Origin: Azolla caroliniana | Taxonomy: Eukaryota > Plantae > Polypodiophyta | Assembly: GCA_043228905.1 (NCBI GenBank) | Contig: JBHGNT010000010.1 | Span: 11,036,001 to 11,100,000, forward strand | Length of the DNA stretch: 64,000 nt | Direction: 5' to 3' | Shown: positions 1 to 64,000 of the stretch, in pieces | Layout: each line of letters opens with the position of its first letter | How positions within the stretch are numbered: position 1 is the stretch's first letter | Notes under the pieces: generated by a model | Seen by the model: only the letters and a program-made list of their open reading frames with translations | Databases searched by the model: none | Told to the model about the DNA's origin: nothing | Program-made: the position numbers and the translations under genes

Positions 1-774
1 CGTGGGGATGTAAACATCTGGGAACACATAATTGAGTTGCAATGACGTTGAGGACATCCCCGTGGAACTGTTGGCCTTGATAGTTGGACGGGGCTAGTGA
101 TAGAAAACAAGCTAGCAATCGGCGAATAGAGATCAATCACTCTTGTGGACTGAGGGCCACCTGGACTTTGCTGAGGTGGGGGACAAGAAGGCTATCGTGT
201 CGGAGGGGGATTGAGGAAAGATGATATGGCGGCGAAGATCAATCGCTCTTGTGAACTGAGGGCCACCTATTCTTGGTTGAGGTGAGGGACAGGAGGGCTA
301 TCGTGTCGGAGGGGGATCGAGGAAAGATGATATGGCGGCGAAGATCAATCGCTCCTGTGGACTGAGGGCCACCTGGACTTGGCTAAGGTGGGGGACAGGA
401 GGGCTATCGTGTCAGAGGGGGATCAGGGATCGTGTAGGAAGGGGATCGGAGAAACTTGTGGGACAAGAAGTTGAGGGGGAAGAGGTGGATGCTTGGATGT
501 GGGGGACTGGTACCCCACATCTCCACCAATATGTGAAATGCACATAAGAGATCAAAACCAGTCTACTTAGCTTCTTACTTCTTAATCGATTTATAGTTGA
601 TACAACGGAACCCATTTGGGTTGGCTTTGCTAAAAAGGGTGTGCTAAAAGGGTGGGTCATTTTGGGCACACGCATCCTAAAAAGGGTGTGCTAAAAGGGT
701 GGGTCAACTTGGGTACGTGCATCCTAAAAAGGGTGAGCTAAAAGGGTGGCACAAAGGAACACATGCACACCACA
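1..774 (-). mobile_element. TRIM-like miniature LTR element, copy 1 (5' LTR 532-774, tRNA-Ala PBS 511-528, internal 106-bp repeats; continues beyond window start)
   Basis: 532-774 is the reverse complement of the LTR at 1562-1757. 1-576 is the reverse complement of about 776-1345. The PBS reads TGGTGGAGATGTGGGGTA on the minus strand. Confidence 0.75.
131..430. repeat. Three tandem copies of a 106-bp unit (mirrored at about 925-1215)
   Basis: GATCAATC..GTGGACTGAGGGCCACC recurs at 131, 237 and 343. Confidence 0.85.
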
Positions 775-1757
775 TAAGAAGCTAACTAGACTGGTTTTGA
801 CTCTGATGTGCATTTCACATATTGGTGGAGATGCGGGGTACCAGTCCCCCACGTCCAAGCATCCACCTCTTCCCCCTCACCTTAGTTTGCCCACTAACTT
901 CTTGTCCCACGAGTTTCTCTGATCCCCCTCCTACACGATAGCCCTCCTGTCCCCCACGTCAACCAAGTCCAGGTGGCCCTCAGTCCACAAGAGCGATTGA
1001 TCTTCGCCGCCATATGATCTTTCCTCGATCCCCCTCCGACACGATAGCCCTCCTGTTCCCCACCTCAGCCAAGTCCAGGTGGCCCTCAGTCCACAAGAGC
1101 GATTGATCTTCGCCACCATATGATCTTTCCACGATCCCCCTCCGACACGATATCCCTCCTGTCCCCCACCTCAGCTAAGTCCAAGTGGCCCTCAGTCCAC
1201 AAGAGTGATTGATCTCTATTCGCCGATTGATAGCTCGTTTTCCGTCACTAACCCCATCCAACTATCAAGGCCAACAAATCCACGGGGGATGTCCTCAACG
1301 TCGTTGCAACTCAACTACGTGTCCGTAGATGTTTACATCCCCACACCATCTTCACCGAATGCCTCAACAAGACCCTCAAGCAAGAGGTTGCCGCACACCA
1401 ATAAGCCCTTTTAGAGCACTCTATGGGTGTGATCCTCACCTCCCACCAGAATCGTCCATTGACGTCCATTCTGAACCTGCCAACATGCCACCCTAGGCCT
1501 ATCTTCTGACCCCCATCCTTTCCCCGTGTTGTAAACCTCCTTGTTTCTCTCAGGGGGGAAATGTGGTGTGCATGTATGCCTTTGTGCCACTCTTTTAGCA
1601 CACCCTTTTTAGGATGCAAGTACCTAAGCTGACCCACCCTTTTAGCATACCCTTTTAAGCTAAGCCAACCCAAATGGGTACCTTTGTATAAACTATAAAT
1701 TGAGTAAGAAGTAAGAAGCTAACTAGACTGGTTTTGATCTCTTATGTGCATTTCACA
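775..1757 (+). mobile_element. TRIM-like miniature LTR element, copy 2 (5' LTR remnant 775-819, PBS 823-840, PPT 1552-1561, 3' LTR 1562-1757)
   Basis: LTR has TG...CA ends. PBS TGGTGGAGATGCGGGGTA is complementary to the 3' end of plant tRNA-Ala. PPT AGGGGGGAAA. No coding domains in the internal region. Confidence 0.8.
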
Positions 1758-3599
1758 ATATGAATGCAATATCTTATCTTGCAATTGGTTGAACTAATGT
1801 GAAACGAATATAAATAGACATTGAAAGAGTATTTATTTGTTTAAATCCTCTTTCTTTTCAAAGGTAATCTAATGATGACCCTTAATATACTGAACAAATT
1901 AAGTTGTCCTCGCTTCTTGAGGTTTCATCCATGGCTCCATTAGCACTTACGTGTACTATAATTCCTTAGCTTCATGAAAAAGATAGTTCTAGAATTTGGA
2001 CTTTTCTAATCGATAGCCATTACATCAATGATTTTGAAATCATTGTTCGATGGCACGTTCACCATATAAAGCACGCTATCTTTTGGGTAGTTTACCATCA
2101 TATTAGTATATAAAATGTGGATACAATTTTTGTTTCATGTAGCTACCACTCAACATACAAAATCTAGTCATGAACAACCCACACTTGATGTGAACAAACC
2201 TCATTAAATTGGTTCAATAATCTTGGAGCATGCAAAAATCACCTAAAAATGTAAACTCCACATCTCAAGAAAATCTAATTGAGGCTCAAATCACTCTCTT
2301 CAAGGAAACATCATATGAAATGGGGATTTAACCAACAATATTGTAATCTCTCTCTCTCTCTCTCTCTCATGAAAACGCACAATTATATTAATAAATGTGT
2401 GAAAAACAATACAATGGTACCACTAACCCATAACTAAGCGGTGTCATTGATACATGGGCAATGTGACATGTTAAATAGCCAATAGGCAAGACGAACACTC
2501 CATTGAGCAAAGAAATTTTACTTATGCAATAAACAAAAATGTCACATCAACATTCATTTCAATTTTTGTAGATGTGTTGTAGCTCAATGCTAACCATTAA
2601 ATACAAAGTGTTGGACATATTCCAATTATTACGCAATCCTCAATATCTCGGGAAATGGAAAGCCATATCTCTCTCTCTCTCTCTCTACAACTTTTAACAC
2701 TTCTACCAAGCTTCCGAGATTGGCACTAATATGTACCTCTTACACATAAAAATTCCTTTGACAAAATATGAAGCTTATCCATTTACATTTTATTATGTCA
2801 TTTTGTAGTTCATAAAATTGTGATTTATAGGTGATTTCTTTACAGTTTATTTGGTAAGACATGTTAACAATTTTGATTGATCAAATCTATGATAGCCATT
2901 TCTCCGACCAACCTTGTGAGTAGAGGCTCTATGTGGATTTGTTGAGTAAAACCTAGTAATAGACTATTGTATATAGATGGGAGATTGTCCCCAAATAGGA
3001 GTAATATCTTATTTCAATAAAACTATATGGTTTGCCCATCACTTCTATGAATTGCGTGGAACATATTTTAGTGACTACACTAAATTGTCATATGAGCACA
3101 TAAACGTCATTTTTGTTTATTTATATGACAAATTCAAAGATAAGCAATCAATTGGACAATATGAATACAAGATTCTTATGAATGTTTTGGACAATTGGGA
3201 ACTAGAGTAGAAGAGGATACACTTCAATTTAAGTAATGGCCACAACTTGACTTCAAGATTAAGGAATTTGTGGAAAGAAGTAATAGCATTATAGTGCTAA
3301 GGATTAGATTCTACAAGCAAACACAACAAAATCTTGTGTCAACAATTTACTTAGAAGTCATAATAAGATAAAAAATATTGACAAGTGATATTATGCATGA
3401 AGGGGACTAAATGTACAAAAGGACTATGTAAACCATCTCAAAATAGATGAAGAGTCTATAATCAATTGGTTAGCTTTTTTGACCAAGTGATCAATCCATG
3501 AACACTAGAGATGGTGCAAGGAGTTTAATTAATATAATGATATGTCTACAATTACTTGCTCAATATACTTAATCATGAGGCTCAATCAATACTCAATGA

Positions 3600-4590
3600 A
3601 TGAACATTGAGAGGAAGGCTAAACCATATCACAATCAATACACTCCCAATATTATATTAATGAAGATAAGACAATTGCTAGGGTTGGCTCGAGTAAAATG
3701 GATAGAGATATGATTAAGCTTATAGCTCGGTTAAATCATAGAACAATAATACACACCCACCATTACATTAATGATGATAGACGATTATAAAGGTTGGACA
3801 TTAAAATGGATAGATAAGCTTACATTTACATTTTCGTTAAATCATATAATAATGAGTACAATCCCATTATTATATCCATGAAGATAGACCATTTTTTTTC
3901 CTTGAAAGATTTTCTTCAATAGTATTAAAAACATCGAAAAAGTACAAGTAAAAGCTATCTGCCTGTAGGCTTACAACGTAGAATAAAAGACAATGTATGT
4001 ACACCTAAACCGGTAAATACAAAAACAACTTATACAAGGATGTTGAACCTTAATACGGTACATTAACGTGAAGATAGACCATTTTAAAAAGGTTGGAGAG
4101 TGAAATGAATAGAAAAACTTATGCTTGCAATTCTCTCAACTCTGCCAAGGGATAATAGAATGATTATACTTCCCTTGAGCTCTCCCAAGAGATAATAGAA
4201 TGATTATGCTTGCCTTGACCTCGCCTAAGAGATAATAAAATGATTATGGATGCCTTGACTAACAATCAACCATTTCTAGACAATGATAAAGGTTGGGCGG
4301 TAAAGTGGATAGATAAGCTTAAGCTTACAAATCGGTTAAATCATATAACAATAAGTACATTCCCATTATTATATCAAAGAAGATAAACCATTATAAAAAG
4401 GTTGGAGAGTAAAATGAATAGAAAAACTTATGCTTGCAATTCTCTCATATCTCACCAAGGGATAATAGAATGATTATGCTTGCCTTTAGCGCTCCTGAGA
4501 GATAAGAGAATGATTATGCATGCCTTGAGATTTCCTAAGAGATAGTAGAATGGTTATGGTAGCCTTGACTAACAATCAACAATTTATAGG
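3600..4590. repeat. Degenerate tandem repeat, about 310-bp period, with internal ~40-bp subrepeats
   Basis: 4070-4275 matches 4380-4585. GATAATAGAATGATTATG subunits recur. Confidence 0.7.
3896..4068 (-). mobile_element. Short retroposed (TPRT-type) insertion with 17-bp TSD
   Basis: TGAAGATAGACCATTTT at 3879-3895 and 4069-4085. T-run at the left edge (minus-strand A tail). The sister repeat unit at about 4380 shows the empty site. Confidence 0.65.
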
Positions 4591-4699
4591 TGGTTGTATG
4601 CTATGACTTAAAGGTGACTAGGATGAATGCATGCTACGGTGTACCAAAAAAGTATTGTTTTTGGCCAAATCAAAATGACAAACTTTTTATACTAGTCTT

Positions 4700-5150
4700 A
4701 CTATACCTTTGTACCACCTTTTCAACAAGCGCAAGCGTTGATGTTGTGGTATACCTTTGTGTCTTTATGTCACCTTTTTAGCATGCATTAGTTGGTAGCC
4801 AAACCAACCCAAATGGGTATCTCTGTATCAACTATAAATTAAGCAGGAAATAAGGAGCAAGACAAACTAGTTTGGATCCTCTCTACCTACATTTCACATA
4901 CTAGTGGAGAAGTGGGGTACAATCTTAGCTGCTAGCCCCCTACCTCATTCATGGCCTCCCAACTTCCTCTCATATCCTCAGAAGGTGATACCCTTATGGA
5001 AATTGAGTTCCTGCAACATCACGAATGACTAACACACTTCCAAATGGAGCAGCTCGTGCAAGTCCTCTCCAACGCCATGATTCAAGTCAGCCACGCGAAT
5101 CAAGCTATGTTATCCTTCCTCTCCGCCAACTCTGAATGTATTTTTGGTCT
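4700..5150 (+). mobile_element. Old degenerate relative of the tRNA-Ala-primed element (LTR end, PBS, leader)
   Basis: CCAACCCAAATGGGTA..ACTATAAATT..CATTTCACA followed by TAGTGGAGAAGTGGGGTAC, resembling 1665-1757 plus 823-840. Confidence 0.55.
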
Positions 5151-5283
5151 CATAGGTCATATTTGACCTCCGAAGACGATAATATAATCTATCTATCTAT
5201 CTATCCGAACGATCTCATGATTGGCTCGATTCCACGGTCCGCCCAAAATCCTTCTTCGACCTGCCCTTTAAGGACGTAACAGA

Positions 5284-6290
5284 TGTTGGACTAAAAGTCC
5301 TACTCCACCCAAATGTTTTCCTAGTGTGAACATTTTGAAAGTTAGGGCTTAGTTAACCTAACTATATAAGAGAGGAGTGTATCTTGTAAAAAGAGTTTGG
5401 GGGAATAATATAGCAACAGTCTTCTTGAGCCATAACCGTGTAACAGTCTCTCTCTTTCTCTCTGTGCATACCTTCTTGAACAGGTACACTACTTCACATC
5501 TCTTCCCTATGCTTGCTTGCTAACTCTACAGTAAGATCCACACACGCCTCCTCACTAGTTGGCCCATCATCACATCATTGCTAACTCAGACACACACAAT
5601 GTCAACAAAGTGGTATCAGAGATGTTTGAAGTTTTGCAACAACAACACAAGAAGAAGGAGAAATTGGCTGAAGGAATGGACTAGGTCAGACAATCACTTC
5701 CACAAGAATCATGGTATCAACATCCAACATTGGTGTTGAAATCCGAAAAATTGACAGCAAGAACTTTGCCCTATTGAAGGAGATGATGCAAGACGTGTTG
5801 ATCATCTTATGTCAAATAGAGATGATTCCCCATAACAATAAGCCGATAGAGATGTCAGCAGTTGAATGATGATCACTCGAAGAAATTGCAAGATCGACCA
5901 TCAGAATGCATTTGGCTGAAAACGTCTACTTAAGCATGGCTAAAGAGATGACTACAATATGAAGATGAAAGAAATGAAAGAAATTGAGCTGATGACCTCC
6001 CATGTCAGCACCTTTAGCCGAGTGCTGACCAAACTCTCCTACAAGGATTGAACTTTGAAGAAGAAATCAAAGCCCTTACACTTCTCTCGAGCCTGCCGAT
6101 AAGATGGGAAGTATTTTGCATGACAATCACAAACAACTCAACCAAGTTGATGCTTGATGAAGCGATCGGGCAGATACTCTCTTAAGATCTTCGAAGAACA
6201 TCGATGGGACTCACCATCGATGACAATGCCGAAACTCATTTTTTGGTGGATACGACTCAAAGAACAGGCCAAAGCCAAAGTTGCCTGAGG
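5284..6290 (+). mobile_element. Degenerate Ty1/copia 5' part (LTR 5284-5607, Met-i PBS 5611-5621, decayed gag)
   Basis: TGTTGG...CAACA ends, TATA box, TGGTATCAGAG, and gag-like KNFAL-KEMMQDVL and LLSSLP remnants with many stops. Confidence 0.7.
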
Positions 6291-7705
6291 AGGTGTTTTC
6301 TCTGTTGACTAACACAATGGGTCGAACAACTTAATCACCAAGTCATGCTATCAAAAGATTGTGGTAGGAGATGAATGTTTGTCGACTATGAGAATTGCTT
6401 ACTCATACATTACACAGATATTAATTACTCAGACTTCCTTAATATAAGTATAAAATACAAACTTGATCGATTGACAATGATAGATATAATCTACATAGCA
6501 GAGAAACAGAACATACAACACAATATATACTCTAACTACCAAAATTATATTACTAATCAAAACAAACCGATAATGATACAATGCTCTCAACCCCTTTTTA
6601 TAGGCGACCTAAGAGACTTTTCCAAGATAGTACACTTGCACGTTCGGTGTTGAGAATCAAGCTCAACATAACACAACGTGTGAACACACCTTTTGATAAT
6701 CCATAATTACTCAAAGGTCTAGAGTCACACCACTACTCTCTACACATTAACTATGTGTCATAGAATCATATTCTATGACACATAACTAATGAGTTACATA
6801 TTCCCCATGACTATGAGTCTTCACATTCCCCAAGAGAGAGTAGTTATTGTAGTTAGTTAATGAAGAGAGAGGGTGACTATATATAAAGCACCCTTCTCTT
6901 ATTTCATACTAAGTCGGTTGTGACTCCTTGTTATGCTACATTTTGTAAATCTTATTCTACTTGTGAAATTACACCTTCTTCTTGAGTATTCTATTTTCCT
7001 CTTATTTATCTATCTTGAGTTCTCTTTTCTCTCCTCTCTTTTTCTCTCACACATATACGCACATAACGCACATCTATTCCGCTGCACAAGAATCATCATC
7101 GATTCTTTACATAGTATCAAAGCGATTTGGTAGCTTGATCTAGCCCACTCGCCTCATCGTGATCGTGTGTTGTGCTCTACGCCGACGTTCAAGAAGAAAC
7201 GGCTCATTGTTATCGTAGTACCACTACATAGCTCATGTTCGAGAGAGAAGGAAAAGAAGAAAGGAAGCTTAATCGACAATGAATACTCAAATGGGGAGCG
7301 CTCTCCCTAGCGCGAAGTTGGACCGAAACAACTTCGCATCTTGGGAGTACAAGGCTATTGGGGTTACATCAAGGGAGCTCAAGAAAACCGACCCGAGCCG
7401 AAAGACGCCGACTACGAAACATGGGAGCAAGCGGTAAGCCGAGTGATGTATTGCTTGGCGACATGTGTTCACGGCCACATGCTCGGCTACATTCGAGAAG
7501 CCAAGATGCCAAAGGAAGCATGGGAGAATCTACGAAAGATTTTTGCCACCAACACAACCGCGAGAAAGCTTCAACTCCGCCAAGAGTTGAACAACATCCA
7601 ACAAAGGGATATGTCCATCACGAGCTACACCTTGAAGATCAAGGAGCTTTGCGACTCACTCGGCTCGATAAGGGTCAATGTGGGCGATAATGAGATGGTG
7701 CAAAT

Positions 7706-10700
7706 TGTTGAGTGACAAGCTCAATAATGAGTGCATAACCCAGTGCGTAGACTGGGTGCGTAAAATAGTACGCACTACATGGCCATAACGGTGCAAACAC
7801 CGCGAGGTCGTTAGAGAGATATTCCTTGAAAGGAATAATTTTGGGAGTGACTGTAGCGGCTCATTTATGAGCTCAAGTACTGTCAGTACTTGTGTCAGCC
7901 CGATAGTCAGGGCTTGTATAAAAGGTGCTCACAAAGCACGAAGTATGTACAGAGTGTCATTATTTTTGAAATAGAACTAAGTTGTCTGCTCTCTCTGTCT
8001 CTCCCTCTCCCTCTCCATCTCTGTGTTTTCTGAGTTCTCCGAACTGTGTACTCTGCGTTTCGCATACGCTTCCACACACGTATTCTTCTACATGGTATCA
8101 GAGCGCGAGGGTTGAAGTCCTCTGCAGCCAACAAGAAAAGCTTGCGACAAAACAGAGTTGAAGTTGTTCATCATTCTTTCTTGAAAAAGAAAAAGACAGT
8201 ACTATGGATAGAGGAATGGGAAGCTCACTTCTGACTGAAAAGCTTGACAGAAGCAACTACGCATCCTGGTCTTACAAGATGCACCAGTACCTGCTCGGCC
8301 ATGGCTACTGCTGGAGTTATGTCGAAGGAGCAAACAATGTGGCACTCAACTCGACACACAAGGACTATCCGGCTTGGGAACAAGCGGCAAGTAGAGTGTC
8401 GTACTGCTTCGCATCTTGTGTGAGCGATAAGCTTTTGAGCTATATTCGGGATGCCAAGATGCCGAAGGATGCGTGAGCGAATCTCAAAAGGATTTTCGCC
8501 GCCAACACAAGGGCCAGAAAGTTGCAGCTCAGACAGGAGCTCTACAATGTACGACAACGAGATATGTCGGTGGCTAACTACACCACCAAGATCAAAGAAA
8601 TCTACGACTCACTCGCCTCTGTCAATGTGAAGGTTGAGGAGGACGAGAAGGTGCAGGTTTGTCTTGGGGGGTTAGCGTCTAAGTTCAGATCTTTCCGAAT
8701 GGCGGTCTGCACAAGGGAGAATACGCCTTTGTTTTCGAGCTTCAGTCAATGCTGCGCGTGGAAGAAAACCACGCGGGTGCATCGACGAGTGCGCACGCCG
8801 ATGGCAAGATGCTCAACATGGAGGATGATAGGCCCCGTGGTCGTGGTGAACGAGGCGGATCGGCGCGCAATGGAGGCGCCCGAAAAGAGAAGAATGGACG
8901 GCATAATCGAGATGTCAGTAGCAATTCCGAACCCTCTGGAAGCAGGGGGAGTCATGGCGGTGCCGGAAGACGACAAAAGAAGGCCGTGTCGGAATGCTGG
9001 TATTGTGGCAAGAAAGGCCACAAGGAGAGTGAGTGCTGGAAGAAACAAGCTGATTCAAACAAAGCTGGATCGAGTGGAAAAGGCGCAGGAAGGCGTCAGA
9101 AGTCGCACTACGCGGAAGGCTTGGAACGAGCCGGAAATGGAGCGGGCCCTGCCTTCATAATGAAGCATAAGGCCAACACAATGGCCGTGAACACCTCGAA
9201 ATCAAGTGAGGTGTGGTATGTCGATTCCGGAGCGTCAAATCATATGACGAGTCACGAGGAATGGTTCTCGTACTTGGAGAAGCCGGAATCACGAGGGGTT
9301 GTCGAAACGGGAGATGACACCCCGCATACCATCGAACATGTCGGCGAAGTTCCCCTCAGCCACGTCGGGTAGAAAGGGAAGCTAATGAACGTGTTGCACG
9401 TCCCAACAATAACGAAGAACTTGGTGTCTGTCGGTTAGATCGTCGACCATGGTATGCAAGTTCGATTCGCGGACCTCGGCTGCTTCATAGAAGAGGAAGG
9501 CAAAGTGATCGCGCAAGGGTGCCATGAAGGGAGGATGTTTATCCTCGACACTAATCAAGCCGCAACCGCGTTGTACGCGAAAGGAAAAGGTCGAATCGAA
9601 TATCGACCTGTGGCACACGCGGTTCAGCCATGTAAATTTCCCACGGCTTCGTGAGATGCAGATGAAGAACATTGTTTTCGGCTTGCCGAAGTTTCGGGGC
9701 CGGAATGCCCAAGTCTACGAAGCCTGTCAAATGGGAAAACAATACCAACTTCCATTCCCCAATGAGCGTAATTGTAGTCGAAGTCCGCTGGATTTGATCC
9801 ATTCGGATGTGTGGGGTCCGGCACAAAACGTGAGTCTTGGTGGAAACCGTTACTTTGTAACCTTCATCGACGACTTCACTCGGCACACGTGGGTATGCCT
9901 GATTGAGAAGAAGAGTGAAGTCTTCGCATGTTTCCTGAAGGTGAAGAGCCTTGCGGAAAGGGAAACAGGGTGTAAGATCAAATGCCTACGGTCCGATGGC
10001 GGGAAGGAGTACTTCTCCGACCAGTTCACAAGTTATCTACAGAAGGAGGGAATTCGACGCGAATTCTCGTGTAGATACACACCACAGCAGAACGACGTGG
10101 CTGAGCGGAAGAATTAGACGATTGAAGAAGGGGCTGAAGCCGTGAAGACGGCTGTCTACTTGCAGAATCAAACTTCTGCTAATGGAGGAGTGTCGCCACA
10201 TGAGCTGTATTTCGGGAAGAAGCCGAACTTGGCACACTTGAGGATTTTCGGCAGCATCGCATATGTGCACGTGCTGAAGGAGAAAAGGAGGAAACTAGAT
10301 GCTAAAGTTGAGAAATGTATCTTGGTTAGCTATTCAGATGAGCAGAAAGGGTATAAGTGTTATAACCCTCGAACAAAGGAAGTACGCGTAAGCCGCGATG
10401 TCGTATTTGACGAGTCCGCTTTGTGGTACATGCCTTCTCCTCCAATACCTCACGACTCCATTCCGAATTCTGAGGAAGAAGTCAGCGAGGTTGAGATGCC
10501 TCTGCATGATGAGGAAATCGGAGCTCTAAGAGAGAGTCTGATCTCAGTTCGGCTAAGTGGGCTGAATGAGGGGTTGGGCCGAGATGGCCAACCAAATGAT
10601 GAGACGGTGAGTAGTAGAGACTCGGTCGTGCATTCCCTGTGTAAAGAACCGAGGAGACGGTTTACGCGCAAGCAAAAAGGGAAGAATAAAACGCCGGAAT

Positions 10701-13344
10701 ACAATTTCGGTAGTGCCGAGTCAGTTCAAAGAGAATCTGAACTCGAGCCAGTCAAGAAGGAACCTCCACGGAAGAGGTCGAAATTGGCCGAAAAGGTCAC
10801 GAAATCGGGTAATCACGAATTACGCCGATCTACCCGCCAGAAGAACCCCGTAAAGAGATACAAGTATAATGAATACATGGCGCACCATTATGCGTATATG
10901 ACGCGAGTGGCGGAAGTGCATGAGCCGGTGAGCTATGCAGAAGCGGCGAGAGACGCAAATTGGTGTGTCACGATGGAGGAAGAGATGCGCGCATTATCGG
11001 AGAATGAAACCTGGGACCTAGTTGACGCCCCGAAGGGTGTAAAGCCGATCGGATGCAGATGGGTGTATAAGGTGAAATACAACACCGATGGCTTTGTCAA
11101 CCACTACAAGGCCCGTTTGGTAGCGAAAGGCTACGTGCAGAAGCACGACGTGGACTATGAAGAGACCTTCGCACCTGTCGCGAAGATGACTACCGTGCGA
11201 GTCCTGCTAGCCGTAGCAGCTACGAAGGGGTGGCACTTACATCAGATGGATGTAAAGAATGCGTTCCTACAAGGTGATCTTGAGGAACAGGTGTATATGG
11301 TACAACCCCCTGGATTTCTATCTGAACAAAATACTTCGGCAGTTTGCCGATTGAAGAAGTCACTCTACGGACTTAAGCAAGCCCCGCGAGCTTGGAACGC
11401 GAAGATTACGCAACAGCTGCGTAAGATGGGGTTTGCGCCGTCGAAATTAGACTCTTCTCTATTTGTTCGGCAAGGTCAATATGGACCGGTTAGTCTTCTA
11501 TTGTATGTTGATGATTTAGTCATCACCGGTGCCGATCTCGAAGAAATCCACTGCGTTAAGTCTCAGCTTGCGGCATCGTTTGAAATGAAGGATCTCAGAG
11601 ACCTTCATTACTTCCTCGGGATCAAAGTGATCCTTACCCCCGAAGGCATATTGATCAGTCAACGTCATTACGCACTGAATATGCTCTTCAAGGTCGGGAT
11701 GGCAGACTGTAAGCCCATCTCGACCCCTCTGGACAGAAACGTAAAGCTTCGCCAAGATTCGGAAAAGGTGTGCGATCCGACACGGTTCCGACAGATTGTC
11801 GGAAGCCTCATCTATTTGACTATTACTCGGAAGGCCCTCAATTACCCGGTTGGCATGATCAATCAATTCATGTCATAGCCTACGGCCGAACACCTTCAGT
11901 GCGCACAACGGATATTGCGATATGTAAGCGGCACAAAAGACATGGCGTTGCTATATCGAGCAGGCGTAGCTAAATAGTTAGTTGGCTACACAGATGCCAA
12001 TTGGGCCGGAAACGCCCACGATCGTCGATCCACATCTAGATACGCATTCTCATTAGGCAGTGTGGCGATCGCGTGGAGCAGGAAAAAGCAGCCGACAGTA
12101 GCCCTGTCGAGCACCGAGGCCGAATATCGAGGGGCGATTGTCACTACGTGCGAAGTTATTTGGCTGAAACGGCTATTACGGGATCTGCAGGTAGAGGGGT
12201 CTGATCCGATGACGATCTATTTTGACAACTTCAGCAGTATCCACCCTGCGAAGAACCCTGTTTTCCATGCCCGGACCAAGCACATTGAGGTGCATTACCA
12301 TTTTGTCCGCGAGCGGGTCCTTTCAGGTGAAGTTGAACTAGCTCATGTTTCGCCTAATCGGCAAATTGCTGACATCATCACAAAACCTCTTGGTCTCGAC
12401 AAGTTACGACATTTCTCGGGTGCGCTTGGGTTGTGTCAGCTCGACACGCCGAACTTGAGGGGGAGAAAGGAAGAACAGGAACAAGAGCATGAAAGGAGTG
12501 GAGGTGTTCATCACGGCAAAGGTGACCGTGATGGAGAATTCGATTTCGAACCGGCTGAAGAAGTCGAAGAAGAAAGCAAGGGCCGCAATCGTAGGGAAGA
12601 GCCGAGGACAGCCAAATCAAGGGGAGATACAACCAAGAAGGGCGTAAAGGCCAAGACCAAGACGTGGTCCGATGTAGTCAAAGGCCTAAAGACAGGAGAC
12701 GAATTGGAGACGAATTGGAGATGAGAGCGGAATTGAATCGGAAGCATTCGATTCAATCGGAATGTTCGATTCGGATACGTCGAATCAACTGAAGGCCATG
12801 CGGAGAAAAGGGCAGCGAAGGACGCGCCGACACCACGACAACAAGGGAGCTCAGAAGGGTCGGATGAGCAAACAAGACGATCAAACGGGTTGAGGAGCGT
12901 GAGCGAGGCGTGAAGCCAGAAGCGATCAGAGCGTAGATTCGGGAGAGCGGATGAAACCTCAAGTTGAGCTTGAGGGGGAGTATTGAGTGACAAGCTCAAT
13001 AATGAGTGCGTAATACGGTGCGTAACCCAATGGCCATAACGGTGCGAACACCGCAAGGCCGTTAGAGAGATATTCCTCGAAAGGAATAATTTTGGGAGTG
13101 AGTGTAGTGGCTCATTTATGAGCGTCAAGTACTATCAGTACTTGTGTCAGCCCGATAGTCGGGGCTTGTATAAAAGTTGCTCACAAAGCACGAAGTATGT
13201 ACAGAGTGTCATTATTTTTGAAATAGAACTGAGTTGTGTTATCTCTCTGTCTCTCCCTCTCCATCTCCATATCTGTGTTTTCTGAGTTCTCCGAACTGTG
13301 TACTCTGTGTTTTGCATATGCGTCCGCACACATATTCGTCTACA
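7706..13344 (+). mobile_element. Full-length Ty1/copia element B1 (LTRs 7706-8092 and 12981-13344, TSD CAAAT)
   Basis: Paired LTRs, PBS TGGTATCAGAGC at 8093, PPT TGAGGGGGAG at 12971-12980, TSD CAAAT at 7701-7705 and 13345-13349. Confidence 0.95.
8204..12724 (+). pseudogene. Disrupted copia gag-pol of B1 (gag, CCHC knuckle, protease, integrase, RT, RNase H, C-terminal extension)
   Basis: [73 protein letters not shown]. Several stops and frameshifts. Confidence 0.95.
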
Positions 13345-16250
13345 CAAATAAGCCTTGGCGGCCTGGCACTACGGTTCGGCGCGATGAGGACCTCCATACT
13401 AGCACGGGAGAACCCACCCTCCTTCTTCGATCTTCAATCCATGTTGTTGGTCGAAGAAAACCATGTTCGAACAAGGAGCAACGCCTCTGAAGACCACATG
13501 CTTTACTCACACTCAAACGGAGGAAGAGGACGCGGCCGTGCAAGAAGAGTCTGATTCAGCCAAGGACGAGGCCCGAGTTACGAAAACAACTCTCAAGTAC
13601 GACAACAAGACAAAGGCCATCGAGGAACCTTCAGAAGAGGGGAGAGCCACCATTCCGGTCTGAGCCAACAAACCTTGATAGAATGCGTATATTGCGGCAA
13701 AATCCGCCACCACAAAGAAGAGTGTCGAAAGAAGATGCGCGAGTCGGTTTCCACTAATCGACAACTAACCAATTACGCAACCAATTCCGACTATGACGAT
13801 CGTGGCGGAATGTTCGTAATGAGATAGAACAAATTGTATGTCGGCCTCTACTTCAACTAGTACCTCCGGTCCAGAAGAAGTATGGTTCTTCGACTTTGGT
13901 GCTTCAAATCATATGACGTCTCATCAAGAATGGTTCCGAGAACTTCGAGAGCCGGACCGACCCGGTTATGTCGAAACCGGAGACGACATTATGCATCTGA
14001 TTCGACACATCGGCAATATCCCATTCGGCAAAGAAGGTAACCAAACTTTTATTAAAAATGTCTTGCATGTACCAACCATTATGAATAATTTGGTCTCCGT
14101 CAGCCAAATTGTTGAGCAACGGATGCAAGTATGATTTAATCAAGGTGGTTGCTTCATCGAAAAAGAGGGCTGACTCATCGCTCGTGGACGAAGAGAGGGT
14201 CGAATGTTCATTCTGTTGGGAGACAGGTCCCTCCGGATGGGAAGAGAGAAGAACGGACCCGAGCTACGGAGAGCCGGATGACGCAGACCCGGTGAGAACC
14301 GGATGAGGAGTGCCCGGCTACGGAGAGCCGGATGGTGCAGACCCGGTGAGATCCGAATGAGGAGTACCCGGCTACGGAGAGCCGGATGGTGCAGACCCGG
14401 TGAGAACCGGATGAAGAGACATATTCGTAAATATGTTTCTGAGAGTCCATCGAGGCTATATTTGTAAATAGCCGAAAAGTCATATTAGTATAAATATGAC
14501 TTAGGACAAACTTATAGTTGTTGTTGTTGTAGTTGTTAATTTTTCTTGTTGGTGCAAGAAGAAGAAGAGCGAGCACGTAAGAGTGTACAGAGAGAGAGAG
14601 AGAGAGAAAGAGGTCGTTGCCTCTGTTGTAACCGGCGCCTATGGCGAAGATCGTGAGCACGAGGTCGTTACCTCTGTGAACTCACTGTTTTTGTACATTC
14701 CAACATAGTGATAGTTTGCAGCCTGTGGGCTGCCGTGGTTTTTCCCTTAGTTTGGGTGGGTTTTCCACGTAAACATCCTGTGCACCTTTTCTCTCCTTTG
14801 TGTCGTGCTTTTCCGTTTCCTGTTTTCTATGTATGATTCTAAGCTTGGTTGTGGCCGAGCGTTGAGCATAAGGAGCGTTGAGTTTCCGTCAAGTGGTATC
14901 AGAGCGAACGACACAGAAAATGGACGAATCGTTTGGCGGCATGTTCAAGCTCACCGGCTCCAACTATTCAGTGTGGAAGTCGAAGATGAGGGACATGCTC
15001 GTGGTTAAAGACCTCTGGCTGTCGATTCAGTTCGGGGACAAGAGATCGGACAAAATCGACGCCGCGATATGGGAGGTGATGCACATGAAGACAACGACGT
15101 ACATACGGTGCTTCATCGACATGAGCCTGTACAACAACTTCAATGAAGAGAGCAAGGCTCATGAGCTCTGGGAGAAGATCGGCATAATGTTTCAGAACAA
15201 ATATGTTGTTAATCAGGTTTCGGTATTCCGGAAGCTAGTAAGACTCCGGTACCAACATGGCTCCAGCATGGCGGAGAACATGAATGCCTTCCAGGGGCTG
15301 ATCCACCAGGCAACTTAATTGGAAGTACCTCTCGCCGATGAGGTACTAGCGCTACTCCTGCTCGGTTCCCTCCCGGATAGCTGGGAGACGTTGGTTGTCA
15401 CTTTGGGCAATGCCGGGCTGGAAGGAAAACGGTTATCCCCAGCAAGAGTGAAGTCGAGCCTGCTAGATGAGGAGGCGCGTCGGAAAGATAAGGATACGAG
15501 CTCCGACTCCAAAGCGCTCCTTACCGAATCGGAATGCGGAAGACATAGAAACCGTAGTCCCCAGAACTGGGAGAAGTCGGGGACACGGTCAGAGTCAAGG
15601 GGGAGGCCTACTTGCTTCTATTGCGGCAAGCCGGGACACTTCCAAAAGAACTGTTGGCATTTCCGTAAAGACAAGGAAACCGACGGTACCGATTCGAAGC
15701 GGACACCGGACCGGAACGGTAAAGACCGTAGGGGACAGGACCGGAAGGGAATGACGGCAATCGCAGCAAGTGAAGAGGAGTTGATGCTCATCATTGAGGA
15801 GAGTGAGATAAACCTTGCCGGCGACGAGATGACCTGGGTGGTAGACTCCGGAGCGTCGTTCCACCTTACCCCGGACTGGAAATACTTCTCATCCTACTCA
15901 ACCGGTGATCACGGCTGTGTCCGGATGGGGAATGAAGGTACATGCCGAATTGTCGGCATAGGAGACGTGTGGCTGTGGGCCGGAAGCTGTGGGCCACACC
16001 GTTGAAGACGAAGGATCAGGTGTTATCCATCTTCAAAGAGCTCCACGCGAGAGTGGAAAGAGAAACCGGTTGGAAGCTGAAGGTGGTTCGACTAGATAAC
16101 GGAGGAGAATACCAGGGGCAGTTCGAGGAGTACTGCCGCTCGAAGGGAATCCGGCTCGAATTTACCATGCCGAAGACGCCAGAACTAAACGGACTGGCTG
16201 AGAGGATGAACCAAACCATAATGGAGAGGGTCCGGAGTATGCTAGTGCGT

Positions 16251-17006
16251 TGTCGTAGTGTATTCCACACACTACGTGAAAACCATAAAATAATATATCC
16301 GAATTTAGATACATATAAATAAATAAATAATATATCAAAAGAATTTATCACGTGCATAGGGCAGGATTTGAACCATGCACCTCCACGTAGATAAACCCCA
16401 ACTTTACCATTGTAATAACTTATCTTTAGTGTTATAAATATAGATTTAATACGTATAAGACCTTTATTTACACATACCTTTATTAAAAGGTAAAAATCAT
16501 GTATTCTTTAGAGTGTGAATATTTTATTTACACGTGACATTAAAAGTGACTCGTGCACATCTAGCGTGCACGAGCCCTATATTTAGGAAATGACAAAACA
16601 TCACATGCACATTTAGTGTGCATGGGCACTTTAGGTGAAAAAGCATGAAGCCATGCTTAGCCTCTTCCATCTTTATATAAGGAGGAGAAAAATATGTATA
16701 TGGTTGTTGATTAATATAGAAGAATTGATCAATCTAATAGATTCGTGGGATTCACGAATTTTGCCATCTAATTGCTCTAATAATCTAAATATTGTTTTAA
16801 TTACACTAAACTCGTGGGATTCACGAGGTTACTATCTTACTTCTCTTCCTATTATTCATAACTAGCCTTAAGTTGTATTCCTCTTCCTCCTAGTCCAAAA
16901 CCTCGGCGGTTCCCACCCGACTCACGCAACGATCCGGAGCCGAAGGGCACGACAGCGTGCAAGACTACCCAAGAAGTTTTGGGTTGAGGCACTGTCGACA
17001 ACGACA
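16251..17006 (+). mobile_element. Solo LTR of a gypsy-type family related to 58526-59624
   Basis: TGTCGT...ACGACA ends, TSD TGCGT/TGTGT. Shares the GAACCGCCGxGGTTxTGGAC motif with the LTR at 58526. Confidence 0.8.
16355..16420 (-). ncRNA. tRNA-like Pol III cassette (degenerate) inside LTR
   Basis: Minus strand reads TATTACAATGGTAAAG...GAGGTGCATGGTTCAAATCCTGCCC. B box GGTTCAAATCC is canonical. Confidence 0.55.
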
Positions 17007-19243
17007 TGTGTGATAAACAGATCACCCTCAGTACCCTTGGACGGAGACACGCCACAGAGAGTCTGGACCGGTAAGGAAGTGTCCTACCCGCATCTGAAGG
17101 TATTAAGGTGTCTCGCGTACGTGCATGTATCTAAGGACCGGAGAGGAAAGTTAGATCCAAAGACCCGGCCATGCATATTCCTCGGTTACGGTGACGATGA
17201 GTTCGATTACCGAGTGTGGGACCTGGTCGACAAGAAGGTATTCCAGAGTCGAGATATTATCTTCATGGAGGACAAGACGCTCGCCGACTGGGAGTCGGAG
17301 AAGAAGATAATGAACTCTGAGTCGACCGGGAAGGATCGACTCTACGATGAGCAGACAGAACCGGCAAGAGACCGGTTAGCACTCGAGGGACCATCCGGTT
17401 ACGGTGAGGATACCGAACAGGCTGAAGAAGAAGTAGTGGAAGCTGAAACCGGAACTGGCCAAGACCCCGAATCGAATTCGGATGAAGAGCAAGTGGAGGA
17501 GCCGGTTACCGAAGCCCGAAGACGGAGATATCCTCTCAGAGAGAGAAGGGCCCCCCGGAGATTTCTAGATGCAGAGCATGTTCTGCTGACCGATGAGGGG
17601 GAGCCGGAAAGCTTCGAAGAAGCGAAGGATGACACCCACATCCGCAAATGGTTAAGTGCCATGCAGGACGAGATGGATTCCTTGCATGAGAACCATACGT
17701 ACGAATTGGTGGAGTTGCCGAAAGGAAAGCGGGCACTCCGAAACAAGTGGGTGTACAAGTTGAAACCGGGAGATGCCGGCAACCCCCCAAGATACAAAGC
17801 CAGGATCGTGGTGAAGGGGTTCTAGCAGAAAAAGGGCGTGGAGTTTGACGAGATATTTGCCCCGGTTGTAAAGATGACCTCCATCCGGACGGTGTTGAGT
17901 ATAGCGGCAAGCATGGACCTTGAGGTAGAGCAGCTGGACGTGAAGACGACATTTCTTCACGGCGACCTCGAAGAGGAGATCTACATGCAGCAATCAGAAG
18001 GATTTGTGGAGAAAGGGAAGGAGCACCTGGTATGCCGGCTGAAGAAGAGCCTGTACGGACTAAAGCAGGCTCCCCGACAATGGTACCGGAAGTTCGATTC
18101 CTTCATGACCGATCAAGGGTACCACAAGACGCAGGCCGATCACTGCGTGTTTGTGAAGAAGTTCGAAGGAGGCGACTTCCTGATACTCCTTCTGTACGTG
18201 GATGACATGTTGATCGTCGGACGTGACCAAGTCAAAATACGGATGCTGAAGAAGGCTCTCAACCGGACCTTCTCAATGAAAGACTTGGGTCCGGCAAGAC
18301 AGATGTTGGGGATGCACATCATTCGGGACCGGTCAAAGAAGCAATTATGGCTGTCACGGGAGAAGTACGTGACAAAGGTGCTTCACCGATTCAACATGTC
18401 AGAAGCGAAACCGGTCGAATCGACACTTCCGGCAAACTGCAGGCTATCTGGTAAGCAGAGCCCGAAGACGAAAGCAGAGAAGGCAGATATGATGAAGATT
18501 CCATATGCCTCTGCCGTCGGGAGCTTGATGTACGCAATGGTGTGTACCCGACCGGATATAGGATACGCAGTTGGAGTGGTGAGCCGGTTTATGAGCAATC
18601 CCGGCAAGGAGCACTGGAACGTTGTCAAATGGATACTCCGGTATTTGAAGGGTACTTCAAATATGTGTCTCCGATTCGGCTCCGGAAGACCTCAACTTGA
18701 CGGTTTCACCGACTCGGACATGTCGGTTGATGTGGATACCAGCCGGTCTACATCCGGGTATGTAATGACATATGCAGGGGGAGTTGTCTCGTGGCAGTCG
18801 AGGTTGCAGAAGACGGTTGCATTGTCAACCACGGAGGCAGAGTACATGGCGGTTGTGGAAGCCGGCAAGGAAATATTATGGATGAAGGACTTCATCGGAG
18901 AGCTCGGTATCCGGCAAGATGAATACCGACTCTATTGCGACAGTCAAACTGCCATCCACCTTGCTAAAAATGCGGCCTACCATTCCCGGGCGAAGCATAT
19001 CTAGCGAAGATATCACTGGATCCGGGAAAGAGTAGATGACCAGGAGTTCGCGTTGATGAAGATCCACACGGCCGAGAATGGGTCAGATATGCTGACCAAA
19101 GGGCTGATACCCAACAAGCTGGATGCATGCCGAAAGCGGGTCGGACTGGTAAGACATCCCATGCCGGAGTGAAGGGGGAGTTTGTTGGGAGACAGGTCCC
19201 TCCGGATGGGAAGAGAGAAGAACGGTCCCGATGAGAACCATAT

Positions 19244-19620
19244 GAGGAGTACCCAGCTACGGAGAGCCAGATGATGCAGACCCGGTGAGAACCAGATGAG
19301 TACCCGGCTACGGAGAGCCGGATGACGCAGACCCGGTGAGAACCGGATGAGGAGTACCCGGCTACGGAGAGCCGGATGACGCAGACCCGGTGAGAAACGG
19401 ATGAGGAGTACCCGGCTACGAAGAGCCGGATGACGCAGACCCGGTGAGAACCGGATGAGGAGTACCCGGCTAGGGAGAGCCGGATGACGCAGACCCGGTG
19501 AGAAACGGATGAGGAGTACCCGGCTACGGAGAGCCGGATGGTGCAAACCCGGTGAGATCCGGATGAGGAGTACCCGGCTACGGAGAGCCGGATGGTGCAG
19601 ACCCGGTGAGAACCGGATGA
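19244..19620. repeat. Seven copies of a 54-bp GC-rich unit in the 3' LTR of element C (three copies in the 5' LTR at about 14262-14414)
   Basis: Unit GAGGAGTACCCGGCTACGGAGAGCCGGATGACGCAGACCCGGTGAGAACCGGAT; shows as 18-aa periodicity in the ORF track. Confidence 0.95.
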
Positions 19621-20328
19621 AGAGACATATTTGTAAATATGTTTCTGAGAGTCCATCGAGGCTATATTTGTAAATAGCCGAAAAGTCATATTAGTATAAA
19701 TATGACTTAGGGCAAACTTATAGTTGTTGTTGTTGTAGTTGTTGTTAATTTTTCTTGTTGGTGCAAGAAGAAGAAGAGCGAGCACGTAAGAGTGTACAGA
19801 GAGAGAGAGAGAGAAAGAGGTCGTTGCCTTTGTTGTAACCGCCGCCTGTGGCGAAGATCGTGAGCACGAGGTCGTTGCCTCCATGAACTCACTGTTTTGT
19901 ACATTCCAACATAGTGATAGTTTGCAACCTGTGGGCTGTCGTGGTTTTTCCCTTAGTTTGGGTTTTCCACGTAAACATCCTGTGCACCTTTTCTCTCCTT
20001 TGTGTCGTGCTTTTCCATTTCCTATTTTCTGTGTATGATTCTAAGCTCGGTTGTGGCCGAGCATTGTGCATAAGGAGCGTTGAGTTTCCGTCACATTCTC
20101 GACTCACACGAGATGAAATCGGCCATGTTCACAAAGGGCACGAAAGCCGATTCCGACATAGAGTTATGGCACAAGTGGATTAGCCATATCAACCTCCAAA
20201 AGCTCAAGGCAATGCAATCAAAAGGAGTCATCATCGGGCTCCCAACATTCACGGAGAAAGAGATTGAAAGCGTGTGTGTCGCTTGCCAATTCGGCAAGCA
20301 ACATCGGCTCCCATTTCCGAAGGAGCGG

Positions 20329-21310
20329 TGTCGCAAAAATACGACGAGGATACGTGAACTTGAGGCAGGACCCCGGGGCCTCCGACCGGAAGATATCAAT
20401 TTCGTATGTTTATATTAAACAACTAATGGAAAATGAGAAAGATTGACAAATTTTATTAATAAATAGAAAAGAAAATTACAATCAATCCCAAGATTGGGAT
20501 TACAAAAGTTTTATCTTAAGGAGATTACTAGAATAATAGATTAGAGGAAATAAGAGATTATGATTCTTGAGTGATATGGCTTTGATAAGGAATTTTGGAT
20601 TTTGAGAGATTGCTTCCGTGTGGAAATTATGGTTTACTTGAGAGATAGCTTTCGTAGGGAAGATTAGGGTTTATGAGACTTATGGCTTCCCTAAGATAAG
20701 GGAGCTAAGAAGGAAAAGAAAAAAAATTAAGATAATATGGAGAGAGCATGAGTGTAGGAAAAAAAATGGAAAATTCTATGGAGTTCCCCGTTGATCATAT
20801 GCCTCCACTTTTTGTTGCATGGCCTCTACTTTTAGTTGCATAGCTTTTTCTTTTCGTTGCATCTATTTTTAGTTGCATGGCTTTTTCTTTTAGTTGCATG
20901 CGACCATCCACACGACCTTTACTTTAGTTTTCTTCACTTCACTTTAATTAGCCACATGATCTTGATATCCATTCGGTTTGCGTCCAGCCTCGTCCGGTCG
21001 CCGATTGCCGCCGCCTCATCGGCTCCGCCGCCAGTTCCGGTTTGCTTACCGGCCCGTTGTCGTGAAGAATTTCGTCCAGAGGTAGAAACCGGGAAATATT
21101 GGCTACATCGGCGGGGTGCACCATGTGCACTCACCCTCGTGTAATTGTGTGAATAATAGGAGTTAAGTCGGGACGAAGAATCCCATGTAAATCAGGATTT
21201 ATCCACATTGTAATGCATCCCTCTCCTTGTTCTATAAAAGGAAGGGATGGTCCCTTGTAGAAGGGTTGCCCATTTTGTATTAGTAGGGTATACCGTTAGA
21301 TGGAGAGACA

Positions 21311-21358
<48 letters not shown>

Positions 21359-22252
21359 TTAGGGTTTCTTCTTCTTCTTCGTCCTTTTGTGCGTCGAGCC
21401 TTGGCATCTAGCGTTCCAGTTTTCTGCCTTGTACTCTATGCAAGACCTCGCTCGGCGCGACAAGCCCGAGAGCTCCCCGACGGGCGGCTTGGTAGTAGAC
21501 AACAGTTGTATCTCATGCGACCTAGGTCCGGCTTGAAGTCGGTGTTGAATCTCGTTGTCTTGTAAATACATATACATTTGGTTGTGCATATTCGGGTCTC
21601 TGTTGGTGTGTGTGTGTGCGTGTCTTAGTGTTTCTTTCTTGCTTATGTACATGTTCGTGCGAGAGTCAATGTTGCCTGCCTGCTCACTCTCTCTCTCTCC
21701 CTTCAATTGCTTCCGGTGTGCTCCTGGGTTGCCCCGAAAAGGGTGAATCACGGCTTCCTACGCTCCGTCACTCCCTAATCCAAGACCCCCATGGTCCCGC
21801 CTTTCTACACGCACGCACGTAACAACGCGACACTGTTTCCGGTTTTGCTTACCGGCCGATTCCAGTTTTGCTTACCAGCCGGTTCTAGTTTTGCTTACCA
21901 TGCGGTTTCCGATTTTGCTTACCGGCCGGTTTCTGGTTTTTGGGAACTTGGCCACCATCATCCATCAAGACAAAGTGGCCAAAGTGCTCTTAGCACAAAT
22001 AAAAAATGAGGGAGCTCAAGGTTCTTATATAGCCAGGGCCTTAAGTTTCCTATCTATGTGGGATAGTTCTAATTTCCCTATCTTCTCAAACTTCATTTTC
22101 ACATAACTTGATATTTATTTCTCCATTTTGTATATAGTAAAATATGTTTTGAAGCTCTTGAGTATATCCATCTTTCTATAGTAAGCTACTAATCTAATCT
22201 ATAATAATTATTTTATTATTTTTTTACATAGTGTGAGAAGATTCACACGACA
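20329..22252 (-). mobile_element. Large solo LTR carrying ~23-bp tandem repeats and a nested solo LTR
   Basis: TGTCGC...CACGACA ends. Host copia reading FPKER|NMSK resumes. Flanks GCGG/ACGG. Confidence 0.7.
21058..21832. mobile_element. Nested solo LTR
   Basis: TGTCGTG...CGCGACA ends, TATA at about 21233. It interrupts the TTGCTTACCGGCC repeat array. Flanks CCGT/CTGT. Confidence 0.7.
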
Positions 22253-22283
22253 ACGGAACATGAGCAAAGGCGTACTCGACGTA

Positions 22284-22585
22284 AATATCTAAAATATTTA
22301 CATTCTTGAATATTTCATGATTATATTTATGATAATATTCTAGCACATTCTAGAATACTCCATAAGGACCTATAAGTAGGTGTCCATACATCCATCACAA
22401 CTCATTCGGTTCAACACCAGTCTTTAGCCCTTAGCCTACTCTTTGTAAATCTTGTTCTCTCATAGTATAAACTCATTTCCCTTTCTGTCTTATTTCTGTC
22501 TCTCTTTACCTTCTATCTTCATCTTTTCTACTCTCTCTCTCTCTCTCTCTCTCTCCCCCCCCTCTCATACTCACGAGTCACGACA
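22284..22585 (+). mobile_element. 5'-truncated LTR related to the chromovirus LTR at 44810
   Basis: ACATTCTAGAA..CTATAA..GGTTCAACACCAGTCTT motifs are shared. Ends CACGACA. Confidence 0.6.
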
Positions 22586-22770
22586 TCCCCGATGATGCAT
22601 CTGTTTCCAACCCTTTCTTCATCATATAAGCACGTAAATGCAAGACATGTACAAGGTTTCTTTCTTTACAGAATATCTGCAAGATGAATGCAAAATGATC
22701 AAGGGGAGGTGGAGAGAGCTTCCCATCATGCAAGAAATGAAGCATATGCTCGGAGCTAAGCATCTTCCAG
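22586..22770 (-). pseudogene. Putative N-terminal fragment of a PPR gene
   Basis: FAFILQIFCKERNLVHVLHLRAYMMKKGLETDASSG resembles the first L-type motif of PLS-class PPR proteins. It is cut by the LTR at 22585. Confidence 0.4.
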
Positions 22771-22789
22771 GGTACCCACTCTCCATAAC

Positions 22790-23826
22790 AGGTTGGCTCT
22801 CACACAGAGAGTTCACACACAAAACCACACACTCTAACAAAGAGACAAGCAGACACACGAAGAGGGAGAGTGAGAGATTAGTGATGGAGAGGAAGAGTGA
22901 GGGATAGACTTCCTCTCAAAGTTAAGGGGGGGGATGGGGGAAACTAAAGAAGCTCCTCTCATGAAACACCCACCATTTCTTCAACTGCATCGACACACTA
23001 ACATCGAGGAGCAAAGAGGGAGAGAGAGACTTCTTCTCAAGAGCGGGTCAGTCGTTTGGGTGTGCCAAGTTGTGTTGATGGGTGGGAGGTGGAGCCAAGA
23101 ATGGCTCCAACCCCCTCCCAAGGGGGTTCGAATGTGAGAGGAGAGAGGGAGAGAGAGACACGGAGAATGAGAGGGAAAATCAAGACAGACACAAGTTGAG
23201 GGGTAACTTCACTATATTTCTCCTCCTTTTCATGCCCCATGGGTGGGGGTTTATATAGTACAAGATCAAGATAGTGCAAAAAGCCAAATGGGAGTAGTTA
23301 CACCTACTTACCCCAGTCTCTCACATGTGTACACATGCACACACAAAGCCAAATGTGCATGTGTACACACACACACACTCTTCCTCACACATTACACATT
23401 AACATTTCATGTTACACATTACATCTTAACCCTCCCATACACCTATACTGGTAACAAGTGTAATGTGATTGTAGTTGAACAATAGTGGTTACTGTGTGAG
23501 TGGGGTAGAGAGTGGAACAGTTGTGGCCGTTAGAGAACGTAGAAGGCATTTTCTAGGACTCTCTCTCTCTCTCTCTCTTTGTGTTGTTGTCGTATGTTTG
23601 CATAGACGAAGACTCTGAATTATTCGATTGTGGCTAGATCAGAGTGTTGCAATAACCCCCATATGTTAGGTAAGAACACTTTGTATATATCACTCATAGT
23701 GAAGTTGTTCTGAAGTTTGTGGGCTCCCATGGTTTTTTTCCCGTTAAGGTTTTCCACGATAAACTCTAGTGTACTTGTGTTTATATTCTTTGTTTCATAT
23801 GTTATCTCTCCGTGTGTGATCCTACA
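22790..23826. mobile_element. LTR remnants (minus-strand piece ~22790-23456; copia-type piece ~23459-23826)
   Basis: TATA on the minus strand near 23255. Copia U5-type motif GGTTTTTTTCCCGTTAAGGTTTTCCACG, ending CCTACA. No TSD found. Confidence 0.4.
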
Positions 23827-23867
23827 TTCGTCAAATCTCCCATCACATTCTGGATGAATAGTATATA

Positions 23868-24840
23868 TGTTGAGAATCAAGCTCAACATAGTGCAACGTG
23901 TGAACACACCATTTACTACCCTTTACACATAAACTATGTGTCATCATAGTTCTAGCCATGCGTCTCATTCGTGTCATACTCAAACGCCAATATTCGTATC
24001 ATACTCATACGTGAAAAGGCTCCAAGTATGATTGAAATCCATACGCGGTACATAGATATATACATATGGTGTACATAGTGTGTGTGTGTGGGGGGGGGGA
24101 GAGAGAGAGAGAGAGTGTGTGTGTGTGTGTGTGTGTGGTCTAGAGAGAGAAGCCCTGTTTTGCATGTGTGAGGAGACAGTAGTTGAGTGTATATCTAGAA
24201 TCTAGAGAGAGAGAGAGAGAGGAGCTATGGGTTTTGTCTGTGTGAGGGAGTGTGTAATATGTATATTAGATATCTAGATTTTGTAGAGAGAGAAGATCTG
24301 TTGGTTCTCGTGTGAGAGAGAGAGAGTGTGTGTGTGTGTCAGACGTCACTTCTCTTCACAAAGAATTATGAATATCAAAAATTTTAAAAAGCCAAACGAA
24401 TATCGTGTATCATACACGTACGTTTGCAAACGTTTGCGTACATCCAGTAAATTGGACATACGCGAATATTAGGAACTATGTGTGTCATAGAATCATATTC
24501 TATGACACATAACTAATGAGTTATATATTCCCCATGACTATGAGTCTTCACATTCCCCAAGAAAGAGTAGTTGTTGTAGTTAGTTAATGAAGAGAGAGGG
24601 TGACTATATATAAAGCACCCTCCTCATACTTCATAGCAAGTTGGTTGTGACTCCTTGTAATACTACATTTTTGTATCTCTTACTTTACTTGTGAATATAC
24701 ATCTTCTTCTTGTCGAGTATTCTATTTCCATTCTATCTAATTTACCTTGTGTTTTCTCTTCTCTCACCTCTTTTCTCTCACACATACACACATAACACAC
24801 ATCTCTTCCACTACACAAGAATCATACCTGATTCTTTACA
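23868..24840 (+). mobile_element. Solo LTR of family A (TSD ATATA), interrupted by a MITE
   Basis: Matches 6648-7111. ATATA at 23863-23867 and 24841-24845. Confidence 0.9.
23945..24480. mobile_element. hAT-type MITE
   Basis: TIR CATAGTTC...GAACTATG and 8-bp TSD TGTGTCAT (23937-23944, 24481-24488). Subterminal CGTAT/ATACG motifs. Confidence 0.88.
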
Positions 24841-24969
24841 ATATACATATTGATGTTTCCATAGAACATAATAAACGTATTCGTGCAAGCATCCAAACGT
24901 TTGAAAACGAATACGTTTGAAAAGGTAAAAATGTGTGTTCCTTTTTTTCCTCTTTTGTATTTATTTGAA

Positions 24970-25572
24970 AAGGGAAAAAAGAGATGAAGAGGATAAGAAA
25001 CAAAGAGATCGAGATGTTGAGGATCAGAAGAAACACAAAGACAAATATGTAGAGGATGATAAAAAACACAAAGACAGGAATGGAGACGATATGGAACGTA
25101 GAGAAAGGTACAAAGATTGATAAGAAACGCGGAGATAGAGATGAAAACGGTAGGAAACACAGGGAGAAGGATGAAAATGACAAAAAACGCAGAGATAGGG
25201 ACACAGAAGATTATAAGAAACACAAATATAGAGATGTCGAGGATGAGAGGAAATCCATAGAGAGGGATATTGAAGATGATAAGAAGCACATAGAAAAGGA
25301 TGTTGATGAGAGGAAACATAGATGAAGGGATGCTCAAGAGGATAAGAAGCACAGAGAAAAGGATGTTGATGAGAGGAAACACAAAGATAGAGACGTTGAT
25401 GAAAAGAAACTAAGAGATAGGAATGGCGAGGAGGATAGAGTTGTCTTGATTCTTAAGAAGCATCCCAAAGTTATGCATGTGATGCAATGCAAATATTGCA
25501 ACCATACTTATGTTGGTGGTCCACAATAGATTAGAGTCGACTTATTGGGATTGAGAGGACATGTGATTCAAT
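24970..25572 (+). pseudogene. Decayed hAT-like transposase N-terminus: charged repeat tract followed by a BED-type zinc finger
   Basis: In frame: ..KKHKDRDVEDD repeats..KKHPKVMHVMQCKYCNHTYVGGPQ*IRVDLLGLRGH. Upstream CGTATTCG/CGAATACG motifs resemble those of the MITE. Confidence 0.55.
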
Positions 25573-27242
25573 CAATATATAATATAAAAAATAGTCATTT
25601 CTTTAAATTCCATTCTTTTTTTCCCAACTTATAAATTCAATCCAACTTTGAGATGATTTACCATACATGTTTGATTGAATCATTCTCGAATGTGAATGCA
25701 CGTATGGTACGTATGGTTCATTTTATGGATGTTTCCATTAGTAAGATATAAGATTTTTTTAAGGTTTATTATCGTTAATCTAGACTTCCATACGATTATT
25801 TAGGTTTATTATGATTAAGCTAACTAACATGCATATGCTTTTAATTAGTGTGTTATGGATCAATTACTATTATGTTATTAATGTTTTCATTAATATGTAT
25901 GTATTGAAGATATAATTATTTTAGGGTTTATTGTGGTTATGTTGGTTTAGAAGCATTTGTTTTTACATAGCTTGTTATGGATCAAGCGATGTTATTGCAA
26001 GAGATATGGAGTGAAGTTGTAACCACACTAAAGAGCCAATATGATGGTCTCATAGGCGAAACTAATGGAGCGGAAAGACAATGATTACCCTTCATCCAAC
26101 AATGATCATCCTCTCCCTTTCTTGAGCCAGTGGGCCTCCACATAAGATGGAACTATCACGTCCCTATTGGGTTTTGTATATAACATTCTCGTTTGTAAAA
26201 TGTTGTAACTAATGGAAGGAGTTTTTTATTGGAGTAAAAATACATGTCCAATGTGATACAATGTTAGTGTGTAATTAATATTTTATTATTATATTCTCAT
26301 TAATATTCAATCTATTACATTATGCTTGTTCAATAAATTCGTATTAAATTGTTATGCTTGCATCACACTTCATATGGTTGTAAACGAGATAAGAAAAAGA
26401 AACGTTTAGTACACATCTAACCCTTAGGTTATGTTTGTAAAAACCTTGCATCAAAGTTATATTATTTTATAGCTATTTCCAAATAAATCCATAATTTGAC
26501 GGGATGCGTAATAATTGTCATACTTCAATAAACTCCAAAATTCATTGAGATCGAACGTGAAATTCTATGAGTAGATCCTCGAGGTTGACGATACCTGATT
26601 TCCCTTGTTCTCCAATCGATTTCGGGGTTGTGTAATTCAAACCACAGTAACCCCAAGACAATTCAATGCTCTAGACTACTAATTATATTAAATGATATTT
26701 CACACACCAAAATGTCTAGGACAACATGAACCGGCTCTGACTCTTCTATGATATTTTCGGAAGTGATGGGACCACCATCAATGACTACTATAGAAGCTGG
26801 GCAACGAAGCTTTTTTAGGGATATTTGATGAACTTGGGCAAAATTCCTATCCATGAAGCAAGAATTGGCTCTGAAATCTACGAGTGCTAAGACATGTATT
26901 GGAGGATTACTTTTTGTACTAACCGCTACTTGAGCGAAGAACACCTTGCTAACTTGTTTTGAGGGGATGAAACCACTAATGGGTTGCACAGATCCACGGT
27001 TGTCCAACCAAACAACTCCTATTTTGGTTGGACTCAATCGTTTAACTCTTCTCCTAGTTGACTAAGGACTTCAAATTTGTTGGATAAACCTAGACTACTA
27101 GGATTATCAAACACTCCTACTAAAATAGAATCGGGTTTAGTACTAACGACTACTTGATTTACCTATCTTCTTGGCTTATGAGGACAATTTACTACAATAT
27201 GCCCCGGTCCACTGCAATATAGACATAGTCGATTTGCTCGGC

Positions 27243-27310
27243 TGTCAAGATTCGAACTCTTGACATGACCATGTTATAATCGAGTGTTATGTGTTAACCA
27301 CACATCTAGC
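27243..27310 (-). ncRNA. tRNA-like cassette at LTR 5' terminus (second copy 28382-28449)
   Basis: Minus strand reads TAGATGTGTGGTTAA...TGTCAAGA-GTTCGAA-TCTTGACA, a perfect T-arm-like hairpin with a B-box loop. Confidence 0.5.
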
Positions 27311-27829
27311 ATATAATCATGTATATACTTCCTCATTGAGGTTTTAGTTAGCATCATGTGCATAATTTCTCCCTTGTATTATTTACACTTGGCACATGCA
27401 TGCGTACCTACTGGCTACATGCTCTATTGTATCACATGTGTGCAGCAGGTATGCATGCCACTTAGTATAAATAGTTGAATTCACCTTGAAGGAATTCAAG
27501 GTGAACAACGCCAGTTATGGACATATCAATCTAGTATTCTCGTTTCGCCCAATCTTGTCTCCTTAATCTTCATCTCTATCTTTATGCTCTTGTGTCATTC
27601 CATCATCGCTCCGTCATAGCCTCATCATTCGTGCTCCGTCTTAGTCCGCGCTTGGTGTGTCCGTGACAGTTTGTTCACCTTCCAACTAGAAGCATCACCC
27701 GTCTCCGTCATCGCCCTTGCTTCTAGAGTTACCATCGTCACCGTACCATCATCAACATCGCTTCATTGTCTCTATTTTTTAGTTTCTCCTCATCATTGTC
27801 TCTATTTTTTAGTTTCTTTTTGTTCGTGT

Positions 27830-28250
27830 TCATGTTCCAGTTCCCGGTGAGGGCCGCACAAGGCCGCTCACTCCCGTTGGTGTTGGTGTTGGTGTTCGAG
27901 TTCCCGATGAGGTCTGCACAAGGCCGCTCACTCCCGTTGGTGTTCGAGTTCGAGTTCCCGGTGAGGGCCGCATGGTCGCTCACGCCCGTTCGTGTTCCTG
28001 TTCCCGGTGAGGGCCGCACATGGCCGCTCACTCCCGTTCGTGTTCCTGTTCCCGGTGAGGGCCGCATGGTCGCTCACTCCTGTTCGTGTTCCAGTCTCCG
28101 GTGAGGACCGCACATGGCCGCTCACTCCAACTATTGTTCGTGTTCCAGAACCCGGTGAGGACCGACATGGTCACTCACACCCGTTGATATTTGTGTTCGA
28201 GTTCTAGACGAGGACCACACATGGTCGCTCATGCCCGTTGGTGTTAAATA
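27830..28250. repeat. About nine copies of a 40-55 bp GC-rich unit
   Basis: CCCGGTGAGGGCCGCACATGGCCGCTCACTCCCGTT recurs. Confidence 0.9.
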
Positions 28251-30039
28251 CCTCGTCTTGTGGAAGGGCTACTCCTTGTCTAGGATTTACAAAATACTTT
28301 GGAGGTGATCTAAGATTTTCATCAACAATATCCCCTTAAGCCGACAAACGATTTGGGAAGGCATCGTTGGAGGGGGGATAATGTCAAGATTCGAACTCTT
28401 GACATGACCATGTTATAATCGAGTGTTATGTGTTAACCACACATCTAGCATATAATCATGTATATACTTCCTCATTGAGGTTTTAGTTAGCATCATGTGC
28501 ATAATTTCTCCCTTGTATTATTTACACTTGGCACATGCATGCGTACCTACTTGCTACATGCTCTATTGTATCACATGCGTGCAGCAGGTATGCATGCCAC
28601 TTAGTATAAATAGTTGAGTTCACCTTGAAGGAATTCAAGGTGAACAACGCCATTCATGGACATATCAATCTAGTATTCTCGTTTCCCCCAATCTTGTCTC
28701 CTTAATCTTCATCTCTATCTTTATGCTCTTGTGTCATTCTGTCATCGCTCCGTCGTAGCCTCATCATCCGTGCTCCGTCTTAGTCCGCGCGTGGTGTGTC
28801 TGTGACATCCATGTCATTGCTTTTCCTCTTCTGATAATGGTCCACGACGACGTGTGGTATCGATTTCCATTGGTGTTGGAGTATTTTCCGGAGACGCATT
28901 ATATGACTCCCTTGAAAAAGATATTGCTACAACTGAGGGGTAGGTGGGGTCTGATCTTGTCCTTGGCATTTGGAACTGACGTTCCGAATGTCATTCGAAA
29001 AGCCGGTTATCACATCGTACTGCTCGACTGATTGCTTCTGTGAGTGACTTTCGTTATTCGGGGAAAATCAAGAGTAAATCCTTGACGTCATTACATAGGA
29101 CATATCGAAATTGCTCCATCAATGCTTGGTCATCGCAAGGAATATCAGTGGCGAGAAGACGGAAATCCGCAGCATAGGCTGAGGCCGGCTGATCACCTTG
29201 ACGCAATCTTCGGATTTTGTTGATTACCGTCCTAACGCTATCGGTATCTCCAAAACATGCTTTAAACTTGCTAATAAACTCCTCAAAATTATTTAACAAA
29301 GGAGAAGCTTTTTCTAACAAAGGGGCAAACCATGCCAAAGTTGTGTCACTAAGTAGCATGCCTACTAGTCCCACTTGTGATGCATCGATGGGATATCGAG
29401 AAGAATGCATTTGAATCACCAAACGTACCTAATTAAGGAATCCTCTAAACTATGATCGCGTTCCATTGAACTTCATAGGAAGACCGATCTTGGGTTCTTT
29501 GGGAGTCCCTTGAGTGCTTGGTCCCTATTGTTGCAATGACACAATAGTTGCGTCAAGTTGTTGCACGCGTAATGTTAGCTCCCCGTGTTGTTGTTGTTTT
29601 TCTAGAGCTATTTGTTGAAAATCCCCCAACAATTGTTGATTTTCTTGTTCTAATGCTACAAACTTTTCTTTTAAGCACTGGAGATTCGAGAAAACGGATT
29701 AGTATTCTTGAGCGCTAACAATTGCCATTTAGTATTGGAGGAAGGAAGGATAAGAGGATTAGTATGAAGGGAAGGAGGGATAAGAAGATGAGAAATTCAG
29801 TTCAAACTATTAGGAATAGTACTAGAGGCAGGGAGAATTGGTACTAAAGATAGAGGGGAAGAATGAGGATTAGTACTAAGAAGAGGAAGAGTGTGTGACA
29901 GTCACGAGAGGGGAAGAGAGAGAGAGAGAGAATGATGACAACAAGAGAGAATGTGAGAATAAGGTCTAAAATGAAAAGATTGTTTAAAAACAATTTTTAG
30001 AATTTTTTTAGAATTTTAAAAATTTTAAAAATAAAAAAT

Positions 30040-30190
30040 AAAAAACCGTTTAACCGTTTAAACCGCGATTTTTTACTGTTGAAACTGAACCAAACCATTT
30101 TAAAAAACCCAAACCTGAACCGAACCGAACCGTGAAACCGTTAAGCCGCAGTTTCGGGGTCGGTTCAAACCAAACCATTGCCGATTGTTA
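30040..30190. mobile_element. 3' end of an AACCG-rich MITE (same family as 41590-41868)
   Basis: TCGGTTCAAACCAAA..TTGCCGATTG terminus is shared with 41838-41868. Confidence 0.6.
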
Positions 30191-30299
30191 AGTGAAATAA
30201 CCAATAATATTTTTTGTATTATAATGTATGGTTTAATGCCAAGGGTTCAACCCCTCTAACAGAAGGTCATGGGTTCAAATTCTTTTGGAGCCATATCAT

Positions 30300-30640
30300 G
30301 ACAATTCTCATATTATCCCTCTTTCCCCACAACGAATATTGAAGAGGTTGCAAAAATGGAACGCAAAGCCTTCTTTACCCATGGTAGCAATGGCAAATAA
30401 TGTAATATCATGGGTTCCACAATACATTGTACAACCTTTAGGCGTACATAAAATGGCCAAGATAGTAAATTTTGATACATGAATTTACCCCTTAACTTGT
30501 TTGTCATCCATTCAATCAATTGAGTATTCATAACATTAACTCCTAATGGATACCACAAGTGTCGAAAAATAAAGCCTTTTCTAACTATGGATCCTTATGA
30601 GATAAGGTTAGACTTCCTTGAATTAATATAAAATCTAACA
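30300..30640 (-). pseudogene. LINE (L1-like) ORF2 fragment, region following the RT core
   Basis: YPLG..WMTNKLRGK..WPFYVRLKVVQCIVEPMILHYLPLLPW resembles the non-LTR RT C-terminal region. Confidence 0.5.
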
Positions 30641-30784
30641 ACCAATTTAAATTGATTCCATACGAGTATCCCTTTCTCAAGATTCTCAGGTGAGGCTCAT
30701 AGAAACATGAAAGAATCATCCACGACAACTCACACAACTAATTGCCCCTCTAGATGGAAGGTATAGGTCCAGAGTATCACCACT

Positions 30785-31129
30785 AACAGCTCTTGTTATC
30801 TCTTCCGACACTCCACCCAATTCATAAATTATTCGGCCTGGCTTGATTATGGATACCCAATACTCTGGAGATCCTTTGCATGATCCCATGCGTGTTTCAG
30901 CAGGTCTCATGGTGATTGGTTTGTTGGGAAAAACTCGTATCCATAGTTTACCGCCACGGTGAGCATACCTCGTTATTGCCCTTCTTCCCACTTCTATTTG
31001 TCTTGTTGTAATCCATGCAGGTTCGAGGGCTTGGAGAGCAAACTTTCCAAAAGATATTTTATTACCGCGATTGGTAATTCCTTTCAATCTTCCTCTATGT
31101 TGTTTACGGAATTTTGTTCATTTGGGGTT
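30785..31129 (-). pseudogene. rpl16: Plastid-derived rpl16 exon 2 (NUPT), 3'-truncated
   Basis: [68 protein letters not shown]. Confidence 0.92.
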
Positions 31130-31600
31130 ACAGTCGATGGCAATGAAATCTTTCCATCTCTGATATGAAACCGGGCATGGGGATCTCTTCCCAACCGATG
31201 GACATTCTATCCCCCCATCAGAATCGAACATGAGTGTTTCTTCTCATACGGCTCGAGCGAATCTTTAGGTATATTACTCCACAAGAATTTCACTTTTATA
31301 AAGTTTTGTATTTCCTAGTAGTTTGAGTACCTCTTCCTCAAAGGAGGAGGATCTTATAGAGGAAAACAGAAAACAATGATTTCGTGGAGTGGCTTATGAC
31401 CCAAGTCCGCCTAATAAATTAATGAGGAAGCTTCTTGGATTATCTCTTATCCCATACATCGTGTATCGCTTCATCGTTGATGCGCTTGCGAACTCTAATC
31501 TAAAAGGTATAGGATCTTAACTTGTTACAATTTTGACTATATCTCCTCCCTTTGGATCATTTTTTTACCCTGACGGTTGAGCCATAAAATAGTTATTTTT
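31130..31600 (-). other. 3' part of the rpl16 group II intron (NUPT)
   Basis: Domain V-like GAGCCGTATGAGAAGAAACACTCATGTTCGATTCT on the minus strand at about 31221-31255. Right boundary uncertain. Confidence 0.7.
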
Positions 31601-31981
31601 TATGGGTAATTTTTTTGTATGTGGGTGTGGGGGGAATGTATGCATCCTAAAAACCGTAATGCTTTAGACTCATAAAGAACCCGATTAGGTAGCATATGGC
31701 ATGCTTTTTTCTACCAACTAGCAGGGGTTCCTCACCTCGTCTCATAAGGAAAGTGGAGATAACGAAACCAACAAGGGATGAGTGACAAATAACACACAAC
31801 AATGGGGGGATCAAGTGGGCATATGCACTTGGCGAACAAATGTTGTGAGGGTAATATGTGATGTAACTTTGCCATTCAACATTACTCGAGACACTTGCAA
31901 TTTTGTCTGAATAAAAACCCAAAGCCCATTCACTGTATCTATTAAGTTTTCTGTCTCTGTGCTTTTTTTATTTATTGTAAG

Positions 31982-32327
31982 TAGTTTACCCTAGAGGCAT
32001 GACACTATTAGCACGAAAGATTGGGTTCGAAACCCAAAATTTCACCTCTATATTAATTAACCATAGATATTTCTTAATTTTACCGGATGTCACTATGGAA
32101 TGTAGGGGTTGAACCCATGGAACTCCCAGTCTCCAATCGTAATTAGCTTTTTACCCTAGTGGTAGGTTGTTACACTATTAGCACTAAGTCTTGGGTTTAA
32201 AACCCAACTTCTCACCTCTCTAGTACATACTCCATATATATATATATATATATATATCTTAATGTAGGGGTTGAACCCATGACCTCATGGTCTCCATTGG
32301 GGAACAAAACCTTAGCAATTGAACTAA
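31982..32327. repeat. Two tandem ~165-bp units, each with convergent tRNA-like halves, directly upstream of the HSP90 gene
   Basis: TTACCCTAG..ACACTATTAGCAC..TTGGGTTCGAAACCCAA and AATGTAGGGGTTGAACCCATG each occur twice. Confidence 0.65.
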
Positions 32328-32531
32328 ATCCATCCATCCATCCATCCATCTGGGTTTCTTCTTCTTCTTCTTCTTCTTCTTCTTCTTCTCTTGTGCAGCA
32401 GAAGCTGAGCAGGACCAACAAACACTCCTATTACTACTGCTACTCGATTCACTCTTTCCTCTTCTTCTTCGTCATCATCGCCATTGTGCTGCTGCTCTCA
32501 GTACGGACACCATCGATCGTGGGCAGGATCC

Positions 32532-34749
32532 ATGGGGAGCTCCTCTGCTTACGCGCCTGCATTCTTCTTCCTCATTGCGTTTCTACTCCTCTACCATCAC
32601 AGTGAGTGCCCTCTCTCTCTCTCTCTCTTTCTGCTTTTCTCTCAGGTGATCTGTATAGCTCTTTGGCTCGATGGATATGTTAATGTCAAGAAGAAAAAAA
32701 GTAGCTCAAACTCCCTTTGGCTATTCACATTTCTGTCTATATGTGTTTTGTGCGCATTGGCATCCCATTGCGCCTCGCACATTGCTTTCTTTTAATTTAT
32801 ACAGACAGGTCAAACGTTTTTAGGTTTAGATACGAATTAGAGAAGTAGATCTCTAACTATTTCCATATGTCTTTACGTTTCCAATCCATTGATGAATACA
32901 ATCTCTGTTGTTGAAAAGGAAAACTCTGTTTTTTCTCCCCCCCCCCCCCCCCCCCCCTTCTCTGTTTCAGCTCCAGTAGCTCCAGTTACTGCTATCGATG
33001 CAGCAGAAGGTAATGGGGACCTTCCAAGAGTGGAGGATGGGTTCGGAGCTATTCCTGATGCTCTATCCACTGACTCAGAGGTTGTCAAGAGGTAAATACA
33101 TACACACAGACACCCACATGTATAGACGAACCTTGTTGATAGAAAACAATCTGATCTATGTTATCACACACATACATACATGTATGCTCTTATTATGTTA
33201 TGATATTATATCTACATCTACAATGTTTCTTGTAGAGAATCCGAATCCATTTCGGCAAGATCCTTCAGGTCCAAGGCAGAAAAGTTTCCTTTCCAGGCTG
33301 AAGTTTCAAGGTTGATGGACATTCTCATCAATTCTCTCTACAGCAACAAAGATATATTCCTCCGAGAGCTCATATCGAATGCATCTGATGTAGGTCGTTT
33401 CGTTCTTTAGGTGCTATTTCTCTTCAAAGCAAAATGCCTCGGGAATTTCAGTGCTATACGGATTGATGGTTCTTTATGTCTGCTTGTAGGCACTTGACAA
33501 ACTTCGGTTCTTGGCATTAACAGACAAGGAGGTCTTGGGTGAGGGGGATGATACCAAATTAGAGATACAGGTTTGTCCTTTTCCTTCTTCTCCATTTTAT
33601 CTACAAATGTCTTCTTTTCTCTCTAAAATATGAGGGGTTTCAAATTTGGACGAACTGTCATTTTTGGCAAATTATGCTAGATCAAATTGGACAAGGCCAA
33701 GAAGGTGCTTGCGATCCGGGACAGAGGTATAGGTATGACTAAAGATGACCTTGTCAAGAACCTCGGAACGATTGCAAAGTCTGGAACATCCGGTATTCTA
33801 TTTCTCCATGATGTGAATTATTATTGTCTTTTTATGCAGCTTCCTATTATCCGATGTCCATCATTGTCATCTGCAGCCTTTCTAGAACAGATGCAGAAAG
33901 GTGGAGATCTCAATCTAATTGGGCAGTTTGGAGTTGGGTTTTACTCCGTTTATCTTGTTGCTGACTATGTGGAAGTGATTAGCAAGCACAATAATGACAA
34001 ACAGTAAAATTCCCTTTCACATATTGTGGTGCTGAATAACTTGAATATATGTCCCAGTACGTAGGTAGAAGAATGTATGTTGTAATACTTAAATATATGT
34101 TCTAATGAATGCATCACTGTTTACTGTAGATATATATGGGAATCCAAGGCCGATGGGGCCTTTGCTGTTTCTGAAGATACAGAGAACGAATCTCTTGGAC
34201 GAGGTACGGAAATCAGGCTTCACTTGAAAGAGGAAGCTGCAGAATACTTGCAAGAGGAGAAACTCAAAGTTAGTGATTCAATTTCGCCTCCTCTCATCAA
34301 TCCAAAGTAATAATGCCCAACCCTTGATCGTGATGCTTGTGTGAATGTTACAATGTACAGGACCTTGTACAAAAGTATTCGGAATTCATCAATTTTCCCA
34401 TATATCTGTGGTCAAGCAAGGAGATAGATGTCGAAGTTGAGGCTGATGCTGACGAAATTTCAGAAAATGAGGAAGAGAAGACAGGTTTCTAAAGCTAGTC
34501 TTGAATGAAAAATACTTCTTACATGGTATCTTATTATTATGTCTTTGATTATCAGCCACCGAGGATGAAGAAACTGAAGAAGATACGCAAACCGGTGAGT
34601 TTTCATTTGTGTATCTCATTAATGAAACAATTCAGATCAATATTGAGTTGATTTGAATCAGACAAATATATATATAATATGTGTGTGTGTTCACATCCAC
34701 ACCCACATCCACACGCACATACTCATACTCATACGTATACACATACGCA

Positions 34750-34780
<31 letters not shown>

Positions 34781-36732
34781 ATGTGTAGCCTTTATATTGA
34801 ATTTTATTTTTGTGTTGGTTAATTTGGCAGAGCCAAAAACAAAGAAAGTGAAAGAAACCACCTGGGATTGGCAACTTCTGAATGATGTGAAGGCTATCTG
34901 GCTAAGAAGCCCAAAGGAGATATCTGATGAGGAGTATTCGAGTTTTTTCCATTCTATTGCCAAGGTATGTGGTCATTGATGTCCAGTCCTAAATGATTTT
35001 CAAGCTACCTTTCGAAGGAGTATGATCTTGAATTTTTTATCATTTTGACAGGATTTGAGTGGAGAAAAGCCTCTGGCATGGTCTCATTTTAATGCTGAGG
35101 GCGATGTTGAATTCAAAGCAGTTCTGTTTGTTCCACCTAAGGCTCCTCACGATCTTTATGAGAACTATTACAGTAACAAGTCTTTCTTGAAGCTTTATGT
35201 TAGGCGTGTCTTCATCTCTGAAGAATTTGATGAACTTCTACCGAAATATCTTGCATTCTTGAAGGTATATTGCTAGTATTCAATATACATTTAAAACTCT
35301 TATGTGATATCGATCTATGCCCAATTTCTGTTTCCTTGTGCAGGGTATTGTTGATTCAGATACATTGCCTCTTAATGTCTCTCGTGAGATGCTTCAACAG
35401 CATGACAGTTTGAAGACAATAAAGAAAAAGCTTGTGAGGAAAGCCTTAGATATGATACGTCGGATAGCCGAAGATGATCCTGAGGAGTCTGATGAAAAGG
35501 AGGGTATGTAATTGATGTCTTTCTGTTCTCTTAAGGAATCGTAGCCAGATATTTAGGCATGAATTTGATTGTGCTGAATTAAGATCAATTTACTCTCATC
35601 TTGTTGTTTAACTTCCCAGAGTATTTCTCTTGAATTTCTTGCAGAGACAGCAGGTGAAGATGAGAACCGAGGGAAATACGCCAACTTTTGGAAAGAGTTT
35701 GGGAAATCCATTAAGCTTGGGATTATTGAGGATGCAACCAACAGAAACCGTCTTGCAAAGCTACTTAGATTCCATAGGTACGTGCTGTACACAGTACATG
35801 ATATCAAGCAAGGGAAATTAAGACATTTTGCCGTTCATTCTTTGATACAATTGTTTACAAATGGTGTGTTTTTTGTTCTGTACTAAGTCTGGAGATTAGC
35901 TTTTCCATCATTAAACCAATATACAAATGGTTAATTATTTTGTATGCATGTGTCCTCTTCAGTACCAAGTCCGGAGATAAGCTCGCATCATTAGACCAAT
36001 ATATTTCTCGCATGAAGCCCAACCAGAAGGACATCTACTACATCACTGGAACTAACAAAGAGCAGCTAGAGAACTCACCTTTTTTGGAACAATTAAAGAA
36101 GAAAGGCTACGAGGTATACATGACTTGATTGCTCTTACTGATGGCTGCTTCATGATGTAAAGCTATCTGTTTGTGAATTTTGATTATCTGAAGTTTGCTG
36201 AGGAATATTCCTGTTTAACTTGAATAGGTCATCTATTTCACCGACCCAGTGGATGAGTACCTCATGCAATATCTGATGGACTATGAAGATAAGAAGTTCC
36301 AGAACGTGTCTAAGGAAGGATTGAAGCTGGGTAAAGATTCCAAACTGAAGGAAATCAAGGAATCATTCAAAGCTCTAACTAACTGGTGGAAAGATCTGCT
36401 GGCAAGTGAAAATGTTGATTCCGTGAAGATTAGCAACCGCTTAGCAGATACACCTGGTGTGGTAGTTACTTCTAAATATGGTTGGAGTGCAAACATGGAG
36501 AGGATAATGCAATCCCAGACTCTCAGTGATGCTAGCAAACAGAGCTACATGCGTGGGAAGAGGGTTTTGGAGATCAATCCAAGACATCCGATCGTGAAAG
36601 AATTGCGAGATAGAGTTGCTCAAGATTCTGAGGTTAACGCATTTGTCATTCTGCTTACATTCTCCTTGTTCATCTGACATACATAGAAATACAGATAGGT
36701 TTATTAGTGTCCTCTGAGTTAGTAGGTCATCA

Positions 36733-36810
<78 letters not shown>

Positions 36811-37415
36811 GAAGAGTTTTGGGGGTGCACAAGTGAAAACTAAAGAAGTTATTTATAATCATTGTAGCTCTAGGTTTAATGACGATGTTAATAAAACTAC
36901 AGCAATGCAATAACAAATATTTTTATAATAATGATGTATCTGAGAGAGAATATTTTGTTTTCCATGTCTATTGCTAAGTCTCTGAGGTTTTATTGCAGGA
37001 TATGGTAGCACATCAGACGGCAAAGCTTATCTATCAAACTGCATTACTCGAGAGTGGATTTCTACTGGAGGATCCAAAATATTTTGCTAGTCAGGTCTAT
37101 TCAGTAATGAGGACCTCTCTTAATGTTAGTCCAAATGCAACCATAGATGAAGAGGAGGAGATAGAAGAGATAGCTGAAACACCCAATGAGGATCAGAATG
37201 TAAGTAAATATTCAGGTGTTATTATGAATTGAAATCTATAAGAAGATGATCCCCTCGAGATCAATTTGTTTTTTTGTATTTAACCTCATTGTGTTCTGGA
37301 TTCTGTTTAGGCGGAGGCTTTTGATGGTGAAGATAATGAATCATCCGTGCAAGAAGAGGCGACAACAACTACCTCCACAATTGAGGAAGAAGAGCACTAT
37401 AATGAGGAGCTTTGA
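32532..37415 (+). CDS. HSP90.7: Endoplasmin / GRP94, ER-luminal HSP90 (SHEPHERD homolog), 17 coding exons
   Basis: GT-AG exons 32532-32601, 32971-33091, 33236-33389, 33490-33570, 33681-33792, 33877-34003, 34130-34268, 34361-34484, 34556-34594, 34831-34964, 35052-35264, 35344-35503, 35645-35777, 35963-36113, 36228-36632, 36999-37199 and 37311-37415 join in frame. Signal peptide, [68 protein letters not shown]; C-terminal NEEL. Confidence 0.97.
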
Positions 37416-38520
37416 TATTTTATCTCTTGCAAACTAAAGAAGAAAAAGAGGAGGCACTAACTATAATGATGCATTTACAGGTTTTGTTTACCCCAAATCA
37501 TCAGTTGTTGTCCAGATGTTAGGTTGTCTTTGAACTGGCAAGTAAGCAAATTACTACTGTGAAAGTTGGGGGAAGTAGAGAAGAGATTAAACATTGTGAG
37601 ATTGTCTCTGAATATGCTTCTATGAAACGTTCCGTCTGGTACTTGCCATAGGCAGTTCAAAGTCTACAATATAAACCCTGGATCTTTCCAGGTTCTTGTC
37701 TCGAGGCATTTCGGACATCTTTTGGTTATATTCTCATCAAATGAGCTCAAGAAACACTATAAAGGCATCTAACACTAGCTGAAACCTCATATCCCAACAT
37801 TCATAGTTTATGATTTTTGAATTATCCTCTTGAAACATGATTAATATGTTTATATTATAAAAGTAGGGTTTAACAGAAAAAATTACAGAAATACATTACA
37901 ATATATAGAACTAGTTGAAACAATTGGAAAACAGGTCTAAAATAAACACTTGTATATATGAGAAGAGGTCAGATTGGTGTTGAAATTATTTTCATAATTT
38001 TTATGTGATGATCAATGTACATTGATTGGTGGGGGTATATGTAAATATTTAGTGGACTGATTGGTTAATTGAGCAGTCAACAGATGATATTTGATTAGCA
38101 ATTGAATATTGGAGTCATTACTGATTTAACAGAGTTACTAGCTATGAAATGTGGTGATCAAGGATGGAAAGGAAGTGATTAATGATGGAATTGGGGGTGA
38201 TGGGTACGATTCATCATGGAATCAAGCAGTCAATTGGCAATTTGATGAAGTGATTAGCAAGTTATTCTCTTAGTAGATGGAAAGGTGGATGGTGACTGTG
38301 GACAGGATTAATGGCTAAACATGGGATTCAGTAGGTAATTAGTGATTGAATAGACTTTAGATCAACATTATAATGTGTTTTGAGACACTCGAAATTAATT
38401 TTGGCACTGCCTAATGACATAATATATGTATTAGTAATGTTGGCAATCTAATAATAAAACAAGCACAAAAGAAAAAAACTAGGGTTTACAGAAATAATTA
38501 TTCTTTCTATTCATGCTCCT

Positions 38521-38720
38521 TAGATAGTCTTCCAATTGGTCTTTTAAATATCTGGAAAGATTCATCTCAAATTCTCTAAGGTTTTTCAATTGCTCTTTTG
38601 CATTTTTGAAACGCGTTTTATGTAGTCCAAACACAGTTTTGTCCTATGATAGATAGCCTTTCAATTGGTGTTTAAAATATATGGAAAGATTCATCTCAAA
38701 CTCTCAAAGGGTTTATCAAA
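38521..38720. repeat. Short direct duplication, about 129-bp period
   Basis: TAGATAG..CAATTGGT..GGAAAGATTCATCTCAAA at 38521 and 38650. Confidence 0.7.
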
Positions 38721-39804
38721 CTTCTCTTGTAAGAGAACCTCCCTAGGGCTTTTCATTGTAGATACTATTAACCTTCTCTTGTAATAGAAAGATCGACATG
38801 CATTAACCGGATCCATGCAAAGCTCCAGGAATTGCTTGAAAGATCTATGCGCATGTCTCACATGTGCAAAAATAAAAATTACAATAAAAAAGGTAAACCT
38901 ACCCTAAGCATGAATACAAATAGGAGTCATATAAAATTCAACCATTAAATTAGGCCTGCTTTCATAGAATTTTAAATGCATCTTGAAGACAAATCAACGC
39001 ACTCTTTTCTTTCAAGAAATACAAAGCCTTCAAGCTCTGGAAACATAAAAACACAATGAAATCTTTACCATAGTCTCAAAAAACAAAAGTCTATTACTCA
39101 TAACATGACTACCTCCAATAAAATGTCTTTTAACAAGCCTGATGATTTATTGCAGGATAAATTACAGTTACCTTATATATATATAAAATCAATTCTCACA
39201 TATAGGTCCAGCATTCACGCAGAAAATACATACTTGGCAGCCACACTTACTACTATTTACACATTAATAGTTTGAAAATACCCTTCTTTATACATAGGGT
39301 CTTGGCTCCCATACAAAGTTTTACAAAAAACAAATGAGTCATGGAGAACAAGATCTCCTTTCGTATATGACAGAAAGTTAAAAGTTGGCCATGGAATACT
39401 CCAAAGCACAAAATGCACCTCATAAAAAACCAAGGCATCGAAGAAAGCCAATAAGGTGAGACACAATAATCTAGGAAAAACCCTAATAGGGCTGATTGAT
39501 CTTTCTTCACATTAGGAAAATATCTCTCACCTCTATGTTCTAAAAAGGCTTAATAAGTGCTTTTCCTTGGGTTCAACTCTTTCTAAACAATTGCCCGCTG
39601 AAAACTGTTCTGGTTTTTTTTTTAACTCTTCTGATTTTTTCTTCTTCAAAACCACATCTTATTTTGGAGGTTTAATGATATGGCTTTGTTTTTGTTTTTA
39701 AATGGGGTCTCCAGCACGTCAGTTACATCAACTGGCCCCTTATCAATCTCCTCTATCATTGCTTCCTTTTCTATCAGCTGAAGCACTAACCATGGTTACA
39801 CTCA

Positions 39805-41431
39805 TCAACCGTCGGTTTCCTTGATCACTACTTCTTTAGTTTCAGCTGAAGCAATAGCAATGGTTGCATTTGTTACACCAATTGTTGCCTTGTCAACCAC
39901 TATTTCTTTAGTTTCTGTTGAAGCACGAACGAAAGCTACATCAGTTACATCCGCTATCATCTTCTCGGTTTTAGATGAAGCACAAACAGCAGTTATGTCA
40001 TTTCCGGCTAAGATAGTTTCTTTTCCTTCCATTATTACATCACTTTCTACAACCATCTGTGCTACTTCACTTTTCAATTCATTTAGCGCCATCATTTTCA
40101 CCACTTTATTATTAACATTATTTCCCTCATTTGTGTACATATTCTTAACATCGTCTCCTTGGATTACAACTTCTTCATCGGTGATTTTGGCTTCATATCT
40201 GTTCATACCCTTAGGCTCTCTATGCTCTATATACTCTTGTCGCAGCTTTTCCGCTTCATCTTTACTGGCTTTTTCTACATTCTTCTCATTATCAGGTTTT
40301 TCTACATCTTTCTCATTATTAGGTTTCTCTACATGCTTCTCATTATCTGGTTGCTTTTTATGCCGCTTTCTAGTCACATGTTTGTCCAAGCTTTCATCAG
40401 TATGACGACCCCGTTGACGAACAGCCACTACCTTTGCCACATTAGCTGAAGCATCTGGACCAAATGCTTTTCCTTTTGAGATCGCCACCTTCGGATATTG
40501 TGTTTTCGGCTTCGGCCTCTGCACCATGTCATTTCACAGAATCAGTAACAAACCCTACACTTGTGATAATATACTTTCTAATCATGGAGTCGAAGCAGAA
40601 AATTCCAGTACTCAGATTTCCATGTAGCAATAGTACTTTTTCTTTTGTCTCCATCCCGAACCATATTGATAAGACTACCCAATATGGCACAGGCTTAGGG
40701 CATATGATTCATGTACCAGCCATCCATACAATGGGAAGGCAAAACTTGAAAGAGAAAATATGAATACCACAAAAAGAAAAGATAGAATATAACCTGACGG
40801 GAATGGCTTCGATCATGCCGCATATCTGTTCTTTGGTGCTCAAAAGTCCAAGGAGGAGGAGGAGGCAGTGATGGACCCCACCGACGAGGAGGGCGTTCAA
40901 CGATATTCTCTCTACGGATATTTTCTCGGTGGATATTCTGTCGATGTAAATTCTCTCTTTGCTGAGTGTGAAGCGGGAGAATCCTTGGGTCTGGGACAAA
41001 AGGACGAGGATGACAGAATAGGGAGGGGGGTGGGGGCCGAGGAGGATGCATCACAAAGGCCGACGACAACTGGCTTCTTCCATCCATTGTTCCTGTAGGA
41101 GGAATAGAAAGTTGATTGACGTGATAATACCCATTACGCCGCATATGTCTGCTACGTTCTTCATCATCTGCTCCTTCTTCTTCTACTTTGGCATATGGTC
41201 CAGGGTGAGGGTGTGGGTGTGGTATAAAGCGAGGAGGAACGGCAGAGACGCCTTGTAAAGACTCGACTGTATAGAATCCTTGTCCTGTGGATAGGCTGGG
41301 CATGGGCATGGACATGGACATGGACATGGCGCCATCATCGTGTAACAGCTTATGTTGATGATATTCATACCCATCTCTGCCAAAATCGTGGTGTGAGTAT
41401 TGCATCCTATCACTGCTCCTCTGTCGATCCA

Positions 41432-41432
<1 letters not shown>
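39805..41432 (-). CDS. Putative orphan gene or pseudogene: Pro/His-rich exon (~40793-41432) and charged low-complexity exon (~39805-40555)
   Basis: ORFs of 291 and 240 aa in AT-rich context, GA-rich leader, plausible donor CAG|GTT at about 40793 and acceptor TAG at about 40555. Frame continuity not resolved; no family recognised. Confidence 0.4.
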
Positions 41433-41462
<30 letters not shown>

Positions 41463-41589
41463 TCCTTCGTCTTCTTCTCTTCTGTTCCGCACTGTTTCCG
41501 TCTTTTCCTTTCTATTTTCTTTTGCTTTCTTCAGTTCTGTTCTGCCATGTTCAAGGAACAAAGGACACAACTATGTATTAGTATACATA

Positions 41590-41868
41590 TAGCAATTGAC
41601 AACGGTTCGGTTCGGTTCTAGAGTGTCAAACTCAAACCGTTTAATTTTTTTTTGAAGTTAGGTCAAATTTCCATATTTTAATTATAAAAATTGAAGGTAG
41701 GTCAAAACCCTAAGCAGTTTAAACCGATAAAGGTTCGAACCACATCATTAAACCCCGAAACCAAACCATTTACAAAAACTTGTGCTTGAACTTAACGGAA
41801 CCGTTTAAACCATTAAGCTGGGGTTTCGTTGTTCGGATCGGTTCAAACCAAATTGTTGCCGATTGCTA
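41590..41868. mobile_element. AACCG-rich MITE, probably hAT type
   Basis: TIR TAGCAATTGACAAC / GTTGCCGATTGCTA. Flanks TATACATA / CATGTATA could be a decayed 8-bp TSD. Confidence 0.65.
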
Positions 41869-42000
41869 CATGTATATGTATGTGTATGTGTGTTGTCTTA
41901 ATTCTATGTATCAAAGAAAGAGATTGGCATATCATCTCCAAAGGAGTTATGGAGACGGTAGCTTGAAACACCACTAAAGGATGCGTGGTACTAACAATTT

Positions 42001-42661
42001 TGTTGAGCGAGCAAGCTCAACATGATGCGAATCGACTGAATAAGCCAAGAGCCGGATCAGTGTCTGGATCTTAGTGTAACCGGTAGGTTGTTAGAGGCCT
42101 ATGATCCTAGCCTAGTACATAGGCATATTTTTAGGAGTTAGTGTCAGTAGCTCGGTACGAGCATTGAAGTACATGTCAGTACTTCTGTCAGTCCTTTTAA
42201 GGACTCATATAAAAGTGCTCAATGAGCACATTGTATGTACAAAGTGTTTATTGTTTTTGAAATTGAGTTTATGTTTTGCTCTCTCTGTCTCTCCCGCGTA
42301 CTGTGTATTCTCAAGCTTTCCATTAAACCTTGTCTCTGTTTTTCTATTGCTATCTGGCTAAGCCAGTTTGTCTACACTTCTGCATATTAGCTTTTACATG
42401 GTGTCAGAGCGTGAGGGTTGAAAATCCTTTGCTGCTGACAAAAAACACCGTATAGACGAAAACCTAACTTCCTGTAAAGAACAGATAGAAGAAGGAAATG
42501 GGCAGAGGAATGGCTAGCTCACTTTTAACGGAGAAGCTCGACAGAAATAACTACACGTCTTGGTCATACAAGATGCACTAGTACCTAGTTGGGCATGGAT
42601 ACTGGAGCTATGTCGAAGGAGCGAATGAAGTAGCGTTGGAGTCGGCACACAAGAACTTCCG
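42001..42661 (+). mobile_element. 5' fragment of a B-related copia (LTR 42001-42398, PBS, gag start)
   Basis: TGTTGAG...TTTACA, TGGTGTCAGAGC, EKLDRNNYTSWSYKMH. Confidence 0.85.
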
Positions 42662-43506
42662 GAATGAGGTTAACTTCAACAAGTCTTCTCATCCCCTTCT
42701 GGTTCATATGACACAATCTCTTGTGCCACAGCTCACCGGCAATGTCAGTTGCTACGTTCACTTCTTCCCGGCATATATGGGCATGCATCAAGTACAGTGT
42801 GTTGATATTCCAGGCTTGAGCCACAATCAAGCTCCCTTTGCTGAACTTCATGGCTCCGTTCCGGATTCTACTCGTGTAGCCTTCATCATCTAACCGATCG
42901 GCTGATATCAGGTTCAATCGAACCTCTGGAACATGTCGGACATCCTTCAACAACAACTTGCATCTGGTTGATGTTGTCAACAACACATCTCCTTTGCCGA
43001 CAATTTGGCATGTACCTTCATTCCCCATCTGGACATAGCTGAGATCTCCGCCTCTATAGGACGAGAAGCATTTCCGGTCCGGTGTCAGGTGGAACGATGC
43101 TCCGGAATTGACAACCCACGTTGTCTCATCGCCAACAAGATTTAACTCATTCTCCTCGGTGATGAGCAATAGTTCTTCTTCACTTCTCACGATCGCCGAC
43201 GTTCCTTTCTGATCCGGACCTTTCTGGTCGGAACTCTTCTTCGAATCGGCACCGTCGATCCCTTTCTCTTTCCGAAAATGTTGACAGTTCATCTGGAAGT
43301 GCCCTAACTTCCCAAAATAGAAGCAAGTAGGCCTCCCCCTTGACTTTGACCTTGTCCCTGACTTTTCACGGTTTTGGGGACTCTGGTTCCGGTTGCTCCC
43401 TCGTTGTGTGTTGGATTTGGAAATCAAGGCTTTTGGGTTGGAGATCACTTCCTTGTCTTTCTGATGCGCCTCTTCATCTAGCAAGCTCGACTTTACCCTT
43501 GCTAGG
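42662..43506 (-). pseudogene. Family-C copia fragment (gag knuckle, protease, pre-integrase)
   Basis: ARVKSSLLDEEA, CFYFGKLGHFQMNC, WVVNSGASFHLT, LWHKRLCHM. Confidence 0.85.
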
Positions 43507-44816
43507 TGTAAAAGAATACATGTGCGGAAGTGTATGCGAAACACAGAGTACATAGTTCGGAGAATGATAGTTTGGTAAAACACAGAAAACGTAGAGATGG
43601 AGATGGAGAGGGAAAGACATAGAGAGAGAGAGAAGACAACTCAACTTTATTTCAAAATAATGACACTCTGTACATATTTCGTGCTCAGTGAGCACCTTTT
43701 ATACAAGCCGTGACTATCGGGCTGACACAAGTACTGACAGTACTTGACTGCTCATAAATGAGCCTACTACACTAACTCCCAAAATTATTCCTTACGAGGA
43801 ATACCATACTAACGGCCTTTCGGTTTACGCACCGATACGACCATGTTATGCGTACTGTTTTACGCACCCAATCTACGCATTGGGTTACACACCCAATGTT
43901 GAGCTTGTCTCTCAACACTCCCCCTCAAGCTCAACTTGAAGTTCTACATGTTCCTCCGGATCTTCACTCCGGCTCTCCTGGCTTCACGCCTTGCTCGCGC
44001 TCCTCGACTTGTTCAATTCCGCGCGCCTCGACCCTTTCGGTCGGCTTGTCTGCTCGTTTGGCCCTTCTCAGCTCCTTTGCTATCACAGTGTTGGCGCCTC
44101 TTCTGCTACCCTTTCCTCCGCTTGGCCCTCAGTCGATTCATGATGTCCAAATCGAACATTTCGATTGAATCGGTCTCTTCCGATTCAATTCCACTTTCAT
44201 CCAAATTGGTTGTCTCCAATTCGTCTTTAGCCTTTAGGCCTTTGACAATGTCAGACCACGTCTTGGTCTTGGCCTTACCTACTCCTTGTTCGGCTGTCTT
44301 CGGCCCTTCCCTAAGATTACGACCCTTGCTCCCTTCTTCAGCTTTTTCAGCCGGCCTCAAAATTGAATTCTTTATCCGACTCCACGTCTCGGTCAATTCC
44401 GCTCCTTCCACACTCTTGTTCCTGTTCTTCCTTTCTCCCCCTCAAGTTCGACGTGTCGAGGTGATGCAACCCAAGCTCACCCAAGAAATTCCACAACTTG
44501 TCGACACCAAGGAGCTTGGCGAAGATGTCGGCAACCTGACAATCCGTCAGAACATACACCAGTTCGACTTCACCTGAAAGGCCACGCTCGCAGACAAAGT
44601 GATAGTGCACCTCAATGTGCTTGGTCCGGGCGTGAAAGATGAGGTTTTTCACAAGTTGGATGCTGCTGAGGTTATCACAGTAGATCGTCGTCGGATCGGA
44701 CACCCCCACATGCAGATCCCGTAATAGCCGCTTCAGCCAAATGACTTCGCACGTAATAATAGTCGCCCCTCGATATTCAGCCTCCGTGCTCGACAATGTT
44801 ACTGTCGGCTGTCATG

Positions 44817-44886
44817 ATAGGGCAAGACTTGAACCCATGACCTTATGGTATATGGGTCGAGCTCTTAACCATCACACCATCTATTG
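44817..44886 (-). ncRNA. tRNA-like Pol III cassette at LTR 5' end (second copy ~50849-50918)
   Basis: Minus strand reads TGGTGTGATGGTTAAGAGC...AAGGTCATGGGTTC(A/G)AGTCTTGCC. Confidence 0.6.
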
Positions 44887-45331
44887 TAATTCATAAGATA
44901 TTATTTTCATTTATGTTTTATTATAAGAAAGTAATGTATATTCCAGATTTCTCTGGAACATTCTAGAAGTTTCAAGATTACTCCTGACAACACTATAAAA
45001 GAAGGCACTAGGCATTATGTTGAACCAAATTGGTTCAACGCCAGTCTTAAGCCTCTCAGCCGCTTTGTACTTATCTTTTCACATAATATATTAGCTGTTG
45101 TCATCATCTTTCTCTCTCTCTCATCCTCGCTATCTCTCTCTCTCTCTCCTCTTCTCACTTCCTCTCTTGGGAATCTTACGCAGTCTCGTCCTCTTAGTAC
45201 TAATAGTACTGCTCTTCTTAGTACTAATTCCATCTCTGCTTTAGTACTATTCCTGACAGTTTGAACCAATTTGTCCTTTCCTCCAGCCTACTTGTCGTTC
45301 TCCCTCATCCTCCTACCCTTTTCCCTATACT

Positions 45332-46489
45332 ATGGCTATTGTTAGCGCCCAAGAATATCAATCTGTTTTCTCCGAGTTACAGTGCCTAAGAGAAAAGTTT
45401 GTTGCCCTGGAACAAGAAAACCAACGGTTGATAGGGGATCTGCAACAAATCGCTCTCGAAAAACAACAAACGCAACAACAACATGGGGAATTAGCATTAC
45501 GGGTACAACAACTCGAAGCAGCGTTGCAACAACAAGGATCAAGTCCCCAAGGATTTCATAAAGAGCCCAAGATTGGACTTCCTGTGAAATTTGATGGAAC
45601 GCGATCACAATTCTGGGGATTCCTTAATCAGGTACGCTTAGTCATCCAGATGCATCCTTCCCGATATCCCACTGATGCATCTCGAGTCGGCCTAATAGGC
45701 CCGTTACTTAGCGGCTCATCCTTGGCATGGTTCGCTCAGCTTCTAGAAAAACAATCACCCTTGCTTAATAACTTTGAAGATTTTATTGGTGAGTTTAAAG
45801 CCTGCTTTGGAGATACCGACATCATTAGGATGACGATCAACAAGATCCAAAGATTGCGTCAAGGCGATCGTCCAGCCTCTGCCTACGCGGCGGATTTCCG
45901 TCTACTCGCCTCAGATATTCCCTAGGATGATCAGGCCCTCATGGAGCAGTTTCGCTACGGCTTGCGCAATGATGTCAAAGATCTGCTTTTAACCTTCCAC
46001 GAAGAACCAAAGTCTCTTACGGAGGCAATCAGTCGAGCGGTCCGATGTGACAACCGCCTTTTCGAACGACGTTCGGAGCGTCAGTTACAAATACCACACT
46101 CTCGGCCGGAACCCACATACGCCTCAGTCACGGCTAAACCGTTTGCACGCGATGTACCTCAAGCCAATATTCCGACACCGATGGAGATCGACACCATGCA
46201 TCGACGCGGCCCGTTATCGGAAGAAGAAAAGCAACGACGACGTGCCAATCAATTATGCCTTTATTGCGGTGGACCAGGGCATATCGCCATCAATTGTCCC
46301 CATAGGCCAAGAAGACAGGTAAATCAAATCGTCGCTTGTACTAAACCCGAGTCAATTCTTCCCTTCGGAGTGTCTAATAGTATTAATAGTACTAATAGAG
46401 TGTCAGATAGTATTCATAGTACTAATAGCCCAAGTATCTCAAACAAATTTGAAATCCTTAGTCAATTAGATGAAGAGTTAAACGATTGA
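45332..46489 (+). pseudogene. Chromovirus gag (one internal stop at 45923)
   Basis: Coiled-coil N-terminus, KFDGTRSQF, LRQGDRPASAYAADFR, PMEID, CLYCGGPGHIAINC. Confidence 0.9.
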
Positions 46490-49400
46490 GTCCAGCCAAA
46501 ATAGGAGCCGTTTGGTTGGACAACAGCCCTAGATCTGTACAGCCCATTAGTGGTTCCATTCCTTCCAAGCAAGTTAGCAATGTGTTCCTAGCCCAAGTCA
46601 TTGTTAGTACTAAAAGTACTCCCCCAGTACCCGTCCTAGCACTCTTAGATTCCGGAGCTAATTCCTGTTTCATGGATCGAAATTTTGCCCAAGCTTCTCA
46701 GATATCCCTAAGAAAACTTCCTTGTCCCGCATCTGTAGTAGTCATTGATGGTCGTCCCATTGCTTCCGGGAATATTGTAGAAGAATCAGAACCCGTTCAA
46801 GTTGTCCTAGGTAGTTTTGTGTGTGTAATATCATTTAATATAATTAGTAGTCCAGAGCATCCCATTGTCCTAGGATTACCTTGGTTTGAATTACATAATC
46901 CAGCCATAGATTGGAGAACAAGAGAAGTCCGATATCGACCACCCCAAGAATCTACTCACTGAGTTTCGACCATTTCACTCCATCAATTACGCGAAGAAGG
47001 ACACAAGGAGGCAATGTTCCTATTTGCAATATCAGTACATCCTTCCAGCACTATTAAGAAAAACTCCTCAGTACAACTTCCGGCAAAATATTGACGGGAA
47101 CTGAACGCTCCCTGTACGCAACGCTCGGCCACAACCGAGCTTAGGATCATACACAGAAAACGGGAAATGAAAAACACGACACAAAGAGGAGAAGAGTACA
47201 CAAGATGTTTACGTGGAAAACCCCAAACTAGGGGAAAAACCACGGCAACCCACAGGCTGCAAACTATCGCTATGTTAGAATGTACAACAGTGAGTTCACT
47301 GAGGCAACGACCTCGTGCTCACGATCTTCGCCATAGGCGGCGGTTACAACAGAGGCAGCGACCTCTTTCTCTCTCTCTCTCTCTCTGTACACTCTTACGT
47401 GCTCGCTCTTCTTCTCCTTGCACCAACAAGAAAAATTAACAACTACAACAACTACAACTAAAAGTTTGCCCTAAGTCATATTTATACTAATATGACTTTT
47501 CGGCTATTTACAAATATAGCCTCGATGGACTCTCAGAAACATATTTACGAATATGTCTCTACATCCGGTTCTCACCGGGTCTGCACCATCCGGCTCTCCG
47601 TAGCCGGGTACTCCTCATCCGGTCTTCACCGGGTCTGTATCATCCGGCTCTCCGTAGCCGGGTACTCCTCATCCGGTTCATACCGGGTCTGCACCATCCG
47701 GCTCTCCGTAGCCGGGTACTCCTCATCCGGTCTTCACCGGGTTTGTATCATCCGGCTCTCCGTAGCCGGGTACTCCTCATCTGATTTCGGCCTCGGTTGA
47801 GCTTGTTCATTGGCACTAGTCTTCTCCCTTCCCATCCGGAGGGACCTGTCTCCCAACAAATATCATCCTTATGCCGATGTATTTGACAAGGTAAAAGTCG
47901 GTACCCTTCCTCATCACCATCCCTATGACTGTCCCATCGATTTACAACCACGAACCGAGCCACCATGGGGACCAATTTACAACTTGTCACCCACCGAGTT
48001 AGAAGTCCTTCGAGCCTACATAGAGGAGAACTTGGCAAGCGGGTTCATCCGTCATTCGAAATCTCCAGCCGGTGCACCCATCTTCTTTGTCAAGAAGAAA
48101 GATGGCTCACTTCGTCTCGTCGTTGATTACCGCGGATTGAATAAGGTCACCATCCGGAATAGGTATGCACTTCCTCTTATATCAAGTCTTTTAGAGCGAG
48201 TTAATGGTGCCAAGTTTTATACCAAAATCGATCTACGAGGAGCGTATAACCTTGTGCGGATCCAACCGGGAGATGAATGGAAGACCGCCTTTCGCACGCG
48301 GTATGGGCATTTCGAGTATACTGTTATGCCGTTCGGCCTAACCAATGCACCCGCAGTCTTCCAACACATGGCAAATGATATATTCAGAGACCTCTTGGAT
48401 ATCTGTTTGATCATCTATCTTGATGATCTATTGATTTATTCGAAGACCCAGCAAGAGCACGATTCTCATGTACTATTAGTACTAAAGCGACTCCGCGAGA
48501 ATGGTCTTTATGCCAAGCTAGAAAAATGTAGCTTTGACTGCAAGCAAGTGGAATTTCTAGGCTACGTCATCTCCTCAAAGGGCATCGCCATGGATCCAGC
48601 TAAAGTCCAAACTATACTAGAGTGGCAAATTCTACGGTCGGTACGAGATGTACAATGTTTTCTAGGTTTTGCTAACTTCTACCGTAAGTTTATACAGGAT
48701 TACTCGAAGATTATCTTACCCCTCACACAACTTACGAAGAAGGGCCAAGCATTTCTTTGGTCCATTGAAGTAGATATGGCTTTTCGGCATCTTAAGAAAG
48801 CCTTTACATCAGCACTGATTCTAGCTCATGTGGATACTAGCAAACCATTCATCATGGAGGTCGATGCTTCAGATTTCGCCCTCGGGAGCATCCTTTCTCA
48901 ACAAGGAGATAAAGAAGAGTTGCATCCGGTGGCTTTCCATTCGCGCAAATTCGATGTTGCGGAAATCAACTACGAAATACATGACAAGGAGTTATTAGCC
49001 ATCGTGGATTCATTTGTGCAATGGCGGCATTTCTTAGAGGGCTCTCCACATCAGGTCGTTGTCTTTAGTGATCATAAAAATCTTGCTTATTTCCAGAACG
49101 CACGTGTACTAAATCGACGGCAAGCTCGGTGGGCGCAATTCCTCACGCGTTTCGACTTCAAAATCACATATCGACGGGGGAAGCAGCAAGGAAAAGCCGA
49201 TGCACTATCACGGCATTCATATCTTGCACCTCGTCCTGGTGATCCAACATTTGATAATCAAAAGCAAGTAATCTTGGGACCAACATGATTGCACACGATG
49301 CGGATTTTTCACACCCCGATGGATTCACAGATTACCGATGACATACGTGCAAACTTGAAGACAGATAGTTTTGCTCAAAACATCCTGGTGCACATTGATA

Positions 49401-50830
49401 CTTCTCGGGCATCCTATTCTCAGTCTGAACAACCAGGTATTGACTACCGACAATTCGAATATCATGATGGTTTGTTATTCTTTAAAAAGCGCGTATATGT
49501 CCCCGATTGCTCCTGTCGCCTTCAAATCGTCCAACATTGTCACGACACCCATACGGTGGGACATTTCGATAGTACTAAGACGTTGGAGCTAGTGCATCGA
49601 TCTTTTTGGTGGCCCCACATGCGCCGTTTTGTCGATGACTACGTTCGGACCTGTGATGCTTGCTGCCGAGCAAAGATGCCACGACACCATCCATATGGCT
49701 TGTTGGAACCCTTACCGATTCCAAGTAAGCCGTGGCAGTCTATTTGTCTTGATTTTATCACAGATCTGCCGGTCTCGCAGGGGTTCGATGCTATCTTAAC
49801 CGTCGTCGATCGATATACGAAGATGGCACATTTTGTTCCGTGTACTAAGGCCATCACTAGCGAGGAAATCGCCGCCCTAGTCATGCGTGAGGTATTTCGG
49901 CATCATGGCCTCCCAGACAGTATCATCCGTGACCGAGGACCGCAATTTGTCTCCAAATTTTGGCAGCATCTCTTCAAGATGCTCAAGGTCTCTTGCAACC
50001 TCTCCTCCGGCTACCATCCTCAGACCGATGGGCAGGCGGAACGAACAAACCAAACGTTGGAGCAATATCTCGGGTTTTTCCTAAGTTATCAACAGGACGA
50101 TTGGGCCGAGATTCTCCACTTTGCGGAGTTTGCGTATAATAATGTTGTTCACTCCTCGACTCGAGCCTCCCCATTCTACGCTTATAGCGGTTCTCATCCT
50201 TGCTGGTCGGTGATCGACACCCCGGAGCTACCTACCAATCCTCGTGCCGGGGATCATTTGGAGAGACTACACAAGATCCAGACAGATCTCTCGACTCATC
50301 TTCGTCATGCTCAACAGACACAGAAGACTTACGCGGATCGTCATCGGCTTCCCTCCTCTTTTGCCATCGGAGATCGAGTATGGCTCTTACGTCGTCACAT
50401 CAAGACTACTCGACCATGCGACAAGTTGGATTATCGATGACTCGGTCCTTTCCTTATTACGGGTAAAGTTAATGATGTCACATTCCGCCTTGATCTCCCT
50501 CCGCAGCTTCAGATACATCCGGTTTTCCATTGTTCTCTTCTTGAACCTTATAAAGCAAACACCATTCCCGATCGTGTTACACCACCGCCTCCCCCGCTGG
50601 AGTTGGACGCCGGCCCGAAGTATGAAATTGCTGCCATCCTCGATTCCAAACTTATTCGCAACAAACTTTATTATTTGGTCGATTGGGTTGGTTATAGTCC
50701 GAGCGAACGCACTTGGGAACCTGTCGAGCATGTTGCCAATGCTCAGGATCTGCTTGCTGATTTCCACCGAAAGTATCCAGACAAACCCGGTCCGCAATCA
50801 GCGCCGACTCGTTCCACTCGTCGTCTTTAA
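46486..50830 (+). pseudogene. Chromovirus pol (protease, RT, RNase H, integrase, chromodomain), interrupted by a solo LTR and stops
   Basis: LLDSGANSCF, KIDLRGAY, MPFGLTNAP, IYLDDLL, DASDFALG, HDKELLAI, HPQTDGQAER, YEIAAILDSK..YLVDWVGY..TWEP. Confidence 0.95.
47092..47858 (-). mobile_element. Solo LTR of family C (TSD AATAT; four 54-bp repeats)
   Basis: Reverse complement of the 14214-14891 type. AATAT at 47087-47091 and 47859-47863. Confidence 0.93.
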
Positions 50831-53800
50831 GGGGGAGATAGTGTCATGATATGGCAAGACTCGAACCCATGACCTTATGGTATATGGGTCGAGCTCTTAA
50901 CCATCACACCATCTATTGTAATTCATAGGATATTATTTTCATTTATGTTTTATTATAAGAAAGTAATGTATATTCCAGATTTCTCTGGAACATTCTAGAA
51001 GTTTCAGGATTACTCCTGACAACACTATAAAAGAAGGCACTAGGCATTATGTTGAACCAAATTGGTTCAACGCCAGTCTTAACCCTCTCAGCCGCTTTGT
51101 ACTTATCTTTTCACATAATATATTAGCTGCTGTCATCATCTTTCTCTCTCTCTCATCCTCGCTATCTCTCTCTCTCACTCTCTCCTCTTCTCACTTCCTC
51201 TCTTGGGAATCTTACGCAGTCTCGTCCTCTTAGTACTAATAGTACTGCTCTTCTTAGTACTAATTCCATCTCTGCTTTAGTACTATTCCTGACATCGGCT
51301 GCTTCTTACTACTCCATGCGATCGCCGCACTTCCTAATGAGAAGGCGTATCCGGACGTGGATCTACGATCGTGGGCATTTCCGGCCCAATCGGCATCCCT
51401 GTAGCCAACCAATTGTTCGGTTACACCTGCCCGATACAACAACGCCATGTCTTTCGTGCCGCTGACATATCGCAATATCCGTTGCACGCACTGAAAGTGT
51501 TTGGCCATAGGCTATGACATGAATTGACTGATCAGGCCGACTAAATAACTGAGATCCAACTGAGTAATCGTCAAATAGATAAGGCTTCCAACAATTTTTC
51601 GGAACCGTGTCGGGTCGCACACCTTTCCCGAATCTAGGCGAAGCTTCACGTTTCTATCCAAAGGGGTTGAGATGGGCTTACAATCAGTCTGTTATCCCGA
51701 ACTTGAAGAGCATATTCAACCCGCAATGACGCTGGCTGATCAATATGCTCTCGAGGGTGCGGATCACTTCGATCCTGAGGAAGTAATGAAGGTCTCCAAG
51801 ATTCTTCATGTCAAATGATGCCGCAAGTTGAGACTTTACACGATGGATTTCTTCCAAGTCGGCACCGGCGATGACTAAATCATCAACATAAAGGAAAAGA
51901 CTTACCGGTCCATATTGACCTTGCCGAACAAATAGAGAAGAGTCTGATTTCGACATTGTAAACCCCATCCTACGCAGTTGATGAGTAATCTTCGCGTTCA
52001 TGGCTCGCGGGGCTTGCTTAAGTCTATAGAGTGACTTCTTCAGTCGGCAAACTGCCGAGGTGTTTTGTTCGGATAGAAATCCGGGGGGCTGTACCATGTA
52101 CTTGTTCCTCAAGATCACCTTGTAGGAACGTGTTCTTTACATCCATCTGATGTAAGTGCCACCCCCTTGCCGCAACTACGGCTAGCAGAACACGCACGGT
52201 AGTCATCTTCACGATAGGCGCGAAAGTCTCGTCGTAGTCCACGCCGTGCTTCTGCGCGTAGCCTTTCGCAACTAAACGAACCTTGTATCGATTGATAGAG
52301 CCGTTGGTGTTGTATTTCACTTTATACACCCACCTGCATCCGATCGGCTTAACACCCTTCGGTGCATCAACCAGGTCCCAAGTCTTATTGTCCGTTAAAG
52401 CACGCATCTCTTCCCCCATCGCAGCACGCCAATTTGCGTCTTTCGCCGCTTCTGCGTAGCTCTCTGGCTCACACACTTTCGCCACTTGCGTCATGTACGC
52501 ATAATGATGCGCCATGTACTCATTATACCCATACCTCTTTATGGGGTTCTTCTGGTGGGTAGATCGGCATAATTCAGAATTACCTGATTTTACAGCTTTT
52601 TCAGCTGATTTTGATCTCTTCCGTAGAGGTTCCTTTTCAGTTTGCCCGTAGTCAGACTCGCTCTGATCTGACTCGGCATTGTCGAAATAATACTCCGACA
52701 TCCTTTTCTTCCCTTTCTCCTTGCGCATAAACCGTCTCCTCGGTTTTTTACGTGGGGACATCCCGACTGAGTCTTCACTACTCGCGGTCTCTTCATTTGG
52801 TTGGCCATTTCGGTCCAACCCCTCATTCGGCCCACTCAGCCGAAATGAGATCAGACTCTCTCTCAGAGCTCCGATGTCCTCATCATGCAGAGGCATCTTA
52901 GCCTTGCTGACTTCTTCTTCAGAATTTGGAATGGAGTCATGAGGTACTGGAGGGGAACACGACATCTTGACTTACGTGTAATTCCTTTGTTCAGGGGTGA
53001 TAATAGTTATACCCCTTCTGCTCGTCTGGATAGCCAACTAAGATGTACTTTTCGGCTTTGGCGTCCAGATTCCTCCTCTTTTCCTTCAGCACATGCACAT
53101 ATGCAATGCTACCGAAAATCCTCAAGTGTGCCAGGAAGCGGACTTGTCGAACTCGACATCTCGACTTACGCGTACTTCCTTTGTTCGGGGGTGATAACAC
53201 TTATACCCCTTCTGCTCGTCTAGATAACCAACTAAGATGTACTTTTCGGCTTTGGCATCCAACTTCCTCCTCTTTTCCTTCGGCACATGCACATATGCAA
53301 TGCTACCGAAAATCCTCAAGTGTGCCAAGTTCGGCTTCTTCCTGAAATACAACTCATGTGGCGACACTCCATTGGGGAATGGAAGTCGGTGTTGTTTTCC
53401 CATCTAGCAGAATTCGCAGACTTGGCTATTCCGGCCTCGAAATTTCGGCAAGCCGAACACAATGTTCTTCGTCTGCATTTCACGAAGCCGCGGGAAGTTA
53501 ATATGGCTGAACCGCTTATGCCACAGGTCGATGTACGACTCGACCTTCTGCCCTTTCGCAAACATAGCGGTGCCCACATTGTTGGTTTCGAGGATAAACA
53601 TCCTCCGTTCACGGCACCCTTGCGCAATTACCTTGCCTTCCTCTTCTATGAAGTAGCCTAGATGCGTGAATCGAACTTGCATCCCTTGGTCGACGATCTG
53701 TCCGACCGACACCAGGTTCTTCATTATTGTCGGGACGTGCAACACGTTCATGAGCTTCCCTTTCTGCCCGATGTGGATGAGGGGAACTTCACCAACATGT

Positions 53801-54864
53801 TCGATGGTATGCGGAGTGTCGTCTCCGGTTTCGACCACTCCTTGCTTTTCCGGCTTCTCCAAGTACGAGAACCATTCCTCGTGACTCGTCATATGATTTG
53901 ACGCTCCAGAATTAACATACCACACCTCGCCGATTTCGAGGAGTTCACAACCATTGAATTGGCCTTGTGCTTCATTACGAAGGCGGGGCCCGATCCATTT
54001 CTGGCTCGTTCGGAGCCCTCAGCGTAGTGCGACTTTTGACGCCTTCCTGCGTCTCTTCCACTCGATCCGGCTTTGTCTGAATCAAATTGTTTCTTCCAGC
54101 ACTCGCCCTCCTTGTGGCCTTTCTTTCCACAATACCAGCATTCCGTTGCGGCCTTATCTTGCCGGCTTCCGGCGCCACTATGACTCCCCCTGCTTTTGGA
54201 GGGTTCGGAATTGCTTCCGGCATTTCGATTATGCCGTCCATTCTGCTCTTTTTGGCCACCTCCATTATGCGCCGATCCACCTCATCCACCATGACCATGG
54301 GGCCTATCTTCCTTTGTGTATAGCATCTTGCCATTGGTGGTGTGCATACTGATCGACGCACCCACGTGGTTTTCCTCCACAAGCAACATTGACTGAAGCT
54401 CGGAGAACGTAGGCGTATTCTCCCTCGTATAGACTGCCGTTCGGAACGCTCCGAACTTTGACGCTAACCCACCAAGACAAACCTGCACCATCTCATCTTC
54501 CTCGATATTCACGTTGATGGAGGCGAGAGAGTCGCAAATTTCTTTGATCTTGGAGGTGTAATCAACCACTGACATATCTCGTTGTCGAACATTGCTCAAC
54601 TCTTGCTTGAGGTGAAGCGGCGAAAATATTCTTCAGATTTGCCCATGTGTCCTTTGGCATCTTGGCATCCCGAATATGGCTCAATAGCTGGTCGCTCACA
54701 TAGGACGCAAAGCAGTAGAGAACTCTGCTTGCCGCCTGTTCCCAAGACGAAAAATTCCTGTGTGTCGATTCGGGTGCTGTATCATTATCTCCTTCAACAT
54801 AAATCCAGTAGCCATGACCAAGCAGGTACTGGTGCATCTTGTACGACCAAGATGCGTAGTTGCT

Positions 54865-54890
54865 CCTGTATCTTCGCCAACCGACAGCTT

Positions 54891-54930
<40 letters not shown>

Positions 54931-55183
54931 TACAACTATGATACAACTAACAACAACTACCTAACATTACAAAGTGATTACCCTAAGTCATATTTAAACT
55001 TATATGACTTAAAGACTATTTACAAATTTAGCCTTTATAGGCACACCAGAAATATATTTGCAGATATGTCCCTGGATCTGGTTCACACCGAATCCATCCG
55101 AATATCTTCCGGTCCGGTTCCTTCCATCGGCTCGTCCATTCCAGCTCCTTCGGATCTCATCTAGAGGGACCGAATTCCCAACA
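54865..55183 (-). mobile_element. Truncated LTR of a C-related copia subfamily
   Basis: CCTAAGTCATATTT..ATATGACTT and GAGGGACC..CCCAACA are shared with C LTRs. Confidence 0.7.
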
Positions 55184-55512
55184 GGCAGGAAGAATTCTGA
55201 TTCTACTACGATAATCAGAGTGCCATCCACCTTGCGAAAAATGCCGCCTACCACTCGAGGAGCAAACACATCTAGAGGAAATACCATTGGCTCTGAGAGC
55301 GAGTAGAAGAGAAGGAGTTTGCTTTGATGAAGGTTCACACGACCAAGAATGGATTGGACATCCTAATGAAGGTGTTGTCAACCGAAAAGCTGAACGCGTG
55401 TTGACAGAGGGTCGGACTGGTGAAGTACCCCATGCCGGAGTGAAGGGGGAGTTTGTTGGAAAACAGGTCCCTCTGGATAGGAAGAGAGAAGAGCAGAGTT
55501 GAAGAGCCGGAT
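55184..55512 (+). mobile_element. C-family RNase H end, PPT and LTR start
   Basis: SAIHLAKNAAYHSRSKHI, then GTGAAGGGGGAGTT followed by TGTTGG at 55454. Confidence 0.8.
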
Positions 55513-57021
55513 CCCATCCGGAGAGACCGATGTCGTGCCAGTTTCCCAACAATCTCCCCCTTCACTCCGGCATGGGATGTCTTGTCAATCCGATCCGTTT
55601 TCGACACTTGTCCAACTTTCGGTTGACAGTACCTTGGTCAGCATATCCGATCTGTTTTCTTCCGTGTGGATCTTTACCAACGCAAAGTTTTTCTCTTCTA
55701 CTCTCTCTCCCGGAGCTAGCACTTGGTATCTACATTGGATTTGCTTCCTCTTGGAGTGGTAAGCCACGTTCTTTGCGAGGTGGATGACATTTTGACTGTC
55801 GCCGTGGAGCCCGTATTCCTCCTGTCGGATCCCCAACTCTCCGATGAAATCCTTCATCCAGACTATCTCCTTGTTGGCTTCCATGACTGCCATGTACTCT
55901 GCTTCCGTTGTCGACAGTGCAACGGACTCTTGCAATCTCAACTGCCACGATACGACTCCCCCTGCATAGGCCATAACATATCCGGACGCGGACCGGCTGG
56001 TATCCCCAATCCATAAACTATTATCATCGGATTTGTTGACATGTATGAATATGTAAAGCCTTCCAATAGGGGTTTACCGGAGCTGAACCGGAGGCATATG
56101 TTCGAGGTGCCTTTCAAGTACCGGAGTATTCACTTGACCGTGATCCAGTGTTCTCTTCTCAGATTGCTCATAAACCGGCTGCCCACCCCAACTGCATATC
56201 CAATATCCGGCCGGGTACACACCATTGTGTACATTAAGCTTCCGACAGCAGAGGCATATGGTATCTTCATCATCTCCGACTTCTCTGCCTTGGTCTTCGG
56301 GCTTTGTTTCCCGGAAAGCTTGCAATTTTCTAAGAGTGTCGATCCAACCGGCTTTGCCTCTGACATGTTGAACCTTTGAAGCACCTTTGTCACGTATTTC
56401 TCCTGTGACAGCCACAACAGTTTCTTCATCCGGTCCCGGATTATATGCATTCCCAATATCTAACTCGCCGGACCCAACTCTTTCATTGAGAAGGTTCGGT
56501 TCAGGGCCTTCTTCAGATTCCCAATTTTGATCTAGTCTAGTCCAACGATCAGCATGCCATCCACATATAGCAGGAACATCAGGAAGTTGCCTCCGTCGAA
56601 ATTCTTCACAAACAGGCAGTGGTCGGTCTACATCTTGTGGTATCCTTGGTCGGTCATGAAGGAGTCGAACTTCTGGTACCATGTCCGGGGAGCTTGCTTC
56701 AATCCATATAAACTCTTCTTCAACTAGCACAATAGGTGCCCCTTCCCTTTCTTGACGAACCGGGGACGAACCCTTTCGCCTATTGCATGTAGATCTCTTC
56801 TTTGAGATCGCCATGTAGGAATGCCATCTTGACGTCTAGTTGCTCTACCTCGAGGTCCATGCTTGCCGCAATGCTCAACACAATCCGGATAGATGTCATC
56901 TTGACTACCGGGGCAAAGATCTCATCGAAATCCAGTCCTTTCTTCTGCAGGAAGCCCTTCACCACGATGCGGGTTTTGTACCTCGGTGGATTTCCGGGAT
57001 CTCCTGGTTTCAACTTGTACA
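55513..57021 (-). mobile_element. C-family copia 3' part (RT, RNase H, PPT, LTR start), degenerate
   Basis: YKLKPGDPGNPPRYK, QLDVKMAFLHG, PYASAVGSLMY, STTEAEY. Confidence 0.88.
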
Positions 57022-58525
57022 TGTCACGGACGGGTGGAATGAGGCTAAGTACTAAGAGAGAGCAAGAGCATAAGCAAGATCACAAGATTGTCAAGGACAA
57101 GTAGACGAGGCTCAATATTAAGAGATGGCGGGAGAGAGAGCATAGACAAGAGAACAAGCAAGAGAGAGGATAAACAAATAAACAAGAACTGTATATGCTT
57201 TCGTAACTGGTGTTGTTCACCTTGATTGTAATCAAGGTGCACCCCAGTATTTATACAAGAATGTGGAGGTATGCATGAAAGCTAGAAGACTTGTAGAGAG
57301 TGCATGGAAACTTGTAGAGAGTGCATGAAGATGCATGCTGTAGAAGGTTCTTGAAAGTTCTAGTGATCAATCTATAATGAAATAAGTTGAGTCGTACACA
57401 ATATAATAATACATAGATGGATGTAGCTCAATTGGTAAGGTTGCCCAATAAGAACAAAAGGTCATGGGTTCAACCCCCACCATTCCATGTGGCATCCTGT
57501 CTATGACATTATCCTCCCTCTAAGGCCACCTCTTTGGACCCGCGACTAGTTTTTGTGGATAACGTTCATGAAATGCTCGAACTATGTCCGGGGCATGTTT
57601 GAGATGATGTGTTGGCTCCCATGTTGCTTCGGAGATCGGGTACCCTTTCCAGAGGACAAGGTATTGATGTTGACGACGGAAGAGACGAGAGTCGAGAATT
57701 TGGTCGACCTCATATTCTTCTCCAGTTGAGAGCTGGATTGGTGGTGGAGGAGATGGGTGTCGACTGGGGATTTCAGATATATGGTGAGGTTCTAGAAAGG
57801 AGACGTGGAATACATTATGAATACGAAAGTGGGATGGTAGATCTAAGTGGACAACCATGGAACCAATTTTCTCAATGATTCGGAAAGGGCCTAAATTCTT
57901 GTAATCAAGCTTCGGACAAGGATGAGTGGTGGCAATATTGTGACGGAGAAGCCAAAGAAAGTCTCCTACCTCGAACTGGGGAGCATCGAAGCGATGACGG
58001 TCAGCTTTCTCCTTGTAGCATTCGCCAGTGAGGGTGAGCTTCAAGGAAAGATCGCGATGTACATCTTCCAAGAGACATGCTCGGTCCTCCGCAGAAGGAT
58101 TGACAGAGTCAGAGGGAAGCGAAATGTTGAAGCGGGGGTGGAGACCGTAGTTGACGAAAAATGGAGTAACTCCTGTAGATGCATGCAGAGAGTTGTTGTA
58201 GGCGAACTCGGCAAGTGGGAGAAGGTCAACCCAATTGTCTTGTTGGTGACTAAGAGAGCACCACAAGTATTGTTCCAAGATTTGATTAACTTGCTCCATT
58301 TGTCCATTGGTTTGCGGATGATAAGCGGAAGATAGATTCATAGTACAACTGAAGATTTGCAAAAGGCACCGCCAGAAATTGGAAACAAATTATGGTCCTC
58401 AATCAGAAGTGATATTGTTCGGGAGACCATGTAGTCAAACCACATTTTTGAAAAACAAATTGGCCGTTTCCTTTCCAATAATGGTTTTGGCATATGGAGC
58501 AAAATCAGTCATCTTGGTGAAACGA
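57022..58525 (-). mobile_element. Second chromovirus, 3' part (integrase, chromodomain, PPT 57509-57521, 3' LTR 57022-57508)
   Basis: HPQTNGQ, LPLAEFAYNN, GPFRI, IHNVFHVS, EYEVDQILDSR..YLVLWKGY..TWEP. Confidence 0.92.
57418..57488 (+). ncRNA. tRNA-like cassette near the LTR 5' end, antisense to the element
   Basis: TGGATG-TAGCTCAATTGGTAAGG...AGGTC-ATGGG-TTCAACC-CCCAC-CATTCCA: A box, B box, T stem and near-complementary acceptor arms. Confidence 0.65.
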
Positions 58526-58992
58526 TGTCGTGAAGATCCGTCACTACGTGCGGATCGTAAGGCAGAACCGCCGGGGTTCTGGACCGGAAGGATTCGAAGT
58601 TGCACTAGCTTTAGCGAGAAAGGAATTAAGATAGATTGGAAGAGAAAGAGATTGAGATAAGATAGAACGCTTGATTTTACATTGAGAAAGAGCTTAAGAT
58701 TGGATCCTTGACTTTAGGTTTAAGAAACAAGATACACCATCAATTGGAGAACGAATCTTCTTCTTCTTACATTCTTGAATCATACATAACATCTTTTTAT
58801 CTTTTTCATCCATCCTTTTATAGATGCTCCCATGCATATGATGCATGCGGGTACAAGACATGCATACAATGCATGGAATGCATGTGATGCATGTTTGCCA
58901 TTTGGCGCTCATGCATCACATGTCACTCAATCAAGCTCTAATATGAGAATTTACATGTAAAACTATAATGATAAGAAAAACATTTCTAAGGA

Positions 58993-59070
58993 AATGTCAT
59001 AGCTTAGTGGTAAGTCTATAGACTCTCAAAGTGGAGGTGTAAGGATCAAGTCTTCACTTGAACTCCTTTT
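58993..59070 (+). ncRNA. tRNA-like Pol III cassette in LTR, antisense to the element
   Basis: A box TAGCTTAGTGG (59000-59010), B-box-like GGATCAAGTC (59043-59052), then TTTT. Confidence 0.55.
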
Positions 59071-60482
59071 GAATATACATTATATATATATATATATATA
59101 TATATGTTTAATATTAATGTATTTTTACAAGGCGTTTCTCTGTCCGGTTGTCGTTCCGTCGCCGGATGATGCCGGATGCCGGTAGGCGATCTCGCCAGCT
59201 CCATCGCCGGTCGCCGTCGCCGAATTCGTCCAAAACACATGGTTATATGCATCTGGCTACATCCATTCGTTAAGTCATATAACTTAACCTTTCTATGCTT
59301 CACACATAGAGACAAAGAGAACAACTTTTGCTTTGCATTATATATGGTGGGATCTTTATTTGTCCTGTTTATGTGGGATACATATTTTTCTCTTCTTCTT
59401 TGCAAACTTCATACCCACATAACTTGACACTTAGATGTCTATTTCCTAAGTAGTAAAGTACATTGAGAAGTTCTTCAAGACCTCCATCTTTTTTGTACCA
59501 AGATATTAAACTTATTTAAAATAGTATCTTTACTATTATTGTTTTATATTTCGTGAGAAGAACCACACTCGATTTCATATGTTCCTTACAAGTTTCACAC
59601 TATCGCTGAAAATCTTCACGACATCCACCCCCACCAAACCGCACGTCCTCGGGTACGTGCCAAGAAGAGAGACTGCAAGATTTCAGCGACAGTGATCAAT
59701 CAGATTCTTCCACGTCTTCATTCACATCTGTTCTATTACCTTCATCATCAAGGTGATCGAGGTCAGGATCCTCGTCTTGTCTTTTCTTGAAAATCTTTAC
59801 TCTTTTTCCCGCAATGGGTATGGCCAGCCTTGATCCATCTAGCTCCGCAAGGTGGTATGTTGCATTGTCGTTGGCACTTATCACTATATACGGTATGAAC
59901 CATCTTCTTGTGAACTTCCTTGTTGTACTGTGTTGATTGTCAAGGCTGTTGTCATAGACCAATACCCAATCTCTTTCTTCGATCTTCTTGGGATGCAGTT
60001 AATGCGTCTTGTCGAACTGAATTTTGGTCTTCACTCGGGCTACCTCCATCATTTTTCGTGCATGTTCTAGATCTTCAGGTCTCTTTTCAAGTTGCCTTAT
60101 CCATGCCGCTAATAATTCTTCTCGGCTCATCTTGTTCTCCCATGGTATCGCTACCCATGAGGCGATCGTCCTTTCAATAGGCAATACCGGCTTTTGTCCA
60201 TACATAAGCTCTGTTGGCATATACCTCGTCACAGAGCTGTGTGTCGTTCTGTCGGCCCACAAGGCATAGGGCAATAGTCGTGGCCAATTCCCGGCTCGAC
60301 CGTTGCATGCTCGTACGATGGCTTTGACGATAGGTCCATGCCCTCACTCGATCTTCCCATTCGCTTCTGGATTATAGGGAGTCGTGAGGGAGAGCTTCAC
60401 GCATAGTTGTTCAAAGAGCTCCATTGCTTCGTGTGCATCCAACTCCCCTCGGTCGACAACTATCTTTCCCACACATCTGTAT

Positions 60483-61309
60483 TGACGGGAACTGAACGCT
60501 CCCTCTACGCAACGCTCGGCCACAACCGAGCTTAGGATCATACACAGAAAACGGGAAATGAAAAAAACACGACACAAAGAGGAGAAGAGTACATAGGATG
60601 TTTACGTGGAAAACCCCAAACTAGGGGAAAAACCACAGCAGCCCATAGGCTGCAAACTATCGCTATGTTAGAATGTACAACAGTGAGTTCACTGAGGCAA
60701 CGACCTCGTGCTCACGATCTTTGCCACAGGCGACAGTTTCAACAGAGGCAGCGACCTCTTTCTCTCTCTCACTCTCTGTACAGTTACGCACTCACTCTAT
60801 TCTTGCACCAACAAGAATAACAACTACGACTATCTACAGTAACTAAAAGTTTGCCCTAAGTCATATTTATACTAATATGACTTTTCGGCTATTTACAAAT
60901 ATAGCCTCGATGGACTCTTAGAAACATATTTACGAATATGTCTCTACATCCGGTTCTCACCGGGTCTGCACCATCCGGCTCTCCGTAGCCGGGTACTCCT
61001 CATCCAGTCTTCATCGGGTCTGTATCATCCGGCTCTCCGTAGCCGGGTACTTCTCATCCAGTTCATACCGGGTCTACACCATCCGGCTCTCCGTAGCCGG
61101 GTACTCCTCATCCGGTCTTCACCGGGTCTGTATCATCTGGCTCTCCGTAGCCGGGTACTCCTCATCCGGTTTCATACCGGGTCTGCACCATCTGGCTCTC
61201 CGTAGCTGAGTACTCCTCATCCGGTCTTCACTGGGTCTGTATCATCCGGCTCTCCGTAGCCGGGTACTCCTCATCCAGTTTCCCATCCAGAGGGACCTGT
61301 CTCCCAACA
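60483..61309 (-). mobile_element. Solo LTR of family C (TSD TGTAT/CGTAT; six 54-bp repeats)
   Basis: Matches 47092-47858. It splits the host reading VCRY|RCVGKIV. Confidence 0.92.
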
Positions 61310-61532
61310 CGTATCGACAAACAACTTCTTCGAGTAGAAATTTGCAAACAGCCGACGTCGTTTTATTTGTCAAGGCCTGTCCTTCCACTTGATTTGTCAA
61401 GTCTTCTCTTGCTAGAGCTAAGTACTTCATTTGTCCCACTCCCATTGGCATTGAGACCAGATCCACCATTGATTTGAAGTGTATGGTGAGTGGGTATGTC
61501 GGTCGTAGCTCATCACCATGACGTTGTTGAGT

Positions 61533-64000
61533 TGTTACGCTCTTCGCGTTCGGAAAGAGGCAGGACCGCGGGGGCCTTGAACCAAGGGGCGTGAGAAAGA
61601 GAGGAGAGAGAGAGAGAGCAGCTTGTAGAAACACAGAGGAGGAAAGAGACGGAGAACAAAGTCTTAATTACAATCGACAACGATTACAACCGGCAAGCCG
61701 GCGATGAACCCAACTCAGGTGAACACACACACACACACGATGCTCACGCACGCACACAACCCCGACTGCACTGTGGAGCCTTTGCCAGAAGCACACAGGC
61801 TGTCCACGAAGCAGAGGCAACTCAGTCCAAAATCCTATAGAGAACGACGAATGATGGAGGAGAGAGCTCGGTCCCAATCCGACATCACTTTTTTCTTGCT
61901 CCCCCCAAAACGCGATATTTTTCCCTCACTTCTCCCTCTCTTTTATAACCCAAGGAGGGAGGCTGCTTCCACTCGTTACATCATGTTTATTCCCTGTCCT
62001 TTCGGACAGGGATACGCCTCGATTTCCTTCCTACCAAATGCGTACTACCTAGGATTTCGCCTCAGGCGACTTGTACCTACCTACGTACTATACAACAAAA
62101 CTTGTGCCCACGTGTAAGGGCCGGTTTTAGCATGTTATACCCGGTTTCCGCCTAGGGATGGTTTTCTCCACGACATCCGCCCCCCCTAACCGCGCATCCA
62201 CCGGTATGCGCCAAAATTAGACTCTTGCCAGAGAAGACCGACCCACGGTTATCCTTCGTCTTCCAGATCGGCATTCGTTCCAAGCCAGTCGTTGTCGCTA
62301 TTGAGGTCGTCCGGGTCCGGTTCAGCCTCGTGCCGCTTTTGGAATGCTTTGATCCTTTTCCCCGCCACTGGTACCGCCATCCTTGTCCCGTCGAGCTCTG
62401 GGAGATGGTAGGTCCCATTGTCGTTGGTGCTCATCATCGTATAAGGCCCGAACCACCTTCTTGCAAACTTCCGCATTGCCCGGTGCTGGTTGTCGAGGTT
62501 GCTATCGTACACTAGAACCCAGTCGCCTTCCTCGATCTTCTTCGGTCTCAGTTGGTGAATCCGGTCGAACCGTCCTTTGTTCTTTACCCTTGCCACCCGT
62601 AGCTTCTCCGCAGCTCGGTCCACGTCCTTCGGTCTTCGTTCCAGCTGTCGGATCCGTGCCGCTGACAGCTCCTCCCGGCTCATCTCGTTGTTCCAGTCCA
62701 CCATGGCCCATGAGGAGATTGTCTGCTCCATTGGCATGATCGGCTTCTGCTCGTACATTAGCTCTGCTGGCATGAACCTGGTTACCAAACTGTGCATAGT
62801 TCGGTCCGCCCACAACGCATAGGGTAAGAGCCGCGGTCAGTTCCCGACCTGGACCCCACACGCCCGTACCAATGCTTTGACCATCGGCCCGTGTCCGTGC
62901 TCTACCTTCCCGTTAGCCTCCGGATTGTACGCCGTGGTGAGTGAGAGTTTAATTCCTAGCCGGTCAAACAACTCTTCTGCCTCTTGTGCGTCCAATTCCC
63001 CGCGGTCGGCCACGATCTTACCTACGCACCCGTACCGGCATACCATTTCTTCGATCAGAAATCGGCAGATGGCCGTGGTCGTTTTGCTCTGCAACGCTCG
63101 GCCCTCCACCTGGTTCGTCAGGTCCTCCCGAGCCAACACCAGATACTGCATCTACCCTACCCCCATCGGCATTGTCACCAGATCCACCATCCACTTGAAG
63201 TGGACGGTCGGAGGGTAGGTCGGGTGGAGCTCGTCCCGATGTCGGACTATGGAGTGCACCTGACAGCTTTCGCAAGTCGTCACGAACCGATGCACGTCCC
63301 AGTATAGTCCCGGCCACCAGTATTTCCCCTTCAGCTTCTCGAATGTGGCCCACGTCCCACGGTGTCTGGCCCAGGGACTCTCGTGGTACGCCGTCCGCAA
63401 TTCTTCCTGTTCCTCTTTCTTCGCCACCACTCAGAGCGGGATGCCGTCTCTCTTCTTCGGGTGCTTCCATATGCTCCCATCCCGTAGAAAGAATCGGTAT
63501 GCTTTCTTCCAAATCCGATTGGCCTCTTCCTTCGTCCATGCTGCGTCCGGTGTCATTGCCTTCAAGAACTTGCCGATCTGGAGCCACTCCCCGTCGTACT
63601 TGCTCTCGCGAATTCGTTAAGCGCCGGAGTGCTCCCCTTTCTTGTTGTTACGTTGGCTGACCCGAAGAAATCCTCGCCGACTTCCTCGTTATCCGAAACC
63701 ATGCCATCCTCATCACTGAACCACGCCCTTGAAAGCATATCGGCCATGGCATTATCCTTCCCGGAGATGTGTTGTATCTCCGGGTTCAGGGACTTGATGT
63801 ACGCGATCCACCTGAGCATTGCCAAGTCCGGAGTCGCGCATCCAGAGACCATATCTAGAATTGGTAGGCAGTCCGTCTCGATGATCACTTCCGTCTCGAT
63901 CAGATAGTCCTTGTCGGCCTTGACTGCCGAAACGATACCCCACAGCTCGCGCTTAACTTGGGCGTATCCTCGTTGTCGCTCGCTCAATACCTTTGCCCCG
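61533..64000 (-). mobile_element. Second non-chromoviral Ty3/gypsy 3' part (3' LTR 61533-62175, integrase, RNase H; runs off the window)
   Basis: PPT AGGGGGGCGGA. KRELWG..ETDCLP..NAMADMLSR RNase H, HES..HRG..CESCQ zinc finger, DRGE and GPY motifs. Confidence 0.9.

Follow-up and report, generated by a model that had tools for sequence, protein, structure and literature searches.

A tRNA-derived internal promoter, composed of an A box and a B box at a fixed spacing, is carried in the U3 region of protein-coding retrotransposons in this genome. We show that this module is present in the LTRs with a bias in position, that its orientation is biased towards antisense, and that its boxes are conserved while the cloverleaf is lost. 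In our preferred reading, to which we assign a probability of roughly 45%, the module is a selected TFIIIC-type DNA element and likely a chromatin barrier. The relevant features of the window, i.e., the whole stretch of 64,000 nucleotides that was analysed, are collected in Table 1.

Table 1. Modules, LTR landmarks and a free repeat in the window.
Feature	Position	Strand	Remarks
Solo LTR, 704 bp, young Phygy-type family B	16251..16954	+	4-bp duplication GCGT; host is a copia integrase gene
Antisense module, family B	16337..16417	-	A box from 16417, B box to 16364, T4 16340-16337
Free two-headed tRNA-like repeat, degraded, partly duplicated, outside any LTR	31982..32335	.	
Antisense module, 5' LTR (44810-45258), Tcn1-type chromovirus family C	44825..44880	-	
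Antisense module, 3' LTR (50842-51294) of the same family C element	50857..50912	-	
Antisense module, Tcn1-type LTR (57022-57508, minus), family D	57424..57477	+	85% identical to head of free SINE-like repeat
3' LTR, 1098 bp, Phygy-type gypsy family A	58526..59623	-	ends TGTCGTGAAG...CTTCACGACA
CATG-rich boxes and TATA, LTR Pol II promoter, family A	58814..58925	-	TATA-like 58823-58814; start site inferred
Module A box, family A, antisense to element	59000..59012	+	TAGCTTAGTGG at 59000
GAGGT, tRNA variable-loop signature, family A module	59034..59038	+	conserved though absent from search matrix
Module B box, family A	59043..59052	+	GGATCAAGTC
T4 (TTTT), candidate Pol III terminator, family A	59067..59070	+	
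Polypurine tract preceding 3' LTR, family A	59624..59640	-	

Carriers of the module and their lineages

A preliminary description had placed the family A LTR at 58526-59624 on the minus strand. The strand is borne out by the polypurine tract, which begins at 59624, and by a mate LTR, but the LTR ends at 59623, one base short of the earlier estimate. The mate lies beyond the window, near G000:C10:11109323-11110426, and is 92.8% identical to 58526-59623; about 15 kb with nested insertions separate the two, and TCGT stands at both outer ends of the element. The A box motif, the B box and the TTTT run occur on the plus strand exactly where they had been reported, and the module precedes the TATA-like box by about 180-250 nt, which places it in U3. 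The B box of family A has an A at tRNA position 54, as do host initiator tRNA-Met genes, and because 68 host matches of the initiator-Met pattern share its GATC, this B box is not in itself defective.

The family B solo LTR begins at 16251 as proposed, but it does not reach 17006: the GCGT/GCGT duplication sets its end at 16954, and bases 16955-17006 belong to the integrase of the copia element that the LTR interrupts. Its minus-strand tRNA-like motifs, TATTACAATGG...GGTTCAAATCC, were found as originally written, with an A-to-B-box span of 16417-16364. The TATA boxes are at element positions 802 and 423, and the modules of families A and B both lie upstream of the TATA box and on the strand opposite to the element; therefore both are in U3 and antisense, in agreement with the preliminary description.

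The assignment of these two LTRs to a gypsy lineage other than the chromoviruses also holds, as the elements lack a chromodomain and fall in a separate RT clade far from the Tcn1 type. Pfam detected RT, RNase H and integrase, and no Chromo domain, in a family B pol (L078) and a family A integrase ORF (L043). The Phygy-type PBS is the complement of the 3' 18 nt of host tRNA-Trp, the 7.1-kb copies contain gag and pol ORFs, and the 4-bp target duplications of family B (CCGT, ACGT, CCGT and GCGT in L077-L080) are all NCGT. An RT tree of 36 fragments, all from this analysis and without reference sequences, was rooted at its midpoint and has some long branches that the program flagged. With supports of 96-100 it separates Phygy-type (17 rows), OTA-like (5) and chromovirus (14) groups, the Phygy-type clade having 100/100; named homologues are from Riccia and Adiantum. 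On the basis of the PBS, the NCGT duplication and the absence of a chromodomain, we class families A and B as Phygy-type non-chromoviruses.

Phygy was described as a moss clade of non-chromovirus Ty3/gypsy elements marked by an NCGN target preference (PMC6317226). Families A and B resemble that description (Neumann 2019, PMC6317226) in being short, in having an interior filled by the polyprotein, in lacking a chromodomain and in their NCGN target preference, and they differ from it in possessing an LTR module, of which the available part of that source makes no mention. A third, OTA-like gypsy clade with TGTTACC ends (G000:C10:10836599, C7:12066625, C7:12096165) is without the module, and in this clade a tRNA-3'-end-like sequence replaces the polypurine tract.

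Families C and D are assigned to the Tcn1 type by the chromodomains that Pfam detected in both and by the self-priming feature of Tcn1 in family C, where the sequence that follows the 5' LTR is the complement of an LTR stretch just past the TATA box. Modules of the C and D types lie 15-40 nt from the LTR end and have no T4 inside the LTR. Tcn1 LTRs also contain TTCTAGAA-type repeats upstream of TATA (window 44950-44975; G000:C10:11005600-11005800), which we take to resemble heat-shock elements.

Over about 84 nt, the module of family D shares 83-88% identity with the head of a free, roughly 200-bp repeat (window 31982-32335; L206-L235), of which a first look gave 1946 candidates. In this repeat, two tRNA-like heads face each other; it ends in an A/GA tail and is sited in (GA)n microsatellites. 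Among 29 copies, 25 have upstream (GA)n and 21 have the A/GA tail at about 200 nt, three of the latter with an internal T4; any target duplications are masked by the GA repeats. A literature search on moss SINEs returned no description of such a free repeat. Judging from their identity, we regard the family D module and the free repeat as a visible case of SINE-LTR exchange, for which either direction fits. Also in the window, the minus strand of 31177-31261 contains a fragment that resembles domain V of a group II intron (below the Rfam gathering threshold, E 0.02-0.03) and is probably organelle-derived DNA.

Distribution in the genome and among relatives

A weight matrix for the A and B boxes, derived from host tRNA genes alone, was run over 676 kb, made up of the window with flanking sequence and of four 100-kb tiles (two picked around family B matches). 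It returned 55 matches of at least 20 bits, compared with 1, 2 and 1 in three shuffles, and a 22-letter pattern covering families A and B has 210 exact matches in the genome, compared with 0 for the reversed control; hence the module matches are not due to chance. When LTR pairs were classed by PBS, antisense modules of at least 17 bits were present in 14/18 Phygy pairs (11 of the 18 from loci fetched with module-containing queries), 6/7 Tcn1 pairs, 0/13 copia pairs and 0/3 OTA-like pairs. The five scanned regions alone give 4/7 for Phygy. The three misses among these seven pairs comprise two truncated alignments with modules just outside them and one family B copy at 14.9 bits. In family A the module is present family-wide, in 30/30 of the best copies, which were picked by a module-containing query. 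Orientation and position are not random: the antisense bias is strong, although sense copies nevertheless occur.

The preliminary description saw no cassette in copia LTRs. This is true of all 13 sampled pairs but not of the whole genome, as one low-copy copia family with 23 genome matches does carry the module. Its representative L360 has 463-bp LTRs (885-1346, 6473-6935), a Met PBS and a copia RT. The module is antisense, about 25-85 nt from the LTR start (L360; L347-L358), and is followed by CATG-rich boxes and TATA, as in gypsy LTRs; nine of the 12 loci score 14-20 bits and three are without a match. It is nearest to the C-type modules of Tcn1 (0.63-0.73, against a median of 0.55), which is suggestive, if no proof, of a transfer between the two. 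Some non-coding derivatives of 1.6-3.6 kb also carry the module.

In a metagenome survey, 57 of 80 Phygy-like loci were scanned, mostly non-independent loci of a single record series, and a clear antisense module was present in 10/57 of these relatives (58-95% pol identity). In their non-coding parts, 16 antisense and 11 sense matches reached 17 bits or more, where shuffles gave about 1.0 and 0.4, respectively; their coding parts contain 2, which is the shuffle level. Three relatives (L243, L245 and L247) have an LTR-side sense module and no antisense one, that of L245 being upstream of TATA and aimed at it; at three loci, two of them also among the 10 antisense carriers, a sense module lies downstream of TATA. 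No module was found in 14 relatives with long LTR-side cover, including L255 near family A, and the module is therefore dispensable. The remaining loci were too short or doubtful for a module call. Doubtful matches of 17-18.4 bits in L241, L242, L257, L270, L295 (sense) and L315 were not counted, and a match in L266, located inside an inserted Tcn1-type LTR, was left out of the Phygy count. In a quick RT tree, the carriers are spread across the tree and the non-carriers include close kin of family A. Among Tf1/Tcn1-like contigs of IMG/VR (41-49% identity), 0/10 had matches of at least 15 bits, and IMG/VR yielded no Phygy relative.

In some Phygy LTRs (L154:5037-5672, L275:6492-7082 and L269), TATA is preceded by a tandem pair of antisense modules and followed, after about 75-125 nt, by a sense module, such that the promoter is bracketed by outward-facing units. 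At this sense position, nothing stronger than a weak remnant (5.8 bits) is left in family A.

Other features were met in these LTRs. A GCCAAATGGC plus CATGCA motif block (window 58828-58925; L266:3970-4060) is common to Phygy families A, E and F and to the Tcn1-type LTR in L266. We assume that it resembles RY and YY1-type sites, and it may represent a U3 regulatory kit that was shared or exchanged. In L255 (840-1240), a GC-rich tandem array occupies the module site of its close relative family A, and family A LTR segments are tandemly repeated with a period of about 2.5 kb in L045 and at G000:C13:1927147-1932435.

Conservation, origin and possible function

Among 22 Phygy modules, identity is 0.81 and 0.86 in the boxes, 0.86 in the variable loop, 0.55 in the anticodon arm and 0.53-0.58 in the flanks; as the boxes are part of the search matrix and the variable loop is not, the conservation of the boxes is partly built in by the finding method. 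In two blocks that can be aligned through their flanks from the module to TATA (7 and 8 sequences), identity is 0.83 and 0.92 for the B box, 0.90 and 0.85 for the variable loop, 0.75 and 0.78 for the A box, 0.48 and 0.59 for the anticodon arm, and 0.44-0.51 for the flanks. Indels are frequent in the flanks of these blocks and nearly absent from the module.

Cloverleaf positions of the 22 modules pair in 48.4% of cells, against 48.6% when shuffled, and RNAalifold predicted no pair for this set. In the window, ARAGORN called 0 tRNA genes and Rfam gave no tRNA match. With no ARAGORN or Rfam call and unpaired cloverleaf stems, a functional tRNA gene is ruled out, as is a conserved RNA structure, given the lack of covariation and pairing at shuffle level.

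That boxes and spacing are kept while structure is not suggests a DNA element to which a protein binds rather than an RNA shape, and the centring of conservation on the promoter boxes supports the earlier suggestion of a function. On the other hand, the notion that the cassette is the same module in Phygy elements and chromoviruses is not sustained. Between the boxes, Phygy-Tcn1 identity (0.44) is no higher than Phygy-host tRNA identity (0.44), compared with 0.53-0.54 within lineages; therefore, the sequences give no sign of exchange between Phygy and Tcn1. Module A is 47-48% identical to the Tcn1 modules of the window, under the cross-lineage mean of 58%, and the best value in 220 Phygy-Tcn1 pairs (0.73; mean 0.58, sd 0.05) is about the expected maximum of so many pairs. 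The preliminary description had offered convergent capture or exchange between lineages. Direct Phygy-Tcn1 exchange gains no support, with identity at background; independent capture fits, and so does ancient inheritance with repeated loss.

The modules likely originated from SINE-like tRNA heads that were captured more than once. No parent tRNA could be named: identities are at best 0.58-0.74 with a host set that is incomplete, Trp and initiator Met giving 0.46-0.50, while module A reaches a best core identity of 0.71 to a partial set of host tRNAs. Long tandem arrays of single tRNA genes were encountered in G000:C118, C49, C201, C12:15.08-15.11 Mb, C8:17.80 Mb and C5:17.99 Mb; the tRNAs so arrayed are initiator Met (period about 1540 bp), Val, Trp and Lys.

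SINE heads may also have landed in LTRs as neutral relics, fixed by hitchhiking and now being lost, in which case the antisense bias would reflect the removal of harmful sense insertions. The identity between the family D module and the free-repeat head is in line with this account, and so are the patchy presence among relatives and the lack of a conservation peak. Within family A, module conservation (0.94-0.96) shows no excess over the flanks (0.92-0.98), and in whole-LTR profiles of B-like and C-like LTRs the boxes rank in the top 26-47% of windows without the module being singled out, the C-like set having held false LTR calls. We nevertheless consider such relics unlikely, because boxes and spacing are kept while the anticodon arm drops to flank level in orthologous blocks, because the variable loop is conserved outside the reach of the matrix, and because tandem duplicate modules have intact boxes in both copies.

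It is improbable, too, that Pol III transcribes the module as an active gene and that the resulting short antisense RNA has a role. At its 3' end the genomic RNA contains U3, and such an RNA, being complementary to it, might hold down copy number or direct small-RNA silencing. The strong orientation bias speaks for it, as does a T4 within 40 nt past the B box in 25/55 modules, compared with 22/155 host tRNA calls (a redundant set that includes organelle-type genes, the LTRs being AT-rich). Single modules also form hairpins, with z-scores of -2.2 (B), -3.2 (B2) and -5.2 (C). However, no structure is common to the modules, shuffled sequences fold as well as module A does (z -1.16), and the T4-less C- and D-type Tcn1 modules would give an RNA without a fixed end. 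A role in integration or priming is highly improbable and largely refuted for these families: a landing pad like that of Ty3, which integrates near Pol III start sites (PMC6673722), finds no support, as 26 family A, 52 family B and 17 family C matches have no alignment break in or beside the module and thus no insertion hotspot there, and a self-made reverse-transcription primer is ruled out because the module RNA pairs with the tRNA-Trp-type PBS region over at most 6 nt.

A TFIIIC-type element would instead act as DNA, with TFIIIC bound on the outer side of the LTR Pol II promoter and the bound module forming a barrier that keeps this promoter open within silenced chromatin. The A/B-box elements of tRNA genes are bound by TFIIIC. 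As the module is aimed away from TATA, Pol III would be kept from running into the Pol II promoter. The antisense orientation implies that the module cannot make the RNA of the element, and a backward unit in full-size coding elements thus needs another job; its outer-side place, its tandem duplication and the outward sense unit that families E and F have past TATA are best accommodated by a barrier. It must be said that a pure barrier need not have an orientation, and the dispensability in 14 relatives, the sense modules in L243, L245 and L247, and the lack of a module peak in the whole-LTR profile or within family A all count against it. We infer the binding of TFIIIC; the barrier role, drawn by analogy with yeast, is the most conjectural part of our reading. 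In yeast, tRNA genes, like related elements of Pol III promoters, are reported as chromatin boundaries (PMC5368702), and according to the available part of the same review this role has been demonstrated in yeast only (PMC5368702).

A still broader proposal, which we regard as possible and rather doubtful, is that three distant groups of protein-coding retrotransposons, namely Phygy, Tcn1 and one copia family, converged on a self-carried insulator of the tRNA-gene type, taken from SINE-like repeats and facing away from the LTR promoter, sometimes on both sides of it, for counter-silencing. If the insulator reading is true, thousands of LTRs would be dispersed TFIIIC sites that shape host heterochromatin. 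A barrier would show how retrotransposons remain active in heterochromatin, and would offer a direct plant test of tDNA/TFIIIC insulation.

Comparison with known systems

Pol III promoters in LTRs are known from miniature non-coding elements, in which they are thought to make the element RNA. In the literature searched, which leaves subscription journals and Repbase notes outside its coverage, tRNA-like modules lying antisense in the LTRs of autonomous moss elements are nowhere described. The available text of a sugar-beet preprint mentions such motifs for TRIMs only (10.64898/2026.03.01.708851), and passages on Tcn1 in another paper refer to TATA and CAAT boxes without mentioning a module of this kind (PMC2864245).

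Helenus and TRIMp3 (Kojima 2024) are non-coding TRIMs of 311-1263 bp, proposed to be transcribed by Pol III, with Selaginella as the sole plant case in the accessible portion of that paper (PMC10886601). Like the LTRs studied here, theirs contain a tRNA-like sequence in which only boxes A and B are conserved, with no functional tRNA and no primer role, and the origin proposed for Helenus, a SINE insertion into an LTR, is similar to the module source proposed above (PMC10886601). In contrast to these non-coding elements of at most about 1.3 kb, the carriers in this genome are gag-pol gypsy and copia elements of 5.5-7.1 kb with their own TATA. The Pol III unit of Helenus is presumably sense, given its proposed promoter role, the passages available giving no outright orientation (PMC10886601), whereas the module described here is antisense and faces away from TATA. 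The autonomous partners of Helenus were argued to need Pol II, and a brief aside in the same paper has it that 'not a few LTRs' are similar to tRNA (PMC10886601). Cassandra is likewise a plant retroelement with a Pol III promoter signature in both LTRs; however, its signature is of the 5S type, the element is non-autonomous and the Pol III unit yields the element RNA (PMC10886601), whereas the present modules are of the tRNA type and reside in coding elements.

The yeast tDNA/TFIIIC boundaries offer a parallel for the proposed role in the outer U3, as they too are A/B-box elements at the edge of a chromatin domain, but they are host genes, whereas the modules are cargo of mobile elements (PMC5368702). 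Finally, the free repeat resembles the Twin SINE of Culex, a short repeat with two tRNA-related regions (PMC3286476); what may set the repeat found here apart from Twin is that its heads face each other, along with its (GA)n sites. Through its similarity to the head of this repeat, the family D module provides a concrete case of the SINE-LTR traffic that has been proposed for the origin of Helenus and Cassandra.
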